Part shown: piece by piece, positions 1-64,000 of the stretch | Layout: the number at the start of each line of letters is the position of its first letter | How positions within the stretch are numbered: position 1 is the stretch's first letter | DNA from: a virus | Taxonomy: Duplodnaviria; Caudoviricetes | Length of the DNA stretch: 64,000 nt | IMG/VR virus record: IMGVR_UViG_3300021254_000021 | Span: 1 to 64,000 of that record | Direction: 5' to 3' (one strand) | Made by a program: the position numbers and the translations under genes | The notes under the pieces: generated by a model | The model's database searches: none | Told to the model about the DNA's origin: nothing | Seen by the model: the letters and a program-made list of their open reading frames with translations, nothing else

Positions 1-1
1 A

Positions 2-454
2 GTAATTGTGCTTTTACTAAGACCCATCTATACAAAGACTTTCCGTTATTTTTCTGAGTATAAAACACCTTATGGTGCAGGGATAAACAATAAGCCTTAT
101 ACATTACCTTGGGTGATTGTAGAGTCTTGTTTGGATGCAGATTTTCTTAGGCAGTATTATCCTTATGTGATAGCCACCTTCGGTGTTACCGTATCCAACT
201 TCTTACAGGAATTTCTTTTTGAAACAGCACCTTACATTATAGTAGGGTTCGATAATGATGAGGCAGGATTACAGGCATATAAAAAGATGTATTATAAGTA
301 TAAGGGTAGGGTGAAGAAGATTGAGCCACCTTTAAATAATAAAGACTTTGGAGACACCCTCAATCATCTTTTTGCCAATAACTTAATACAGTTTGAGCTA
401 GAATCTCTGCTAATAAAAACATCTCTGCAAGCACTTACGGAATACCAATGTTAA
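2..454 (+). CDS. DNA primase C-terminal TOPRIM region (5'-truncated by window edge)
   Basis: VIVESCLDA, GFDNDEAG (DxD) and KDFGD motifs of DnaG-type TOPRIM; frame open from window start. Confidence 0.8.
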   Translation, partial: VIVLLLRPIYTKTFRYFSEYKTPYGAGINNKPYTLPWVIVESCLDADFLRQYYPYVIATFGVTVSNFLQEFLFETAPYIIVGFDNDEAGLQAYKKMYYKYKGRVKKIEPPLNNKDFGDTLNHLFANNLIQFELESLLIKTSLQALTEYQC

Positions 455-2430
455 TACAGTCTTTACGTCCACAGACATTCTCACAGGTTGTTGGAAACAG
501 GTTAAATAATAAGATTCTTATGACTTTGGCTAAGAATCCAGACAAAGGCCCTTCTACGATTATCCTTCAAGGTTCTTTTGGTAGTGGTAAAGCATTGGAT
601 GTTAATTCCATGATACCGACACCTTCTGGATTAAAAAGAGCAGGGGATATTCAGATAGGAGATTTCCTGTTTGATCATACAGGACAGCCGACACAGGTAA
701 CGGGAGTGTTTCCTCAAGGTTTATTGGATTCTTATAAGGTAAAATTTGAGGATGGCAGAGTTGTTTATTGTAACTCGGAACATTTATGGACAATTATAGA
801 TCGTAAGACAGGGGCTTTTAACACGCTGTCTTTACAGAATATCATAGATCGTAATATAGAGGTGGAAATTCCCGTTAATAAACCTGTCCAGTATTCCTCT
901 AAACCGTACATTATTCCACCTTATGTATTAGGCCTTTTACTTACTGAATCAGAGGTGGATAAAACGACTGTATTATACAGTGGTAAGTATTTGGATATTC
1001 TTAAATCTCAAATGCCTAATATAGAGTGGGAGTACAATCTTATTTGGTCATACTCTATTCCAAAAGACAGTCAGGGAAATATTATCTCTAAAGAAGCATT
1101 CTATGGAGATATTCTCACGGATGTAGAGAACAGCATTATACCAGAAATTTACTTGCAAGGAAGTATTCCACAACGTTGGGATATTCTGCATGGTATTATG
1201 GATGTTAGAGGAACAGTCTCTAATGATAATAATGTATTCTGTGAAATAGAACAAAGTATGAGAGAGTCTTTCCAAAGGCTTGTTAATAGTCTTGGTTTAG
1301 TCGTCTCTATAATAGAGGGCGTAAATAAAGATGTCTTTTACTTTAAGGCTAACAGGAAAACAATACAGAAGCTATTTAAGACCAGACAGATTGAAGATAG
1401 GCCATATAACAGCCATATAGATACAACCAAGATTGCCATTACCTCAATTGAAAAAGAGGAAGAACAGAGGGAGATGGTTTGTTTCTTAGTGGATAATCCA
1501 GACCACTTATTCTTATGCAATGACTTTATTGTTACACACAATACCACATCATCCAGACTGTTTGCTAAAGCATTAAATTGTAAACATTTAAAAGAGAATG
1601 ATATTTGTGGTGAGTGTGATACCTGTAAAGCAGATTTAAATAATGTCCCGTGGTACACAGAATTTGATTCCTCTGCAATGGGTAATGTGGACTCTATAAG
1701 AGAATTAAGGGACATCTTTATTACTACAGCCAGAGGTTATAATAGAGTTATCACTCTTGATGAAACACACCTACTTTCCAAGACCGCACAATCTGCTTTA
1801 CTTAAAGTGTTTGAGGAGACACCCAGAGGAATTTACTTTATTTTATCTACCACTGATCCAGATAAACTTTTACCCACTATCCGTTCACGTTCATTGGAGC
1901 TTATTTATACAGCTAAATCCTCTAAGGAAGTAAAAGAGGATATAGACAAGCACGCTAAAGAGCTAGGGCTTTCTTTATCCTCAACCACTCTGGATGTGAT
2001 TGCTACACGCAGTAGAGGAATAATGCGTAATGCACACATGCTTCTGGATAAAGTTAATTTAATTGGAGAGGAAGAGTTTTTAAAATCGGATTTACCAACC
2101 ACCTCTCTCTTAAATAATTTCATAGTAGCCATACTAAAAACAGATCGTGTTTCCGTATTAGATACTGTGTCAGAATTATCCCGTATTCCAGTTTCATATC
2201 TTAAAGATGATTGGCAGGAATACTTTTTAAATCTAATGCGAGCATCTATTGATCCTGATCTTGTACAGGATGATAGGATTAAAAAGATTGCTTCTGCACT
2301 TGGTAAACAGACTGTAAATATAGTTAAATTCTGCATACAGGATTGGGTGATAAAATCTTTTCAAAACTCCACACAAGCACAGACAGCTATGTTAGCCATT
2401 TATCAGTCTCTTTCTAAGGAACAAAAATGA
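448..2430 (+). CDS. dnaX: DNA polymerase III gamma/tau-like clamp loader AAA+ ATPase, intein-containing
   Basis: LRPQTFSQVVG N-terminus, Walker A GSFGSGK|T split by intein, AKALNC..CGECDTC Zn site, LDETH Walker B, TIRSR motif. Confidence 0.9.
   Translation: MLIQSLRPQTFSQVVGNRLNNKILMTLAKNPDKGPSTIILQGSFGSGKALDVNSMIPTPSGLKRAGDIQIGDFLFDHTGQPTQVTGVFPQGLLDSYKVKFEDGRVVYCNSEHLWTIIDRKTGAFNTLSLQNIIDRNIEVEIPVNKPVQYSSKPYIIPPYVLGLLLTESEVDKTTVLYSGKYLDILKSQMPNIEWEYNLIWSYSIPKDSQGNIISKEAFYGDILTDVENSIIPEIYLQGSIPQRWDILHGIMDVRGTVSNDNNVFCEIEQSMRESFQRLVNSLGLVVSIIEGVNKDVFYFKANRKTIQKLFKTRQIEDRPYNSHIDTTKIAITSIEKEEEQREMVCFLVDNPDHLFLCNDFIVTHNTTSSRLFAKALNCKHLKENDICGECDTCKADLNNVPWYTEFDSSAMGNVDSIRELRDIFITTARGYNRVITLDETHLLSKTAQSALLKVFEETPRGIYFILSTTDPDKLLPTIRSRSLELIYTAKSSKEVKEDIDKHAKELGLSLSSTTLDVIATRSRGIMRNAHMLLDKVNLIGEEEFLKSDLPTTSLLNNFIVAILKTDRVSVLDTVSELSRIPVSYLKDDWQEYFLNLMRASIDPDLVQDDRIKKIASALGKQTVNIVKFCIQDWVIKSFQNSTQAQTAMLAIYQSLSKEQK
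592..1542 (+). mobile_element. Intein (317 aa, Ala-starting, class 3 type) in DnaX P-loop
   Basis: Starts ALDVNSMIPTPSG, block B HLW, block F MVCFLVD, ends VTHN|T; degenerate LAGLIDADG blocks. Confidence 0.88.
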
Positions 2431-2852
2431 GTATTAATAAATCCCTCTTTACATCCAATACACCTGAATGGGCAACGCCGCAGGACTTTTATGACCATCT
2501 AAATGAGGAGTTTCACTTTGAACTAGACCCTTGTGCCACAGATGAGAATCATAAATGTGATATTTACTTTACTAAAGAGACAGATGGATTAAAGCAGGAC
2601 TGGGGAAATTACCGTGTTTATTGTAACCCGCCTTATGGCAGAGGAATAGACAAGTGGGTTGAGAAATGTGCTACACATAAAGGTTTGGCTGTAATGCTTA
2701 TCCCTGCCAGAACAGATACCGCTTGGTTTCATACCTATATTTACAAAAAAGAGAATGTGGAAATACGGTTCATAAAAGGTCGCCTAAAGTTTGGTGATTC
2801 TAAAAACTCGGCCCCATTCCCTTCTATGGTCATTGTCTTTAGGAATGCTTAA
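2427..2852 (+). CDS. Phage DNA N6-adenine methyltransferase (Dam-like)
   Basis: WATPQ, FELDPCA, DGLKQDW, CNPPY, LIPARTDT.WFH, RFIKGRLKF, APFPS. Confidence 0.92.
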   Translation: MSINKSLFTSNTPEWATPQDFYDHLNEEFHFELDPCATDENHKCDIYFTKETDGLKQDWGNYRVYCNPPYGRGIDKWVEKCATHKGLAVMLIPARTDTAWFHTYIYKKENVEIRFIKGRLKFGDSKNSAPFPSMVIVFRNA

Positions 2853-2854
2853 TA

Positions 2855-3157
2855 ATGAATACACCGTATATCCCTAAAATAGAATATCCTTGTTTTGTAG
2901 TAAAGGTGTATGATTCTAAAAAGCATTTAGTATTCTGGTTAAATAGACATTTTTTAAGGCTAAAATCTGTATATAATTCGTATATACACAAAAAGGATTG
3001 GAAGGGTGTTGTTTATTGCATCTATCAATACCCTACATATTCTTTTAAAGAGTTATTGACATATCGAAATAATAAAGATAGAGTTATTTTAACTTCACCA
3101 GAAGCAGAAATATTATCTGGTGATTATACCGAGGGGTGGGGACTTGTCAAGAGGTAA
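2855..3157 (+). CDS. Hypothetical protein
   Basis: ORF tightly packed in operon. Confidence 0.6.
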   Translation: MNTPYIPKIEYPCFVVKVYDSKKHLVFWLNRHFLRLKSVYNSYIHKKDWKGVVYCIYQYPTYSFKELLTYRNNKDRVILTSPEAEILSGDYTEGWGLVKR

Positions 3158-3599
3158 GGCAAATAATTCAAATAATTTGGAGTCTTACATAAAGGACTCA
3201 CAAATTACAGACTACGGTTGGCGATATATTCAGAATCTTAGTCGTACAGTGTGTTATCGTTATTATCGCACGTATGATACAGAGGATTTAATATCTTTAG
3301 CCATAACTGATTTAGCAGAATTTCTTTTTCTGTTAGAAAAGAGTGATGAGTTACCACGCTCTATACGGAATGTATTATTCACTAGAGCTAGAAATACGAT
3401 GTCTAATTATCTTTATCACCGCAGAAAGGATGTTCCTACAGAGGATGAGATCTTAGACACTCAGATTTCTATGGAATGCTATACAGATGAATTACCTATT
3501 AAGTATGAATTTAGTACTTTAGAGGAAGCACATCTTTTATCGTTAAAACTATGGCGTCTCTACGAGGGAGAGAAGGATAACTCTGATAGTTTGGAATAG
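3120..3599 (+). CDS. Putative sigma-factor-like protein (sigma70 region 2-like only); start may be TTG at 3144
   Basis: EDLISLA...L..RARNTMSNYL..RR resembles sigma region 2; no obvious region 4. Confidence 0.45.
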   Translation: MIIPRGGDLSRGKANNSNNLESYIKDSQITDYGWRYIQNLSRTVCYRYYRTYDTEDLISLAITDLAEFLFLLEKSDELPRSIRNVLFTRARNTMSNYLYHRRKDVPTEDEILDTQISMECYTDELPIKYEFSTLEEAHLLSLKLWRLYEGEKDNSDSLE

Positions 3600-3610
3600 A
3601 GGGAAGGAAA

Positions 3611-3982
3611 ATGAGAGAGCCGGGAAAATTACTAAAGATAGCGAATTTGAGTAAGAAAGAACGTGGACAGTTATCCGATATTCTGGACAATCTTTCTGGT
3701 ACGAATACATTTCGTGTATTGGAGAATTTCTTAGGTGATAAATTCCTTCCTTTTTTAGACATCTTTCAAGGTGATAATATTCATGTACCTGCCGTCAATA
3801 AGGTTTTACTAAGAGCTGAATATATTAAAATTTACAATGATTCCTCTATATATGAAATAGACTATCTAGCTAAGAAATATAAGAAGAATCCATCTGTAAT
3901 ACATGAGATTATTCAAGCTGTTCATCAGGAGTTAGAACAACAGGGCGGTGATACTAATGATATGGAGTTAGAAGATGACTGA
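3611..3982 (+). CDS. Mor/C-family-like transcription activator
   Basis: F..IFQGDNIHVP...IKIYND....I..LAKKY......I..II matches Mor-family layout with C-terminal HTH. Confidence 0.55.
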   Translation: MREPGKLLKIANLSKKERGQLSDILDNLSGTNTFRVLENFLGDKFLPFLDIFQGDNIHVPAVNKVLLRAEYIKIYNDSSIYEIDYLAKKYKKNPSVIHEIIQAVHQELEQQGGDTNDMELEDD

Positions 3983-4436
3983 TAAAGATGTAGAAGTGAC
4001 AGAGCCTTCGGAGCTTTCTGAAGCACAGTCCACAGAATTACAGGAAGTTTTAAAAGAGCTACCTATGGATCTTGTTAAGAATCTTCCTACAATTGTTTCC
4101 CGTCTCAATGCTTTTCTCACATTCTACTCTACACTTAATTTAAAGCGTTTATCCAAGCTGACAAATTACATGGTAAAAGCAGAGGAAGTATTGTTTGATG
4201 AGGACAATCTCCTTAATCAGGATAACGACTCTATTAAAGAGAATTATAAACAGGCTAAAACAGCGTCTTTGGAGATTTTGGACTTGGCACGTAAGGTGGC
4301 TATACAGATTCCACAAGAAGAATCTTCTAATAAAGAAGTGGATGAGGTTTACAAGTTATTGAAGTCGTTGTCGCCAGACGCAATAGCCAGTATTAAGGAA
4401 AGTTTGGTTTCCTTAAAATCCACAGAGGAAGAATAA
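3975..4436 (+). CDS. Helical protein, possible terminase small subunit
   Basis: Directly upstream of TerL; positional inference only. Confidence 0.4.
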   Translation: MTDKDVEVTEPSELSEAQSTELQEVLKELPMDLVKNLPTIVSRLNAFLTFYSTLNLKRLSKLTNYMVKAEEVLFDEDNLLNQDNDSIKENYKQAKTASLEILDLARKVAIQIPQEESSNKEVDEVYKLLKSLSPDAIASIKESLVSLKSTEEE

Positions 4437-4466
4437 TCCTTTTGTGGATTTTCTTTTAGGTGTATT

Positions 4467-7400
4467 ATGGCTAATAAAGATAGAGACTATATTTTAAAGC
4501 AGATTTTTAATAAACTTTCCGTTAAAAAAGAGGAGCTTATACGTCCAATTATTCCAGTCAGTGAATGGGTGAAAGATCCTTATTATGTAGGACAGCAAGG
4601 TTTAGCTCTCTATCCTTTTTGGATTAAGGTTATTGAAGATACTTTTAAAGATGGGAAACTGAACTATAATATAGTGATTGCATCAGGCGGCATTGGAACT
4701 GGTAAATCAACCGCAGGTGTATATCTCATGGTTCGTTTCCTCTATGAGCTTTCCTGTTATGAGAATATCCATAAACATCTTGGCTTAAGAATGGATACCG
4801 CCGCTCTGGTATTCCTTCTTTTTTGTATTACAAAAAAACAAGTTAAGAATACGACATTTAGAAAACTAAGAGAGACCATAGATTCTATACCTTACTTTAG
4901 AGAGAATTTCCCTAGATATGAAAGAGCTAATGATGAATTACGTTTTCCTAAGAATGTTTTAACACTATACGGTTCTGGTACTGGGGATGCTATCGGGCTA
5001 GACGTTGTATGTAGCATGGTCGATGAAGCAAACTTTTTTTCGGATGCCAGTGGTAACTCAACAGATATGTCAGAGGTATCTGATTTACATAGAAGTTTGG
5101 TAGCACGTCAGGCTTCCCGTTTTATGACAAAGGAAGGAAATAAATCTCTTTCCATTGTAGTATCTTCCAGTACATATTCCTCTGGTTTTACAGAGGAATT
5201 AAAGCAAAGATCATTAACTGATCCTACCATTAAATATTATCGTGCAAGAGTCTGGGACGTAAAAGAAAAGGGGACTTTTTCTAACGAGGTATTCTATGTA
5301 TTTTGTGGCAATGATAAGATAGATCCTTTTATTATAAATGATGTGATGGATATTAGTGCAAAGCTGAATGTTCCTGTAAAGCCAGATATGAGTATAAAGG
5401 ATGCAGTAGCATTATTGCCTAATGAGTTAAGAATTTTAGTAGATGATGTACCTATAAATTTTAGGTCACAATATGATGTTAATCTTTTAAAGTCTATACA
5501 GGATGTTTCAGGATTTTCCATTCAAAGTACTGGAGGTTTATTTAATAACAAAACTGTATTTGAGGAGTGTGTGGATGCAGGTATACCAGATCTCTTTACA
5601 AAGAATGAGTTTGTTATAGAAACACAGAATGACTCTCAGATAAATACAGTTATGTACTATCTTTCTGGAAGACCCTTCCTTCATCCAGAGTGCCCTCGTT
5701 TTGTTCATATAGACCTTAGTCTAAGTACAGATACAACGGGTATCGCTTGCTGTTATAAGTATGGTGAGAAAGAGGTGGATGGTGTCAAGCACCCAGTCTA
5801 TTTTTATGATTTCTGTATAAGAATAATGCCACCACCTCCACCAAAGAAAATTTCAATTTCAAGGGTTGAGGAGTTTATTGTTTATATGCGGGACAAACTT
5901 CATTTAACCTTTGGTATGATTAGCTTTGATCAATTTCAATGTCTTCATGGAGATACTTTGATTTATACAACAAAGGGTAACATACCTATTAAAGAAGTGA
6001 AGGTGGGAGATTTTGTTATTAATGATAGTGGAGAATGTAGAGTCAATAAAGTATTTCATTATCAAGATGCTGATCTTATTAGAGTTACTACAAAAAGAGG
6101 GAAAGAATTAATAGGTACACCCAATCATAGAATAAGAGTAAGTAGGAAATGGGATTATTCAAAAGTTTGGAATGGACATAAATGGTCGCCTCAAAAATTT
6201 AAAGTTAGACAAACACCAAATTGGGAGTGGATTAGTTTATCCGATATTAAACAAGGTGATATAGTAGATACTGATTATATTGTATATGACTCAAATAATC
6301 ATTTGTTTGAAGATCTCTATAAGGAGAGAGATATAGCATATTTAGTAGGGTATTATTTAGGTAATGGTAATTTAGGAACTAATAGAGATCATGGAGTATA
6401 CTTTACTACTGGTAGTGAGAAATATGCAGACAAAATAAAAATATTATTAGATACTTACTTTGTAGGTCATATTCATAGAGTTTATAAAAAAGTACAGCCC
6501 ACTACAGGGTATTCTGTACAGGCTCCTTATAAGGAAATATCAGACTTTTTTTATTCTTTAGGTTTTTGTAAAGAAAAGAGTGATACTAAAAAAATACCTG
6601 ATTTAGTAAAAGGGTTATCCAATAATTTCTTATTGAGTTTATTATGTGGTTATATAGATGCTGATGGAACTACAGTGAATCATCAGATAAATTGTAGTTC
6701 TACCTCTATACAGTTATTAAAGGATTTTAAGTTTATTCTGGAGTATAGATTGGGATTAAGAGGATTTATCTCAAAGGTTAGAGATGCTTGTAAAATGGAA
6801 GTTATTGGAAAGATATGTAAGGCTAAGACTTCATATCATTTAGGCATTACAGGTAATGTAGAATCCTTAGATATAGGATTATCTTTAAAATTAATAGGAG
6901 TTAGAAATTATAGACCTTATTTTGATAAGGTTGTTTCTGTAGTAAGTTATGGTAAATCAGATGTTTATGATTTATCTGTAGATAAAGAGCAAGCGTATGT
7001 TGCAAATGGTATATATTCTCATAATAGCTCCTCAAGTCAACAGCGTTTACAGGAATTAGGTTTTCCTGTTCGTTACCAGTCAGTAGATCGTACAGATAAG
7101 GCATATTTATTTTTTATAGATCAGATGTTCTTAGGTACAGTTAAATTTAATAGACAGTTTGCAGATACAATAGAACATGAACTATTCAACTTGCAACATA
7201 ACAGACAAAAGCATAAGGTGGATCATATTTTAGATACTGCACATGGGTATACGAAGGACGTTTGCGATAGCGTGGTCGGTAGTTTGTATAACTGCTTTGA
7301 GTGTGCGCCAAGACAGGTAAATTTTGATGATACTTATGCACTATCTTATCTTAATTCTGATGCAAATGTAGCTCAGTTTACAGAGGATTCTGCTTGGTTG

Positions 7401-7481
7401 TTTGATCAGGATTCTCGTGCAGAACAAATAAAAGAAATTGTGGGACAAGAGTATAAAGATATAATGAAGAATAGATTGTGA
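4467..7481 (+). CDS. terL: Terminase large subunit, intein-containing
   Basis: GGIGTGKS Walker A, MVDEANF Walker B, HIDLSLSTD nuclease motif, KVDH...KDVCDSV C-terminus. Confidence 0.92.
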   Translation: MANKDRDYILKQIFNKLSVKKEELIRPIIPVSEWVKDPYYVGQQGLALYPFWIKVIEDTFKDGKLNYNIVIASGGIGTGKSTAGVYLMVRFLYELSCYENIHKHLGLRMDTAALVFLLFCITKKQVKNTTFRKLRETIDSIPYFRENFPRYERANDELRFPKNVLTLYGSGTGDAIGLDVVCSMVDEANFFSDASGNSTDMSEVSDLHRSLVARQASRFMTKEGNKSLSIVVSSSTYSSGFTEELKQRSLTDPTIKYYRARVWDVKEKGTFSNEVFYVFCGNDKIDPFIINDVMDISAKLNVPVKPDMSIKDAVALLPNELRILVDDVPINFRSQYDVNLLKSIQDVSGFSIQSTGGLFNNKTVFEECVDAGIPDLFTKNEFVIETQNDSQINTVMYYLSGRPFLHPECPRFVHIDLSLSTDTTGIACCYKYGEKEVDGVKHPVYFYDFCIRIMPPPPPKKISISRVEEFIVYMRDKLHLTFGMISFDQFQCLHGDTLIYTTKGNIPIKEVKVGDFVINDSGECRVNKVFHYQDADLIRVTTKRGKELIGTPNHRIRVSRKWDYSKVWNGHKWSPQKFKVRQTPNWEWISLSDIKQGDIVDTDYIVYDSNNHLFEDLYKERDIAYLVGYYLGNGNLGTNRDHGVYFTTGSEKYADKIKILLDTYFVGHIHRVYKKVQPTTGYSVQAPYKEISDFFYSLGFCKEKSDTKKIPDLVKGLSNNFLLSLLCGYIDADGTTVNHQINCSSTSIQLLKDFKFILEYRLGLRGFISKVRDACKMEVIGKICKAKTSYHLGITGNVESLDIGLSLKLIGVRNYRPYFDKVVSVVSYGKSDVYDLSVDKEQAYVANGIYSHNSSSSQQRLQELGFPVRYQSVDRTDKAYLFFIDQMFLGTVKFNRQFADTIEHELFNLQHNRQKHKVDHILDTAHGYTKDVCDSVVGSLYNCFECAPRQVNFDDTYALSYLNSDANVAQFTEDSAWLFDQDSRAEQIKEIVGQEYKDIMKNRL
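5940..7025 (+). mobile_element. Intein (362 aa) with LAGLIDADG domain in TerL nuclease domain
   Basis: DQFQ|CLHGDT, TPNHR block B, GYYLGNG and GYIDADG, VYDLSV, YSHN|S. Confidence 0.92.
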
Positions 7482-7529
7482 GATTGCTCTTTATCAACTT
7501 TATGTAGCTATGAAGTCGAGGAGGCTATT

Positions 7530-8045
7530 ATGGTAAAATTAAGAAGATATGAAGCAAAGCAGGTAGGAGATATTTATCATTTTTGTACTCTACAAGTAGC
7601 AGTAAAGTATATTATTCCTAATGATACTTTATCACCTTCAGGAAAATGGACGAACTCTTTGATAGGTTCGTCAAATGTTTTGTCTTTTACTAGGGATAAA
7701 AGATTTATAGTAGATCTTCTTAGTTATGAGAAAATTCTTGTTAGATTTGATGTAGATGGTAATAAGCTCTCTGAAAATCATAGAATTTTCCCTTATAATG
7801 ATATAGATACATCAGTATATGGAGGGGATTTAGAAAAAGAGGAAGTGGTAGTTGGTAAAATAACGAACTTTTCTAAATACATAAAGTCCATCGCAATTAT
7901 TTTAAACAAACCACTCAATTCTACGGATATTCTTTTTCAGAAAAATTATTTAAAATCTGCATTAGAGAGTATAATAGCTTATGCAGAGGATCATTCTATT
8001 CCACTGGAAATAGACGCAGAATTAAAAAAGAATATTTTAGATTAA
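7530..8045 (+). CDS. Leader-bearing protein, possible ADP-ribosyltransferase fold; paralogue of 49201..50139
   Basis: MVKLRRYEA leader; YH, SFTRD, DG.KLSEN, EKEE shared with the 49201 ORF. Confidence 0.5.
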   Translation: MVKLRRYEAKQVGDIYHFCTLQVAVKYIIPNDTLSPSGKWTNSLIGSSNVLSFTRDKRFIVDLLSYEKILVRFDVDGNKLSENHRIFPYNDIDTSVYGGDLEKEEVVVGKITNFSKYIKSIAIILNKPLNSTDILFQKNYLKSALESIIAYAEDHSIPLEIDAELKKNILD

Positions 8046-8068
8046 CGAAAACTAACTGGTAATGAAAC

Positions 8069-8590
8069 ATGGAAAAAGAGATAGCCGTTGGTCATACAGT
8101 AGAGAGAATCGCTGAACAGTATTCATGCTTTAATCCTTACGCAACCCTCTCTAAGATTTATTCTGGTTTAAGCAAGGATGAGAATACAGCAATTCACCAG
8201 ATAGGACAGTTAGATACTAAATTAAAAGTAAATCTTACAGAGCTTTATCGTGATCTTCTTAGGTTTAGGAGAGGTAACGTAACACTCAAGTCTATGGAGA
8301 TTATAGACCTTTTAAAGAATAAATACGCACCTTTAATTAACTCACTTTCCTCGGAACAAACACAGTTAGCCAAAATTCAATTTAATGAGTGGAAACTGGA
8401 ATGGATGCTTAACTATCTTAAAGATTCTGTCTTTTATGACGACGAGTTCTTTGCAGAGAGTTATTCCATTCCAGTAACCAAAGAAACAAAGACTGTTTTA
8501 AAAACACTTCGAGAGCTTTATTTCACAGAGGATGAAATAATGAAGGAGTGGGGAGAAGAATATCTAGATGATGAGGATGATGTAGAATAA
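8069..8590 (+). CDS. Hypothetical protein with acidic tail
   Basis: 173-aa ORF in operon. Confidence 0.65.
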   Translation: MEKEIAVGHTVERIAEQYSCFNPYATLSKIYSGLSKDENTAIHQIGQLDTKLKVNLTELYRDLLRFRRGNVTLKSMEIIDLLKNKYAPLINSLSSEQTQLAKIQFNEWKLEWMLNYLKDSVFYDDEFFAESYSIPVTKETKTVLKTLRELYFTEDEIMKEWGEEYLDDEDDVE

Positions 8591-8640
8591 CCTCATTCCT
8601 ATCTACCCTTCATGGAGACTATGCTAATGGAGGGTTCATT

Positions 8641-9288
8641 ATGGCTACTTCAAAAATAGTAAACATCTGTATAGACCCGGGACATGGTGGAATCCAGCCG
8701 GGAGCTGTTTCAAAGACTTTTGGTTATTTAGAAAAAGATATAGCTTTAGACATTTCCATTAAAGTAAGAGACTATCTTCTTTATGCCACTAAGGAAGGAG
8801 ACAACTACATTATAAATGATCATTGTCCTAGTTCCTCGTCTTTGGTAGAAGTGTCTATGACCCGTACTACGGATGTCGATATTTCTTTAGCAAACAGATG
8901 TGCTTTTGCTAATTCTAAAGGGTCTAAACTCTTTGTCTCTATACACTGTAATTCATGCACTAGTGAAGAACCAAATGGAATAGAGACATGGTGTTATGAT
9001 TCTAAGAAATCCAAGTCTAAGACACTTGCTACGAATATTCAGAACTCTATTATGGAGAGAGTGAAGGATTTTAGACTGGATATAAATAATGAGGATCAGC
9101 CCATAAAATCTCGTGGTGTAAAATCCACTACTGCTTATTACACCTTACGTCATACAACAATGCCTAGTGTCGTTGTAGAGTGTGGCTTTATGTCCAATCC
9201 ACAGGAAGTCTATCTGCTCTATAACTCGGAGAAATATAGAATTGCTATCGCTAAAGGTATTGCTGAGGGTATTTTAAAGTCTTTATAA
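8641..9288 (+). CDS. N-acetylmuramoyl-L-alanine amidase (Amidase_3), probable endolysin
   Basis: IDPGHGG, EKD, TR.TD...SL..R...AN, FVSIHCN, VVVECGFMSN. Confidence 0.92.
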   Translation: MATSKIVNICIDPGHGGIQPGAVSKTFGYLEKDIALDISIKVRDYLLYATKEGDNYIINDHCPSSSSLVEVSMTRTTDVDISLANRCAFANSKGSKLFVSIHCNSCTSEEPNGIETWCYDSKKSKSKTLATNIQNSIMERVKDFRLDINNEDQPIKSRGVKSTTAYYTLRHTTMPSVVVECGFMSNPQEVYLLYNSEKYRIAIAKGIAEGILKSL

Positions 9289-9309
9289 TAAAAATAAAGG
9301 ATATATAAT

Positions 9310-10524
9310 ATGGTGAAGTTACGTAGAGTATATGAGTCTATTCTTACTTTAGAATCAAAGAAAGATTTAGATGATTTAAAGGCTTACTTGGGTGACAAAC
9401 TATTTGATGATTATATGAAAATCAGAGATAAGATACCTTCACCTTCTGACTTGAAGAAAAAATATCCAGAATTTAATGATGATAAAGAATGGGGTAAAGA
9501 AACAGAGGATATGTTTATAAAGAAGTATAATCTTATCATTGAAGACCAAATTTTGCGTCTCTCTTTCTATAGAGATATACCTAGTTTACATAATTATATG
9601 TTAGATAGTACGAATAAAGATACTTACTTAAATAACTATGCTAAACTAAGAGATTATATTTTAGAAACTTATTCTAAGTTTAGAAATTTTAGTCGTTTGA
9701 AGAAACAAGATAAAGATTATATTCAGTCTTTTATTTCAACTTATCTTAGTACAGGTGATAAGAAAAAAAGTGATAAAATAGAGGGAGCTGAGAAAATATA
9801 TGAGGATTCTGATTGGGTAGTTTATAAGATTACTGATTATACAGCCGCTAAACTATATGGGTCTGGTACTAAATGGTGTATAACTTCTTCTACTAACGGT
9901 AATTCTTGGTTCCATAGTTATATAGATAATAAAAATCTGGATGGTGGGTACTATTTTTATCTCTCTAAGAAAGATCCTAAAGAGAAATATTGTGTCCTTC
10001 AAGATAAAAATAATAAAATTGTTGGTATTTTTGATTCAACAGATAAGGAATTTCAGAGTAGTGGAGACCTTAATGTAGAGTTACCTGTAGTTAAAGGAGT
10101 ACATTTAAGTAATATTACCTTAAAGGATATTAAAGAAGATATAAAGAAAAGGGATTATGTAAAATTAAAAAAAGATTTATCACAAAGTAGTTTTGATATA
10201 AATAGTCAATATGATTCATTAGGTAATTATCATGGTGGATTTATGCCAGAGCTTCTTAAAACAGGAGATGCTGATCTTTTAGATATTTTCCTTCAATTTG
10301 GATTAAATCCAAATTTACTTTTACCTAATAAAAAAACGCCTTTGATTCAAGTTTTAGATAGTGGTGGAGATATAGATATTATAAATGTTTTATTAAAACA
10401 TGGAGCATTACCAGATCGCCCAAGAATTTCACCTTGGGAATACCCTTTAGATATAGCTCATAAAAATGGAAGGGATGATTTAGTAGAACTTTTAAAGAAA
10501 TATGGAGCTAAAAAGGAGAATTAG
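9310..10524 (+). CDS. Leader-bearing protein with GTKWCI domain and C-terminal ankyrin repeats
   Basis: MVKLRRVYES leader; TPL...IINVLLKHGA and PLDIA...DLVELLKKYGA ankyrin units. Confidence 0.7.
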   Translation: MVKLRRVYESILTLESKKDLDDLKAYLGDKLFDDYMKIRDKIPSPSDLKKKYPEFNDDKEWGKETEDMFIKKYNLIIEDQILRLSFYRDIPSLHNYMLDSTNKDTYLNNYAKLRDYILETYSKFRNFSRLKKQDKDYIQSFISTYLSTGDKKKSDKIEGAEKIYEDSDWVVYKITDYTAAKLYGSGTKWCITSSTNGNSWFHSYIDNKNLDGGYYFYLSKKDPKEKYCVLQDKNNKIVGIFDSTDKEFQSSGDLNVELPVVKGVHLSNITLKDIKEDIKKRDYVKLKKDLSQSSFDINSQYDSLGNYHGGFMPELLKTGDADLLDIFLQFGLNPNLLLPNKKTPLIQVLDSGGDIDIINVLLKHGALPDRPRISPWEYPLDIAHKNGRDDLVELLKKYGAKKEN

Positions 10525-10526
10525 TT

Positions 10527-10730
10527 ATGCTTAAACTAAAACATGTCAAAGAGGAAACAGAGATTCCTAATCAGAAGTATGTGGAAGTGGATACACAGGA
10601 AGTAAAAGATCCTAAAAAGTGTGCTGTTTGTGGTAGAGGAATTACCACGGTTGTTGTATTAAAAGGAAAGGATGGGAAGAAGTACACTGTCGGTTCTGTC
10701 TGTGCTTCACATATTCTTGGAGATGATTAA
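10527..10730 (+). CDS. Small Zn-finger-like protein with leader
   Basis: MLKLKHVKEE leader; CAVCGR...VGSVCA. Confidence 0.6.
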   Translation: MLKLKHVKEETEIPNQKYVEVDTQEVKDPKKCAVCGRGITTVVVLKGKDGKKYTVGSVCASHILGDD

Positions 10731-10751
10731 CATAGGCTAGGAGCAAAGGAT

Positions 10752-10949
10752 TTGCAGATACATCATATTATTGAATTAGTGGTTATTATCGGGTGCTTGT
10801 TTATTTTAATTAGTGAGCATAGACCACAGAATCACACTCCACGTTCTAATAAGACGATTCAAAACACTTTTACTTATAATTATAAGACTATGAATGACGA
10901 AACTGCATCGAAGACCACCAAAGATATTAGGTATATCGAAGCCAAGTAA
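10752..10949 (+). CDS. Small membrane-anchored hypothetical protein
   Basis: AGGAG upstream, TTG start, N-terminal hydrophobic helix. Confidence 0.45.
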   Translation: MQIHHIIELVVIIGCLFILISEHRPQNHTPRSNKTIQNTFTYNYKTMNDETASKTTKDIRYIEAK

Positions 10950-11238
10950 TATAGCGTGTATTGGTTGCACACACTCTCAATACTGTGTAGGGTGTTATAA
11001 GTGCAACCATACCTATAACTCTATTTCCACTATATATACTAAGTATAGTGTAGGTTTAACGAAAAGTGCTTACTGTACTAATTGTTATCATTCGTCATAT
11101 CTAACATCTTGTCATTACTGCTATCACTCTAGTTCCTTAGAGTTCTGCCTAGCATGTACAAAACTATATCACTCTTTAGGATGTTACCATTGTTCCAATA
11201 AGGTTTTTCTCGTAAACCAGTCTTGGGTAAAAGAGTAA
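10894..11238 (+). CDS. Cys/His/Tyr-rich CxxC repeat protein
   Basis: Six CxxC units, four of them CxxCxH. Confidence 0.55.
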   Translation: MTKLHRRPPKILGISKPSNIACIGCTHSQYCVGCYKCNHTYNSISTIYTKYSVGLTKSAYCTNCYHSSYLTSCHYCYHSSSLEFCLACTKLYHSLGCYHCSNKVFLVNQSWVKE

Positions 11239-11300
11239 GCCTAATTTATCTATCTCCTTATAACCACCTACACATACATCGTGGTTATAAGGAGGTTAAT

Positions 11301-11420
11301 ATGCTTGTACTCAGTCTTTTGTGTCTGGGTCTAATAACATACACAGCTATTTGGGTAAATGGTTACGATGATGAATTGAAGTTTCCGATCTTTTACTTCT
11401 GGATGCCGAAAACATGGTAA
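11301..11420 (+). CDS. 39-aa membrane peptide
   Basis: AAGGAGG 6 nt before ATG 11301; hydrophobic MLVLSLLCLGLITYTAIW. Confidence 0.55.
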   Translation: MLVLSLLCLGLITYTAIWVNGYDDELKFPIFYFWMPKTW

Positions 11421-11487
11421 CTACCTAATAGACTCAGACAGTTAATTTTTAAGAACCCTTCTTTACATTGAAAGGAGAATAAAGAAT

Positions 11488-11814
11488 ATGCGTAAGCTAT
11501 TTGTTATTTTAGTTGCTCTTTGTGCTTTAACCGCCTGTAAGAATCAGTCCGTTCAGTATGAACCCATGACTGCAAAACAGGAAGCTCCAAAAGCTGACGG
11601 AGCTAAAACAGATGATGCTAAGAAAGCTGAAGCTCTAAAAGCTGACGAAGCTAAGAAAGATGAAGCCCCTAAAGCAGAGGAAAAGAAAGCGGATGAGATT
11701 AAGCCTGTTGAAGTTCCAAATCCTGCTAATGAGGCTAAACCTGCTGATGCCCCTAAAGCAGAAACAGTTCCCGCGGATGCCCCTAAAGCAGAGGAAGTAA
11801 AAGTGGAAAAATAG
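11488..11814 (+). CDS. Lipoprotein with low-complexity A/K/E/P body
   Basis: MRKLFVILVALCALTAC lipobox; AGGAG RBS. Confidence 0.75.
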   Translation: MRKLFVILVALCALTACKNQSVQYEPMTAKQEAPKADGAKTDDAKKAEALKADEAKKDEAPKAEEKKADEIKPVEVPNPANEAKPADAPKAETVPADAPKAEEVKVEK

Positions 11815-11842
11815 TCAACATAAAGAGTAGAGTTAGGTTAAA

Positions 11843-11882
11843 TGAACCCCAGACTAAGAGAGTTAGTCTGGGGTTTACTTTT
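11843..11882 (+). terminator. Intrinsic terminator
   Basis: AACCCCAGACTAA/TTAGTCTGGGGTT stem followed by T-rich run. Confidence 0.75.
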
Positions 11883-11973
11883 AAGTAAATTTCCGTAGTC
11901 TTTTTAGGGATTGAAAATGGGTTTCTTTTCCCCCGAGATCAATTTTACAAAAATTGCACAAAGGAGATTTGTT

Positions 11974-14418
11974 ATGAAAAAAGCGATTCTTTGGTTTTTA
12001 ACTTCTATGGTTATTCTTTCTTCTTGCAGTGAGGAGACAAAGAGTTCACGAGTGTTTCCTGACACACTAGAGACCTCTACTACTATTAGTTCTGTTTGTG
12101 GGGATGGTAAAATCTCTCCAAATGAAGAAGTCTGTGAGGGAAACTTCTTTGTCGTATCTCAGCTTTGTTCAGACTACGGTTATTCTGATGGCTTAGTTAA
12201 GTGTACTTCCTGTTTATTGGATTTCTCAGATTGCACTAGAGAGTTTGACAATAAACCCGTGGATGATCCTGTAGATGATCCTGTAGATGATCCTGTAGAT
12301 GATCCTGTAGATGATCCTGTAGATGATCCTATTTGTGGTAATGGTGTTAAAGAAGGAAATGAGGAGTGTGACTCAGGAATTTTTCTAGGGTCTTGTGATA
12401 TATTTGGTGATTATAATAAAGGTAGTGCTTATTGTATTCAATGTAAGGTGGATCTCTCTCTCTGTTCAAAGGAAACCAACCAGTCAGAGATTCCTAAAGA
12501 TGAACCCGTATGTGGTAATGGGATTATAGAGGAAGGTGAGGAGTGTGATACAGTAATTCAAAATGATGAATTACTTTGCTCTTTTTATGGTGATTATAAT
12601 AAAGGTAACATATCCTGTAGTTCATGTAAGATAGACTTATCTTCATGCTCAAAAGAGACTGTTCCTGTAGAAAACCCAGAACCTGCATGTGGTAATGGGA
12701 TTAAAGAAGATGGAGAAGAGTGTGATGACGGAAATAAGGTTAATACAGATCTTTGCACCAATTTATGTACTCTTCCTAAATGTAATGATGGTATTCTTTC
12801 TCAAGGCGAGGTCTGTGATGGAGATTTGTTTACCATACAGTCTTGTTCTGAATATAACTCTAATTTTAGTTCTGGTTATTTAAAATGTTCTTCATCATGT
12901 ACTATTGATTATTCATCCTGTATAGTTACACCTAAGTGTGGTGATGGTAAAATAAATTCCTCTACTGAAGAATGTGATGGGTCTGTTGGATCACATACAT
13001 GTAAGGATATTTATTCTAATGCTACTGGGAATGTTATTTGTACTTCTTGTAAGTTGGATTATTCTAACTGTAAAGAAGTATGTCCTACCAATAGAGAGTT
13101 TAAGGATGGGGTGTACTCAACATCATCTCTAACCTTTCATAAGGTAACGGAAAAAGGAAAGACATATATTATACTAAGTGGTCAAGTCGGTTTGGTTATT
13201 GATTCAAGTACTGTACAGTGGGTTTATTCCTCTTTAGGAGATGAGGGTTATTATTCCTACTTTAAAGTAGGTTCATGTGATTGTGGTTCATGTAATGTTT
13301 ACTTTAATAATTCTTCTCATTTAAACAAGTCAGATGTTAAATCCGTACCTTCTATAAGCTACACGTATTCTAGTCCGACTATAACTGAAGTACCTACTTA
13401 CTCTGTCCCTTCAATAACAATCCCTGACCCTATTAGGACTGGAGATACTTCTTATCTTTCCTGTAATGATAAGGAATGCAGTGATGCTTCTGACTATTAT
13501 TTGAATATAACATCTTCTCATATTACAGTTTCTACACAAACCTTTAATTGGACGTTTTCTCTTATTCAAGTTCTTGGTGATGATACTTATCTTGTTCATT
13601 ATGATTCTGGTTATGGGCTTCCTAATGACTTACAGAAAGAAGGTGTTACTAACCCGTATGCAGTTATTAGGATTACCAAATCTGATTTATATCGGGTCTG
13701 TGATATTGATACAGCACAGAATATTATAGTTCATGTCTTATCTTGGTCAAATTATAGGGATGTAGCTATAGCTAAAGCAGACTTTAACTCTACCACTTCT
13801 TTTACTTATTTACCTGCATTAAAAGATAAAGAGGATAGTTGTGTATGGTCAGAAGGAACTTTTGAGCTTTTATTAACTAGCTCTAATCCTAAAGGGTTGA
13901 ATAACTATGTAATAAAGGTTGGTATGAAATATAACTCTACATATACTGAGTTAGAGGATTATGCATGGTTTAGAACTTATTTAAATTATTGTTATGATAG
14001 ATCTGTAAATGGTGCTGTATTTAGAACAATGGAAAAACATGAAGATATGGATGGCCATGCTTATAGATCCTTATACAGGAATAATGTTCTTGTATTTGAT
14101 CGTTTAGAAAAGAATATACTGAGGATATATTCGACTTATCCTAAAAATACAGCATGGGATGATTCTCCACAGAGTTTAGATGATGATATTAGGTATGAAT
14201 TAGAGTTTCCTACGGAAGCAAGGCTTAACTTCTTTGCAAGCAGTCAGGGTCGAAGTTATAGTATGGAAGTACTTATGAGTGTTGATAAATACAAACTCTG
14301 TAAGATAAATACTACAAAACATACTAAGGAGTGTGAGGAAGTACAATTAGCTTATTCCTTGGAAAACAATATCCCAGAGTCTATGAAACCAAAGACTTGT
14401 GAAAAGAAATATCAATAA
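11974..14418 (+). CDS. Lipoprotein with myxobacterial-type Cys-rich (CGNG..E..EECD) repeats
   Basis: AAGGAG then ATG 11974; MKKAILWFLTSMVILSSC lipobox; about six CG[DN]G...E.CD units. Confidence 0.8.
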   Translation: MKKAILWFLTSMVILSSCSEETKSSRVFPDTLETSTTISSVCGDGKISPNEEVCEGNFFVVSQLCSDYGYSDGLVKCTSCLLDFSDCTREFDNKPVDDPVDDPVDDPVDDPVDDPVDDPICGNGVKEGNEECDSGIFLGSCDIFGDYNKGSAYCIQCKVDLSLCSKETNQSEIPKDEPVCGNGIIEEGEECDTVIQNDELLCSFYGDYNKGNISCSSCKIDLSSCSKETVPVENPEPACGNGIKEDGEECDDGNKVNTDLCTNLCTLPKCNDGILSQGEVCDGDLFTIQSCSEYNSNFSSGYLKCSSSCTIDYSSCIVTPKCGDGKINSSTEECDGSVGSHTCKDIYSNATGNVICTSCKLDYSNCKEVCPTNREFKDGVYSTSSLTFHKVTEKGKTYIILSGQVGLVIDSSTVQWVYSSLGDEGYYSYFKVGSCDCGSCNVYFNNSSHLNKSDVKSVPSISYTYSSPTITEVPTYSVPSITIPDPIRTGDTSYLSCNDKECSDASDYYLNITSSHITVSTQTFNWTFSLIQVLGDDTYLVHYDSGYGLPNDLQKEGVTNPYAVIRITKSDLYRVCDIDTAQNIIVHVLSWSNYRDVAIAKADFNSTTSFTYLPALKDKEDSCVWSEGTFELLLTSSNPKGLNNYVIKVGMKYNSTYTELEDYAWFRTYLNYCYDRSVNGAVFRTMEKHEDMDGHAYRSLYRNNVLVFDRLEKNILRIYSTYPKNTAWDDSPQSLDDDIRYELEFPTEARLNFFASSQGRSYSMEVLMSVDKYKLCKINTTKHTKECEEVQLAYSLENNIPESMKPKTCEKKYQ
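12262..12330 (+). repeat. 12-bp tandem repeat GATGATCCTGTA (about 5.75 copies) encoding a DDPV linker
   Basis: Perfect repeats read directly. Confidence 0.95.
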
Positions 14419-14501
14419 ATTCTCTTTTCTAAACTAAAATATGTCTATATCTATGGTATAGTGATTAGAGAGGGTTTTTACTCTCTCTGATTGTTTTATA
14501 G

Positions 14502-14530
14502 TTGAATAAAAGATCCTTTTAAGCTATCTT
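14502..14530 (+). promoter_or_regulatory. sigma70-like promoter in front of omegaRNA-like element and HU
   Basis: TTGAAT-N17-TATCTT. Confidence 0.55.
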
Positions 14531-14580
14531 ATATATAGAATTAAACGATAACCAAGTTTAGTTCTATATATTAGAATTAT

Positions 14581-14726
14581 GTACCGTAGGAACTACGGAA
14601 AGTAGGTCTGTGGAGGGTATGGACGCTATGCCGCAAAGCGGCAATGCTGAGTACTCGTTGAATCAGAAAGGAAGATCCGTGAGGATTCCATAGAATCTAA
14701 CGGCCTTTAGGCCGTTGGTAGTTCAA
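14581..14726 (+). ncRNA. Orphan IS200/IS605 right-end, TnpB omegaRNA-like element, copy 1
   Basis: GTACCGTAGGAACTACGG...TCTGTGGAG...GAAT-hairpin-GTAGTTCAA; homologous to 21031..21177. Confidence 0.75.
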
Positions 14727-14750
14727 TACTTTTTATAAAGGAAAAGAAAA

Positions 14751-15032
14751 ATGACAAAAGCAGAAATGGTTGCCAAGGTTCACGAAGCTCTGGAAGGTAA
14801 AGTATCAAAGATGGCCGCTGAAAAAGTGGTAGATACAATTTTTGATGCAATTAAAGCAGAGTTTATGGCAGGTAATGATGTTACCGTAGCAGGTTTCGGT
14901 TCTTTTAAAGTTAAAACACGTGCCGCACGTGAAGCCCGCAATCCTCGTACAGGTGAAGCAGTCCATGTTGCTGAGAAGAAAACTGTTACCTTCAAACCAG
15001 TTGCTAAACTGAAAGATGGTTTGAATAAATAA
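14751..15032 (+). CDS. hup: HU/IHF histone-like DNA-binding protein
   Basis: MTKAE, GFGSF, RAAREARNPRTGE, FKP...LK. Confidence 0.97.
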   Translation: MTKAEMVAKVHEALEGKVSKMAAEKVVDTIFDAIKAEFMAGNDVTVAGFGSFKVKTRAAREARNPRTGEAVHVAEKKTVTFKPVAKLKDGLNK

Positions 15033-15058
15033 ACTCTGGATTACTCTGTACAGACCCA

Positions 15059-15093
15059 ACAAAAGCCACCAGTCTTATGGTGGCTTTTGTTTT
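15059..15093 (+). terminator. Intrinsic terminator after HU
   Basis: ACAAAAGCCACCA/TGGTGGCTTTTGT plus T run. Confidence 0.8.
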
Positions 15094-15150
15094 AGAGCCA
15101 AACATTATCTAATTGTTAAGGTGTTCTATTCTCTAATAGGTTTGTAGATT

Positions 15151-16764
15151 ATGGCTAAGTCAAAGTTTAAAACATGGTTGTCCAAGTTATTCGGTACACA
15201 AGGTCAGGTACAGATCATTGAAGATCCTAAAGACCCCAGAGATAACTTTTTAAGACAAATTTTTGGTGAAAGGTCAACCTCCTTCTTGTCAGATCTTCAC
15301 ACCTATGCCCAGACAAGATCAGAGCAGTTAGATGAGTACACCACCATGCTTAAGGATGGTGTGACACTTGCCGCAGTTAATTTAATTGTGGAAGATGCAA
15401 CTCAGCTAGACCTAGATACGAATATGGTAGCTTGGGTTACGTCCATAGACAATCCAGAGTTTGCCAAGTCTATGAACGACTTTTTAACCAATAACTTCCA
15501 CATAAATGACATCATTTATTCCATAGCCTATAATGTAGTGGCTTATGGTGAATGCTTTGTTAAAACCCACTATGACGACTTGGATGGTTACTTAAAGTAT
15601 TTCCACCTAGGTGACTACTTTATGCTAGAGGACATTAAAAAAGTTTCCCACTTATTTAAGTACGGTGTTCCTTTAGGGTACATTCGTCGTTTAAAGACAG
15701 AGGAAGGTTATTCTTATATAAAGGATCAAATCCTTCCAGAAAAATCTTACATTCATTTTATTAACGATAAGGGGAATAAGGAATACCTAGCAGATGAGGA
15801 AGAAGGATTGTACATAGGTTATGGTACATCCTTACTAGAGGGCGCACAGTATTATTACCCACAGAGACAGTTATTAGATGATTTAATTCTTTTATCTCGT
15901 CTCACTCGTTCCTCTAAGTACAACTTATTTAAGGTTGAGGTTGGACAGGCTACTTCTCAAGACACCGCCAGAATGATTAGAGAGGTTAAGACAGCTATTC
16001 AGCAGAGACAGGAAGTGTCTGTTTCAAATCAGGTCTTTTCATCCCGTAATTCCCCGCTTCTTTCAGGTGGTAATGTGTACTTCCCAGTCAGAAATGGGTT
16101 GGGTGGTGTAGAGGTACAGCAGATAGCAGATGATCCCAATGTTTCCTCATTAAAGGATATAGACTACTTTAACAATAACTATTACTCTGCATTAGGTGTT
16201 CCTCAATCATTCTTGGGGCAGACAGGTGAATTACCCGCAGGGTTGGGTGATTCTACTCTTACACAGTTGGACATTCGATATGCACGTTTGGTTAAACGTG
16301 TTCAGCGTGTTTTAAAGAATGGTATTAGAGACTTAATTATCTGGAAGTGTCTAATTGATGATATTCTGCCACCAGAGTTTGAGGTAAATATGACTCATAT
16401 TCTTACGGCAGAGGATGATCGAAGATCAAAAATTATCACAGACTCTACACAGCGTATCAGAGATTTGTTTGATATGCTTCAACTTATTGACCCAGAGATT
16501 TTGCAAAAAGCGGATAAACAAAAACTCCTTTACTTTATCTTTAATTCTCTTGGCAGAGATGCAGACGTTATATCTATATTCGAGAATATTTATGCCCAAT
16601 CCGAAGCACCTCAGTCACAGGAAGGTGAGGGGGAGAATGAGGAAGGTGGTATGGAAGATGAAGAAATGGGTGGACCATCTGGTTTTTCCGATGATCAGTT
16701 TGAAACAGAAAGTGGATTAGATGAAGAACCAGATATGGAAATTCCAGATATTCCAGAGGTTTAA
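15151..16764 (+). CDS. Portal protein (T4 gp20-like)
   Basis: LLDD.ILLSRLTRS, F.VEVG, YFPVR.G.GGVEV, DIDYF...YSALGVP..FL, DIRYAR.VKR.Q; acidic tail. Confidence 0.88.
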   Translation: MAKSKFKTWLSKLFGTQGQVQIIEDPKDPRDNFLRQIFGERSTSFLSDLHTYAQTRSEQLDEYTTMLKDGVTLAAVNLIVEDATQLDLDTNMVAWVTSIDNPEFAKSMNDFLTNNFHINDIIYSIAYNVVAYGECFVKTHYDDLDGYLKYFHLGDYFMLEDIKKVSHLFKYGVPLGYIRRLKTEEGYSYIKDQILPEKSYIHFINDKGNKEYLADEEEGLYIGYGTSLLEGAQYYYPQRQLLDDLILLSRLTRSSKYNLFKVEVGQATSQDTARMIREVKTAIQQRQEVSVSNQVFSSRNSPLLSGGNVYFPVRNGLGGVEVQQIADDPNVSSLKDIDYFNNNYYSALGVPQSFLGQTGELPAGLGDSTLTQLDIRYARLVKRVQRVLKNGIRDLIIWKCLIDDILPPEFEVNMTHILTAEDDRRSKIITDSTQRIRDLFDMLQLIDPEILQKADKQKLLYFIFNSLGRDADVISIFENIYAQSEAPQSQEGEGENEEGGMEDEEMGGPSGFSDDQFETESGLDEEPDMEIPDIPEV

Positions 16765-16777
16765 GTGAAGGGTAATT

Positions 16778-17386
16778 ATGTCAGGAATCTTGTTTGTTAC
16801 GTCTAATGAGGAATTTTTAACCAGTATAGCTAAAGAATTTTCTTTAACACAAATAACGCCACTCTTATATGAGGGTTCTAAAGAAGGGAAGCAGATAGAT
16901 TTACTTTTATTAGAGAATAATAAAATTGACGCTACTTTGGTATTAACTCATTTTTTATCAGGCAAGCCAGAATTACCAAACAAGGTAGTTATTTTAAATC
17001 CTGTACAGTGTCCAGACATAAATCAACCTTTAGGGAAGGTGGTTATGGCAGAGGAAGTAACTCTGTGGGATCATAAAGAGACTAGATTACTTTCTTTACA
17101 GACGATTGAAACAGACTATAAAACAATTATAGGTAAGGGTATATCAGGTGATAGGGAGTGTGTGAATAAAACAACGCCTATCATGCAGTCTAAATTAGTG
17201 GACTGCATTACATACCCTGTTGCTAAAGTTTCCGATTTCTTTTCTTTACCTGTAATGTCCATAGGAATTATAGCTGATTACTGCACACAGAATTATTCTA
17301 AGCTCTTACAATCTAATATAAAGGAGCTATCTGTAAGGATGCTAAATTTTCTTAATTCCAGTATATCCACTATTTTAGGTGATTAA
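16778..17386 (+). CDS. Degenerate nucleoside phosphorylase/MtnN-fold protein
   Basis: K..A, G.VV...V...D, G..ISGD, VAKV..FF.LP...I.II.D pattern; the EME motif is replaced by DCI. Confidence 0.5.
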   Translation: MSGILFVTSNEEFLTSIAKEFSLTQITPLLYEGSKEGKQIDLLLLENNKIDATLVLTHFLSGKPELPNKVVILNPVQCPDINQPLGKVVMAEEVTLWDHKETRLLSLQTIETDYKTIIGKGISGDRECVNKTTPIMQSKLVDCITYPVAKVSDFFSLPVMSIGIIADYCTQNYSKLLQSNIKELSVRMLNFLNSSISTILGD

Positions 17387-17388
17387 TC

Positions 17389-17664
17389 ATGTCTATTGAT
17401 TTTATCAGAGATAGAGAATCACACATAACGATGACGCAGAATATGGTTTATTCTGCTTGTTATCGGTTGGTAGAGGATGAAAGTACTCTATCTGTTGGAG
17501 AGAAACTAGTTCTACGTTTGACAGATGGTAGTTGGTATCTAGCTGTTGTAACTAACACAGATCCTTTGGAAATGTGTCCTTATAATCCGCGTAAATACAT
17601 AAAAGAATCTGATGTGTATAAAGGTTCTTATAATCCACCAGACGACACCTCTGGTTTAGACTAA
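17389..17664 (+). CDS. Hypothetical protein
   Basis: AGGTG RBS, in operon. Confidence 0.6.
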   Translation: MSIDFIRDRESHITMTQNMVYSACYRLVEDESTLSVGEKLVLRLTDGSWYLAVVTNTDPLEMCPYNPRKYIKESDVYKGSYNPPDDTSGLD

Positions 17665-17675
17665 GGAGATAAAAC

Positions 17676-18170
17676 ATGATTCGTAGAATTTCTAAAAATG
17701 AAGCCCGTCGTATTTCCCGTCGCTTTGAAGGTAAAGATTGCGCTGACTGTGACGAACCTCGTCGTAGCCGTCGTGAAGCCGAAGCCGAAGATGCTTGTGA
17801 TGCTCTCGAAGTTGAGGCTATTGTTGACCTCGCCGTTAAAGCCCTCAAAGATTTCGGCGTTGAAGAAATTGAGTATGAAGAAGGTGAAGAACCCGAGGAA
17901 AACGAAGCTATCTGTGCCGATGAAGATGGTAATGAAGTTGGCGTAGAAGTTAAAGGTAAAACCCTCAAGATTGACCTCGATGAGGATGAAGACATCGTTG
18001 TTAAATTGGATCAGCCAGTTGAAGATGTCAAAGCTGAACTCCAAGAAGATCTTGAGGGCAAACTTGCTGATCAGGAAGAAGCCGAAGAATGCAATCGTCG
18101 TTTTGAGGCTTGGAAACGTAACCGTTCACTCCGTAAAGAAGGAAAACGTGTTGCTATGAACCGTCGCTAA
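17676..18170 (+). CDS. Acidic prohead core/scaffold-like protein
   Basis: Strong RBS, high-expression codon bias like the capsid gene, many E-A/E-G sites, near portal. Confidence 0.5.
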   Translation: MIRRISKNEARRISRRFEGKDCADCDEPRRSRREAEAEDACDALEVEAIVDLAVKALKDFGVEEIEYEEGEEPEENEAICADEDGNEVGVEVKGKTLKIDLDEDEDIVVKLDQPVEDVKAELQEDLEGKLADQEEAEECNRRFEAWKRNRSLRKEGKRVAMNRR

Positions 18171-18189
18171 TCTTTTCCTTTCGGTTCAG

Positions 18190-18229
18190 ACAAAAGCCCA
18201 TAGGTTGTCCTATGGGCTTTTTCTTTTTT
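18190..18229 (+). terminator. Intrinsic terminator
   Basis: AAAAGCCCATAGG/CCTATGGGCTTTT plus T tract. Confidence 0.85.
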
Positions 18230-18313
18230 GTGCAAAATCCAATAATGATAAAGTATATATAAGTAGTTTTTCACAAGGACATATAGTTATGTCCAAATAC
18301 ACAAGGAGATGTT

Positions 18314-20821
18314 ATGCCAAGAGGAATACCCAATAAAAAAGTAACCGAAGAAACAAATAAGAAAACAGAGGAAAATGTAGAGGCTAAGACAGAAGAAAAG
18401 GCAGAGGAAGTAAAAGAGGAAAAAACGGAGACTAAAAAAACTACAAGGAAAACAACAGCCTCTAAGACAACTACAGCAGAATTAGAGAAAGAAAAGAGTG
18501 TGGTTGATTCCATTTACGGGGACTTGTTGGACATGACGGAAAGAGAGGATAACTTTTTCCCGTCAGGGTCATTGGTTATAGATAGTGTACTTTCCAATGG
18601 TAAGGGAATCCCTATGGGTAAATTCATCTCTATTAATTCAGAGAGCGGTATAGGTAAATGCGTTTGTGGTGATACCATTATAAATTTAAATGGTATCTTT
18701 CAGAGAATAGATGAGGGAGACTTTTCAGATGGCTTTACTCCATTTATAGGAGAAATTTTAACTCTTAATAATAACGATACTACATCACATAAATATAGAG
18801 AACGAGTTTGCAGAGTAATACGAATTATAGATCAGTATGGAATGCAGATTCTTTGTACACCAGATCACCCTGTTCTAGTTCTCCATTCTAATTTACAAGA
18901 AGAATGGGTGAAGGCTAAGGATATAAAATTAAAAGATAAGATTATAGGACAAGGTTTTGTTTATAAAAAACCAGACTTTGATCCTGATTTTTATATGAGA
19001 GGGGTTTATTTAGCGGATGGTTCTACAGCAGGTTTACATAAAGAAAACCCTGTTATAACTACAATACAAGAGGAAAGTTCTAAGATAAAAGAAGTTCTTT
19101 CTATGTTAGGTTTCTCTGAAAAAATTGCAGATAATACTAGGATAGGTAAAGATAAATATACTACACTTCTTTGTGAGAAAGTTGGTAAAAAGACATTAGA
19201 GTATTTGCGTTTTTCTGCGGAAAGTAGACCAGACTTTGTTACAAAGTCTTTTTATGAACCTATGTCTTATAATCAGTTGTTGTCTAAGATAGCAGGTATA
19301 TTAGATACGGATGCTTGGGTAGGTTGTGATAGAATAGAGTTTTGTCAGAAGGATCTTACTATTATTGAAGATTTACAGAAGTTTCTCTCTATGATTGGGA
19401 TTGTAGGTAAAAAGACAGAGAAGTTTGTTAAAAAGGTGAATACGACATATTTCAGGCTTCTTTTAAATTTAAGTGAGGCTAAAAAATTAGCTTCACTTAC
19501 AATTGGCTTGGTTCGTATTGTAGGTAGTAAATTAAGTAATCTTCTTCAAAAAAGTGATCCTATTCCTAAAGTATGGGGTAATTCTTCTGAAGCAAGAAAA
19601 ACTTTTTTTGTAGAAAGTGAGGTAATCTTTAATAAAAGGAAGTGTGTAAGGGATCATGACTATAGATGTAGGTTAAATAGTATAGCTAAAAGGAATAGTG
19701 TGTCTGTTAATTCTCTAAGAGAAATGTATAATAATTCTCTTTTAGCTAGAGATTATAGTAAAGTTGAATTACATGAGGTCTTTTGTAAAGAAGAAGTAGA
19801 AGGTGATATGTATGTTTATGATTATACTATTCCGCAAAGCCATTCTTTTTTAACAAATGGTTTAGTTTCTCATAATACGACGTGTTGCCTTCATATTGCT
19901 AGGAATTGTTGTTCTAAGGGTTATCGCTGTCTTTATATAGACACAGAGTGTGGTTTAAACCGTTCCCAGTTAGAGTCTTTCTCAATGATTCCTTTTTTAG
20001 AGAATCGAACATTTATTCCTAAGTATGTTAGAACATATAGAGAGTTAGATGATTTACTAAAACGTGTTCAGAATGATGAAAATTTAAAGTTTATTTTTAT
20101 TGATTCTTTGACAGACATTATACCAGATCAGCTTATTGAAAATAACATCTCTGATGTAAATCAACCTGCTTTGAATGCTGTCATGCAGTCAAGAATATTA
20201 GCCAAGTATAAATTTCCTCTTTCTAATGCAGGTATTACAACATTCTTTGTCTTACAGAATCGTACAAAGATTGGTATGACTTATACCCAACCTACCACAG
20301 TACAGGCGGCAGGTGGTAAATCTGTTGAGTATCACATGGATATAACACTGGAATTAACAAAGAAGGAGTTTTTAACACGTACAATTAAAGGGCATGATAA
20401 ACCTATACCTTATGGTGCAGAGTGTTTTTTAAAGGCTAATAAAAATCGTCATGTACCACCAAAGATTCCAATGCTCCTTCAAGTAATTTTTGGTAAAGGT
20501 GTTTCCAACTCTGGTGCTATTGCGAATGCAATGGTTTTAAATGGTTTAGCTAAGGCTTCCTCTAAAAAGTACACTGTGGATTATAAGGGTGAGGAAGTAG
20601 TGCTTTTAAGTAAAGCTAAATTTGATGCTTTTATTAAGGAACATTTAGAGTATTATAAGGCTATTGTGGAGAGCTGTGGTGGAATTAAGTTAATTCCTGA
20701 TTCGGAGATGATTCAGCCTGTGACTGAAACAAACACAGAGGATGAAGATTCTATAGAGGAATTATCTGTGGAAGAATCTGGTTATGAAGCAGATGAGGAT
20801 GGAATAATCAGCCTTGAGTAA
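18314..20821 (+). CDS. recA: RecA/UvsX-family recombinase, intein-containing
   Basis: SGSLVIDSVL..GIPMG, SESGIGK|TT, YIDTE, FIDSL, QNRTKIG, GGKS. Confidence 0.9.
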   Translation: MPRGIPNKKVTEETNKKTEENVEAKTEEKAEEVKEEKTETKKTTRKTTASKTTTAELEKEKSVVDSIYGDLLDMTEREDNFFPSGSLVIDSVLSNGKGIPMGKFISINSESGIGKCVCGDTIINLNGIFQRIDEGDFSDGFTPFIGEILTLNNNDTTSHKYRERVCRVIRIIDQYGMQILCTPDHPVLVLHSNLQEEWVKAKDIKLKDKIIGQGFVYKKPDFDPDFYMRGVYLADGSTAGLHKENPVITTIQEESSKIKEVLSMLGFSEKIADNTRIGKDKYTTLLCEKVGKKTLEYLRFSAESRPDFVTKSFYEPMSYNQLLSKIAGILDTDAWVGCDRIEFCQKDLTIIEDLQKFLSMIGIVGKKTEKFVKKVNTTYFRLLLNLSEAKKLASLTIGLVRIVGSKLSNLLQKSDPIPKVWGNSSEARKTFFVESEVIFNKRKCVRDHDYRCRLNSIAKRNSVSVNSLREMYNNSLLARDYSKVELHEVFCKEEVEGDMYVYDYTIPQSHSFLTNGLVSHNTTCCLHIARNCCSKGYRCLYIDTECGLNRSQLESFSMIPFLENRTFIPKYVRTYRELDDLLKRVQNDENLKFIFIDSLTDIIPDQLIENNISDVNQPALNAVMQSRILAKYKFPLSNAGITTFFVLQNRTKIGMTYTQPTTVQAAGGKSVEYHMDITLELTKKEFLTRTIKGHDKPIPYGAECFLKANKNRHVPPKIPMLLQVIFGKGVSNSGAIANAMVLNGLAKASSKKYTVDYKGEEVVLLSKAKFDAFIKEHLEYYKAIVESCGGIKLIPDSEMIQPVTETNTEDEDSIEELSVEESGYEADEDGIISLE
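18659..19876 (+). mobile_element. Intein (406 aa) with LAGLIDADG domain in RecA P-loop
   Basis: GK|CVCGDT, CTPDHP, GVYLADG, GILDTD, VYDYTI, VSHN|T. Confidence 0.92.
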
Positions 20822-20824
20822 GAC

Positions 20825-20852
20825 AAAGCCCCTTAATTGGGGCTTTTCTTTT
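20825..20852 (+). terminator. Intrinsic terminator after recA
   Basis: AAAGCCCC-TTAATT-GGGGCTTTT. Confidence 0.8.
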
Positions 20853-20890
20853 CCCTATCTAATTCTACGGCTTTCTTTATAGGTGTTGAA

Positions 20891-21177
20891 AACTCACGGG
20901 CTTTCTCCAGTGGGACGAGAAAAATTAAAAGAATTTCTAGTAGGCTAAAAAGATTTTTAAGTTATCTTATATTTAGAATTAAACGATAACCAAGTTTAGT
21001 TCTAAATATTAGAATTAAGTATTTTAAAATGTACCGTAGGAACTACGGGAACTAATGTCTGTGGAGGGTATGGACGCTAAGCCGCTTTGCGGCAATGCTG
21101 AGTATTCGATGAAACAGAAAGGAAGATCCGTGAGGACTCCATAGAATCCGAGAGTCTTTAGACTTTTGGTAGTTCAA
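20891..21177 (+). mobile_element. Non-autonomous IS200/IS605-like element: left-end-like hairpin plus omegaRNA-like right end, copy 2 (core 21031..21177)
   Basis: Follows TTGAA; CTCACGGGCTTTCTCCAGTGGG hairpin; right end GAAT-hairpin-GTAGTTCAA; no ORF inside. Confidence 0.7.
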
Positions 21178-21187
21178 AGGTGTTGAA

Positions 21188-21604
21188 ATGCGTAGATTAA
21201 AATGTGAATTAAAAGCTAGGGAATTGGTTAATCGGTCGGATTTAAAGTCCAGACTTAGATCTAAGTACCTCCGTTCTCAATTTGAAAAGTTTACAGAGAA
21301 TGAAGTGTATTTCTCTGTTGATTCACAGTCGAGTCCCGGAAAAAAGCACATAGTTATTCTATCTTCCCCTTCTATCACAGAGGAAACAACTACTAAAGAC
21401 CTCAAACAAATCTTACAAAGAGAGGATATAAAGGTAGCGTGTAGCTGTGATGCTTTTCTTTATCAGGGCTTTAAATTTATTACCTATAAAGCACAGGCAG
21501 GGATTGATCCAGAGGGTCGTGTACCTGTTGTGAGAAACCCAAGACAGAAAGGGATGTTGTGTAAACATATTTTAGCTGTACTAAAGAGCTTTGGAATACA
21601 ATAA
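21188..21604 (+). CDS. SWIM-type Zn-finger protein
   Basis: CSCDAF...CKH. Confidence 0.7.
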   Translation: MRRLKCELKARELVNRSDLKSRLRSKYLRSQFEKFTENEVYFSVDSQSSPGKKHIVILSSPSITEETTTKDLKQILQREDIKVACSCDAFLYQGFKFITYKAQAGIDPEGRVPVVRNPRQKGMLCKHILAVLKSFGIQ

Positions 21605-22776
21605 TGTTCGAGTTTCGATGCACAGATGAAGGGTTGCTTTATTATGACCCTATATTAAGGAAACAGTCTTTTGCTTCCAACACTCTTTTATTCCTCATAG
21701 GATATGCGCGTGCCTTTGGTGATACACAAGTATCGGACAAGCTCTTTATACCACACTATATCCTAGACTCAGAGGGTAATTTAATTGCATTACCCAACCA
21801 GTCTTTTTTCTTAAATGTCCGTCAATACCTCAATACCTTAGATTCAGTAGAGAGCTTAGATACAGGTGATATGTTTAACCTGTATGGTTTAACTTTGGTA
21901 TTGGAGCAGATAGGATTTTATAATAGTTATAAATCTACCACCCCCTATAATGCAAAATTAAACCGCGTTCCTCATGTTCCTTTATTTACCAAACGATCTC
22001 AAGACTATAAGAGAATAAGGGATATTCTTACAATAAAGGATTACTGGAATACAGAGGATAAGTGGAAAACGGATGAGGCTAAAGAGAAATATTATCAGAA
22101 GCCTACGGCGGGATGCACTGGGCCAGATGAATATCCTCTCTATACGATATTTAACACAACCTATAAAGGGAATCAGGGAGAGGCTTTAGATCTTTACAAG
22201 TCTTTTGGTTCTGATAACTTTTTAAAAGAATGGCTTTATCCCACAGAGGAAAAACCAGTAAGTGAGTACAATGATTATTGTTCATGGTTTATCTGGGACT
22301 CTTTAGCCTTTACACAACTCTACCAGTTCTCTTTAGGCGTTCTGTACGGAATGTCTAATTCTGGTTGGGCTACTCTACCTTTTACTATGCGTCCATCTGA
22401 ATATTGTAATTATTACAAATACATTCAAATGGTAGATGAGGCATTTTTCTGGTTTCAAAATACGTCTTTTGATAAGGTTGGAACAAATGAGTTATTTAAC
22501 TTAAATGCTTATTTGTTTAGAACAGATACGTATCCTGTTATAAGAGAAAACAGAGTGCTTTCCTCAAGCATAGACCAGAACTATCTGTATGACCCCGCCA
22601 TTAACAAGTATTCTTTAGACAATGGAGAGACATGGATTACATTAGAGGAAATACAGGAATGGGCATTCTTAAATAATCAGGCTTTGCCTGTGAATGGTTA
22701 TTCATCGTCTATTCCTCTTTATAGAGGTAATGAATTGTTAGAGTTGCCTCTATCCGAGGAACAGTGGATTCCATAG
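21604..22776 (+). CDS. Hypothetical, probably virion/baseplate protein
   Basis: Long ORF in late region; aromatic-rich. Confidence 0.5.
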   Translation: MFEFRCTDEGLLYYDPILRKQSFASNTLLFLIGYARAFGDTQVSDKLFIPHYILDSEGNLIALPNQSFFLNVRQYLNTLDSVESLDTGDMFNLYGLTLVLEQIGFYNSYKSTTPYNAKLNRVPHVPLFTKRSQDYKRIRDILTIKDYWNTEDKWKTDEAKEKYYQKPTAGCTGPDEYPLYTIFNTTYKGNQGEALDLYKSFGSDNFLKEWLYPTEEKPVSEYNDYCSWFIWDSLAFTQLYQFSLGVLYGMSNSGWATLPFTMRPSEYCNYYKYIQMVDEAFFWFQNTSFDKVGTNELFNLNAYLFRTDTYPVIRENRVLSSSIDQNYLYDPAINKYSLDNGETWITLEEIQEWAFLNNQALPVNGYSSSIPLYRGNELLELPLSEEQWIP

Positions 22777-22807
22777 GTATAACAGTATCTTCTTATAAGA
22801 AAGTAAT

Positions 22808-24754
22808 ATGGCTACTAAGATATTCTTAAATAATGATTGGCAAGATTACGATTATGATATACTGTACTCTACGTTGGGTTATACTAAAATAAAGTGTGAG
22901 GTTTATGCCAAAGAGGGTGATTATGTTTGGTCTTGGTATAATCCAGTTATGAGAGAATATTGGGATGATAGAGAGTGGAAAAAACTGTGGACTCCCATTC
23001 CACCAAAGCCTTTAGACGAAATACCTTTCTTAGTGTTTGATAATGGATTAGGACGTATTGTTCATACCACAGAGGAAGATATTTTATCTTATAGCAATAT
23101 ACCACCCCACTTTATTTCAGATTCTTTAATGTCTTATAGTGATATTAGTGTTACCACTATATCTGATACAACTATGATTACTACCTTAGAATTAGGAGTA
23201 GCTGTACGGAGCTTCTTCTTTACTAATAAGGGTAATAAAGAGACAGAGAATAGTGAGAGGCGTGGGTCTGTAAATGATTTTATTTATGATGAAACTGGAC
23301 ATCTTATTGTTGGTGAGGATATAGATGCGGGTTATGACAATGCCCCAGTTTTATCTTTAACTCAAGTAGATGGAAATATGCTTTCCCCGATAAATGGGGA
23401 TTATATTTATATGTCCAGTACACGTCGTAACTGGTATTTCCATCCTGAAAGTGGAACACGATTTGTTTGGTCTTTACAAGTAGAGAGAATAAATCCAACA
23501 CCCCCGCCAGAGATTGTTTTGAAAGCACTATGGGGAGAACGTGTTAATGTACCTGATGGTTATGAACCAGTAGAATTAAGAACATTTGTAGCCTATGTTC
23601 CAAGATCTTATGCAGAAGAAACAGGTAATTATTTTATAGTAGCATACTCTGGTAAGAATGTTTATTCAGATGATTTAACAGATTCTATGCTACAAGAAGT
23701 TTCCCACGATTCTCCTAATGAGTGGCCAATGATAGAAGTATTCCAAGGTACTTCTATAAATAATTACCAAAGCCCTAAGATGCAGGGTACACGTCTTACA
23801 ATAGGTTGGCCTAATTCTACTGCGAATTGGACATTCAGTGAAAAACACGTGAATGGCACAGATTCTACTGCGGGAGATTATTCTGTTTATATGAAGGGTA
23901 GTAATGTGCCTTTTGATAGGAATAACTCTTATCCTGCACGTTATCTCTACTTTATTTATGATTCCACTATAAGTGGAGTTACATGGTTACATTCACCCGA
24001 GGCATTTAAAGTCCCACACTCTTTATGGTCATTTAGCGATGGTACTTTCTCATGGTTGGGTAATACCTCAGATCAGAATGATTTAGCTTGGTATTATGCC
24101 CATGATTGGGAAGACTTTAGCTTTAGTTCAGATACAGGAATGCCTTATGTCTATATCCATTGTGTAAAGAGATTAAATCCAGAAATAAAGACAGCTTACT
24201 TTAATGATGAGGGTGCTTCGGAAACAGGGGATGTTGCTGTTGGTAGAAACACAAATTATTCTTTGTATGATGAGTTTGGTGTAAAGATACCATATTCTGA
24301 CACCACCCATTATGAAATTGTTGGTGTTTATAAATTCGATGGAACACGTCTTGATACCAGTTCAGAAGATTACATTAGAGCTGATCCCGCGACACCTTTA
24401 TCCTTATTATGGCTTTCTAAAGTTCTACCAGAGACAGGAAGATATTACTATGCCTTTAGATTAAGGTATAGAGAATACCCAGTCTCTTTAGCGTATGCTC
24501 AAAATAAAGCATCTGTAACAGTTAATCAAGGAAGCTCTATTACACTCTATTCCGATGATGGACAAACACCAATAACGTATGATTCATATAAGCAATACAT
24601 TCCCTGCATGGTAACAGGTGATCTCCCATATAATCTTCACCCTGTTAAGGCAGAGCTGTATTGTGATTCTAACAACCATTTAGCATGTAAGAATACTTCC
24701 AGTAGTACTCTTTCTTTTAAGTACCTAACTTATAGGATTGTTAATAGGAGATAA
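22808..24754 (+). CDS. Hypothetical beta-rich virion protein
   Basis: S/T/Y/W-rich 648 aa; late region. Confidence 0.5.
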   Translation: MATKIFLNNDWQDYDYDILYSTLGYTKIKCEVYAKEGDYVWSWYNPVMREYWDDREWKKLWTPIPPKPLDEIPFLVFDNGLGRIVHTTEEDILSYSNIPPHFISDSLMSYSDISVTTISDTTMITTLELGVAVRSFFFTNKGNKETENSERRGSVNDFIYDETGHLIVGEDIDAGYDNAPVLSLTQVDGNMLSPINGDYIYMSSTRRNWYFHPESGTRFVWSLQVERINPTPPPEIVLKALWGERVNVPDGYEPVELRTFVAYVPRSYAEETGNYFIVAYSGKNVYSDDLTDSMLQEVSHDSPNEWPMIEVFQGTSINNYQSPKMQGTRLTIGWPNSTANWTFSEKHVNGTDSTAGDYSVYMKGSNVPFDRNNSYPARYLYFIYDSTISGVTWLHSPEAFKVPHSLWSFSDGTFSWLGNTSDQNDLAWYYAHDWEDFSFSSDTGMPYVYIHCVKRLNPEIKTAYFNDEGASETGDVAVGRNTNYSLYDEFGVKIPYSDTTHYEIVGVYKFDGTRLDTSSEDYIRADPATPLSLLWLSKVLPETGRYYYAFRLRYREYPVSLAYAQNKASVTVNQGSSITLYSDDGQTPITYDSYKQYIPCMVTGDLPYNLHPVKAELYCDSNNHLACKNTSSSTLSFKYLTYRIVNRR

Positions 24755-24757
24755 ACA

Positions 24758-26005
24758 ATGTCTTTAGGCGGCTATAAATTTGTTGGTTATAAATGTGCAA
24801 GACCCTCTGGTTATGTGGTTGGTGATACAACTAGTGAGACAAACTGGGTTTTACTCGTACATAAAACTAGAGTAAAGGCATTTATGGATAGTTGTGCTTT
24901 ATCAGGGGCACAGTGGACATTTAATCATACACAAGGGCAGTTTAGTCTTGGTTCATACGGCAATGTGATTTATAGACTGGATGATGTAGGCTACAATTAC
25001 GCCAGTTTCTTTAAGTGTGGTAGTAGTGATGCCTATTATTTAATTCTTACTGCGGGTTATTGGGATGTTGGTTCTAGTGACCTTTCAGCAGGTAAAATTA
25101 GTTTATATAGAATGCTTAAAACAGCTAATTCTAGTAGTAATAATAATCAGCAGTTATCTAGAGTAAGTTGTATGCACAGTATTTCTTATGAAGACTTTGC
25201 AGATGACGTTGTTACTGACTTTGAGTATAAGAAATGTACACTGTTAATGCCCGTAGGGAATATTTATTGTTCGGGTTCTGGTAATCAACTATATCCATCT
25301 TGGAATACAATAACAGGATGTTTCTTAACAAATACATCCAATTATTTTGGTTATGCTACTAAGGATAAATCCATCATTAGTTTTGCAGGTAAAGACATAA
25401 ATAATATACAGGTTGGTGTTACTGCAATAGATGGCTTATCTGCTTTAAGCAGTCCTTCCGATCCTTATAACATCTTTTCCATTTCTTTAAACTTAAGTAG
25501 TGGTACCTCTGGTGAGTCTGTTTTAACAAAGAGAACTTCCAATGGTTTCCAGTTTCAAGATCATGCCTTTACTACCTTATGCTCTAACGGATTAAAGTAT
25601 GATATAACAGGTATATATAACCAGTATTGTTCTTTAACATGGCCAATGTCTGCTTGGGTAGTTGGTGGGAATCAGACTATTCCTTATGAAGCACCCGTAT
25701 TAACTACAAGTGGTAATTATGATACTATAAACCGTCCTTTAAATGCAGATGGTATTGGAACAAAGGGTAGAACAAAGATTGATTTGATAGCCTGTAATGT
25801 GTTTAAAAATTCTTCTGATTTATTTGGTTATTTAGCCACAGCCGCTAATGGGAACTATTTAGCTTTAGACTATACTACTTATTCTAATATAGGTGCAGTG
25901 TATATAGGTACTTCTAATGGTGTCCCACAGTATTATGTTGGTTGGGATGAATCCAATCCAGACATTCGTACAGAGGATGCTTGGTCTTCTTATACAGGAA
26001 ATTAA
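24758..26005 (+). CDS. Hypothetical beta-rich virion protein
   Basis: G/S/T/N/Y-rich 415 aa. Confidence 0.5.
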   Translation: MSLGGYKFVGYKCARPSGYVVGDTTSETNWVLLVHKTRVKAFMDSCALSGAQWTFNHTQGQFSLGSYGNVIYRLDDVGYNYASFFKCGSSDAYYLILTAGYWDVGSSDLSAGKISLYRMLKTANSSSNNNQQLSRVSCMHSISYEDFADDVVTDFEYKKCTLLMPVGNIYCSGSGNQLYPSWNTITGCFLTNTSNYFGYATKDKSIISFAGKDINNIQVGVTAIDGLSALSSPSDPYNIFSISLNLSSGTSGESVLTKRTSNGFQFQDHAFTTLCSNGLKYDITGIYNQYCSLTWPMSAWVVGGNQTIPYEAPVLTTSGNYDTINRPLNADGIGTKGRTKIDLIACNVFKNSSDLFGYLATAANGNYLALDYTTYSNIGAVYIGTSNGVPQYYVGWDESNPDIRTEDAWSSYTGN

Positions 26006-26008
26006 AAT

Positions 26009-26050
26009 AAAAGAAACCCTCTTAAATCTAATATTAAGAGGGTTTCTTTT
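26009..26050 (+). promoter_or_regulatory. Terminator-like hairpin with AATCTA at loop
   Basis: AAAAGAAACCCTCTTAA-ATCTAATA-TTAAGAGGGTTTCTTTT. Confidence 0.7.
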
Positions 26051-26077
26051 TACCAGTTTTACACTAAGGGGTAGATT

Positions 26078-26704
26078 ATGGTTGTATTAAAAAGATGCAG
26101 TGAGAGCAAGTATATTACAGAGAGGTTTATTAACCTTAAAACAAAAGACGAAATGAAGAAGTATGGGGATGTGGTTTGGGACATTCTTAAAAAAGCATAC
26201 GAATATTGTGGTGGTATAAAGAATGTGAATGGAGTAGAGGACTTAATTGCAGACTCCGATTTCTGGAAGTTGTATAAGTCTGGTGGGGAGATTAAAGCGT
26301 GTATTATATACAGCTTTAAAAGAGGTGGTAGAAAGCTGTGTCTCTTAGGGCAGGATGGAACACCCGAGGGTAAAAAGTCTTTAAAGGGAATGCTAGAGGA
26401 TGATTTTAAATTAAAGGATCGTCAGATGTGGGCAGGATTCTCTGGTAAAGCGGCCATTACAGCATTAAAGCATGGTGGTTATCCAATCCCTTCTGACATA
26501 GCCTGTGACTTAATGAATATCACTAAGAAATCGTGCGTACCTTATGATGAGTATTGGTATACCAGAGCAATAAAGAATGATAAAGGTGAGATAGAACAGC
26601 ACTACAAGTTAATGTTAGGCAATCCACCTAATGTTGATGTTGGTGAACCACCGAAAGAGTTGGTAGATAAGTTAATTAAACAGGCAGTAGAGTTTGGGGA
26701 ATAA
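26078..26704 (+). CDS. Leader-bearing hypothetical protein
   Basis: MVVLKRCSES leader. Confidence 0.65.
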   Translation: MVVLKRCSESKYITERFINLKTKDEMKKYGDVVWDILKKAYEYCGGIKNVNGVEDLIADSDFWKLYKSGGEIKACIIYSFKRGGRKLCLLGQDGTPEGKKSLKGMLEDDFKLKDRQMWAGFSGKAAITALKHGGYPIPSDIACDLMNITKKSCVPYDEYWYTRAIKNDKGEIEQHYKLMLGNPPNVDVGEPPKELVDKLIKQAVEFGE

Positions 26705-26901
26705 TGGACACATCAGAGGAAAAAGAGGAAAAGGCGTTTGTCATTCTAAACCAAGATGGAATAGAGGAAACCTATTTTCTTCGTTTGGAAGCCGCATTTG
26801 ATATTGCAAGAAATACGTATGGACAAGCCTTAGTCTGTTTAGGTAATAAACGATTTAGATTTAAAGACGGAGAACCCCTGCTCCAATTCCAAACTGAATA
26901 A
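26704..26901 (+). CDS. Small protein, paralogue of 55603..55824
   Basis: TYF....AF.IAR......V..G..R.RF..GEP.L shared. Confidence 0.7.
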   Translation: MDTSEEKEEKAFVILNQDGIEETYFLRLEAAFDIARNTYGQALVCLGNKRFRFKDGEPLLQFQTE

Positions 26902-26937
26902 TAACACTACTTATCTAATAGGTGGTGTTATTATTCA
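26895..26937 (+). promoter_or_regulatory. Long hairpin with TATCTA in loop
   Basis: TGAATAATAACACTAC-TTATCTAATAG-GTGGTGTTATTATTCA. Confidence 0.7.
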
Positions 26938-26972
26938 TTCTTATACACACTTAAAATAAAAGGAAAAGAGAG

Positions 26973-27503
26973 ATGAAGATTTACATTACAGACATCCGTA
27001 ACAACCCACGTATTGTTTACATAGACGGAAAACGTTTTATCTTACCGTCAAAAAAAGAGATTATCAAAGATGTGAGCAAAGGATCTTATGAAGCATTATC
27101 CAAGCTCCCCTTTATGAAAGTTCGTCCCGTAGAGGAAGAACCCGTTGTGGAAGAGCCAAAAGCAGAGGATTTAATTGCAGAAGAACCTGTTAGTAGCGGG
27201 GATATGGAAGAAGTAAAAGAAGAACCAAAAGTAGTGGTAGAAGCTCCTAAAGAGGAAGCTGTACCAGAAATGGTAAATGCCTCTGAGGTCTTAACTGAAT
27301 CTGTTATTGTTTCCCAAGAGGAAGTAGCTGAAGAACCGAAAGCAGAAATACCCGCAGAAGAACCTGCTAAAGAGGAAGATAAAGCAGTAGATTATTCTTC
27401 TATGTCTAAGAAAGAGTTGAGAGCTGTATTAGGGGAAAAAGGGGTGGACACCACAGGCATGACCAAAGCTGTGATGCTCGAAAAACTAAAAGAGATTGGT
27501 TAA
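26973..27503 (+). CDS. Acidic protein with C-terminal HeH/Rho-N-like domain
   Basis: E/P/K linker; DYSSMSKKELRAVLGEKGV...TKA.MLEKL. Confidence 0.65.
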   Translation: MKIYITDIRNNPRIVYIDGKRFILPSKKEIIKDVSKGSYEALSKLPFMKVRPVEEEPVVEEPKAEDLIAEEPVSSGDMEEVKEEPKVVVEAPKEEAVPEMVNASEVLTESVIVSQEEVAEEPKAEIPAEEPAKEEDKAVDYSSMSKKELRAVLGEKGVDTTGMTKAVMLEKLKEIG

Positions 27504-27600
27504 TCTATCTTCTATCTAAGATTGAGTGGAACATAGAGTCTTTTTATTTATTGAATAAAAGACTCTAAAATACTTACCTAAGTTAGAGGAGTTTATTGTT

Positions 27601-27927
27601 ATGAGAGTTAGTAAAAATGAAAGTATAAATCATGTTGGGGAGTCTTGGAAAACTTTAGCCCAAGGTCTTTCCAAAGAACTAGGGTGTGATGTTGAGATTT
27701 CAGATTTTGGTTGGATGCTTTTACACATAACTTTAAGTAGTGGTAATTCTACTACCGTTCAAGTTTATGTTGATTGGACTATAAGAAAAGGTAAAGGTAT
27801 CATAATGGGATATTGTCCTGAGGTGAATAAAACACCTTTTGTTTGTAGTAGTGTTAGAACAGATTCTTTTATAACTAACTATGGATCAGTTGCCGCTAGA
27901 ATAAAGAGTGTTTTATCTGGACGTTGA
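27601..27927 (+). CDS. Hypothetical protein with MRVSKNES leader variant
   Basis: GAGGAG RBS. Confidence 0.6.
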   Translation: MRVSKNESINHVGESWKTLAQGLSKELGCDVEISDFGWMLLHITLSSGNSTTVQVYVDWTIRKGKGIIMGYCPEVNKTPFVCSSVRTDSFITNYGSVAARIKSVLSGR

Positions 27928-27972
27928 TTACTAAACACTTTCATTAAGTGATAGTAAAACCAATTTCTATTT

Positions 27973-28015
27973 AGAAAAAGACCCATAAGGTATCTACCCT
28001 TATGGGTCTTTTTCT
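27973..28015 (+). promoter_or_regulatory. 18-bp perfect terminator hairpin with TATCTA loop
   Basis: AGAAAAAGACCCATAAGG-TATCTAC-CCTTATGGGTCTTTTTCT. Confidence 0.8.
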
Positions 28016-28029
28016 TTTAGGAGATTATT

Positions 28030-28413
28030 ATGGTTAAATTATTACGCACAGAAGAAAATAATAGGGCACAGTTAAAAAAGATTCGTAATAAGATTATTGG
28101 AGACAGGAACATCCAAGAAATTCAGAGACATATTTATCGTGACAATGGTGCATGGGGTCCGTTTAAAAATCTTATCAGTTTAATTCAAGGTATTGATGGT
28201 GTGAATAATGTGTTTTATAAGGACTCTGACAGATACCCACAGGGTTATAGGTGGGATAAGTCTGTATCGAAGATGCCAGTGGCTAAAGAAAGGGACATAG
28301 AGATAGAAACTGATTTTGGTACACTCAATGGATTGATTATTTGCTCTGGTGCAGGGTCGATAGAAGATCCTATGGATTCTTACGATATGATACTTAATGT
28401 GTTTCCAGTGTGA
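28030..28413 (+). CDS. Leader-bearing hypothetical protein
   Basis: MVKLLRTEE leader; AGGAG RBS. Confidence 0.65.
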   Translation: MVKLLRTEENNRAQLKKIRNKIIGDRNIQEIQRHIYRDNGAWGPFKNLISLIQGIDGVNNVFYKDSDRYPQGYRWDKSVSKMPVAKERDIEIETDFGTLNGLIICSGAGSIEDPMDSYDMILNVFPV

Positions 28414-28503
28414 GACAATAAAGATAATAAAACCAATATCTAATTTAGAAAAGACCCATAAGGGTCTTTTCTTTTATTCATTCTAATTTAATAGAGGTGT
28501 ATC

Positions 28504-29226
28504 ATGCCCTTTCCTGAGATGTTAGACAGAGCTTTATGGCTTAATTACATAAAAACCTCTTTAGGTTATCCTGTAGTTAATGTCTATATGAATGATGATA
28601 TGATACAACAACAAATATCCTTTGCCCTAAGAAAAGTACTGCCCTATGTTAATGCAGTAGAGTTTATAGAGGTAGGACGTAAGACTGAGTTCACAGACAG
28701 ACTTATTTATGCAGTCGTTCGTGTTCACCAAATGGGTTATGTGGATGCTGAAACCTCTACCACAGCAGGCACATCCTATTATGATATGCTTATTGCCAGA
28801 TCAATTTATAACCAGTTAGGTGGTACGGATATGTCCCAATACTCTGGATCACAAGGTCTGGTTAATGCCGCTCTTTATAACTATTATTATGAAGAAGTGA
28901 AAGCTACTTTAAATCCAATTGGGTTTAGACTAATCGGCAACACTTTATATGTGGATGATGCTACAGGCGGAACAGGCCCATATACAGCAGAGTGTATAAC
29001 AGACAGGTCAATTAAAAATATGACAGAAGATTACCAGTCATGGGTTTTACGTTATAGCTTGAGCCTCTGCAAGCAAGTTGAAGGTAGAATTTTACGTAAA
29101 GTAAAAGTCTCTGGAAGCCCTGTTGATCAGGATGGTGACTCCCTTCTTCAAGAAGGTGCAACAGAACAGAAAGAATTAGAGGAAAAACTAGGAAATCAGA
29201 TGTCCCTATACTTCTGTACAAGATAA
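28504..29226 (+). CDS. Neck/head-completion protein (T4 gp13-like)
   Basis: YI...LGYPVVNV...D..I...I..AL and Y.L...K...GRI..K....G....DG..L..EG..E..EL. Confidence 0.75.
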   Translation: MPFPEMLDRALWLNYIKTSLGYPVVNVYMNDDMIQQQISFALRKVLPYVNAVEFIEVGRKTEFTDRLIYAVVRVHQMGYVDAETSTTAGTSYYDMLIARSIYNQLGGTDMSQYSGSQGLVNAALYNYYYEEVKATLNPIGFRLIGNTLYVDDATGGTGPYTAECITDRSIKNMTEDYQSWVLRYSLSLCKQVEGRILRKVKVSGSPVDQDGDSLLQEGATEQKELEEKLGNQMSLYFCTR

Positions 29227-29229
29227 TAG

Positions 29230-29303
29230 TTGAAAACTCTTTTTATTCATAGTAAACTCCATTATTAGGTGTTAATTTTAGTGCTTTAATAATGGAGTTT
29301 ACT
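29230..29303 (+). promoter_or_regulatory. sigma70-like promoter overlapped by RBS-occluding 17-bp inverted repeat
   Basis: TTGAAA-N17-TAAACT; arms 29251-29267 and 29287-29303. Confidence 0.65.
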
Positions 29304-29305
29304 TT

Positions 29306-31501
29306 ATGCTAGAAAAGAAGTTCCCACAGTGGTTTATAGACTCCTTGCATTTAGAAAGTGATAAAGAAAAAGCTAGAAATAATGAGCTACATTTAAATGA
29401 TGTATTAGAATTTGAATGCCCTAATGGCCATATTACGAAGTGTAAGCTCTCAAGTAAAATAAAAGTAAAGACAATGAAGTTAAAATCAGCTCTTTGTCCT
29501 GTTTGTAATAAGGTGAGTAAAATAGAGAATTGTAAGAAAACTAAAGCTAATCGTCGGGTTTATCCTCAATGGTTTATAGATGAACTGATTAGAGATGAAG
29601 ATAAAGAGAGAGCTATAGATGGATCTTTACCCTCTACTAAGAGGGTATGTGTTAGGTGTTTAAAATGTGGGTATGAATACGAAACAAAGGTAGGAAATCA
29701 TATTTGTTTAAAAACAATGAAACAGAGGAGAGGGTGTAAAGAGTGTGCCAGAGAAAAACATAGGCAGGACAGATTAAATTATATACAGGATAATTATGAG
29801 AAGGTTTGTGCTTCCAATAAAGTTGCAGTAGAGAAGGCAAAGCTGTATTATAAAGAGCATCCAGAAGCCTTAAAAGAAAGAGGGTTGAATAAATCGAAGT
29901 ATCTTAAAGAACATCCAGAGGTTGTAGAAGAATTTGTGCATAGAATGGGTGCGTGGTGGAAAAGTCATCCAGAGAAAGCTAAAGAAATTAAAGAGAGAAA
30001 TAGAACTCTTAGAAAAGAGCATAGTAAGGGGATAGGTGAAAACATTTCTAAGTCTTTACGTAGAAATCCTGAACTACTAAAGAAAAGAGCATGGTGTTAT
30101 AGAGAACTGTGTAAAACGACAGATTTAAGAGAGCGTCTTAGTGAAGCACAAAAGAAAGTGAATAGAGAGAATCCTGATAGAGCTAAAGAGATAGGAAAGA
30201 AGGTATCGGAATGGTATAAAAATAACCCAGAAAAAGTTAAGGAGAAGGCAAGAAAATTAAGCCTTCATTTACAGTCTAATCCAGATATTAGAAAGAGTAT
30301 TAGTAATAAAATAAAAGAGCATTATAAAAATAAAGAATGGAGAGAGAAGAAAAGAGAGTGTCTTTCTAAGTCTCTTTATAATAAAAGAATACGTAATCTG
30401 ACTGACTCTTTCAAAGAGCAATTATCATCCATTCTTCACCCAGAAGATTATTCTCATCTTCTTTCTGGTGAAGTAAATTCTCTATCCCCTGTTCGTGTTA
30501 AATGCCCAACTTGTGGAGAGTATAGTACACACTTATTATATAACCTTTGTAGTATAACGAATAATAGAATAGATACACCAATTCATTGTGAGACTTGTTT
30601 ACATCAGCTTAATTCCTCGAAACAAGAAAAAGAAATAAGAGACTTCATTCATTCTTTTTATGATGGAAAGGTAGAGGAGAATAATAGAGATATTATTCCA
30701 CCTTATGAACTGGATTTATTCTACCCAGAAAAGAAAATCGCCATAGAATATCATGGTAGCTATTGGCATTCTGACATATATAAAAAGAAAACAACGCATT
30801 ATCAGAAATTCTTTTTGTGTAGAAAGCTCGGCATTCGATTACTTTCAGTGTATAGTCAGGATTGGGAATATAAAAGAGAGAAGGTAGATCAAATCTTACG
30901 TGATTCTTTTTCAAAACCCGAAGTCATATATGCTAGGAAATGTATTGTAAAAGAGATTACTAAGAAAGAAAGAATATCTTTCTTATCCCAATATCACTTT
31001 GATGGTGATTATAACCACTCTAAGTACTCTTATGGGTTATTCTATAAAGATACTCTGTTAGCTGTAATGTCTTTTGGAAAACTAAGAGGAAATAACCATC
31101 TACATAAAAAAGAGCATTATTATGAACTTAAAAGACTAGCCTTTAAGACAGGTTATAAAATAATAGGTGGTGCATCGAAACTGCTGTCTCACTTTATTAA
31201 AGATCACCACCCCAAGTACCTTCTTTCTTACTCCGACAATGATTACTTTACTGGTGATGTTTATCGAACACTAGGCTTCACCCTTGTTTCTTATGGGGAA
31301 AAGTCTATAGACTATCAATGGGTTAAGTACAAGTCTGTCCTTAACAGGTACACTTGTACCGTAGAGACTTTATTAAATAAATATCCAATATATAAGGATA
31401 TTAAGATAGAGGGCTCTATTGAAGATTTCATAATGAGAGATTTAGGATATAATAAAGTGTACCGCTGTGGTAATTCTAAGTGGGAATGGTTCTGTGACTA
31501 A
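29306..31501 (+). CDS. Free-standing homing-endonuclease-like protein (Zn ribbons, DUF559/Vsr-like nuclease, GNAT-like C-terminal domain)
   Basis: YPQWFIDEL repeats, CxxC ribbons, ELDLFYP..KIAIEYHGSYWH, YARKC, GGASKL, SYSD, YRCG..KW. Confidence 0.75.
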   Translation: MLEKKFPQWFIDSLHLESDKEKARNNELHLNDVLEFECPNGHITKCKLSSKIKVKTMKLKSALCPVCNKVSKIENCKKTKANRRVYPQWFIDELIRDEDKERAIDGSLPSTKRVCVRCLKCGYEYETKVGNHICLKTMKQRRGCKECAREKHRQDRLNYIQDNYEKVCASNKVAVEKAKLYYKEHPEALKERGLNKSKYLKEHPEVVEEFVHRMGAWWKSHPEKAKEIKERNRTLRKEHSKGIGENISKSLRRNPELLKKRAWCYRELCKTTDLRERLSEAQKKVNRENPDRAKEIGKKVSEWYKNNPEKVKEKARKLSLHLQSNPDIRKSISNKIKEHYKNKEWREKKRECLSKSLYNKRIRNLTDSFKEQLSSILHPEDYSHLLSGEVNSLSPVRVKCPTCGEYSTHLLYNLCSITNNRIDTPIHCETCLHQLNSSKQEKEIRDFIHSFYDGKVEENNRDIIPPYELDLFYPEKKIAIEYHGSYWHSDIYKKKTTHYQKFFLCRKLGIRLLSVYSQDWEYKREKVDQILRDSFSKPEVIYARKCIVKEITKKERISFLSQYHFDGDYNHSKYSYGLFYKDTLLAVMSFGKLRGNNHLHKKEHYYELKRLAFKTGYKIIGGASKLLSHFIKDHHPKYLLSYSDNDYFTGDVYRTLGFTLVSYGEKSIDYQWVKYKSVLNRYTCTVETLLNKYPIYKDIKIEGSIEDFIMRDLGYNKVYRCGNSKWEWFCD

Positions 31502-31515
31502 GGAGGCTAGATCAA

Positions 31516-33090
31516 ATGACTATAGATGTCCGAGATTATGATCTAGCCACACTGTATAGATTCAAACTATTTTTTGAGAATACTCATTGGAATAACCGAC
31601 CGAACTGTCCAATTACTGAAATAAGAAACAATCATATATACGAGGGTAAAAGAGTAGAGTTCCCTCTGATTGTATTACGTCGTGTAGCCACCCCTATCAT
31701 GTATAAGGATGCACAGAACAGTTGGGCTACTGCTAGGACTGGTGACAGGCGTGGTCGAGATATTTCCATAGCTCCTGATGGTCGCTGTACTTCTGCCGAC
31801 ATGACTATGGTACAGACTAATTATGAGCTACGTTATATGCTTGAGGTGTTCTCCTTTGAGCGTGATAACTTTGATGAGCTTGTCGTAGAGGTACAGGAGA
31901 ATCTTTATCGTTATCCTTATTTAACTTTTGAAAACTGGAAAGACCAAGATCTTAGAATGCCCGATCCTCAAGTATCTGGTATGTCCACTAACATTACTTG
32001 GGAATCAACAGAGGATAACACTGATTTAGAGTCTTTTGATTCGCAGACACCTTTTTATAGGGCTACAATTACCTTTACTCTTAGGGCTTATATTTATAGG
32101 AAGTATGCCGCCTTATTGCTTGAGGAAGTGATAAGTGGGTATAGGATTCTTGACTATAACAAGGTTACACAACAGGTCGTAGATTCTGATTATCCCGATT
32201 TTCCACCAGAACCAGATCCACCTTATCCGCCACCTGGTCCTGATCCGGAACCTACAGGAACTAAATTAACTACGGATAATGTTGCTGTCTTAAACGGCAT
32301 AGCGTCCATAGGTTTGTTCCAGTATTCCGAAGCAGGAGAGATGAAGTCGTATGGTGCAGAGGTTGATGGTAAATACCTTAAACCCATAAGTCTCAACTTC
32401 ACTAATGGTGGAGCATTCTCTTACACCCACTACGATAAAGTTAATTTAACTGGTAAGTGGAAACTCTTATCTGTAGCCAAAGCCCGTACAGCCGTGCAAC
32501 CCTGTATCGTGTTTGCGATTAAGGTAGCGGATAAGTTTACTGATTCTGATACAGAGGATTCTAGCACAGGGAATACTCAAGGTTCTAACACACAGGATTC
32601 CTCTGATACTCAGCCCGATAATACTCAATCTGACAACACAGATGTTGGATCTTCTACGGATGATTCCCAGACTATTATCTCAGACGATTCCTTAAACTTT
32701 GGATCAATAAAGCCTTCTCTGTCCGATGAAACAGAGAATAGTGATTCGCAGTTAGATAATCCCCAATCAGAGGTAGAAAATACAGAGACAGAGGATACGG
32801 AAAGTCCGATTAAATTAGGTTATTTTAATTTAAGTCATACAGATCAAGAACTTAGCTTAAACATCCTTATTTCTGATGAGAATCAGTACATTTATTACGA
32901 TTCAGAGAAGGTCTATACTATAGTCTCTTTAAGAAACTATGATGATGATGAGTTAGACATAGAAGGGGTAGAGTTAGTTAATAATGAAGGGAAGTTGGCG
33001 GTTAATACGCATGGAGTTAATTTAAGTGCTTGTGTATTAACTTACTTAGAGAATATCGGCGTTCATACTACGGAAATATTGTCTATCTAA
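31516..33090 (+). CDS. Tail completion/terminator-like protein (gp15-like) with C-terminal appended domains
   Basis: Y.L.Y.L.VFS.....DE...Q and TF.L.AY.Y pattern; Pro-rich linker; SIGLF.YSE domain shared with the 33122 ORF. Confidence 0.55.
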   Translation: MTIDVRDYDLATLYRFKLFFENTHWNNRPNCPITEIRNNHIYEGKRVEFPLIVLRRVATPIMYKDAQNSWATARTGDRRGRDISIAPDGRCTSADMTMVQTNYELRYMLEVFSFERDNFDELVVEVQENLYRYPYLTFENWKDQDLRMPDPQVSGMSTNITWESTEDNTDLESFDSQTPFYRATITFTLRAYIYRKYAALLLEEVISGYRILDYNKVTQQVVDSDYPDFPPEPDPPYPPPGPDPEPTGTKLTTDNVAVLNGIASIGLFQYSEAGEMKSYGAEVDGKYLKPISLNFTNGGAFSYTHYDKVNLTGKWKLLSVAKARTAVQPCIVFAIKVADKFTDSDTEDSSTGNTQGSNTQDSSDTQPDNTQSDNTDVGSSTDDSQTIISDDSLNFGSIKPSLSDETENSDSQLDNPQSEVENTETEDTESPIKLGYFNLSHTDQELSLNILISDENQYIYYDSEKVYTIVSLRNYDDDELDIEGVELVNNEGKLAVNTHGVNLSACVLTYLENIGVHTTEILSI

Positions 33091-33121
33091 AGACTAGAAA
33101 TACTCTATATAGGAGGGGTTT

Positions 33122-35554
33122 ATGATAAGATTTAATGTTACTACAGCGGGACAGACAGCACTTGATGGTGCTACTGCTGGCTCATCTCCTGTAATAATTG
33201 ATGCAGTATCTTTATATGGTGGAGCAACAGGCACATCCAGTATTAAGACCATATCCGAGGTATTTGGTAGCTCATATAAGGATGATACAGGGATTGGCCC
33301 TTATTGTAAAATTTCTTTTGAGGATAATTCTGATTCTTCTTACACCATCACCATGCTTGTTTTAAAGTCTGGTAGTACGGAGATAGCTAAGTCAGAGTTA
33401 ATCTCGGTAACAAAAGCCTCTAATAAAGGTTTGCAGTTAGAGGTTTCTTGTCAGTTTACAGGAGCAGAGAAATGTTCCTTTAATACCATTAAAGTAGCTC
33501 TGCCTCACTCCACACAATTCCGTGAGGGTGTCATTCGTATAGCTCGTCCTACAGGTGAGACAAATAAAGACTTTACTGTCTATAATGCAACTCAAATCGA
33601 CACTATTGTTTCGGACATAGAGACGATCACAGATGGTCTTATTCCTTGGGACACTAATTCTGGATCACCAGTAGAGGGCTCTACCACATTAGAGACACTT
33701 AATATTGTCAATGATTACTCAACCCCTACCCAGACAGTTACGGTAGAAATTTCGGGTAGTGCAAGTGGTGGTGTTTCCAGTCTATCCGTTGGTGGTTATA
33801 TCACAGGTACAGCGGTTGAAACAACACCACACTATTCAGGTGCTATTAGTGCTTCTACTGTTTCCGATACAGCTAAATTAGTTAATGGGACATACATAAG
33901 TAACATTTATTTAAATGAGATTCAGACAGGTACAGAGACAGATATTGCTCGAAAACTCGTCACTTCTCATGCAGTCAGAGCTTATGTAGAGGGACAGGTT
34001 TCCACAATCAATAATGCAGTTGTGCATAAAGCGGGAGCAGAGACGATTGATGGCCCAAAGACCTTTACAGGTGGTATTGTAGCCAATTCCACAATTTCTG
34101 GTTCTGGTATTCAAAGCTCTACGTCCAATTGGGATGCCTCTGGTAATGCAAGCAAATTACCTACTGTGGATGTCGTTAGTACGGCTATAAAAGCGGGTGA
34201 TGAAGCTGTTACGGTAGCTTTCCAACAGGCCGATGCAGGTTTACAGGAACAGATTGATGGAATCAATGCAGGTCAGAATTTAGCAGATATTATAAACAGT
34301 CGCGGTGATGATAATACACAACAGCGCCATGATGATTTAGCTCTCTTGGATGCCTCTAATTTAAATGCAGGGGACAAAGTTCAAGTCCTGCATGATAAAA
34401 CTAAGACGGACGGAACTATTGATACTACACAAGGTTTTGATGGTGTCTCTACTGTTTATACCTTAAAGCAAGTAACCTCTGGACATCCTGCACCGAATAC
34501 ACGGGAAGTTGCGGCTTTAAATAAGTCTGGTTATTATTGGGAGTATGTTGGTCAGTATGGTTGTGACTCTTATACCAAATCACAGTCAGATGATAAGTAT
34601 GTCATTAAAGACAACTTAGATCAATCTATTGCTTCAACTTCTTCAACAACTAATGCACCTTCTACCAAAGCGGTTTATGATGCCTTAGAAGATTTATCAG
34701 ATACTGTAGAAGGTAATTATGTAAAATTAGTATCTGAGTCTGTACAGACAATAGAATCAGAATTAATCCTTGATACAGGATTTAACAGGGTTTCTTTAAC
34801 AGATAGTACATTTGCTTCTGATAGTTATTATGATTTAATTGCTGGAAATACATCTGGTAGTACTTTTGTTAAAGTTAAATTAGAATCTACTTATGGTCAT
34901 TTCGTTGTTTATTTGGGTAGTAGTGATAAGGCTTTTTCTATTGAAAGTTCTGGTGGTACTCCTAATGTTATAGGTACGCATGTAGCTAGTTATCAGGATG
35001 CTACTCATGGTGGAACTTTTACGGATGGTCGTCTTGTAACGGTAGATTATTTGAATGCCTTTACAGGAGACATGGGTGCTTATGCTAAGTTAAGTGCAGA
35101 AAATAACTTTGAAGGAAATATAAATACCTTTAAGGGTGTTTCTGCCACATCTTATACTGGTACAGGAGTTTACAGTTCTTATTCTTCTGGTTCTGATACA
35201 GGTGGATGGGATAATTCAGGTAGTAATTCAAAACTACCAACAGTAGCTTCAGTTAGATCCGCAATTACGGATGCAAAGAATGCTGTTTTAAACACCATTT
35301 CCTCTTCCGATACTATAGGTTCAATTGGTTTATTCATTTATTCAGAGGTTGGTGTGGAAAAAGGGTATGGTGATACCGTGGACGGACAATTTTTAAAAGC
35401 CGCCGCTATTTCGTTACCAATGTCAGGTCAAATTTCGTATAAAGCAGTAGGTCTTCCTATGTCGGGTACATGGACATTGTTATCTGGTGCTTTCAAGAGA
35501 ACAACAGCTACAGAGCCTTGCTTGGTATTGGCACAAAAGATTAGCACACAGTGA
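33122..35554 (+). CDS. Tail fibre protein
   Basis: VHKAGAETIDGPKTF and APSTKAVYD fibre motifs; G/S/T-rich. Confidence 0.75.
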   Translation: MIRFNVTTAGQTALDGATAGSSPVIIDAVSLYGGATGTSSIKTISEVFGSSYKDDTGIGPYCKISFEDNSDSSYTITMLVLKSGSTEIAKSELISVTKASNKGLQLEVSCQFTGAEKCSFNTIKVALPHSTQFREGVIRIARPTGETNKDFTVYNATQIDTIVSDIETITDGLIPWDTNSGSPVEGSTTLETLNIVNDYSTPTQTVTVEISGSASGGVSSLSVGGYITGTAVETTPHYSGAISASTVSDTAKLVNGTYISNIYLNEIQTGTETDIARKLVTSHAVRAYVEGQVSTINNAVVHKAGAETIDGPKTFTGGIVANSTISGSGIQSSTSNWDASGNASKLPTVDVVSTAIKAGDEAVTVAFQQADAGLQEQIDGINAGQNLADIINSRGDDNTQQRHDDLALLDASNLNAGDKVQVLHDKTKTDGTIDTTQGFDGVSTVYTLKQVTSGHPAPNTREVAALNKSGYYWEYVGQYGCDSYTKSQSDDKYVIKDNLDQSIASTSSTTNAPSTKAVYDALEDLSDTVEGNYVKLVSESVQTIESELILDTGFNRVSLTDSTFASDSYYDLIAGNTSGSTFVKVKLESTYGHFVVYLGSSDKAFSIESSGGTPNVIGTHVASYQDATHGGTFTDGRLVTVDYLNAFTGDMGAYAKLSAENNFEGNINTFKGVSATSYTGTGVYSSYSSGSDTGGWDNSGSNSKLPTVASVRSAITDAKNAVLNTISSSDTIGSIGLFIYSEVGVEKGYGDTVDGQFLKAAAISLPMSGQISYKAVGLPMSGTWTLLSGAFKRTTATEPCLVLAQKISTQ

Positions 35555-35638
35555 TAATAAGTTGCTTAACACTTTGTACTATCGAATAGGAAAGGCTAAC
35601 CACCTTTCCTATTTTTGTATTATCTCTAGGAGAAATAT

Positions 35639-38600
35639 ATGTTTCAAGTTGAACTTACATCTTATGGTCAAACACAGATTTCAGCTCAAGTTATTATAGA
35701 GGGTACAATCCTCTTATTAGATCAAATAGACAATATTTCTTCTTTAACAAGCATATCCTCTTATTCTACGGTTTATGATGATGAGGCTGTTGGTAATATA
35801 AAGGGGAGTTTAGGTAATGTCCGAATACTGGACTTGGGTAATACATCCTATCAGGCAAAGACTATTCTTTTCTATAAAACTGTAAACAATGAGAAGAAGA
35901 TTTTGGGAGGTTACTCTCAAGGTACACCACTTATTCAGAAGGTAAATCAACAGTTAAATCTTTTTCTCTCTTTTGATTTCTCAGCGTTTACTCATGGTTT
36001 TTTATTTTCCTCTATTCAAGCAGGGTTTTCCACAGCCACTCATAATACAGATGGTCTTGTGCATATAGAAGATCCAGATATTGAATCAGATAACCAATAC
36101 TCTGTATATTCAAAACCACAGGTAGATGCTCTTTTACTAAGAAATGATACAGAGTTAATTTTAGGTACACAGGCCGCCGCAACAGCTAACTGGACAGGTG
36201 TGACTAAAAGAAATGCACTTTATGTAGGAATGCAGATAAACTACTTCCTTCCTTTTGCTAGCGCCGCAGGATCTAATTTAACTTTAACTCTAGCTAATAA
36301 TACCACAACTGATGCTATTCCTGTTTACTTTAGAGGAGCAACAGTAGTAAGTACACATTTCCCTGTAGGTAGTTTGATTCAGCTAACCTATATGGAAAAT
36401 GTAACTATTGGATCAACTACTATTACTAAAGGGTGGTTTGCTGATTCTGATTATATTGATGGTAACACAACAACTTATATTTCCACATCACAACCTTTAA
36501 AAGCAGGAACTAACGGTATTTATGGTAGATGTCTTGTAATGCGCACAGGTGTAGATACATGGGAATCTATCATGTTGTCTTATTCAAACAAAGTCGCGAA
36601 CCATGTTTTAAATACAAGTGGTTTTTATCCAGATGTAATTTATTATACTTCAGGAACTACTAAAGTAAATTCTGGGTCTAACACTACCGCAACACACTAT
36701 AATATTTATAATACCTTATCATATACAAATTACTTTGCAGATGTAACAACTACACCTTTAGTTGTAGGTAAACCTTTTTATTTTGTTGGTACATTCCATA
36801 ATGATGGAAAGTTCTATTTTAACAATCCTAATTATTATGCACAAGAAGTTACAACAGATGATATTTATGTTCTAGTTGGTATAGCTTATTCAGCTACAAC
36901 AATTTCATTATTACCAGAACATCCTATGTACACCTTAAAAGATGGTGTAGTTACTCAAATAACACATCAGTCTTTTGTAAATTCTGAAAAAATAGATGGT
37001 TTAGAAAACTCAATACCAACAAACACCTCTGATTTAAATAATGATAGTGGATTTATTACTAGTTCAGATATACCAACGAATGTTAGTGCTTTTAATAATG
37101 ATGCGGGCTATCTTACCTCATACACAGAAACAGATCCTACTGTACCTAGTTGGGCTAAACAACCAAGTAAACCAACTTATACAGCTAGTGAAGTGGGGGC
37201 TTTACCAGACAGCACAGTTATTCCTACTGTCTATGATGCTACTTTAACCATTAAGAAGAATAGCTCTGATAATGGTGATACCTTTACTGCCAATGCTTCA
37301 CAGAATAAAACAATAAATTTAGATTTAGCTACGGTAGCTACCTCTGGTAGCTATAATGATTTAAGTAATAAACCCACAATACCTACAAAGACATCAGAAC
37401 TTACGAATGATGCAGAGTTTATTACAGCAGAGGATATACCATCAGACATTTCTGCTTTTAACAATGATGTGGGTTATCTTACATCCTATACAGAGACAGA
37501 CCCCACTGTTCCTGCATGGGCTAAAGAACAAAATAAGCCTAGTTATACATTAGATGAGGTTACAGATGGTTCAACCCGTAAACTTTCAGATTATGTCCCT
37601 ACAACACGTAAGGTAAATAATAAGGCTTTGTCAGCAGACATCACACTTAATTTAGATGATGTCGCAGACGGCTCAAACCGTAAACTTTCAAACTATGTTC
37701 CTTATGGAGAAATATTCTCTACGATAAACGGGTTTGATAATAGAAGACAATGGTTGTTCGAGGTGCATAATGTTCTTTGGGCGGCAACTCAAAGATATGA
37801 TGTTACCATGTCAGGGTTTTCCACAGGTGCTACCACTACGTTCTTTGACGGTTCTTTTGAAACACAATGTAAAGTAACCGCAGGTAATACAGGTGTTATT
37901 ACCATTGCAGGAAAGAATGGGACAAAAATGTTTGATGGTGGTTATCCCTATGGTTATTTAGAGGTAGCCTTTTATTATACGAGTATTCCAGAATCCGTTT
38001 CGTGTAGAGTGTACTCTGACTGGTCACAGAATCCCGGGTGGCATTTATTTACATTAACTAACGTATGTAAATATAACAACCAAGCTCTGTATAGAGGTCA
38101 AAACACAGGATTCTATGGTGTTACTCAAATGGAGATTACCGTAGTAGCCAAAGCAGGGAATGATGCCTCTGTCACAGAAATAGCTTTTTACCAAACCCGT
38201 GGCACACTTCAACAGCTCGCAGTCTTTAATAAAGGGATAGCACAGACTCTTTATTATAACCTAACAGGCCCAAAGTTTATTGTTACTGGTGGTACATCTA
38301 ATCAGTTTATGAAGGCGGACGGGTCTTTGGACTCGAACACTTATTTAACTTCCAGTGCTTTAGCTCCTTATGAGTTGTCTGCTAATTTAAAGGAAGGCGC
38401 TTATGTTGATGTAGATGAAACAACAATGACTTCTACATCGGGCAATCTTCCTACTGGTAAAGCGGTAGCCTCTTATATTTCAGGGTTAAATTATGCTACT
38501 GTCTCTCAAATACCCACTAATGTTTCACAGTTAGCTAATGATGTTCCTTATTTAACACAACACCAGTCCATTAAGACGATAAACAATAATTCCTTAGTGG

Positions 38601-41600
38601 GTACAGGAAATGTTCAGTTAGACTTAGGTGATCACAATGTTATTGAGAGTATTTCCGTAGATGGGGATGCACAGACAATAACAAACAAGAATGTGGATTT
38701 ACACATTCCAGACGATATTGTTTCCATAGAGACTATTGGCTCTTTTTATAGAAACAATGTTTCGGGTACAGGGTCAATCTCTAAACCTGTGGCTAACTGT
38801 TATGGTCAATTCCCAACCATTTCCGTAGCAGGGACATATAGTGTCAGAGTAAGAATGTATTCCTCTACATCCACTTACACACTGAATGTCACCTTTGGTA
38901 CAAACTCTTATTCCTTAACATCTTCAAGTGGTATTATAGATGATACTCGTACACTTACTTTAGCTAGTGGAGCTGTATGGAATGGAACACTTCCCGGCTC
39001 GGTAGCTTCTAATACTGTTATCCGTGTACACGTTTATAAAACAGGGGTGGTTATCAATACCGTTGGTGTAGCGGCTGTAAGTAATGATTACAATGATTTG
39101 GATAATATTCCAACTATTCCAACAGCTACATCTCAACTTACTAATGATAGTGGTTATTTAACACAGCACCAATCTTTAGCAGGAGTAGTAGCAACAGCAC
39201 AGTATAACTCTACGAATAAAACAATAGAGTTTTATAACTCGTCAGGGACAAAATTAAATACTGATATTGACGCTACTGCCTTTATTAAAGACGGTATGGT
39301 GGATAATGTAGAGGTATCTAATGGGAAACTGATTATTTCCTTTAATACCGATGCGGGTAAAGAGGATATAGAGATTCCTATATCTGATATTTTCGATGCT
39401 TCTAACTATTACACCAAGACAGAAACAGATTCAGAGATTAGTGGAGCTATAACAGCTTTAAATCTTGGTACAGCTTCTACTAAGAACTATTCTACTGATA
39501 TGAATACATCGGCTAATTTGCCCACCACATCTGCAATTACTACTTATATTTCTAATCAGAACTTTGCTACCACATCACAAATTCCTACTAAGATTTCAGA
39601 TTTAACAGATGATGTAAACTATGCCACTCAAAGTGATCTTTCTGGTTATGTACAGAAAATTTCATCCTCTACGGATAATGCCATTGTTCGTTTTGATGGT
39701 ACATCTGGTGCAGTACAGAACAGTGGTGTTACCATAGATGATTCAAACAATCTTTTAATTCCTTTAGGTAGTTCAGGTACATTCTCACAGAATGCTAAAT
39801 TGGTTATTGGTAATGCGTGGTTTGGATCAAATACCACAGGTGGTTTGGCTTATGGTGTTAAGTCAGGTTCTACCTATACAGGTTATTACACTTTTGAGAG
39901 TACAGCATTTAGACCTGTATCAACCAGTGATAATGCAATAGACATAGGTACATCCAGTTATCGTTGGAAAGATCTCTATATTGCAGGAAAGATTTGTAAG
40001 AATGGTACATATAAAATTACCGTACCTAGTGCTACTGGCACTATGGCTTTAACTTCGGATATTCCTACGAATGTCTCTCAATTAACCAATGATGCAAACT
40101 ATATTACCTTATCCAGTGTACCTACGAATGTCTCTCAATTAAATAATGACGCCAATTACATTAGTACGGAAACAGACCCAACTGTACCATCGTGGGCTAA
40201 ACAACCAAGTAAACCAACTTATACAGCCAGTGAGGTAGGCGCACTTCCTTCCAACACATTTATTCCCGCTAATACCTCTGATTTAAATAATGATGCAGGG
40301 TTCATAACAACTAGTGATTTATCACCTTATGAGTTATCTGCAAATTTAAAAGAGGGGGCTTATGTGGATGTAGATGAGAACACGACGACTGCATCCTCTA
40401 CAAACCTTACTACAGGTAAATCTATGGCGGCGTATGTGTCGTCACAGAACTTTGCTAAAGTATCACAGTTACCTACTGTTAATAATGCTACTTTAACTAT
40501 TCAGAAGAATGGAACAACCGTAAATACTTTTACGGCAAATGCCTCATCACCTGTTACAGCTAATATTACCGTTCCAACAACCGTAGCGGAATTAACAGAT
40601 GCAAGTAATTACGTAACGGAAAATGATTTAGAGACAACCGTACAGGATTATTTAGAAGATCATCAGAATGTTATAGTAGCAGGAAACAATATTACTATAA
40701 CATCTAGCTCAAGTGTTTTACCTACAGGTTATTCACAAGTAGAGTATATTCAAAGTAATGGGTCTTCTTACTTAGACACAGGATTAGCTCCAACAGATAC
40801 TACTAAAATAATTGTAGACATCTTTAATAATTCTACGGGCTCTTTCTATGTTATTGGTGCAAGAGCTTCATCTAGCTCTACCATTATTCTTGCTCAATCA
40901 GGTAGTTCTACTGGTGCAGTCCTTTCAGGTACATTTAATGGTACATCTATAACTGCAAAGACAGGAAGTACAAATTGGTCAAGAACGTCATTAGGACAGA
41001 GATACGTAATTACCTTAGAGACAAACAATGGAACAGGCTTTTATGAAATAGAGGATTTAACGAATGATAGAGAGTTTAGTGCTTCTATTTCTTACTCTAC
41101 CATAGGTACGGTCTCTACACATATTCTACTGTGTGCTTTTAATTCCTCTAATGTCTTGGGTGGAACTACGCGGGTTTATAGGTGTGAGATTTATAGAGAT
41201 GATGTTTTAGCTTTCCAAGGTATTCCTTGTTATAGAAATTCGGACGGTAGATATGGTCTTTATGATACCGTATCCGATACCTTTATTACATCCTCATCTT
41301 CTACACAGTTTACAGGTAGTACGGAGATAAATGATGTCTTAACCATTTCCTCTAAGGATGAAAAGGCACAGTGGGGTAAAATTACAGGTACACTGTCTAA
41401 TCAGATAGATTTAAATACTGCTCTAGGTCTAAAGGCTAACTCTGCTGATTTAGCTACGGTAGCAACCAGTGGTAATTATAATGACCTTACAAATAAGCCG
41501 ACTATTCCAACGGTTAATAATGCTAAATTAACAATTAAAAAGAATAGCTCTGATACAGGAACGGAGTTTACGGCTAATGCTTCATCCCCAGTTACTTGCA

Positions 41601-44600
41601 ATTTAGGGTTAAAGGAAGGAGCGTTCGTTGATGTAGATGAAACGACAATGACTTCTTCGTCAAACAACCTTCCAACTTCTAAGGCAGTAGCTACTTACGT
41701 TTCTGGATTGGGTTATTTAACAACGGAGACAGATCCCACTGTTCCTTCATGGGCTAAACAGTCAAGTAAGCCAACGTATACAGCGAGCGAGGTTGGTGCT
41801 TTACCCGATAGTACAACAATTCCTTCAAAAACATCTCAATTAACAAATGATTCAGGGTTTATTACTCTGTCAGATGTTCCTGCTATTCCTTCAAAAACCA
41901 CAGCTCGTAGTGACCAAGGGTATTTATATAATGGTCAGTCCGTAGATGTGGTTATGAATAATATCGGATTCTCTAATGCCAATAACCTTATTAACACCTC
42001 TGGTGTTACGGCTTATGTGGCAATTAGAGCTAACAGCAATAATCCATTCTTAGGGTTAAAGGAAGGATCTAACTTGTGGTATGCTCAGGCAGCTTCAAAT
42101 TATTTTTATTTTGGACCTACCTCCGCAAAGGCATTGAGGTTAGATCAGTCTGGTAATGGCACATTTCAAACAGGTACTTGTACGGCTACAGGATTTAAAT
42201 ATAAAAATGGAACTACTGAGGGTAGACAAGACCAATTTTTGAAAGCGGATGGATCTTTAGATTCTAATACTTATTTAACCTCTTATACGGAAACAGACCC
42301 AACAGTACCCGCATGGGCAAAAACACCAAATAAGCCTACTTATACAGCCAGTGAGGTTGGAGCTTTACCAAGTACTACAGTAATACCTACAGATACAGGA
42401 GACTTAACAAATAATGCAGGTTATATTAATCAAATTAAAACCATAAATAATGAGAGTCTTATAGGTACTGGAAATATCACTATATCAGGTGGCCCAACCT
42501 ATACAGCAGGTGAAGGTATATCTTTATCAAATAATACTATTAAAACAACTGGTATTCCATTTGGAATATGTGATTCGACTTCAACAGCAACAGCTTTTAC
42601 AGTAACCGTCCCCGGTATATATAAATTGGAAGATGGTGTGTGCTGTATGGTAAAAAATGGTGTAGTAACCTCAGCTTCAGGTTTTACACTCAATGTAAAT
42701 GGTCTTGGTGGAAAACCATGCTACACAAATTTAGCAGCATCTACGCGTGACACTACAATCTTCAATGTATCATATACAATGCTTTTTGTGTATGATAGTA
42801 CAAGAGTGTCTGGCGGTTGTTGGATTTGTTATAGAGGGTACGACTCAAATACTAATACAGTAGGTTATCAGCTAAGAACAAATTCTAGCACTTTACCAGT
42901 AAAATTTAAAACATATAGATATAGGTTATATTTTACTAGTTTTGATGGTAATTACTTTGTTGGTGCAAATAGTTCGACTTCTACAGATAATACTACTGCA
43001 CGGACACCTACTACTGAAAAAATAAATCCATTTGGTCGTATTATATATTATAGTACAAATGGTACTACTAATTCTGGTGCTAATCTAACTGCTACAGCTA
43101 TATGGAATCAGTACACAGTATCAATAGGTTATTCATTTACAGTATCTCTAGTGGATGATAAACCCGTTTATGTAAAATGCTCACCTCAGAGTGACGGATC
43201 TGCTATTATTGATTCAGATACTCCGATTGTGCAAACCTTACCTTCTTCTAATGATGGAAAGATTTATATATTACTTGGTATTGCATATAGTACAACAGCT
43301 TTTGAACTAATACCTAACCATCCTGTTTATTACCATGATGGAACTGGGATACGTTTATGGTCAGGAAAGGATAGTTATTCAAAGACGGAGGCTGATAGTT
43401 CTTTTGTCACGATAAATTCTGATCAGACTATAACCTCTAATAAGACTTTACAGTTTGGTAAAAAACTATATTTAGGTTCAGCTTATTCTTATATAGCAGG
43501 TAGTTCTAATAGTGGGTCTATACACATTTGTGCTTTTCTCTCTACAAATTCTAGTTTTTATACTGAATTTGATGTAACTAGTAATGGTTTAACACTAACA
43601 AAGCATAGTGGTACAAGTGAAGCTCCTGTAGAAACGAAGTTAGTAAACCTTTCTTATACTTTAGACGCAAATAAACTTCAGGTGTGGACTACTTTGTTAA
43701 TGAAGGGTAGTGTATTAGAATTTGGGGATACTTCAAATAATAGCACTATTTATTTTCGGATACGATCTGTAGATCGTACAGTAAATTCTCAGACGGTTAA
43801 AGATACTTATTTAGATGTACAAAGTGATGGTAGACTAAATGTTAGTTATGGTAATAATATTAAGTGTTATGTAGATACTGATGGTGTTACTATATCTGAT
43901 TCTAAAACTTTAACTTTTAATGGAGCTAATAGCAATTACTCAACTTCTTTACAAAATGATAATTTTACAAGCACCTTAAAAATGACTGGTGTGTTTGCGC
44001 CTTCTACTACGGAAACATACACTCTAGGTACATCCTCTTTAAAATGGAGCAATGTTTATTCTACAACCTTCACAGGTAATCTAACAGGTGATGTTACTGG
44101 TAAATTTGCGACAGCAAGGAATATTAACGGACTCGCCTTTGATGGTAGTGCCGATATTCAGAACTTTGCTCAATGTACAACAGAAGGTAATGTTGCGGCA
44201 AAGACAGCAACCATTACAGGATTAACAGTGTCTAATGGTATAGACATTTATATCCATTTTAGTGCTTCTAATACAGCCACAGATCCAACCTTAAACATAA
44301 ATGATACTACAGCATACCCAATTTATTTTGGTGCTAATAAAGCAGGTACCACACAGGAATCATCTTGGTATAGTGGAGAGATTGTACACTTCGTATTCTT
44401 CACTATGGGTGGTGGTAGATGGTATGCAATAGGTAGATCACATGCTGTATTTGGTTATGATACTTTTGGCTATAATATAGCTCAAGGTTATCCTTACAAT
44501 ATGTACACAGCTAAGTCCTCTGGGGCACGTCATGTTGTAGATACTACTAGTCCTTCCTCGACTAATACGGCCATGATGCTAACCATGTGGTCTAAGACAG

Positions 44601-44974
44601 ATGATAGAAAGAATTTCTGTGGTATTTCTAACATAATAGCCAGTACAATTTGGGGTGTTAGTGCTACTGGTTATGGTGACTCTTATAGTAGTGTTTCAAG
44701 AACTACAAGTAGTTCAGGTGTAAGTAAAGGTGGAATAGGTGCTGTTAGACAAATGGTATTATACAGAACAGGTACGAAAAGTGAGATGTATATGGGCACT
44801 ATAATTAGTGATGGAACACTCTCTTATGGTAGTATATCTTTTAACTCACAGGGTATGCCCACTCCTTACAGAGATCAGAGTACAACAGCAGATGGAACAT
44901 GGGTAACGCTATCCACTATTCCTTCTCAAACATCCACCACTATTTATTTAATTATTGCAGTACGTATAGCTTAA
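35639..44974 (+). CDS. Giant tail fibre/receptor-binding protein (3111 aa)
   Basis: Five ETDPTVP.WAK repeats, many IPT..S.L.ND units, LATVATSG.YNDL, TARNING..FDGSADI; followed by chaperone. Confidence 0.85.
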   Translation: MFQVELTSYGQTQISAQVIIEGTILLLDQIDNISSLTSISSYSTVYDDEAVGNIKGSLGNVRILDLGNTSYQAKTILFYKTVNNEKKILGGYSQGTPLIQKVNQQLNLFLSFDFSAFTHGFLFSSIQAGFSTATHNTDGLVHIEDPDIESDNQYSVYSKPQVDALLLRNDTELILGTQAAATANWTGVTKRNALYVGMQINYFLPFASAAGSNLTLTLANNTTTDAIPVYFRGATVVSTHFPVGSLIQLTYMENVTIGSTTITKGWFADSDYIDGNTTTYISTSQPLKAGTNGIYGRCLVMRTGVDTWESIMLSYSNKVANHVLNTSGFYPDVIYYTSGTTKVNSGSNTTATHYNIYNTLSYTNYFADVTTTPLVVGKPFYFVGTFHNDGKFYFNNPNYYAQEVTTDDIYVLVGIAYSATTISLLPEHPMYTLKDGVVTQITHQSFVNSEKIDGLENSIPTNTSDLNNDSGFITSSDIPTNVSAFNNDAGYLTSYTETDPTVPSWAKQPSKPTYTASEVGALPDSTVIPTVYDATLTIKKNSSDNGDTFTANASQNKTINLDLATVATSGSYNDLSNKPTIPTKTSELTNDAEFITAEDIPSDISAFNNDVGYLTSYTETDPTVPAWAKEQNKPSYTLDEVTDGSTRKLSDYVPTTRKVNNKALSADITLNLDDVADGSNRKLSNYVPYGEIFSTINGFDNRRQWLFEVHNVLWAATQRYDVTMSGFSTGATTTFFDGSFETQCKVTAGNTGVITIAGKNGTKMFDGGYPYGYLEVAFYYTSIPESVSCRVYSDWSQNPGWHLFTLTNVCKYNNQALYRGQNTGFYGVTQMEITVVAKAGNDASVTEIAFYQTRGTLQQLAVFNKGIAQTLYYNLTGPKFIVTGGTSNQFMKADGSLDSNTYLTSSALAPYELSANLKEGAYVDVDETTMTSTSGNLPTGKAVASYISGLNYATVSQIPTNVSQLANDVPYLTQHQSIKTINNNSLVGTGNVQLDLGDHNVIESISVDGDAQTITNKNVDLHIPDDIVSIETIGSFYRNNVSGTGSISKPVANCYGQFPTISVAGTYSVRVRMYSSTSTYTLNVTFGTNSYSLTSSSGIIDDTRTLTLASGAVWNGTLPGSVASNTVIRVHVYKTGVVINTVGVAAVSNDYNDLDNIPTIPTATSQLTNDSGYLTQHQSLAGVVATAQYNSTNKTIEFYNSSGTKLNTDIDATAFIKDGMVDNVEVSNGKLIISFNTDAGKEDIEIPISDIFDASNYYTKTETDSEISGAITALNLGTASTKNYSTDMNTSANLPTTSAITTYISNQNFATTSQIPTKISDLTDDVNYATQSDLSGYVQKISSSTDNAIVRFDGTSGAVQNSGVTIDDSNNLLIPLGSSGTFSQNAKLVIGNAWFGSNTTGGLAYGVKSGSTYTGYYTFESTAFRPVSTSDNAIDIGTSSYRWKDLYIAGKICKNGTYKITVPSATGTMALTSDIPTNVSQLTNDANYITLSSVPTNVSQLNNDANYISTETDPTVPSWAKQPSKPTYTASEVGALPSNTFIPANTSDLNNDAGFITTSDLSPYELSANLKEGAYVDVDENTTTASSTNLTTGKSMAAYVSSQNFAKVSQLPTVNNATLTIQKNGTTVNTFTANASSPVTANITVPTTVAELTDASNYVTENDLETTVQDYLEDHQNVIVAGNNITITSSSSVLPTGYSQVEYIQSNGSSYLDTGLAPTDTTKIIVDIFNNSTGSFYVIGARASSSSTIILAQSGSSTGAVLSGTFNGTSITAKTGSTNWSRTSLGQRYVITLETNNGTGFYEIEDLTNDREFSASISYSTIGTVSTHILLCAFNSSNVLGGTTRVYRCEIYRDDVLAFQGIPCYRNSDGRYGLYDTVSDTFITSSSSTQFTGSTEINDVLTISSKDEKAQWGKITGTLSNQIDLNTALGLKANSADLATVATSGNYNDLTNKPTIPTVNNAKLTIKKNSSDTGTEFTANASSPVTCNLGLKEGAFVDVDETTMTSSSNNLPTSKAVATYVSGLGYLTTETDPTVPSWAKQSSKPTYTASEVGALPDSTTIPSKTSQLTNDSGFITLSDVPAIPSKTTARSDQGYLYNGQSVDVVMNNIGFSNANNLINTSGVTAYVAIRANSNNPFLGLKEGSNLWYAQAASNYFYFGPTSAKALRLDQSGNGTFQTGTCTATGFKYKNGTTEGRQDQFLKADGSLDSNTYLTSYTETDPTVPAWAKTPNKPTYTASEVGALPSTTVIPTDTGDLTNNAGYINQIKTINNESLIGTGNITISGGPTYTAGEGISLSNNTIKTTGIPFGICDSTSTATAFTVTVPGIYKLEDGVCCMVKNGVVTSASGFTLNVNGLGGKPCYTNLAASTRDTTIFNVSYTMLFVYDSTRVSGGCWICYRGYDSNTNTVGYQLRTNSSTLPVKFKTYRYRLYFTSFDGNYFVGANSSTSTDNTTARTPTTEKINPFGRIIYYSTNGTTNSGANLTATAIWNQYTVSIGYSFTVSLVDDKPVYVKCSPQSDGSAIIDSDTPIVQTLPSSNDGKIYILLGIAYSTTAFELIPNHPVYYHDGTGIRLWSGKDSYSKTEADSSFVTINSDQTITSNKTLQFGKKLYLGSAYSYIAGSSNSGSIHICAFLSTNSSFYTEFDVTSNGLTLTKHSGTSEAPVETKLVNLSYTLDANKLQVWTTLLMKGSVLEFGDTSNNSTIYFRIRSVDRTVNSQTVKDTYLDVQSDGRLNVSYGNNIKCYVDTDGVTISDSKTLTFNGANSNYSTSLQNDNFTSTLKMTGVFAPSTTETYTLGTSSLKWSNVYSTTFTGNLTGDVTGKFATARNINGLAFDGSADIQNFAQCTTEGNVAAKTATITGLTVSNGIDIYIHFSASNTATDPTLNINDTTAYPIYFGANKAGTTQESSWYSGEIVHFVFFTMGGGRWYAIGRSHAVFGYDTFGYNIAQGYPYNMYTAKSSGARHVVDTTSPSSTNTAMMLTMWSKTDDRKNFCGISNIIASTIWGVSATGYGDSYSSVSRTTSSSGVSKGGIGAVRQMVLYRTGTKSEMYMGTIISDGTLSYGSISFNSQGMPTPYRDQSTTADGTWVTLSTIPSQTSTTIYLIIAVRIA

Positions 44975-44988
44975 TTAGGAGACTTTAA

Positions 44989-45408
44989 ATGAGCGACGAA
45001 TCCTCTGATAAACTTACCATTATTCGTGCTGAGTATACTAATTCAAGTCATACTCAAGCTCTTGTTTTAATGAGAGATAAGGATAATGTAGACTATCCTT
45101 ATTTCTTTTGTCCGAACTCGGGTGATGAATCACCTATGTATCTTTATTTAAATGACCTCTATAATAAAGGGGAATTAAAGATAAGCATAAATAAAGCAGT
45201 AGATGAAGAATTGCTTTCGGCAGAGGCTTTGATGAAAAGGAATACTCTGTTAAAAGAGAGTGATTATTACATGGTTGATGATTATCCCATATCTAAGGAA
45301 AAGAAAGAGGAGATGAAGGCTTATAGACAGTCTTTAAGAGACATTACTAAACAAAAGAGTTTTCCAGACAATATTGTTTGGCCAAAAAAACCAGAGGTGG
45401 ATGCATAA
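44989..45408 (+). CDS. Tail fibre assembly chaperone
   Basis: RN.LL.ESD....DYP...YRQ.LRD....FP..I.WP.KP. Confidence 0.85.
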   Translation: MSDESSDKLTIIRAEYTNSSHTQALVLMRDKDNVDYPYFFCPNSGDESPMYLYLNDLYNKGELKISINKAVDEELLSAEALMKRNTLLKESDYYMVDDYPISKEKKEEMKAYRQSLRDITKQKSFPDNIVWPKKPEVDA

Positions 45409-45635
45409 TGCCAGAATTAACTTTATTCTTTGTCCTTAATTCATCCTCTCTTATATGTCCACCAACCAATATAGAATATCTGGATAATATAGGCCGATGT
45501 GTCTATATCTGTATAGAAGGGAGAGATTACCCCTGTATTACAGGCCCTTATGAGAATATGCAGACAGGTAAAGCAGACTTAAATTTACTTAACAAAGTCT
45601 GTGAAGATTTCGGAGTGTGTTATAAACCAGAATAA
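45408..45635 (+). CDS. Hypothetical protein
   Basis: TAATG coupling, GAGGTG RBS. Confidence 0.5.
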   Translation: MPELTLFFVLNSSSLICPPTNIEYLDNIGRCVYICIEGRDYPCITGPYENMQTGKADLNLLNKVCEDFGVCYKPE

Positions 45636-45685
45636 ATATCTACTACTCTAGTAGAATATTCTACTTAATTTAAGGAGAATTAAAC

Positions 45686-46075
45686 ATGTCATACCCATCT
45701 AGCTTAGACCTCGCTTTTGGTTCAGAAAAAGCAACAGCAGACCCTATAGGTCGTCTTTCTTTTGGTAAAGGTGGTAATTCTGATTTACCTAAAACTTCAG
45801 AAGAATTACATCAGTTAGCACAAGAGGGATTAGCATTCTTTGTTATGCTTGGTGCGGATAATACATTGGATTTAAGTGATACAGAACGCATACCTAGTAC
45901 TGTAGTAGAGACATTACCAGAGAATTTAAAAGGTGTTGTTATTGAAGACCCAGAGGATATGTCAATCACATCTCATACATACATAGTAACTACAGATCCT
46001 TTAGTTATCACTGTTAATTCAGTACCAGAAGGTGTTAAAGGTGCTTATATTATCCTTAAACAGGCTGTTGATTAA
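45686..46075 (+). CDS. Hypothetical (possible virion) protein; paralogue of 56111..56500
   Basis: MS.P..LDLAFGSEK.TADP.GRLSFGK...ILKQAV shared. Confidence 0.75.
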   Translation: MSYPSSLDLAFGSEKATADPIGRLSFGKGGNSDLPKTSEELHQLAQEGLAFFVMLGADNTLDLSDTERIPSTVVETLPENLKGVVIEDPEDMSITSHTYIVTTDPLVITVNSVPEGVKGAYIILKQAVD

Positions 46076-46167
46076 CCTAATCTATATAGCGTAACATCGT
46101 AAAACTTATCTACCCCTTATAGGATTACCTGTAAGGGGTTTCTTTTTGTCCATTAAGGAGAGTAGCT

Positions 46168-48387
46168 ATGGTAAAACTAAGAAGAGTAAATGAGGCAGTG
46201 GATTCCAGTCATACCTCAATTATGTTTAATATGGCAAATTCATTTGCCGATAAAGGTTGGTATAAATTTCATGTTAAAAATTCTGACATTTCAGGTTGGG
46301 TATCTAAAGCAAATACCAGAGACAGCATAGAAGAGAAGGGTGGGGCTTATGTTACCACTGATGAAGTGGAATTAAGAGAGAGTCCTTCTAAGAATAGTGA
46401 TGTCATAGAGACAGTAAGACCAAACACTACTCTCCTTTTAGAGGATGAGAAAGATACTATTGATGCCACTTATTCGGACAAGGGTATGACGGTAGCTTTT
46501 AAATTAACAGAGAATGATGACCCTCATAATACTAAAGAAGGGAAGGCTTGGTTAAAAGCAAATAAAGGTAAAGACTTCATTTATAAAGGTGCGGGTCTTA
46601 CAGGCAATCTACGTTTTAACATTATTAAAAACAACTCAGGTAAACGTGAGCTTATTGTTGACAATGTTATTGTAGGCAAAGACAGCAATCTTTTAGTCTT
46701 ACAAAAGAAGTTAGTAGCGGATAAACCAAAAGAAGGAAGACTTACTGGTAAAAGTGTAAAGCCTTTTGAAAAACCACAGCCTTACACTATCACTAATTTA
46801 GCTACACCCACATTCCAGTCTTATATAAAGAAAACAAAAGACAATATTATAAAGGATATTGCTTTAGCTCTTAGTGAAGTGGTAGAGCTTCCTGCTAAAG
46901 AATCCACTACATACTTCATTGATTATGATGAGAATTTTAATCGTATTAATGAAGGGTACATTACAGAAGCAGAGACAGAGGAAGATCAGAAAAAGATTAG
47001 TTGGAAGGATGAGGATGTCCAGAAGGCTATCACAGATACCATTAAAGGGTTGGAGATTAATAAATCTAAGACAACCGATAAAGAGTTAATCTTTAAGTAT
47101 AATGGTAAGAATGGTTCTCTCCATCTTCAAGGTTATATGCTTGTTTTAGACACGGATACCGATGATGATATTCCCGCCACGAATTACCCTGTTAAAGACA
47201 AGAATAATCTTACCATAGAAAATCTCTTAGATACGATTAAAACAGTATTCTCTCGTAGGGAAGCTCGTTTAGCGGACAGTGACAAAGAAGAAGTAAAAGA
47301 GACTAAGAAAGAAGCTCATAAATGGGATGATGATATTCAGTCCGATGAATTACCTAGTCCACATGATTTAGATGCCTTTTACATTCTTAAGGGAAAGGTG
47401 GATGAGGAAGGTCACGATTTCTTTGAGGAAATCGTAGGGGATGAAAAAGGGTATATCTCTAAGGATGAAGCAATACAGATTGCCACAGACCTTCGCTATA
47501 ATGATCCTGACAGTCTCTTTGGTGTAACAGAATTGGTGGACATTGCTTACTTTATGAATGACACCTTCTGGGATGCTTTAGATGAAGGGGAGATAAAAGT
47601 TATTTGGAACTCGGTGGATTTAAGCAATAGTGGTATGGATACTATAGAGGAAAAAAGACTGGATGAAGCTAATGAAGATCATCCCGTAATGGAAGATCCC
47701 ACCATTGACAATTCCCCAGTTTTCCAAGATGTTGCTAAGTCCCGCTTTATGGAAAAGCTGTCCAAGTCTTTAATTATAGCCCCAGAATATAAAGGGGAAT
47801 GTAATTGCTTGGATGCCTGTGATGGTGATTTAGTTTGGCTTTATCTTTCACCTTCTTATGCCATAGAGCAACTCTCTGACATTGTTCTACCTCTCTGTAT
47901 TACAGGTAGAAAGGTGACAATGCCTGTTGTAGAGATGCCAGATCCTAATGCAGTATTTGGTGGTGATTTCTCTGAAAATGCTTTAGCTGAATACGACAAT
48001 GCTGTACAGGATTATATGCTTAATGATGCACCTATGTCTGATATAGCTATGTTGGATGTGGATAATGCAGATGATGTTAAAGCACAGGTTGTTGACTTAG
48101 TTAATACTATGGCAGACAGCTATCAAAACAAGAAAATGGAGCTGTCTGATGCACTAGATCTTAAAGGTGATTCTCTTTTAAAAGAATCCCGCTACTTTAT
48201 TGTTCCTAGTGACACAGATTTAACTTCGGATAAAGAAGTTAATAAACTGACTCCACTGGGTTATACCGATTTAGCTATAGCTCAGAATGAATTAAATAAC
48301 TTGGCAGACAGTGGTCGTTATGACTTTGATCTTAAAATCTTAGACACCAATTTCTCAAATAACAAAGAGAAGTGGACACTCGTATAA
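46168..48387 (+). CDS. Large acidic leader-bearing protein with SH3b-like segment
   Basis: MVKLRRVNEA leader; GWYK...GWVSK and VELRESPS.NS.VI. Confidence 0.65.
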   Translation: MVKLRRVNEAVDSSHTSIMFNMANSFADKGWYKFHVKNSDISGWVSKANTRDSIEEKGGAYVTTDEVELRESPSKNSDVIETVRPNTTLLLEDEKDTIDATYSDKGMTVAFKLTENDDPHNTKEGKAWLKANKGKDFIYKGAGLTGNLRFNIIKNNSGKRELIVDNVIVGKDSNLLVLQKKLVADKPKEGRLTGKSVKPFEKPQPYTITNLATPTFQSYIKKTKDNIIKDIALALSEVVELPAKESTTYFIDYDENFNRINEGYITEAETEEDQKKISWKDEDVQKAITDTIKGLEINKSKTTDKELIFKYNGKNGSLHLQGYMLVLDTDTDDDIPATNYPVKDKNNLTIENLLDTIKTVFSRREARLADSDKEEVKETKKEAHKWDDDIQSDELPSPHDLDAFYILKGKVDEEGHDFFEEIVGDEKGYISKDEAIQIATDLRYNDPDSLFGVTELVDIAYFMNDTFWDALDEGEIKVIWNSVDLSNSGMDTIEEKRLDEANEDHPVMEDPTIDNSPVFQDVAKSRFMEKLSKSLIIAPEYKGECNCLDACDGDLVWLYLSPSYAIEQLSDIVLPLCITGRKVTMPVVEMPDPNAVFGGDFSENALAEYDNAVQDYMLNDAPMSDIAMLDVDNADDVKAQVVDLVNTMADSYQNKKMELSDALDLKGDSLLKESRYFIVPSDTDLTSDKEVNKLTPLGYTDLAIAQNELNNLADSGRYDFDLKILDTNFSNNKEKWTLV

Positions 48388-48398
48388 GGAGAGGAAAA

Positions 48399-49097
48399 AT
48401 GATTCGTTATAAAAAAGAACGCAAAGAGATCGTTGAGATGAACTCCAAGGATTTATTGGAACAGTACATTAAACTGTATCGGAGAGAATTACCTAAGAAC
48501 TTTGGAGTTGCCTTAGATAGAGTATCTACTACATTCTTTGAATTTAGTTCCTTAGACAACCCAGAGGACACCGTTCGGCTTCCTTATTCTATATTGAGTA
48601 GTGGTGTAGTAGAAATGGATATGACACCTCTTGGTGGTAGAAATGCCGCTCCTATGACTCTACGAGCCGCTTCTGGAAATAGATGGGATATGTATGAAAA
48701 CATTAAATATCTTGGCAGAGCTTTAAAAAGCCACTTTGCAGAGAATAAGAAAGAAGAGTCACGTAGATATGAAAGTAGAACTACGGATGTTTGGAAAGAA
48801 ATTGTGGCTAAGATAAAGAAGGATGCTATAGCCAGAAAATTGGTGGTTGCAGACAGTAAATTAAACAGCCTTACACTTGCTGATAAGAATGATCCTGATA
48901 AAGCAGTAAAATTAGACGTTGATTTAATGAATACTGGTTCGGGTGAATGTATTGTCAGCTTAGGTAAAAAGACATGGAAGATGGGTGATACTCAAATCCG
49001 TGATAGAAGCATGAAAGGTGGAACAAAGACACCTGATATGAGCAAGCAGATTGAGAACATACTTGATATGGTAGAGTTTACAATGGGTCGTAAGTAA
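48399..49097 (+). CDS. Hypothetical basic protein with leader variant
   Basis: AGGAGAGG then ATG 48399; MIRYKKERKEIVE. Confidence 0.6.
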   Translation: MIRYKKERKEIVEMNSKDLLEQYIKLYRRELPKNFGVALDRVSTTFFEFSSLDNPEDTVRLPYSILSSGVVEMDMTPLGGRNAAPMTLRAASGNRWDMYENIKYLGRALKSHFAENKKEESRRYESRTTDVWKEIVAKIKKDAIARKLVVADSKLNSLTLADKNDPDKAVKLDVDLMNTGSGECIVSLGKKTWKMGDTQIRDRSMKGGTKTPDMSKQIENILDMVEFTMGRK

Positions 49098-49200
49098 AAC
49101 AAATTAAATAAACTCCTCTAAAGAAAAGCCGCAGGGATAACCCTTGCGGCTTTTTTATTATCTAACATTTAGTATGTTACTCTCTTATTGGAGATTGTTT

Positions 49201-50139
49201 ATGCTTAAATTAAAAAGAGTACAGGAAGCAAAACAGGTTGGAATATTATACCATGTATGTGGTTTATCCTCAGCCTTATATAATATTAAACATAACTCCA
49301 TTACTCCCAGTGGTGCGGCCAATGACAGAAATGGGAAAAGGACTATATCCTTTACCAGAGACAAACTTTATCTAGTAGATACAGTCTCTTTAACTTCACC
49401 CATTCTTTTCCAGTTTGTTATAGACGGGGACAAGCTATCTGAAAACAATAAAATAGCTCCCTATGCCGCACCAGATTATAGTGAGGAATATTCTGAAAAA
49501 GAAGAAGTGATGGAAGGCTCACTTAAAGATCTAAAGAAGTTCACTAAGAGTTTGAATATCCTCATTATAAAAGACATCTTTACCCGTGCTAATCCAAGAA
49601 TCTTTAAAGGAATAGCAGACAGCTTAGAAGAGATGAAAGGTAGTGGGATACCGATGGATATAGTCTCTATCTCTGGCAGAAGAAACCCAAAGATTGTTAA
49701 GACGGATTTACCAAAAGATATAGATGCTTTTATAGCTCTATGTAGAAAGATTCATGCTTATGACAGCCCTAACATCTTCATTGCTATAAATAGTATATGC
49801 AAACAATTCTTTGGTAAATTAGGGGATGTTACAACAGGTAAAACAAAGATTACAGTAGAGTTTGATGAGGATCAGTCATTAAAGAATGTGGGTGATTTAA
49901 TTAACGCTATTGTAGAGATCATAGAAGAAGAATTAGAGAGCAAGAAACCAACCGTATCAACCTCTCCAAATAAAGAATCTACAATGTCTCTCTCTAAATT
50001 ACTAAACAGTAAGACTATGAAAATAGAGTCTTTAACTGTTTATCCCATGTTTGATTACATGACACATAAGACTCCTATTATTGCACTGAGCTTAGTAAAA
50101 CCAGATACTAAAGCCATATATATCAACTTTCCATTATAA
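49201..50139 (+). CDS. Leader-bearing protein, possible ADP-ribosyltransferase fold; paralogue of 7530..8045
   Basis: MLKLKRVQEAKQVGILYH, ISFTRDK, DGDKLSENN, EKEE. Confidence 0.55.
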   Translation: MLKLKRVQEAKQVGILYHVCGLSSALYNIKHNSITPSGAANDRNGKRTISFTRDKLYLVDTVSLTSPILFQFVIDGDKLSENNKIAPYAAPDYSEEYSEKEEVMEGSLKDLKKFTKSLNILIIKDIFTRANPRIFKGIADSLEEMKGSGIPMDIVSISGRRNPKIVKTDLPKDIDAFIALCRKIHAYDSPNIFIAINSICKQFFGKLGDVTTGKTKITVEFDEDQSLKNVGDLINAIVEIIEEELESKKPTVSTSPNKESTMSLSKLLNSKTMKIESLTVYPMFDYMTHKTPIIALSLVKPDTKAIYINFPL

Positions 50140-50209
50140 TAGCTTAGAATAAATCTATGCACTAACAATCTATTTTAATGTTAGTCTTTTTAACGGTAGG
50201 AGTAAAAAG

Positions 50210-51442
50210 ATGAGTAGTAAATTGGTAACAGAATCCTTAATATCGGAGATGCGTGTTGTCGATAAAGACTCAAGCTCCCCTGCTCTTTGTATTATGGAAG
50301 GGCCATGTATGGAGTTTGATAAGGTCAATAGAAATAACCGTATCTATTCCAAGAAGTTGATTGAGGATAGAATCTTAAATAACTCAGTCGTTCAGGAAGC
50401 ATTAAAGAATAAGTCCATGTTAGGTGAAGGTGGACATCCTGAAACCAGAGTAGAGATTTCTTATCCAGATGTAGCTCTGTGTGTAGAGAAGCTATGGATT
50501 CCAAAAGATTCTAAGAATCTTTTATGGGGTCGCTTTGCTATCTTGGATACACCAGTAGGACGTATTTTAGAAACTTTAGTAAAATACGGTTCTTCTATTG
50601 GTATCTCTGCAAGAGCTATGACTGATTCCGTCGAAAAGGATGGCCATGAGGTTATATCAGAAACAACTTATGACCTCATTACTTTTGATGCTGTTCCTGA
50701 TCCCGGCTTTAAATCAGCCCGTCTTTCTAAAGTAGAATCTGCGATGCGTCCCATAGATTCTATGACTATCTCTGAACTTCAATCCGCCAGTTCCTCTTTA
50801 AAATCTGCAAAAGTACAGGCTTTTGAAAGCAGAATCCGAATGATTGATAAAGAGATAGAAAGAAGAAAGGCAATGGATATTAGCGTTGAAATCCAACAGA
50901 TAAAAGAGTGCCTTTCTTATATAAAGAAAGCGTACTCATTATCTAAAGTAGAGGATGTAGATTCTCTAATAGCTATGTCCAATACCTTTATAAATGAGTC
51001 TAAGATTAGACTTGAAGTATTTAAACGAACAAATGCAGAGTTAAAAGAAGAAATGGAAAGACTAACGTCTGAAAATCGGGCTCTACAAGAGGAAATAAGT
51101 AGATTGGATAATCTACTTTATACCCGCTCTTTATCACCCGATTATCTTACACAGTTAGACCATCTTAATACTCTGGTAAAACGAATAGAATCTTTACAAA
51201 CAGATAAATCCTCTATCAAAGAATCCAGAACATCTAAGGAATTTTCCAATAGATATTGTGTTAAAGAGAATAGAATTAGAACGCTTTTATCTAATTCTAA
51301 TGAAGGGTCTGTTTGTTCTCGTGACTCGCAAAAGATTGCTCAGTTTGAGCGTGAGCCAGATATTTTAATTCATTCAGAAGAATCGTCGCAAGAAATAGAG
51401 GATTCATTAACACGCACAATCCGTGCGCAAATAAGGAGATAA
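50210..51442 (+). CDS. Prohead maturation protease (T4 gp21-like) with coiled-coil C-terminal extension
   Basis: NRNNRIY, GEGGHP, LDTP.G, GISARA, FDAVPDPG. Confidence 0.9.
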   Translation: MSSKLVTESLISEMRVVDKDSSSPALCIMEGPCMEFDKVNRNNRIYSKKLIEDRILNNSVVQEALKNKSMLGEGGHPETRVEISYPDVALCVEKLWIPKDSKNLLWGRFAILDTPVGRILETLVKYGSSIGISARAMTDSVEKDGHEVISETTYDLITFDAVPDPGFKSARLSKVESAMRPIDSMTISELQSASSSLKSAKVQAFESRIRMIDKEIERRKAMDISVEIQQIKECLSYIKKAYSLSKVEDVDSLIAMSNTFINESKIRLEVFKRTNAELKEEMERLTSENRALQEEISRLDNLLYTRSLSPDYLTQLDHLNTLVKRIESLQTDKSSIKESRTSKEFSNRYCVKENRIRTLLSNSNEGSVCSRDSQKIAQFEREPDILIHSEESSQEIEDSLTRTIRAQIRR

Positions 51443-51445
51443 CAA

Positions 51446-52891
51446 ATGAGCGTTATTACAGAAACAGACAAAAAGTATTTGCTTGAAGCATGGAAACGTA
51501 ATGTCCAGTCCGTGAATAAAATCCGTCCAATGGATGAAGCAGGACAGGTTCATTTAGCAAAGGTTCTTGAAAATACCAAGAACGCTCTCCGTGAACGTGG
51601 TATTTCCAATGAAAACTTTGTTCGTGGCGGCATTACTCAAGGTGCGGATATTTCTTGGTTTCCACCCCATGTCATTAACATGGTTTCTGCCCTCTATGCT
51701 TCACAGATCATTGAAGAGCTAGTTTCCATTCAGCCTCTTGACAATCCTATCGGACAGATCGTTTTCTTACAGTATCTCTATGGCGATACCCGTGGTGATA
51801 ATACTGTTGGTCAGGACATGATCAATGAATTTGGTGCAATGCAGAATCAGGATCAGCGTAATCGTTACGCTTCCCAGATCATTGACGGTGAACCTGCTAC
51901 CTCTACTGGTGGTAAAGACATTGATATGCACCTTCAGAACCTTCCAGTTCTCTTTGATGCAATGCACCCAATTGACCTCATTGATAACACCAATTCTGGT
52001 AACGTTTATCGTGTTAAGAAAACTTCTGACACCACCATTTCAGTTGTTATGGTTAATGCTAAGGGTTATGAAGAAGGTACAAACCTTCTGGATACCACTA
52101 AAGAAGTCATTGTTAAGCCCGATGCAGGTCACTTTAAATTCTCTTTGCTCTCTGCTATTGAATCTGGTGTGAATGCTCGTTATTCACAGGATCTTTCAAG
52201 CGGTCCCTCAATGGCAGGTCGTGTTACCCTTCACCTCAAAACCGAATCTGTTAAGGCCGAGCCACACAAACTCCGTGCCCAGTACGTCTTTGATGCAGGG
52301 TACAGCTTGGCAAAATCACACGGCATTGATATTGAACAGTGCCTCATTGATGCTTGCACAACTGAAATCCGCCATGAACGTGATATGGAAGTTATTAACA
52401 TCCTTATGCACCAAGCCCTTTCCTCAGTCCAGTGGAATAGATTAAACTCAAATTATGTTTCACAGCGTGAACATAATGAGAGCTTCCTCACCACACTGTT
52501 TGCCGCCGCTTCCGAAATCAGCTATCGTACAAAGAAAGTTTTCGGTAACTGGGTTGTCGTTGGTAAAGAAGGTCTTGACACCATTATGTCAGTTGGCGCT
52601 CCTCGTTTCCAAGCAACCGCTCTTAGCAACCTCAATGGTCCAACTGTAGTAGGTACACTTGATAACGCTATGAAAGTTATCTTCTCACCATACGTTGCCC
52701 GTAATGAGTTCCTAGTCGGTTACAAAGGTGATAGCTATATTGATGCGGGTTTCATTGTTGGTGACTATTTGCCGATCGCTTCCACTGATTTCATTACATT
52801 GGACGACTTCGTGAGCCGCAAAGGCTTCGTAAGTATTTGGGGTTCACGTATGGTCAATCCCAATATGTACGTAAAGGGTACAATTGTATAA
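51446..52891 (+). CDS. Major capsid protein (T4 gp23-like)
   Basis: LA.VLEN, VSIQPL..P.GQI..L.Y.Y, V.A...KLRA, HGIDIE, EI..E.D.EVI, VGYKG....DAG....Y.P; high-expression codon bias. Confidence 0.93.
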   Translation: MSVITETDKKYLLEAWKRNVQSVNKIRPMDEAGQVHLAKVLENTKNALRERGISNENFVRGGITQGADISWFPPHVINMVSALYASQIIEELVSIQPLDNPIGQIVFLQYLYGDTRGDNTVGQDMINEFGAMQNQDQRNRYASQIIDGEPATSTGGKDIDMHLQNLPVLFDAMHPIDLIDNTNSGNVYRVKKTSDTTISVVMVNAKGYEEGTNLLDTTKEVIVKPDAGHFKFSLLSAIESGVNARYSQDLSSGPSMAGRVTLHLKTESVKAEPHKLRAQYVFDAGYSLAKSHGIDIEQCLIDACTTEIRHERDMEVINILMHQALSSVQWNRLNSNYVSQREHNESFLTTLFAAASEISYRTKKVFGNWVVVGKEGLDTIMSVGAPRFQATALSNLNGPTVVGTLDNAMKVIFSPYVARNEFLVGYKGDSYIDAGFIVGDYLPIASTDFITLDDFVSRKGFVSIWGSRMVNPNMYVKGTIV

Positions 52892-52912
52892 TCCTTATAA
52901 ATAAAGGATTTC

Positions 52913-52949
52913 AAGCCCCAAAGGAAGCTCCTTTGGGGCTTTTCTTTTA
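52913..52949 (+). terminator. Intrinsic terminator after capsid gene
   Basis: AAGCCCCAAAGGA/TCCTTTGGGGCTT plus T run. Confidence 0.85.
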
Positions 52950-53009
52950 TCTGAAATGACCTTTTCTGTTTTTATTGTTGCATATTAGTTCTCTTTTTGT
53001 TATTAGTCA

Positions 53010-53092
53010 TAGTTGGGTGTTATATCCCTTTATTATAGAGCTAGTTGGGTGTTATATCCCTTTGTTCTTTATAGTTGGGTGTTAATTCCCTT
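53010..53092 (+). repeat. Three 21-22 bp direct repeats TAGTTGGGTGTTA(TA/AT)TCCCTT with 10- and 8-nt spacers
   Basis: Copies at 53010, 53042 and 53072. Confidence 0.9.
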
Positions 53093-53114
53093 AATGATAA
53101 AAAGGAGATATATT

Positions 53115-55610
53115 ATGGCTAGGAAAAGGAAGTTTATAGTAAATATTGGAGACCAATTTGGGAGACTAACTGTATTAAGAGAAGAAGTTAATCCTAAAGA
53201 CATAAGTCACCCAAATTATTTATGTCAATGCTCTTGTGGTAATACTACTATAGTAAGAGCAAAACTATTATGTAAAGGTATTACACAATCTTGTGGGTGT
53301 CTTTGGAAAGACACTATGAAGGAGATAAAGGAAAAACAGAAACAAAAGTCTGCTATCCCTATTGGGACTGTTTCAGGTAATTTAACTGTTATAGAAGATT
53401 TAGGGATTTTGCCATGTGGTGTAAAAAAAGAACATTGTTATAAGTGTAAATGTGTTTGTGGTAAAGAAGTAGTAATTAGACAGCAATGTTTAAAGAGAGG
53501 TCAGGCTTCTTGTGGGTGTACTAAATTTGAAAATCCAAGAAAAGTTATATCTGAAAAAGCAAAGAAAAAGAGAGAGTATCCTACATGGCTGTCTAATTTT
53601 TTAGTGTTTGAAGAAGAAATTAATGGTATAAAAAATAAGGATTATTCTTATGAGACTAGACTTCATTTTCGATGTTCTAATTGTGGGCAAATTGTAGAGA
53701 AGCCAATCTCATATATTATGCGATTAAATAAAGAAAGAGAACAGCCAGTCGTATTATGCTTGAATTGTTCTAATCATCGTTCTTCCTTTGAAGAAGAAGT
53801 TTATCAATATATAAAATCCATAGTTAATGAAAAAACCATACAGAGAAATATATGGGGTATTCTAAGAGATGGTCAAGTACAGTATGAACTGGACATGTAC
53901 CTTCCTGATATAGGTGTAGCTATAGAGTGTAATGGGGATTACTTTCATTCTGCTAGTTATAATAAAGGGGGTTTGTATCACCAAAAGAAATACCAATTAG
54001 CAGAAGATAAAGGGATTCATTTAATTCAAATTTTTGAATCTTACTGGAAAAGTAATAAAGAGAAAATAAAAAGCTATTTACATGATTGTTTGGGAAAAAC
54101 TCAAAAAGTGTATGCACGTAGCTGTTTTATAAGAACTATTACTAAGAATGTAGCTAATAACTTTTATAATGAGAACCATATTCAAGGAGCTAGTTCACAG
54201 TGTGATATAAATCTTGGTCTTTATGATAAAGACTCTTTGATTTCCTGTATGAGTTTTACCAAAGTTGGTTTACACAACCCTACTGCAAAAAATGAGACTT
54301 ATTTTGAACTTGTTCGCTTTTCTGTAAAAAATGGTTTTTCTATTATAGGTGGTGCATCTAAGTTACTTACTTTTTTTGAGAAAGAATATACACCTAGTAA
54401 ATTGCTCTCTTATTCAGACAATGACTTCTTTACAGGGAAGGTGTATAGGATTTTAGGCTTTACATTAGATGCTTATGTAAAGCCTCGTTATCATTGGTTT
54501 ATGCGAGATCAGACAGTTCGTACCAGAGAGAGTTGTCAGTTAAAATATCTATCTAAACAATATCCAGATATTTACAATAAAGCCTTACAAGAGAAAGCTC
54601 TTAATAAAGAGGATTATATTATGGATCAACTAAGAGCTGTTAAGGTATACCACTCTGGTAATAAGAGATGGATAAAGGAATACAAAGGAAATAGTTTAAA
54701 GGAAAATGCTCCGTTAAATGAAAATTCCTCATTAGTCACACTCCCCATGAAAGAGGAAGTTAAGAGTTTTATAAATTCCTTAATTACGGATAGTGTAGTA
54801 GAGTATAGAGATTCTCTATTTGATTTATACTTAGAAAAATTTAATCTTGCTTTTATGTTTTCTTCCTCTATATATAATACAAACCTAAAGAGACCTAAAA
54901 ATTTTTATAGAGATAAATTCTATCTCGCTAGTGAGAAAGGGATTCGTTTAATTTCCATATTTGAGATGGACTGGAAGGCTTCTAAAGATAAGATAAAGAA
55001 TCTTATTAAGTACAACATTTTACCTAAAGAGAAAATCCCTGCTAGGAAGTGTGTGGTAAAGAGTGTATCTATACAGGAAGCATGGGAGTTTTATGATACC
55101 TATCATATTCAGAATAAGTCTTGTTTAGCAAAGATAAATTATGGTCTTTATTATAAAGATTCTTTGGTGGCAGTGATGGGTTTTGGCTCATCCTCTTTCC
55201 ATAACAGGCAGTATAATGAAGGGGATTATGAGCTACATCGTTTTGTAACAAAAACTGGTTTAACTGTTGTGGGTGGGGCGTCTAAATTACTTAGTCTGTT
55301 TGAAAGAGAATACCACCCTGCATTCTTGCTGTCTTATTCGTGGAATGATTGGTATGACGGTACAATGTATTCCAAGTTAGGTTTTACTCTGGATAAGAAT
55401 GTTCCACCAGACTATTTCTGGATTCTAAATGATGAGTGTATTAACAAAAGAAAATGCAGATTGAAAAGTCTTTCCAAGCAATACCCAGAACTGTATGAGG
55501 AAGCCATAGAAAAGAATGTGTCTAATAAAGAGGACTTCATCATGGAAAGTTTAGGTGCAATAAAAGTATATCGTTCAGGATCTAAAAGATGGGTTAAGAA
55601 ATATGTGTGA
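53115..55610 (+). CDS. Free-standing homing-endonuclease-like protein with duplicated nuclease/GNAT-like module
   Basis: AAGGAG then ATG 53115; two G.LTV...C.C.CG...SCGC units; ELDMYLP...AIECNGDYFH; two YAR.C/GGASKL/SYS modules. Confidence 0.75.
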   Translation: MARKRKFIVNIGDQFGRLTVLREEVNPKDISHPNYLCQCSCGNTTIVRAKLLCKGITQSCGCLWKDTMKEIKEKQKQKSAIPIGTVSGNLTVIEDLGILPCGVKKEHCYKCKCVCGKEVVIRQQCLKRGQASCGCTKFENPRKVISEKAKKKREYPTWLSNFLVFEEEINGIKNKDYSYETRLHFRCSNCGQIVEKPISYIMRLNKEREQPVVLCLNCSNHRSSFEEEVYQYIKSIVNEKTIQRNIWGILRDGQVQYELDMYLPDIGVAIECNGDYFHSASYNKGGLYHQKKYQLAEDKGIHLIQIFESYWKSNKEKIKSYLHDCLGKTQKVYARSCFIRTITKNVANNFYNENHIQGASSQCDINLGLYDKDSLISCMSFTKVGLHNPTAKNETYFELVRFSVKNGFSIIGGASKLLTFFEKEYTPSKLLSYSDNDFFTGKVYRILGFTLDAYVKPRYHWFMRDQTVRTRESCQLKYLSKQYPDIYNKALQEKALNKEDYIMDQLRAVKVYHSGNKRWIKEYKGNSLKENAPLNENSSLVTLPMKEEVKSFINSLITDSVVEYRDSLFDLYLEKFNLAFMFSSSIYNTNLKRPKNFYRDKFYLASEKGIRLISIFEMDWKASKDKIKNLIKYNILPKEKIPARKCVVKSVSIQEAWEFYDTYHIQNKSCLAKINYGLYYKDSLVAVMGFGSSSFHNRQYNEGDYELHRFVTKTGLTVVGGASKLLSLFEREYHPAFLLSYSWNDWYDGTMYSKLGFTLDKNVPPDYFWILNDECINKRKCRLKSLSKQYPELYEEAIEKNVSNKEDFIMESLGAIKVYRSGSKRWVKKYV

Positions 55611-55824
55611 GAGTAGGGCTATTGTGTCGAAGGTATCTCATAATGGAGAATTTAGAACGTACTTTGTCTCAGTAGATGTAGCTTTTTCTATAGCTCGTTG
55701 TTCTAAGAATTACGTTGTTGTGTTTATAGGAAGTGAGAGATATAGATTTTTTAATGGAGAGCCTATATTAACGATTGTTAGAGAAAATTTTAGAGACGAA
55801 AACATGTCTGTTTCTCTAAAGTAA
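55603..55824 (+). CDS. Small protein, paralogue of 26704..26901
   Basis: Shared TYF/AF.IAR/RF..GEP motifs. Confidence 0.7.
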   Translation: MCESRAIVSKVSHNGEFRTYFVSVDVAFSIARCSKNYVVVFIGSERYRFFNGEPILTIVRENFRDENMSVSLK

Positions 55825-55951
55825 TTGTTAAATTCTTGTTTAATACATCTTCTACCTAAAGAGGGAGATGATTTGTTTGAGTATTTAACAACATGAACAG
55901 ACCTTTTTTCTGAAAAAACTTTTACATATAATAGAAAAGGACGTATAGGCT

Positions 55952-56005
55952 ATGGTTAAGCTAGTTAAAAAAGAGTTAGTTAGTGAGGCTCTAAACGTTG
56001 GGTGA
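55952..56005 (+). pseudogene. 17-codon ORF consisting only of the leader (MVKLVKKELVSEALNVG)
   Basis: AAGGA upstream, leader-like sequence, stop, then terminator. Confidence 0.4.
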
Positions 56006-56020
56006 AGAAGTACAGCACTA

Positions 56021-56056
56021 AAAATAAAAGCCCCAATTAAGGGGCTTTTATTTTTA
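56021..56056. terminator. Bidirectional terminator between convergent units
   Basis: AAAATAAAAGCCCC-AATTAA-GGGGCTTTTATTTT. Confidence 0.85.
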
Positions 56057-56110
56057 TCCTTTATGTAAACATTCCAATGTTTCTTTATTATCTGGGTTTA
56101 TTTAAGTAGT

Positions 56111-56500
56111 TTACTCTACTGCCTGTTTAAGAATAAGAAATACATATTTTGGCATTATCTCTAATACAGAAGTAATATAGATCTCTAATGAAGGATCTGT
56201 AGAAACATTATAAGAGAGAGGCTCTATAAGATTTTCTGGTAGCTTCTGATAAATTATACCAGACAAATTCTCTGGTAAAGAATCTACCTGTTCTTGAGTT
56301 ATTCGCTCTCTATCTGACAGGTCTACGATATTTTTATTTAGATTCACTACTACGGCTAAACCTTTTTCTCTCATCTCCTCTACTTCTTCTATAGTAGTAG
56401 GAAGTCTTGAGGAACTTTTACCAAAAGAGAGTCTACCTTGAGGATCGGCGGTAGGTTTTTCACTACCAAATGCTAAATCTAAAACGTATGGAAATGACAT
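56111..56500 (-). CDS. Paralogue of 45686..46075 on minus strand
   Basis: End-to-end similarity; AAGGAG RBS and TATCTA on the minus strand. Confidence 0.8.
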   Translation of the reverse strand: MSFPYVLDLAFGSEKPTADPQGRLSFGKSSSRLPTTIEEVEEMREKGLAVVVNLNKNIVDLSDRERITQEQVDSLPENLSGIIYQKLPENLIEPLSYNVSTDPSLEIYITSVLEIMPKYVFLILKQAVE

Positions 56501-56609
56501 AATTTAATCTCCTTAAAATAAGGGTAAGTGTTAGGCTAATAGCCTAATTAGGTAGATAGCGCGTGTAGCCTATCAAATTGTTTAGTTTATCCTTTAAGGA
56601 GGGGTAATT

Positions 56610-59600
56610 ATGAGACCTAATGATGGTAGAGAAGCCGCGTATGTTCGTTCCCGCGTTATAGATAAAAGCCTAGTTCCTGCTTCCACGGAATATCTCCCTT
56701 TATTTACCTGTTTAGCACCAAAAGGCACATCTACAGAACCCGTACTTATTCGTCAGGTGGATGATCTTTTAAATGAGTTTGGTGATCCTTCTATAAACCC
56801 TATTTTATACAGGGATTTAATTACCATTAGAGATTTTGTAAAGGGTGGGCGATCCTGTTGGGTGAATCGTGTCCCTGTAAATGCACAGAAGTTCCACTAC
56901 TATTTTTATCTTAACAATACTCTACCTTTGGTCTATATGCTTTATTTTACTTATCCTAAGTGGAATACACTTACAACAGAGGAAAAGCGTATAGCTAATG
57001 CAGGTTATCTCTATGGTGGTTCAAGCGTTATCCGTTTTCAGGATCATTTAGGTAATTACCTCGATGTAGACATCTTTACTGAAATATATGATATTGTTTC
57101 AAAGAAGGATGAGATATTTGAGAAAACGGGGTGGGTGGTAGATGTACCAGAAAATCCTCTTATCCGAATTGCAGAAAAGCATAACTCTTTACAGCAGTTC
57201 ACCACTTCTGTAAACAAGGGTAGGAAATACATTACTATGAGGTGGCAGGGTACATACTCTACACCAGAAAAACATACTTTAACCTCTACTGTTTATGTAC
57301 AACCTGTTGGTTCTGATGGGAAAATTATCAGAGATTCCGAAGGTCATTTAATTAGACCTGATAATCCAAATAACATCTCCCTTTTTAAGCAGACGGTTGT
57401 ACCTGTAAAGGTATTGGAAGATGTTGTAGATGCCTATATTGGTACACCAGAACATACCTCTTATACAATACCAAGTGTGGGATACTCAAATATTTATAAA
57501 CAAACAAATCATCTTTATTCTAGGAAAACGTCTATAACAGTAGAAAAACCAAATCCAGAACCTCACATTTACTATTTAGAACCTGCTCAAGAAGGTTCTA
57601 ATACCGTTATCATAGGTAAAACTCAAGAGGATGGGGATGGATGGATTTATCTTAATACAGTTAATGGTAGTACATCTTCCAGTACACGTGTAGATAAAGT
57701 TACTCTAAAAAATTCTCTTGTTGCTGATGAAAGGTATAAAGATTGTTTAGAGTTTACAAATGAAGTGAATAAGAGAATAAAAGTTAAAGATGATTATAGT
57801 CAAGATACTATAACAGTAAGTCCATTAGATATTCTTATTCATAATAAAGCTATTTATAAAGTATATTATACTCCTAATTATGTTGTAGACCCTAAAGACC
57901 CTTCTTCTAATTACAACAAAGTGGATGACGCTACTTATGTTTGGAAATTTCCGAATTTATCCACAGAAGGATTAACTCTTACTTTTTCTCCTAGTACATA
58001 CCTAGGGTATTCATATCTTATGTACTCTATTAGTGTAGAATGTACAGAGTATTATACTGGTCCCACTACTATAGAAATAGAACCTTTTGATATATTTGAA
58101 GGAGAGAAGATTCCTTATGATACAAATACACATACATACTTTCCAATAAACACGGAATCAAACCCAGACCTCCTTAGTTTAACCTTTACAGCATCTATTG
58201 GATACTACGTTTTACGAAATAATCCAATACCTTTCCCAGTTTTACAGGATAACCATATTAAGATTGGTATGGCTAATTCTAGTGGTACAGGGGATATTTA
58301 TCAGGAGATAAAATTACCCGCAGGTACATATAACCAGTCAGGTGCAAGGTATATCATAGATAAGTTAATCCATGTCTTTTATAAAGCTACTAGATACACT
58401 GAATCTAAACTAAGAAAAAGGAAGGTGTATTCTGAAATACCTACGACAGATGAGGAATGGGAAGATTATCTTGTTCCAGAATCCGAGTTAATAGATGGTA
58501 CGGAATACTATACCAATGAGAAAGACTCTACCTCTATAGAAAGGATAGAGCCTAATTGGCAAACATTTATTTATTCTTCTTCATCTCCTAATATACCTAA
58601 AGCTCCACTATACAGACTCTTTTATACCTCTACATCATCCTCTAATTATTATTATAATGCGGCTTTTGAAATATGTGATAGCAATTATAGTCTTATTTAT
58701 TCTATTGGAGCAAACTTAGTCTATGTGGACGACCGTATTATAAACAACTTGATGTCAAGAACATTATATAGGGGAGAAGAAGCAGAAGATTTCTCTGTTT
58801 ATTTCCCTTATAGCTATTGGTCTGAGATAGAGGATTATCTTAAAGATAATTTCGACATAGAGATGCACTACCCAGATGGGTTCTCTTCAAGTGAGACACA
58901 TCTTACCTCGTTTGACACAACTTTAATACCAGAATTAAGTGCAGAGGATCTTTTACTCTTTAGTATGGATTCGATGCTCTATCAGGACTCAAATATTTTG
59001 ACCATAACCTCTGTGACTAAATTAAAACCCGCTTCGGCAGGACTGCGTATTAAGTATGTTTTACAGGGTTATGACTTTTCCTACACCAACTTCTTAATTG
59101 AGGAAACAATTACTCTGCCAGATCACTTTACCAATCAGCAATTTGCTGATGCAATGAATGAGAATCCATACGTTAATGTTACTGTGGATGATCCAGAAGC
59201 AGACAATATTTACAGGAATGTTATAGCAGGGTATTTTAGTAACTTAGCCTATACAGTTCACTATGACTTGGATGTAGAAATAACATTAGAGGATTACCAG
59301 AAAGCAATTAAGGTTTATTCAGATCCAAAGTATTATGGAAACTTTATTGCTGATTTAACATATCCTTTAGTAAGGTGGTATGAAAATCCAGACCCAGATA
59401 GTGAGCCTTATTATGAAATCTACATCATGCCAGAAAATGAACGTAGGGCGATTCATTGGACAATGAAGGAGATTGCGGCAACACGTAAGGATTTAATCTG
59501 CATATTCTCAACACCTAATTTACCTTTAGATCAAGCCTGTAATTGGGTAGCCGCTAAAGGTGATTATGCAGATTATTGGGAATACGGTACATCTCAAACC

Positions 59601-60299
59601 TTAGAGTATTCTGAACAGGCTTTCTACTGCGAGATGTACTATGGTTGGTTTAGTTATAAAACAGCCTTAGTTTCCGGCCAACCTTATAAGATTAAGGAAG
59701 TGAATGCAACTCTCTTTGTTATTGCCAACATTATTGATGCTTGGAATAACAAAGGTATCTCTTTCCCTGTTGCGGGAGATCAGGGTGGTGTTTTAAATAG
59801 TAACATAGATTACATAAGTATTCTGGATAACCCAGATACGAAACAGAAGAAGGATAAATTAGTCTCTTACAGAATTAACCCTATTTGGGACACAGGTACA
59901 CGTGGTATTCAGATTTATGGTAATGAGACTTTGAATCCTCTCTATACAGATTTATCTTCGGCGCATATTGCAAGAATGCTTGTGCAGATACGTAACCAGA
60001 TAGACACGTACACAGAGTCGATTAAATTCTCTTTAAATAACAAGTACACATGGGGTAGTTGGATTAATAATGTATCTACTAAGATTCTTGATCCTTTAAA
60101 GGCACAAGGTGGCTTAGTTTGGTACAGTGTTAAGATGGGTACAGACACAACTACGCCCGACCAGATAGCACAAAGAAGAATAAACGGTATTGTTTCTCTG
60201 CAATTCCGACCAGATTTAGAGATAATAGACTTAGAATATACCGTATATTCCTCTGCTTTAGATATGGTTGAGGTTTCTAGTAATATAGTCCTCTTGTGA
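56610..60299 (+). CDS. Tail sheath protein paralogue 1 (1229 aa, large insertion)
   Basis: FGDP near N-terminus; R.D...I, PVAG..GG, RINPI....GIQIYGN.TL, I.G.VSLQF...LEIIDLE sheath C-terminal domain. Confidence 0.8.
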   Translation: MRPNDGREAAYVRSRVIDKSLVPASTEYLPLFTCLAPKGTSTEPVLIRQVDDLLNEFGDPSINPILYRDLITIRDFVKGGRSCWVNRVPVNAQKFHYYFYLNNTLPLVYMLYFTYPKWNTLTTEEKRIANAGYLYGGSSVIRFQDHLGNYLDVDIFTEIYDIVSKKDEIFEKTGWVVDVPENPLIRIAEKHNSLQQFTTSVNKGRKYITMRWQGTYSTPEKHTLTSTVYVQPVGSDGKIIRDSEGHLIRPDNPNNISLFKQTVVPVKVLEDVVDAYIGTPEHTSYTIPSVGYSNIYKQTNHLYSRKTSITVEKPNPEPHIYYLEPAQEGSNTVIIGKTQEDGDGWIYLNTVNGSTSSSTRVDKVTLKNSLVADERYKDCLEFTNEVNKRIKVKDDYSQDTITVSPLDILIHNKAIYKVYYTPNYVVDPKDPSSNYNKVDDATYVWKFPNLSTEGLTLTFSPSTYLGYSYLMYSISVECTEYYTGPTTIEIEPFDIFEGEKIPYDTNTHTYFPINTESNPDLLSLTFTASIGYYVLRNNPIPFPVLQDNHIKIGMANSSGTGDIYQEIKLPAGTYNQSGARYIIDKLIHVFYKATRYTESKLRKRKVYSEIPTTDEEWEDYLVPESELIDGTEYYTNEKDSTSIERIEPNWQTFIYSSSSPNIPKAPLYRLFYTSTSSSNYYYNAAFEICDSNYSLIYSIGANLVYVDDRIINNLMSRTLYRGEEAEDFSVYFPYSYWSEIEDYLKDNFDIEMHYPDGFSSSETHLTSFDTTLIPELSAEDLLLFSMDSMLYQDSNILTITSVTKLKPASAGLRIKYVLQGYDFSYTNFLIEETITLPDHFTNQQFADAMNENPYVNVTVDDPEADNIYRNVIAGYFSNLAYTVHYDLDVEITLEDYQKAIKVYSDPKYYGNFIADLTYPLVRWYENPDPDSEPYYEIYIMPENERRAIHWTMKEIAATRKDLICIFSTPNLPLDQACNWVAAKGDYADYWEYGTSQTLEYSEQAFYCEMYYGWFSYKTALVSGQPYKIKEVNATLFVIANIIDAWNNKGISFPVAGDQGGVLNSNIDYISILDNPDTKQKKDKLVSYRINPIWDTGTRGIQIYGNETLNPLYTDLSSAHIARMLVQIRNQIDTYTESIKFSLNNKYTWGSWINNVSTKILDPLKAQGGLVWYSVKMGTDTTTPDQIAQRRINGIVSLQFRPDLEIIDLEYTVYSSALDMVEVSSNIVLL

Positions 60300-60414
60300 A
60301 CAATGTCAGTTAATGCATGTGGCAGAGGTAGCTCAACCTTAACTTACTCCAACTTATCTATCTTTAGTAAGAGAATGTTTCCTTACTAAAGGTAGAAGCA
60401 TAAGGAGATGGATT

Positions 60415-60579
60415 ATGACAGAGAAAGAGTATTTGGATTATAAAAGAGCAATGAATATCTTTGTTTCCTCTCAATACATTTCAGATATGCGCCCAATTCC
60501 CGGCACACCTGTATTACCCTCTATTCCAGTTCCTGATCCAGAGGAAGATGGGGAAGGTGATAATACAGAAAATCCTTAA
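60415..60579 (+). CDS. 54-aa Pro/acidic peptide between sheath genes (not in ORF track)
   Basis: TAAGGAG RBS, TATCTA at 60355, MTEKEYLDYKRAMNIF...PDPEEDGEG. Confidence 0.6.
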   Translation: MTEKEYLDYKRAMNIFVSSQYISDMRPIPGTPVLPSIPVPDPEEDGEGDNTENP

Positions 60580-60603
60580 TTAGCTTAGAAGTTTAACTAA
60601 AAC

Positions 60604-60646
60604 AAAACCCTCTAAGAGATTATCTAATTCTCTTAGAGGGTTTTTC
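60604..60646 (+). promoter_or_regulatory. Terminator hairpin with TATCTA loop
   Basis: AAAACCCTCTAAGAGA-TTATCTAAT-TCTCTTAGAGGGTTTT. Confidence 0.8.
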
Positions 60647-60683
60647 TTTATCCACCCACTACTTCAATAGAAGGAGAAATAGT

Positions 60684-63284
60684 ATGAATCCAAATCAAGG
60701 TCGTGAAGCGGCGTATGTAAAATCCAGAGTTAAAGACCTTAGTCTTATTACCAATACACCAGACTATGTAGGGTGCTTTGCTTGTATTACACCTAAAGCT
60801 CATTCTTCTTTAGATGAGCCAGAAAATTATACCATTGTTGACGGTGTTAAAGTCTACCTTCCTCAGTTAGTTAGAGATGTCGATACTCTGACAGAATTAT
60901 TTGGTGATCCTAGAATTGATCCTGCTACCTATAAAGACCTTTATGCTATCAGAACAATCGTGCAGAATGGTTTTGCCTGTCATATTGCAAAAGTTAAATC
61001 AGGTGAACCCTATACTGCTATTGTAAACTCCTCTGGTCTTTTTGAATCAGCAGGTTGTATTCCAAATACTCAGTTAGATGATGAATCAGAGTTAATTCAG
61101 CTTAAAGCAGACTTACAAGACATTAACTTATTTAATGTAGAGTCCTCTATTGTAGGTACAAACAAGCTGTCTGTCGCCCTTATTCCTTTAAAACCATTCT
61201 CAATCAACCAAGTTGTTTTAGAGATTCACTTTACCTCTAAAGCTACATCATCTTCTGATGAAGTAGAGGTTTCCTCTGCTAGAATAATGCTTACACCCGA
61301 TACCAAGAATGCGGATTTGATTAAAACAATCAATGGTTATCTTGGTGGAGACATTAGCTTCCAGTTACCAGACATTCTTAATGATGCCACGTTTGCTACG
61401 GTTACAGATGCCAGTGAGGTGATTGAACCTGATTCCTCTACTGGTGAAAAGTATTACTGCATTGCGAACGTCCTTCTCTATATCTGCGGACTCTATGTTT
61501 TAAGAAAAGAGGGTGATCACTTTGACAGCACCGATCTTCTTATGGACAATATGGAACTGTGTACAAAAGAAGTGTCTGGTGTTACCAAGAGAGGTTTGGA
61601 AGCTCTTAAAGTGGAATGGACAAATGGCTATGTTGGACATAACAGAACAACATTTATATGCAAAGTGAATAAAGGTGAGGATGCTACCCTTTCCGTTTCA
61701 CAGGCAGATTATGTCCGCTCTTTAAATCTTTATAGTGATCCTAAGTACAATGGTTGCTTTATCTCTGATTTAAGCTCTGATGTCACAGTCACAATAGAGA
61801 AAGATAAACCCACTTATAAAGCAACCAACTATATAGCTAATAGCTATAATGAAGAAGCTCTGCCCGAAGATTACCCAAAGACAACAGGTTATCTCTTTGT
61901 TAAGAGAGGTGACGAGGATGATCCTACCACTACCTATGACAGCATGAAGTATATTGCTGATAATACCGCTTACTTAGCAACACGTGGTCTGGATAGACAG
62001 AAATTCACACAGACCTCAGAAACAGAGGGTGATGTCACCGTTTATACCTATACACCAGATCCTTCAGGAACATTCGTAAGAAAGTATGAGTCTAATCCCA
62101 CCTTAACAGAGAGATTTGCTCCCGATACGGAAAACTCCAACTTTGTTACTCTGGAGGCAGGGGTAAACGACAAGTATAATAAACAGCTCTATAACCCTAA
62201 TGGTTATACCAGAGTTAATTTAACTTCTGAACCATCCCCGGCTACAGACCAAATCTTTTTTGTTAAAAATGAAGATGGTACAGCTTATGTGGAGAGAATT
62301 GTAGCTAATCCAAGTGCAGAACCACCAGTAGAAGGTAATGATAAAGAAGAAGTGACAGAGATGGTGGAAATGCCGTCCGATGATAGACGTGGTTTACACT
62401 ATATCATTAAACATGTAGCCGCTCTTAGAAAAGACTTAACCTGTGTATTTACCACCCCATACAAACCTTGTGACATAGAACAGTCTATAGTACAAAAGAC
62501 ACTTATCTATGAGGATTTGTTTGATTTAAATAGAGCCTGTAATTGGGTTGCCGTTAAAGGTGATTTTACAGACTTATTTGAATATGGTAATTCTCAGGCT
62601 GTCGATTACTCCGAACAGGCTTTTTACTGTGAAATGTACTGGTCATGGCTTAAATGGCGTGTAGCTAAATTAGTTAATGGTTTGGCCACTGGTTCTTCCG
62701 TTGTAATCATGCCACCCACACCTTTCGTTATTTTGAATGCTTTAGCCTCTTATCGTACAAAAGGTTCGTTCTACCCTGTTGCAGGTGATCAAGGTGGTGT
62801 CCTTCCTGATTCCTGTACCATTCTACAGAATCCTTCTACCAAAGGACAGAGAGACAAACTAATCTCTTATAGAATTAACCCCATTTATGATACTGGTTTA
62901 CGTGGTATTCAGATTTACGGTAATGATACCCTTAATCCACAATACACCGATCTTTCAGCCGCTCATATAGCCCGTACCCTCGTTCAGATTCGATCCAGAG
63001 TTGATGCTTACTCAGAAACCATTAAGTTCTCACTCAACGATAAGTACACTTGGGGTACATGGATCAATTACGTCTCTACCAAGATTCTTGATCCTATCCG
63101 ATCCTTGGGTGGATTACAGTGGTATCAGGTCGATATGGGTTATAACACCACTACACGAGATGAGATAGCACAACGTAAGATTCGTGGCATGATTAGCCTA
63201 CAGTTTACGCAGGCTCTTGAAATAATCGACTTAGAATTTGTCGTTTATTCTTCTGCTCTGGATATGGAAGCTACTACAACGTAA
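60684..63284 (+). CDS. Tail sheath protein paralogue 2 (866 aa)
   Basis: Same N- and C-terminal sheath motifs as the 56610 ORF. Confidence 0.82.
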   Translation: MNPNQGREAAYVKSRVKDLSLITNTPDYVGCFACITPKAHSSLDEPENYTIVDGVKVYLPQLVRDVDTLTELFGDPRIDPATYKDLYAIRTIVQNGFACHIAKVKSGEPYTAIVNSSGLFESAGCIPNTQLDDESELIQLKADLQDINLFNVESSIVGTNKLSVALIPLKPFSINQVVLEIHFTSKATSSSDEVEVSSARIMLTPDTKNADLIKTINGYLGGDISFQLPDILNDATFATVTDASEVIEPDSSTGEKYYCIANVLLYICGLYVLRKEGDHFDSTDLLMDNMELCTKEVSGVTKRGLEALKVEWTNGYVGHNRTTFICKVNKGEDATLSVSQADYVRSLNLYSDPKYNGCFISDLSSDVTVTIEKDKPTYKATNYIANSYNEEALPEDYPKTTGYLFVKRGDEDDPTTTYDSMKYIADNTAYLATRGLDRQKFTQTSETEGDVTVYTYTPDPSGTFVRKYESNPTLTERFAPDTENSNFVTLEAGVNDKYNKQLYNPNGYTRVNLTSEPSPATDQIFFVKNEDGTAYVERIVANPSAEPPVEGNDKEEVTEMVEMPSDDRRGLHYIIKHVAALRKDLTCVFTTPYKPCDIEQSIVQKTLIYEDLFDLNRACNWVAVKGDFTDLFEYGNSQAVDYSEQAFYCEMYWSWLKWRVAKLVNGLATGSSVVIMPPTPFVILNALASYRTKGSFYPVAGDQGGVLPDSCTILQNPSTKGQRDKLISYRINPIYDTGLRGIQIYGNDTLNPQYTDLSAAHIARTLVQIRSRVDAYSETIKFSLNDKYTWGTWINYVSTKILDPIRSLGGLQWYQVDMGYNTTTRDEIAQRKIRGMISLQFTQALEIIDLEFVVYSSALDMEATTT

Positions 63285-63348
63285 GATGAAAATTTAAACT
63301 CAGTTAAAAACCCGATTAGGATTGTACTTAATCGGGTTTTCTTTTTGT

Positions 63349-63377
63349 TTGACTTTCATCTCAGAATGTAGTATAGT
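63349..63377 (+). promoter_or_regulatory. sigma70-like promoter
   Basis: TTGACT-N17-TATAGT, just after terminator 63306-63346. Confidence 0.75.
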
Positions 63378-63425
63378 AGTTACATTAAGTGAAATCCCTC
63401 ACTTAATAAGATACGGAGCTACATT

Positions 63426-64000
63426 ATGGGTAAAGATTATCGACATTTTACAAAATATCCAACGTGGTTTATAGAGGAATTAGTTAATAAAGAAGATCGT
63501 GAGGATGCTAAGAAAGGTATTTTACCTCGTTCTAAAAAGGTTACTCTTTTCTGTAAAGATCATGGCTCTTATCTCCAAACACCCTCGAACCACATAGACT
63601 TTAAAACTATGTCTTTAAAGGGAGGTTGTCCGAAATGTGGGAGACGCCTACAAATAGAAAAGAGTAAGATAACTAAAAGAAAAGTTAGAAAGTCTTATCC
63701 AGAGTGGTTTATAAATGAGTTAGCACATGATGAGGATAGAATTAAAGTGAAAAATAAGGAGCTTTCTACGGGAGACAGAGTAGATTTTCTATGTCCTGTA
63801 CATGGTATTTACAGTATGGCAGTCTTTAATCATATTCGTTTAAAGACAGGATTAAGACTACGTGGATGTCCAGAGTGTGCAAAAGTAGATAGGAGAGAAC
63901 ACTGTATTAAAACAAAGATGGAAAATAGACCAGACTATCCTGTTTGGTTTATAGAAGAATTATTTAAAGAGGAAGATAAAGAGCGTGCTAGGAATAAGTG
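63426..64000 (+). CDS. Third endonuclease-family gene, 3'-truncated (not in ORF track)
   Basis: MGKDYRHFTKYPTWFIEEL; three YP.WFI.EL..EED repeats with C..HG and CP.C ribbons like the 29306 ORF. Confidence 0.75.
   Translation, partial: MGKDYRHFTKYPTWFIEELVNKEDREDAKKGILPRSKKVTLFCKDHGSYLQTPSNHIDFKTMSLKGGCPKCGRRLQIEKSKITKRKVRKSYPEWFINELAHDEDRIKVKNKELSTGDRVDFLCPVHGIYSMAVFNHIRLKTGLRLRGCPECAKVDRREHCIKTKMENRPDYPVWFIEELFKEEDKERARNK

Follow-up and report, generated by a model that had tools for sequence, protein, structure and literature searches.

Non-autonomous elements that encode guide RNAs have already been described, and the element analyzed here, element A, joins them. In Geobacillus stearothermophilus, PATE-like elements of the ISGst families encode omegaRNAs that need TnpB in trans, and TTTAT was shown experimentally to be the TAM of the ISGst2 TnpB2 (Meers et al. 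2023, PMC10055086). PATE-derived RNAs are expressed in Halobacterium (PMC4615843), and the guide RNAs of IS607 TnpBs have RAGATH-18 as their core (Ren et al. 2024, PMC11061315).

Element A lies in the genome of a T4-like jumbo phage of the rumen. The stretch of DNA that was analyzed (the window) covers the opening 64 kb of a viral record of 252,372 bp, for which a completeness of 94% was estimated, and the sequencing runs that hold the locus came from goat, bovine, and other animal gut samples. None of the 50,697 GenBank phages searched by BLASTN matched the locus. Element A sits between the terminator of the upstream gene and the ribosome-binding site of the HU gene, the start codon of which (14751) follows the end of the element by 24 nt (14727-14750). 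The features of the locus, in order of their starting positions, are the following.

14467-14486, + strand: terminator-like hairpin of the upstream 835-aa gene (outside element A)
14495-14499, + strand: left flank TTTAT, the insertion target and presumed TAM (empty-site joint 14499 to 14727)
14500-14726, + strand: element A, a 227-bp IS200/IS605-type mini element without tnpB (absent exactly in a relative's contig)
14502-14530, + strand: promoter-like box TTGAAT-17 nt-TATCTT in the left-end remnant (8 of 12 consensus positions)
14536-14566, + strand: 5' stub hairpin TAGAATT...AGTTCTA (common to copies A, B, L021b, and L035)
14581-14726, + strand: predicted omegaRNA scaffold, 146 nt (homology, structure, covariation)
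14584-14598, + strand: P1 hairpin CCGTAG-GAA-CTACGG (part of scaffold A)
14607-14669, + strand: RAGATH-18-like k-turn/E-loop core (RF03064, below the Rfam threshold)
14670-14689, + strand: GNRA-capped stem (part of scaffold A)
14693-14696, + strand: GAAT directly 5' of the right-end hairpin (with the terminal TCAA at 14723-14726)
14697-14718, + strand: right-end hairpin (part of scaffold A)
14719-14726, + strand: terminal TAGTTCAA (3' end of scaffold A)
14727-14746, + strand: guide-equivalent flank TACTTTTTATAAAGGAAAAG, directly after the element boundary, including the HU ribosome-binding site
14751-15032, + strand: HU gene, 93 aa (PF00216, E 4e-28), a neighbor outside element A
15151-16764: Gp20-type portal gene, in the window

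Like the ISGst PATEs, element A has no protein-coding ORF (none was found within 14500-14726), has IS200/IS605-type ends, and would encode an omegaRNA dependent on a TnpB encoded elsewhere; its scarless insertion and its presumed TAM, TTTAT, are likewise those of the ISGst PATEs and the ISGst2 TnpB2. It differs from the ISGst PATEs in lacking the left hairpin. To the known cases it adds a phage host, here a T4-like jumbo rumen phage; a natural empty site; a tnpB of the matching type that is broken in the same genome; and a lineage without tnpB that extends over several phage genomes.

Element A was also compared with the TnpB omegaRNAs of IS200/IS605 and IS1341-type elements (sotRNAs, PMC4615843; ISDra2-type). 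As in these RNAs, scaffold A derives from the tnpB 3' end plus the right end, has an "RE-like" hairpin with a UUUA loop, and would take its guide from the flank, and its invariant motifs are the same in haloarchaeal, cyanobacterial, and other tnpB loci. In contrast to them, element A has no tnpB upstream; in its place, a promoter-like region of the left end has been fused ~15 nt ahead of the scaffold. With the RAGATH-18/IS607 reRNA (PMC11061315), scaffold A shares a k-turn/E-loop core (CUGUGGAG ... CGUUGAAUCAG) in the middle of the scaffold. However, we rejected membership in RF03064 (RAGATH-18), because scaffold A scored 26.9 bits (E 0.0076) against a gathering score of 44.9 and because the transposase-bearing full-length relatives, L026 and L028, have a divergent Y1 tnpA, not a serine recombinase. 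At gathering thresholds, Rfam found nothing in the window.

The first-pass annotation of this DNA, which was made from the letters alone, had described a 146-nt block ending in GAAT, a hairpin, and TAGTTCAA, 24 nt before HU, and had taken it for a TnpB omegaRNA scaffold without an adjacent tnpB. The block is present at 14581-14726, and its homology to tnpB-linked RNAs, in an element without an ORF, agrees with that description. Judged from homology, structure, and covariation, 14581-14726 is a complete predicted TnpB omegaRNA scaffold. Its folding was stronger than that of shuffled sequences (z = -4.1). The weak RAGATH-18 match recurred directly after a tnpB remnant at 240.5 kb of the phage genome, and the RNA that follows this broken tnpB aligned with copy A motif by motif. 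The motifs common to the two are the P1 hairpin with GGAAC, CTGTGGAG, CGTTGAAnCAGRAA, a GTGA-capped stem, a GC hairpin with a TTTA/TAAA loop, and GGTAGTTCA. The same motif pattern matched 13 phage contigs, in 9 of which it directly follows a tnpB reading frame (split into two frames in one, L019); the copies in the other 4 have no tnpB or only a remnant of its start. It was also found in 110 genome contigs, mostly of haloarchaea, with others from cyanobacteria, Thermotogota, Prevotella, and Selenomonadales.

We built a covariance model, R1, from eight copies. Because only two helices emerged when RNAalifold was applied to the plain MAFFT alignment, we drew the structure manually on copy A and tested it afterward. 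R1 scored copy A and a second copy in the same genome, copy B, at 173 bits and gave full-length matches to the tnpB-linked RNAs of phages, bacteria, and archaea (E values from 1e-15 to 1e-5). In the eight-sequence alignment, 96.5% of the cells of the 36 proposed pairs were paired, and 16 of the 36 pairs were compensatory; none of 500 shuffles was as good, and slid controls were 28 to 47% paired. The terminal hairpins of copies A and B also differ by compensatory changes.

Several details of the earlier description change with this fold. The 15-bp hairpin that it had set apart is present, at 14584-14598, but as a part of the guide RNA and not as a separate feature. The proposed complementarity of GAACTAC near the 5' end to the terminal GTAGTTC holds, and its family-invariant part is GGAAC with GTTC. 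It had also been stated that no tnpB tail lies upstream. However, the scaffold begins with ~45 nt that are homologous to the final tnpB codons of the full-length relatives, so a remnant of the tnpB tail is present as RNA scaffold. The right end does have the IS605-type character assigned to it, with the IS608-like features GAAT ... TCAA. In IS608 of Helicobacter pylori, the subterminal hairpin is reportedly preceded by GAAT and the element terminates in TCAA, and element A is alike in both; it differs from IS608 in its hairpin, its target (TTTAT versus TTAC), and its spacing, and the sequences cannot be aligned. Taken together, the comparisons with full-length relatives show that element A descends from a tnpB element through deletion of the nuclease gene and that it keeps a left-end promoter-like region and the whole right end, which amounts to a complete omegaRNA scaffold.

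The boundaries of element A were given by an empty site. In one DNA run from another study (X6), a 42.5-kb contig from a close relative joins position 14499 directly to 14727, an unambiguous joint that omits exactly 227 nt and inserts no letters; the empty site rests on the alignment of this one contig, which differs from the flanks at about 2% of positions. Another run, X2, holds the filled allele, with element A present. The joint defines element A as 14500-14726, with a left flank ending in TTTAT, and the same TTTAT directly precedes each of the four copies with a surviving left end (A, B, L021b, and L035). The 3' end of the scaffold coincides with the right boundary of the element (14726/14727, directly after TTCAA), so that the flank would supply the guide. 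Because the empty allele has an identical guide-equivalent flank (the differences listed for it start at 14840), the empty site consists of TTTAT plus the same 20 nt that the RNA of copy A would carry as its guide. Element A is thus a bounded mobile insertion 3' of TTTAT; as in PATEs, the insertion is scarless and site specific, with no target duplication. Elsewhere in the genome, the guide of copy A has no second full match and no other TTTAT-flanked match, which fits a role in homing better than regulation of a distant target.

The first-pass annotation had found no tnpA or tnpB in the window and had proposed a search of the full genome for tnpB and for more copies of the element. All Pfam matches to these genes are at 92-241 kb of the 252-kb record, outside the window, as expected from that statement. 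The search yielded a Y1 tnpA, copy B, and four tnpB loci, so genes for possible partners are found elsewhere in the phage, and the annotation's own refuting condition was not borne out.

92.6 kb: tnpB, 403 aa
108 kb: tnpB, IS607-type, with a serine tnpA
184.5 kb: tnpB, 423 aa, with a Y1 tnpA at 185.8 kb (element at 184.4-186.3 kb)
240054-240928: broken tnpB, frames of 129 aa and 174 aa

Three of the four tnpB genes are uninterrupted frames. The one nearest to the type of scaffold A is the 240-kb gene, which has an internal deletion of residues ~126-280 (~155 residues, comprising PF01385 and the RuvC-I region) and is frameshifted. Compared with the intact 450-aa TnpB of a jumbo-phage contig (L023/L154), its remaining parts are 88% (N-terminal) and 80% (C-terminal) identical; a second intact relative, L155, is 87% identical. 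R1 missed the RNA of the 92.6-kb tnpB and matched the 184-kb RNA only in part. Because the 240-kb tnpB is broken and the other tnpB scaffolds differ, the genome has no intact cognate nuclease for this type of scaffold. The broken gene retains a full guide scaffold and right end. The left hairpin and right end of the mini elements resemble the ends of the tnpA- and tnpB-bearing element at 184.4-186.3 kb and of others in the genome.

Copy B, 84% identical to copy A, is a complete mini element.

20876-20880, + strand: left flank TTTAT of copy B
20881-21177, + strand: element B, 297 bp, complete mini element
20893-20914, + strand: left-end hairpin of copy B
21031-21177, + strand: predicted omegaRNA of copy B

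It also carries the promoter-like box and the stub hairpin, and it ends at the same TTCAA as copy A, beyond which the sequences differ; its end is 10 nt before a SWIM-finger ORF (21188-21604). Relative to copy B, copy A is missing ~60 nt, the left-end hairpin among them. An 11-nt direct repeat, AGGTGTTGAAA, flanks copy B (20881-20891 and 21178-21188), which means that its left end, right after TTTAT, starts with the same 11 nt as its own guide-equivalent flank. No target duplication is made by IS200/IS605 elements; self-binding or a recombination artifact may lie behind the repeat.

Including A and B, we found six copies without tnpB (the other four in related phages, two in L021 and one each in L033 and L035) at six different loci: before HU, before the SWIM-finger gene, beside tRNA arrays, and before terminators. 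In copy B, L035, and L021b, the order of the parts is the same: TTTAT, a left-end hairpin GAAAAC-C(C/T)CA(C/T)GG..., the promoter-like box, the stub hairpin, and the 146-nt scaffold ending in TTCAA. These three copies have kept both end hairpins; copy A has only the right one, and the first L021 copy has no left-end region. When viral contigs were searched for exact matches to the 5' stub, only the already known L020 and L021 were returned, and in viral and metagenome collections the scaffold of the A/B subtype was found only in tnpB-less copies, never joined to tnpB. At the phage locus syntenic to that of L035, a 321-aa gene stands in place of the element, and the locus is not a clean empty site.

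One account of these copies is that they are inert relics, i.e., that element A is a tnpB element minus its nuclease, riding along as extra leader sequence, and that its RNA has no present function. The broken cognate-type tnpB in the same genome, the loss of the left-end hairpin from copy A, and the many other end fragments scattered over the genome would all be expected of such decay. The pattern of substitutions is not. The six copies are 86 to 94% identical, and 31 of their 146 scaffold positions vary, but none of the 32 family-invariant positions does (Fisher one-sided P = 1.6e-4), these positions having been defined on 11 copies outside the tnpB-less clade, 10 of which follow a tnpB frame (broken in two cases) and the eleventh of which, L022, keeps only the first tnpB codons. 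The clade departs from the family letters in just two respects, a single compensatory pair (C-G to U-A) and a terminal C-to-A change; the stems have changed by compensation. This argues that the six copies have been kept as guide-RNA scaffolds and are not decaying. The terminal nucleotide changed together with its presumed pairing partner: all six copies have GAAT with TCAA, and most tnpB-linked relatives have GAAG with TCAC. In IS608, GAAT and TCAA are pairing partners, as Barabas is said to have reported in 2008. By this rule, the joint change suggests that a Y1 transposase continues to shape the right end. We therefore consider an inert relic a real but distinctly minor possibility.

The promoter that the first-pass annotation had assigned to element A is a weak match. 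The box TTGAA[A/T], 17 nt, TATCT[T/A] has equivalently placed counterparts ahead of tnpB in the full-length relatives, within their left ends (the 92.6-kb and 240-kb elements, L154, and L155), but in element A it agrees with the consensus at 8 of 12 positions and a scan for sigma-70 promoters made no call there. A metatranscriptome contig of 277 nt spans 14644-14920 with 100% identity, covering the 3' part of the scaffold, the junction, and HU; its depth was 2.8, carry-over of DNA is possible, and the sample is probably the same as that of the record. A second RNA run, X21, did not cover the locus, which is not proof of absence. There is no terminator between element A and HU; the next one comes after HU. 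At L033 and L035, terminators follow TTCAA within 6-45 nt, and these copies would thus form stand-alone RNA genes.

The RNA contig that bridges element A and HU bears on a second account, also raised in the first-pass annotation, in which the element has been domesticated as a promoter or 5' leader and drives or stabilizes the HU mRNA independently of TnpB. Its position between a terminator and the HU ribosome-binding site, its sense orientation, and its promoter-like box would suit this role, and other copies are also found just before genes or tRNA arrays. However, the close relative has HU without the element; the cassette occurs elsewhere before the SWIM gene, tRNA arrays, and, in L033 and L035, terminators rather than genes; and the conserved positions are exactly those of tnpB-linked guide RNAs. 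We regard a domesticated HU leader as unlikely.

Still less likely, in our judgment, is that the RNA guides a nuclease-dead TldR that represses HU or another gene, a partner that had been suggested along with TnpB. The guide-equivalent flank does cover the HU ribosome-binding site, and the left junction of copy B (TTTAT plus 11 nt) matches copy B's own guide. But no TldR-like, nuclease-dead gene was found in the phage, the sole defective tnpB being split by a deletion and a frameshift; in cis, the DNA that matches the guide is preceded by TTCAA, not TTTAT; and a distant target is made improbable by the lack, noted above, of any other TTTAT-flanked match to guide A.

The reading that we favor, and hold to be probable though well short of certain, is that element A is a non-autonomous, PATE-like IS200/IS605 element, with a guide RNA that depends on TnpB in trans and would be directed at the empty site. 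In the mechanism that we propose, transcription would run toward HU, from the element's own box or by read-through, and give an RNA consisting of the scaffold with the HU 5' flank as its guide. We infer that this RNA acts in trans with a TnpB, which might be supplied by a co-infecting relative (the intact 450-aa enzyme), by another TnpB of the phage, or by the host. The loaded complex would cut the empty site, TTTAT followed by TACTTTTTATAAAGG..., in genomes that are free of the element, and recombinational repair from a filled genome would then copy the element in, as homing or retention. Copy B, with both end hairpins, could be moved by the Y1 TnpA of the phage; copy A, having lost the left hairpin, is probably fixed in place as far as TnpA is concerned. 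The broken cognate-type tnpB, the different scaffolds of the three other tnpB genes, the failure to find a tnpB-linked copy of the A/B subtype in the viral and metagenome collections, the weak match to a promoter, the absence of the left hairpin from copy A, and the thin RNA contig are points against the PATE-like reading.

A bolder extension of the PATE-like reading, which we consider speculative and rather doubtful, is that the tnpB-less copies are a self-sustaining, "guide-only" selfish lineage in jumbo phages. Such a lineage, consisting of a promoter and a scaffold, would rely on TnpB borrowed from the host or a co-infecting phage and so cleave rivals that lack the element near essential genes (HU, the recA neighborhood, and tRNA arrays) and would spread by repair. 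If so, it would be a hyperparasite of the TnpB system as well as a weapon between phages, and the match between the guide and the left junction of copy B could add self-regulation.

With its filled and empty alleles, its predicted TAM, TTTAT, and its 20-nt target, the locus is a natural, bounded test case for TnpB guides that act in trans. Candidate nucleases are the intact 450-aa relative and the three TnpBs encoded by uninterrupted frames in the genome, and a candidate transposase is also present. Provided that the guide does work in trans, guide-only elements need no nuclease of their own to persist in phages and spread among them. Such persistence, if true, would bear on the modularity of RNA-guided systems and on a route toward CRISPR arrays and TldR. 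For annotation, two structured "intergenic" blocks of the phage have been explained.

Other observations were made along the way. The genome has at least 10 IS200/IS605-type ends. At 80025-80115 (- strand) is a mini element of ends only, consisting of a left hairpin, ~20 nt, a right hairpin, and GGTAGTTCAC; its ends are of the same type as those of the 92.6-kb tnpB element. At 195991-196927, a right-end-like hairpin and GGTAGTTCAC come no more than 370 nt after an IS607-like serine tnpA (187 aa), with no tnpB between them, and a second serine tnpA, at 107077, adjoins the 108-kb tnpB. More weak R1 matches or right-end-like hairpins, some ending in GGTAGTTGAC, were found on the - strand at 131483-131587, 191779-191879, and 224527-224601. 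In L021 (1885-3104; also in L020 and L034), two tnpB-less copies bracket a run of sequences resembling tRNA genes. L022 (356-517) has another form of deletion, in which ~30 N-terminal tnpB codons are fused directly to the scaffold.

The int-alpA RNA motif (RF02996) scored 40.6 bits, above its threshold of 35.8, at genome positions 93878-93942 (- strand; L009, 2612-2676), just upstream of the 92.6-kb tnpB, and gave a weak score upstream of the broken 240-kb tnpB (L011, 949-1017). The motif may be a 5' UTR or left-end structure of such tnpB elements.

Among the neighboring genes, relatives of the portal protein, at 22% identity, were too distant for comparing the region upstream of HU. The 835-aa gene upstream of copy A (11911-14418) encodes a protein that looks secreted and contains DPV repeats as well as Cys-rich DUF4215 repeats. 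Copy B is directly preceded by a RecA-like gene (18314-20821) that is split by an intein with a LAGLIDADG domain.
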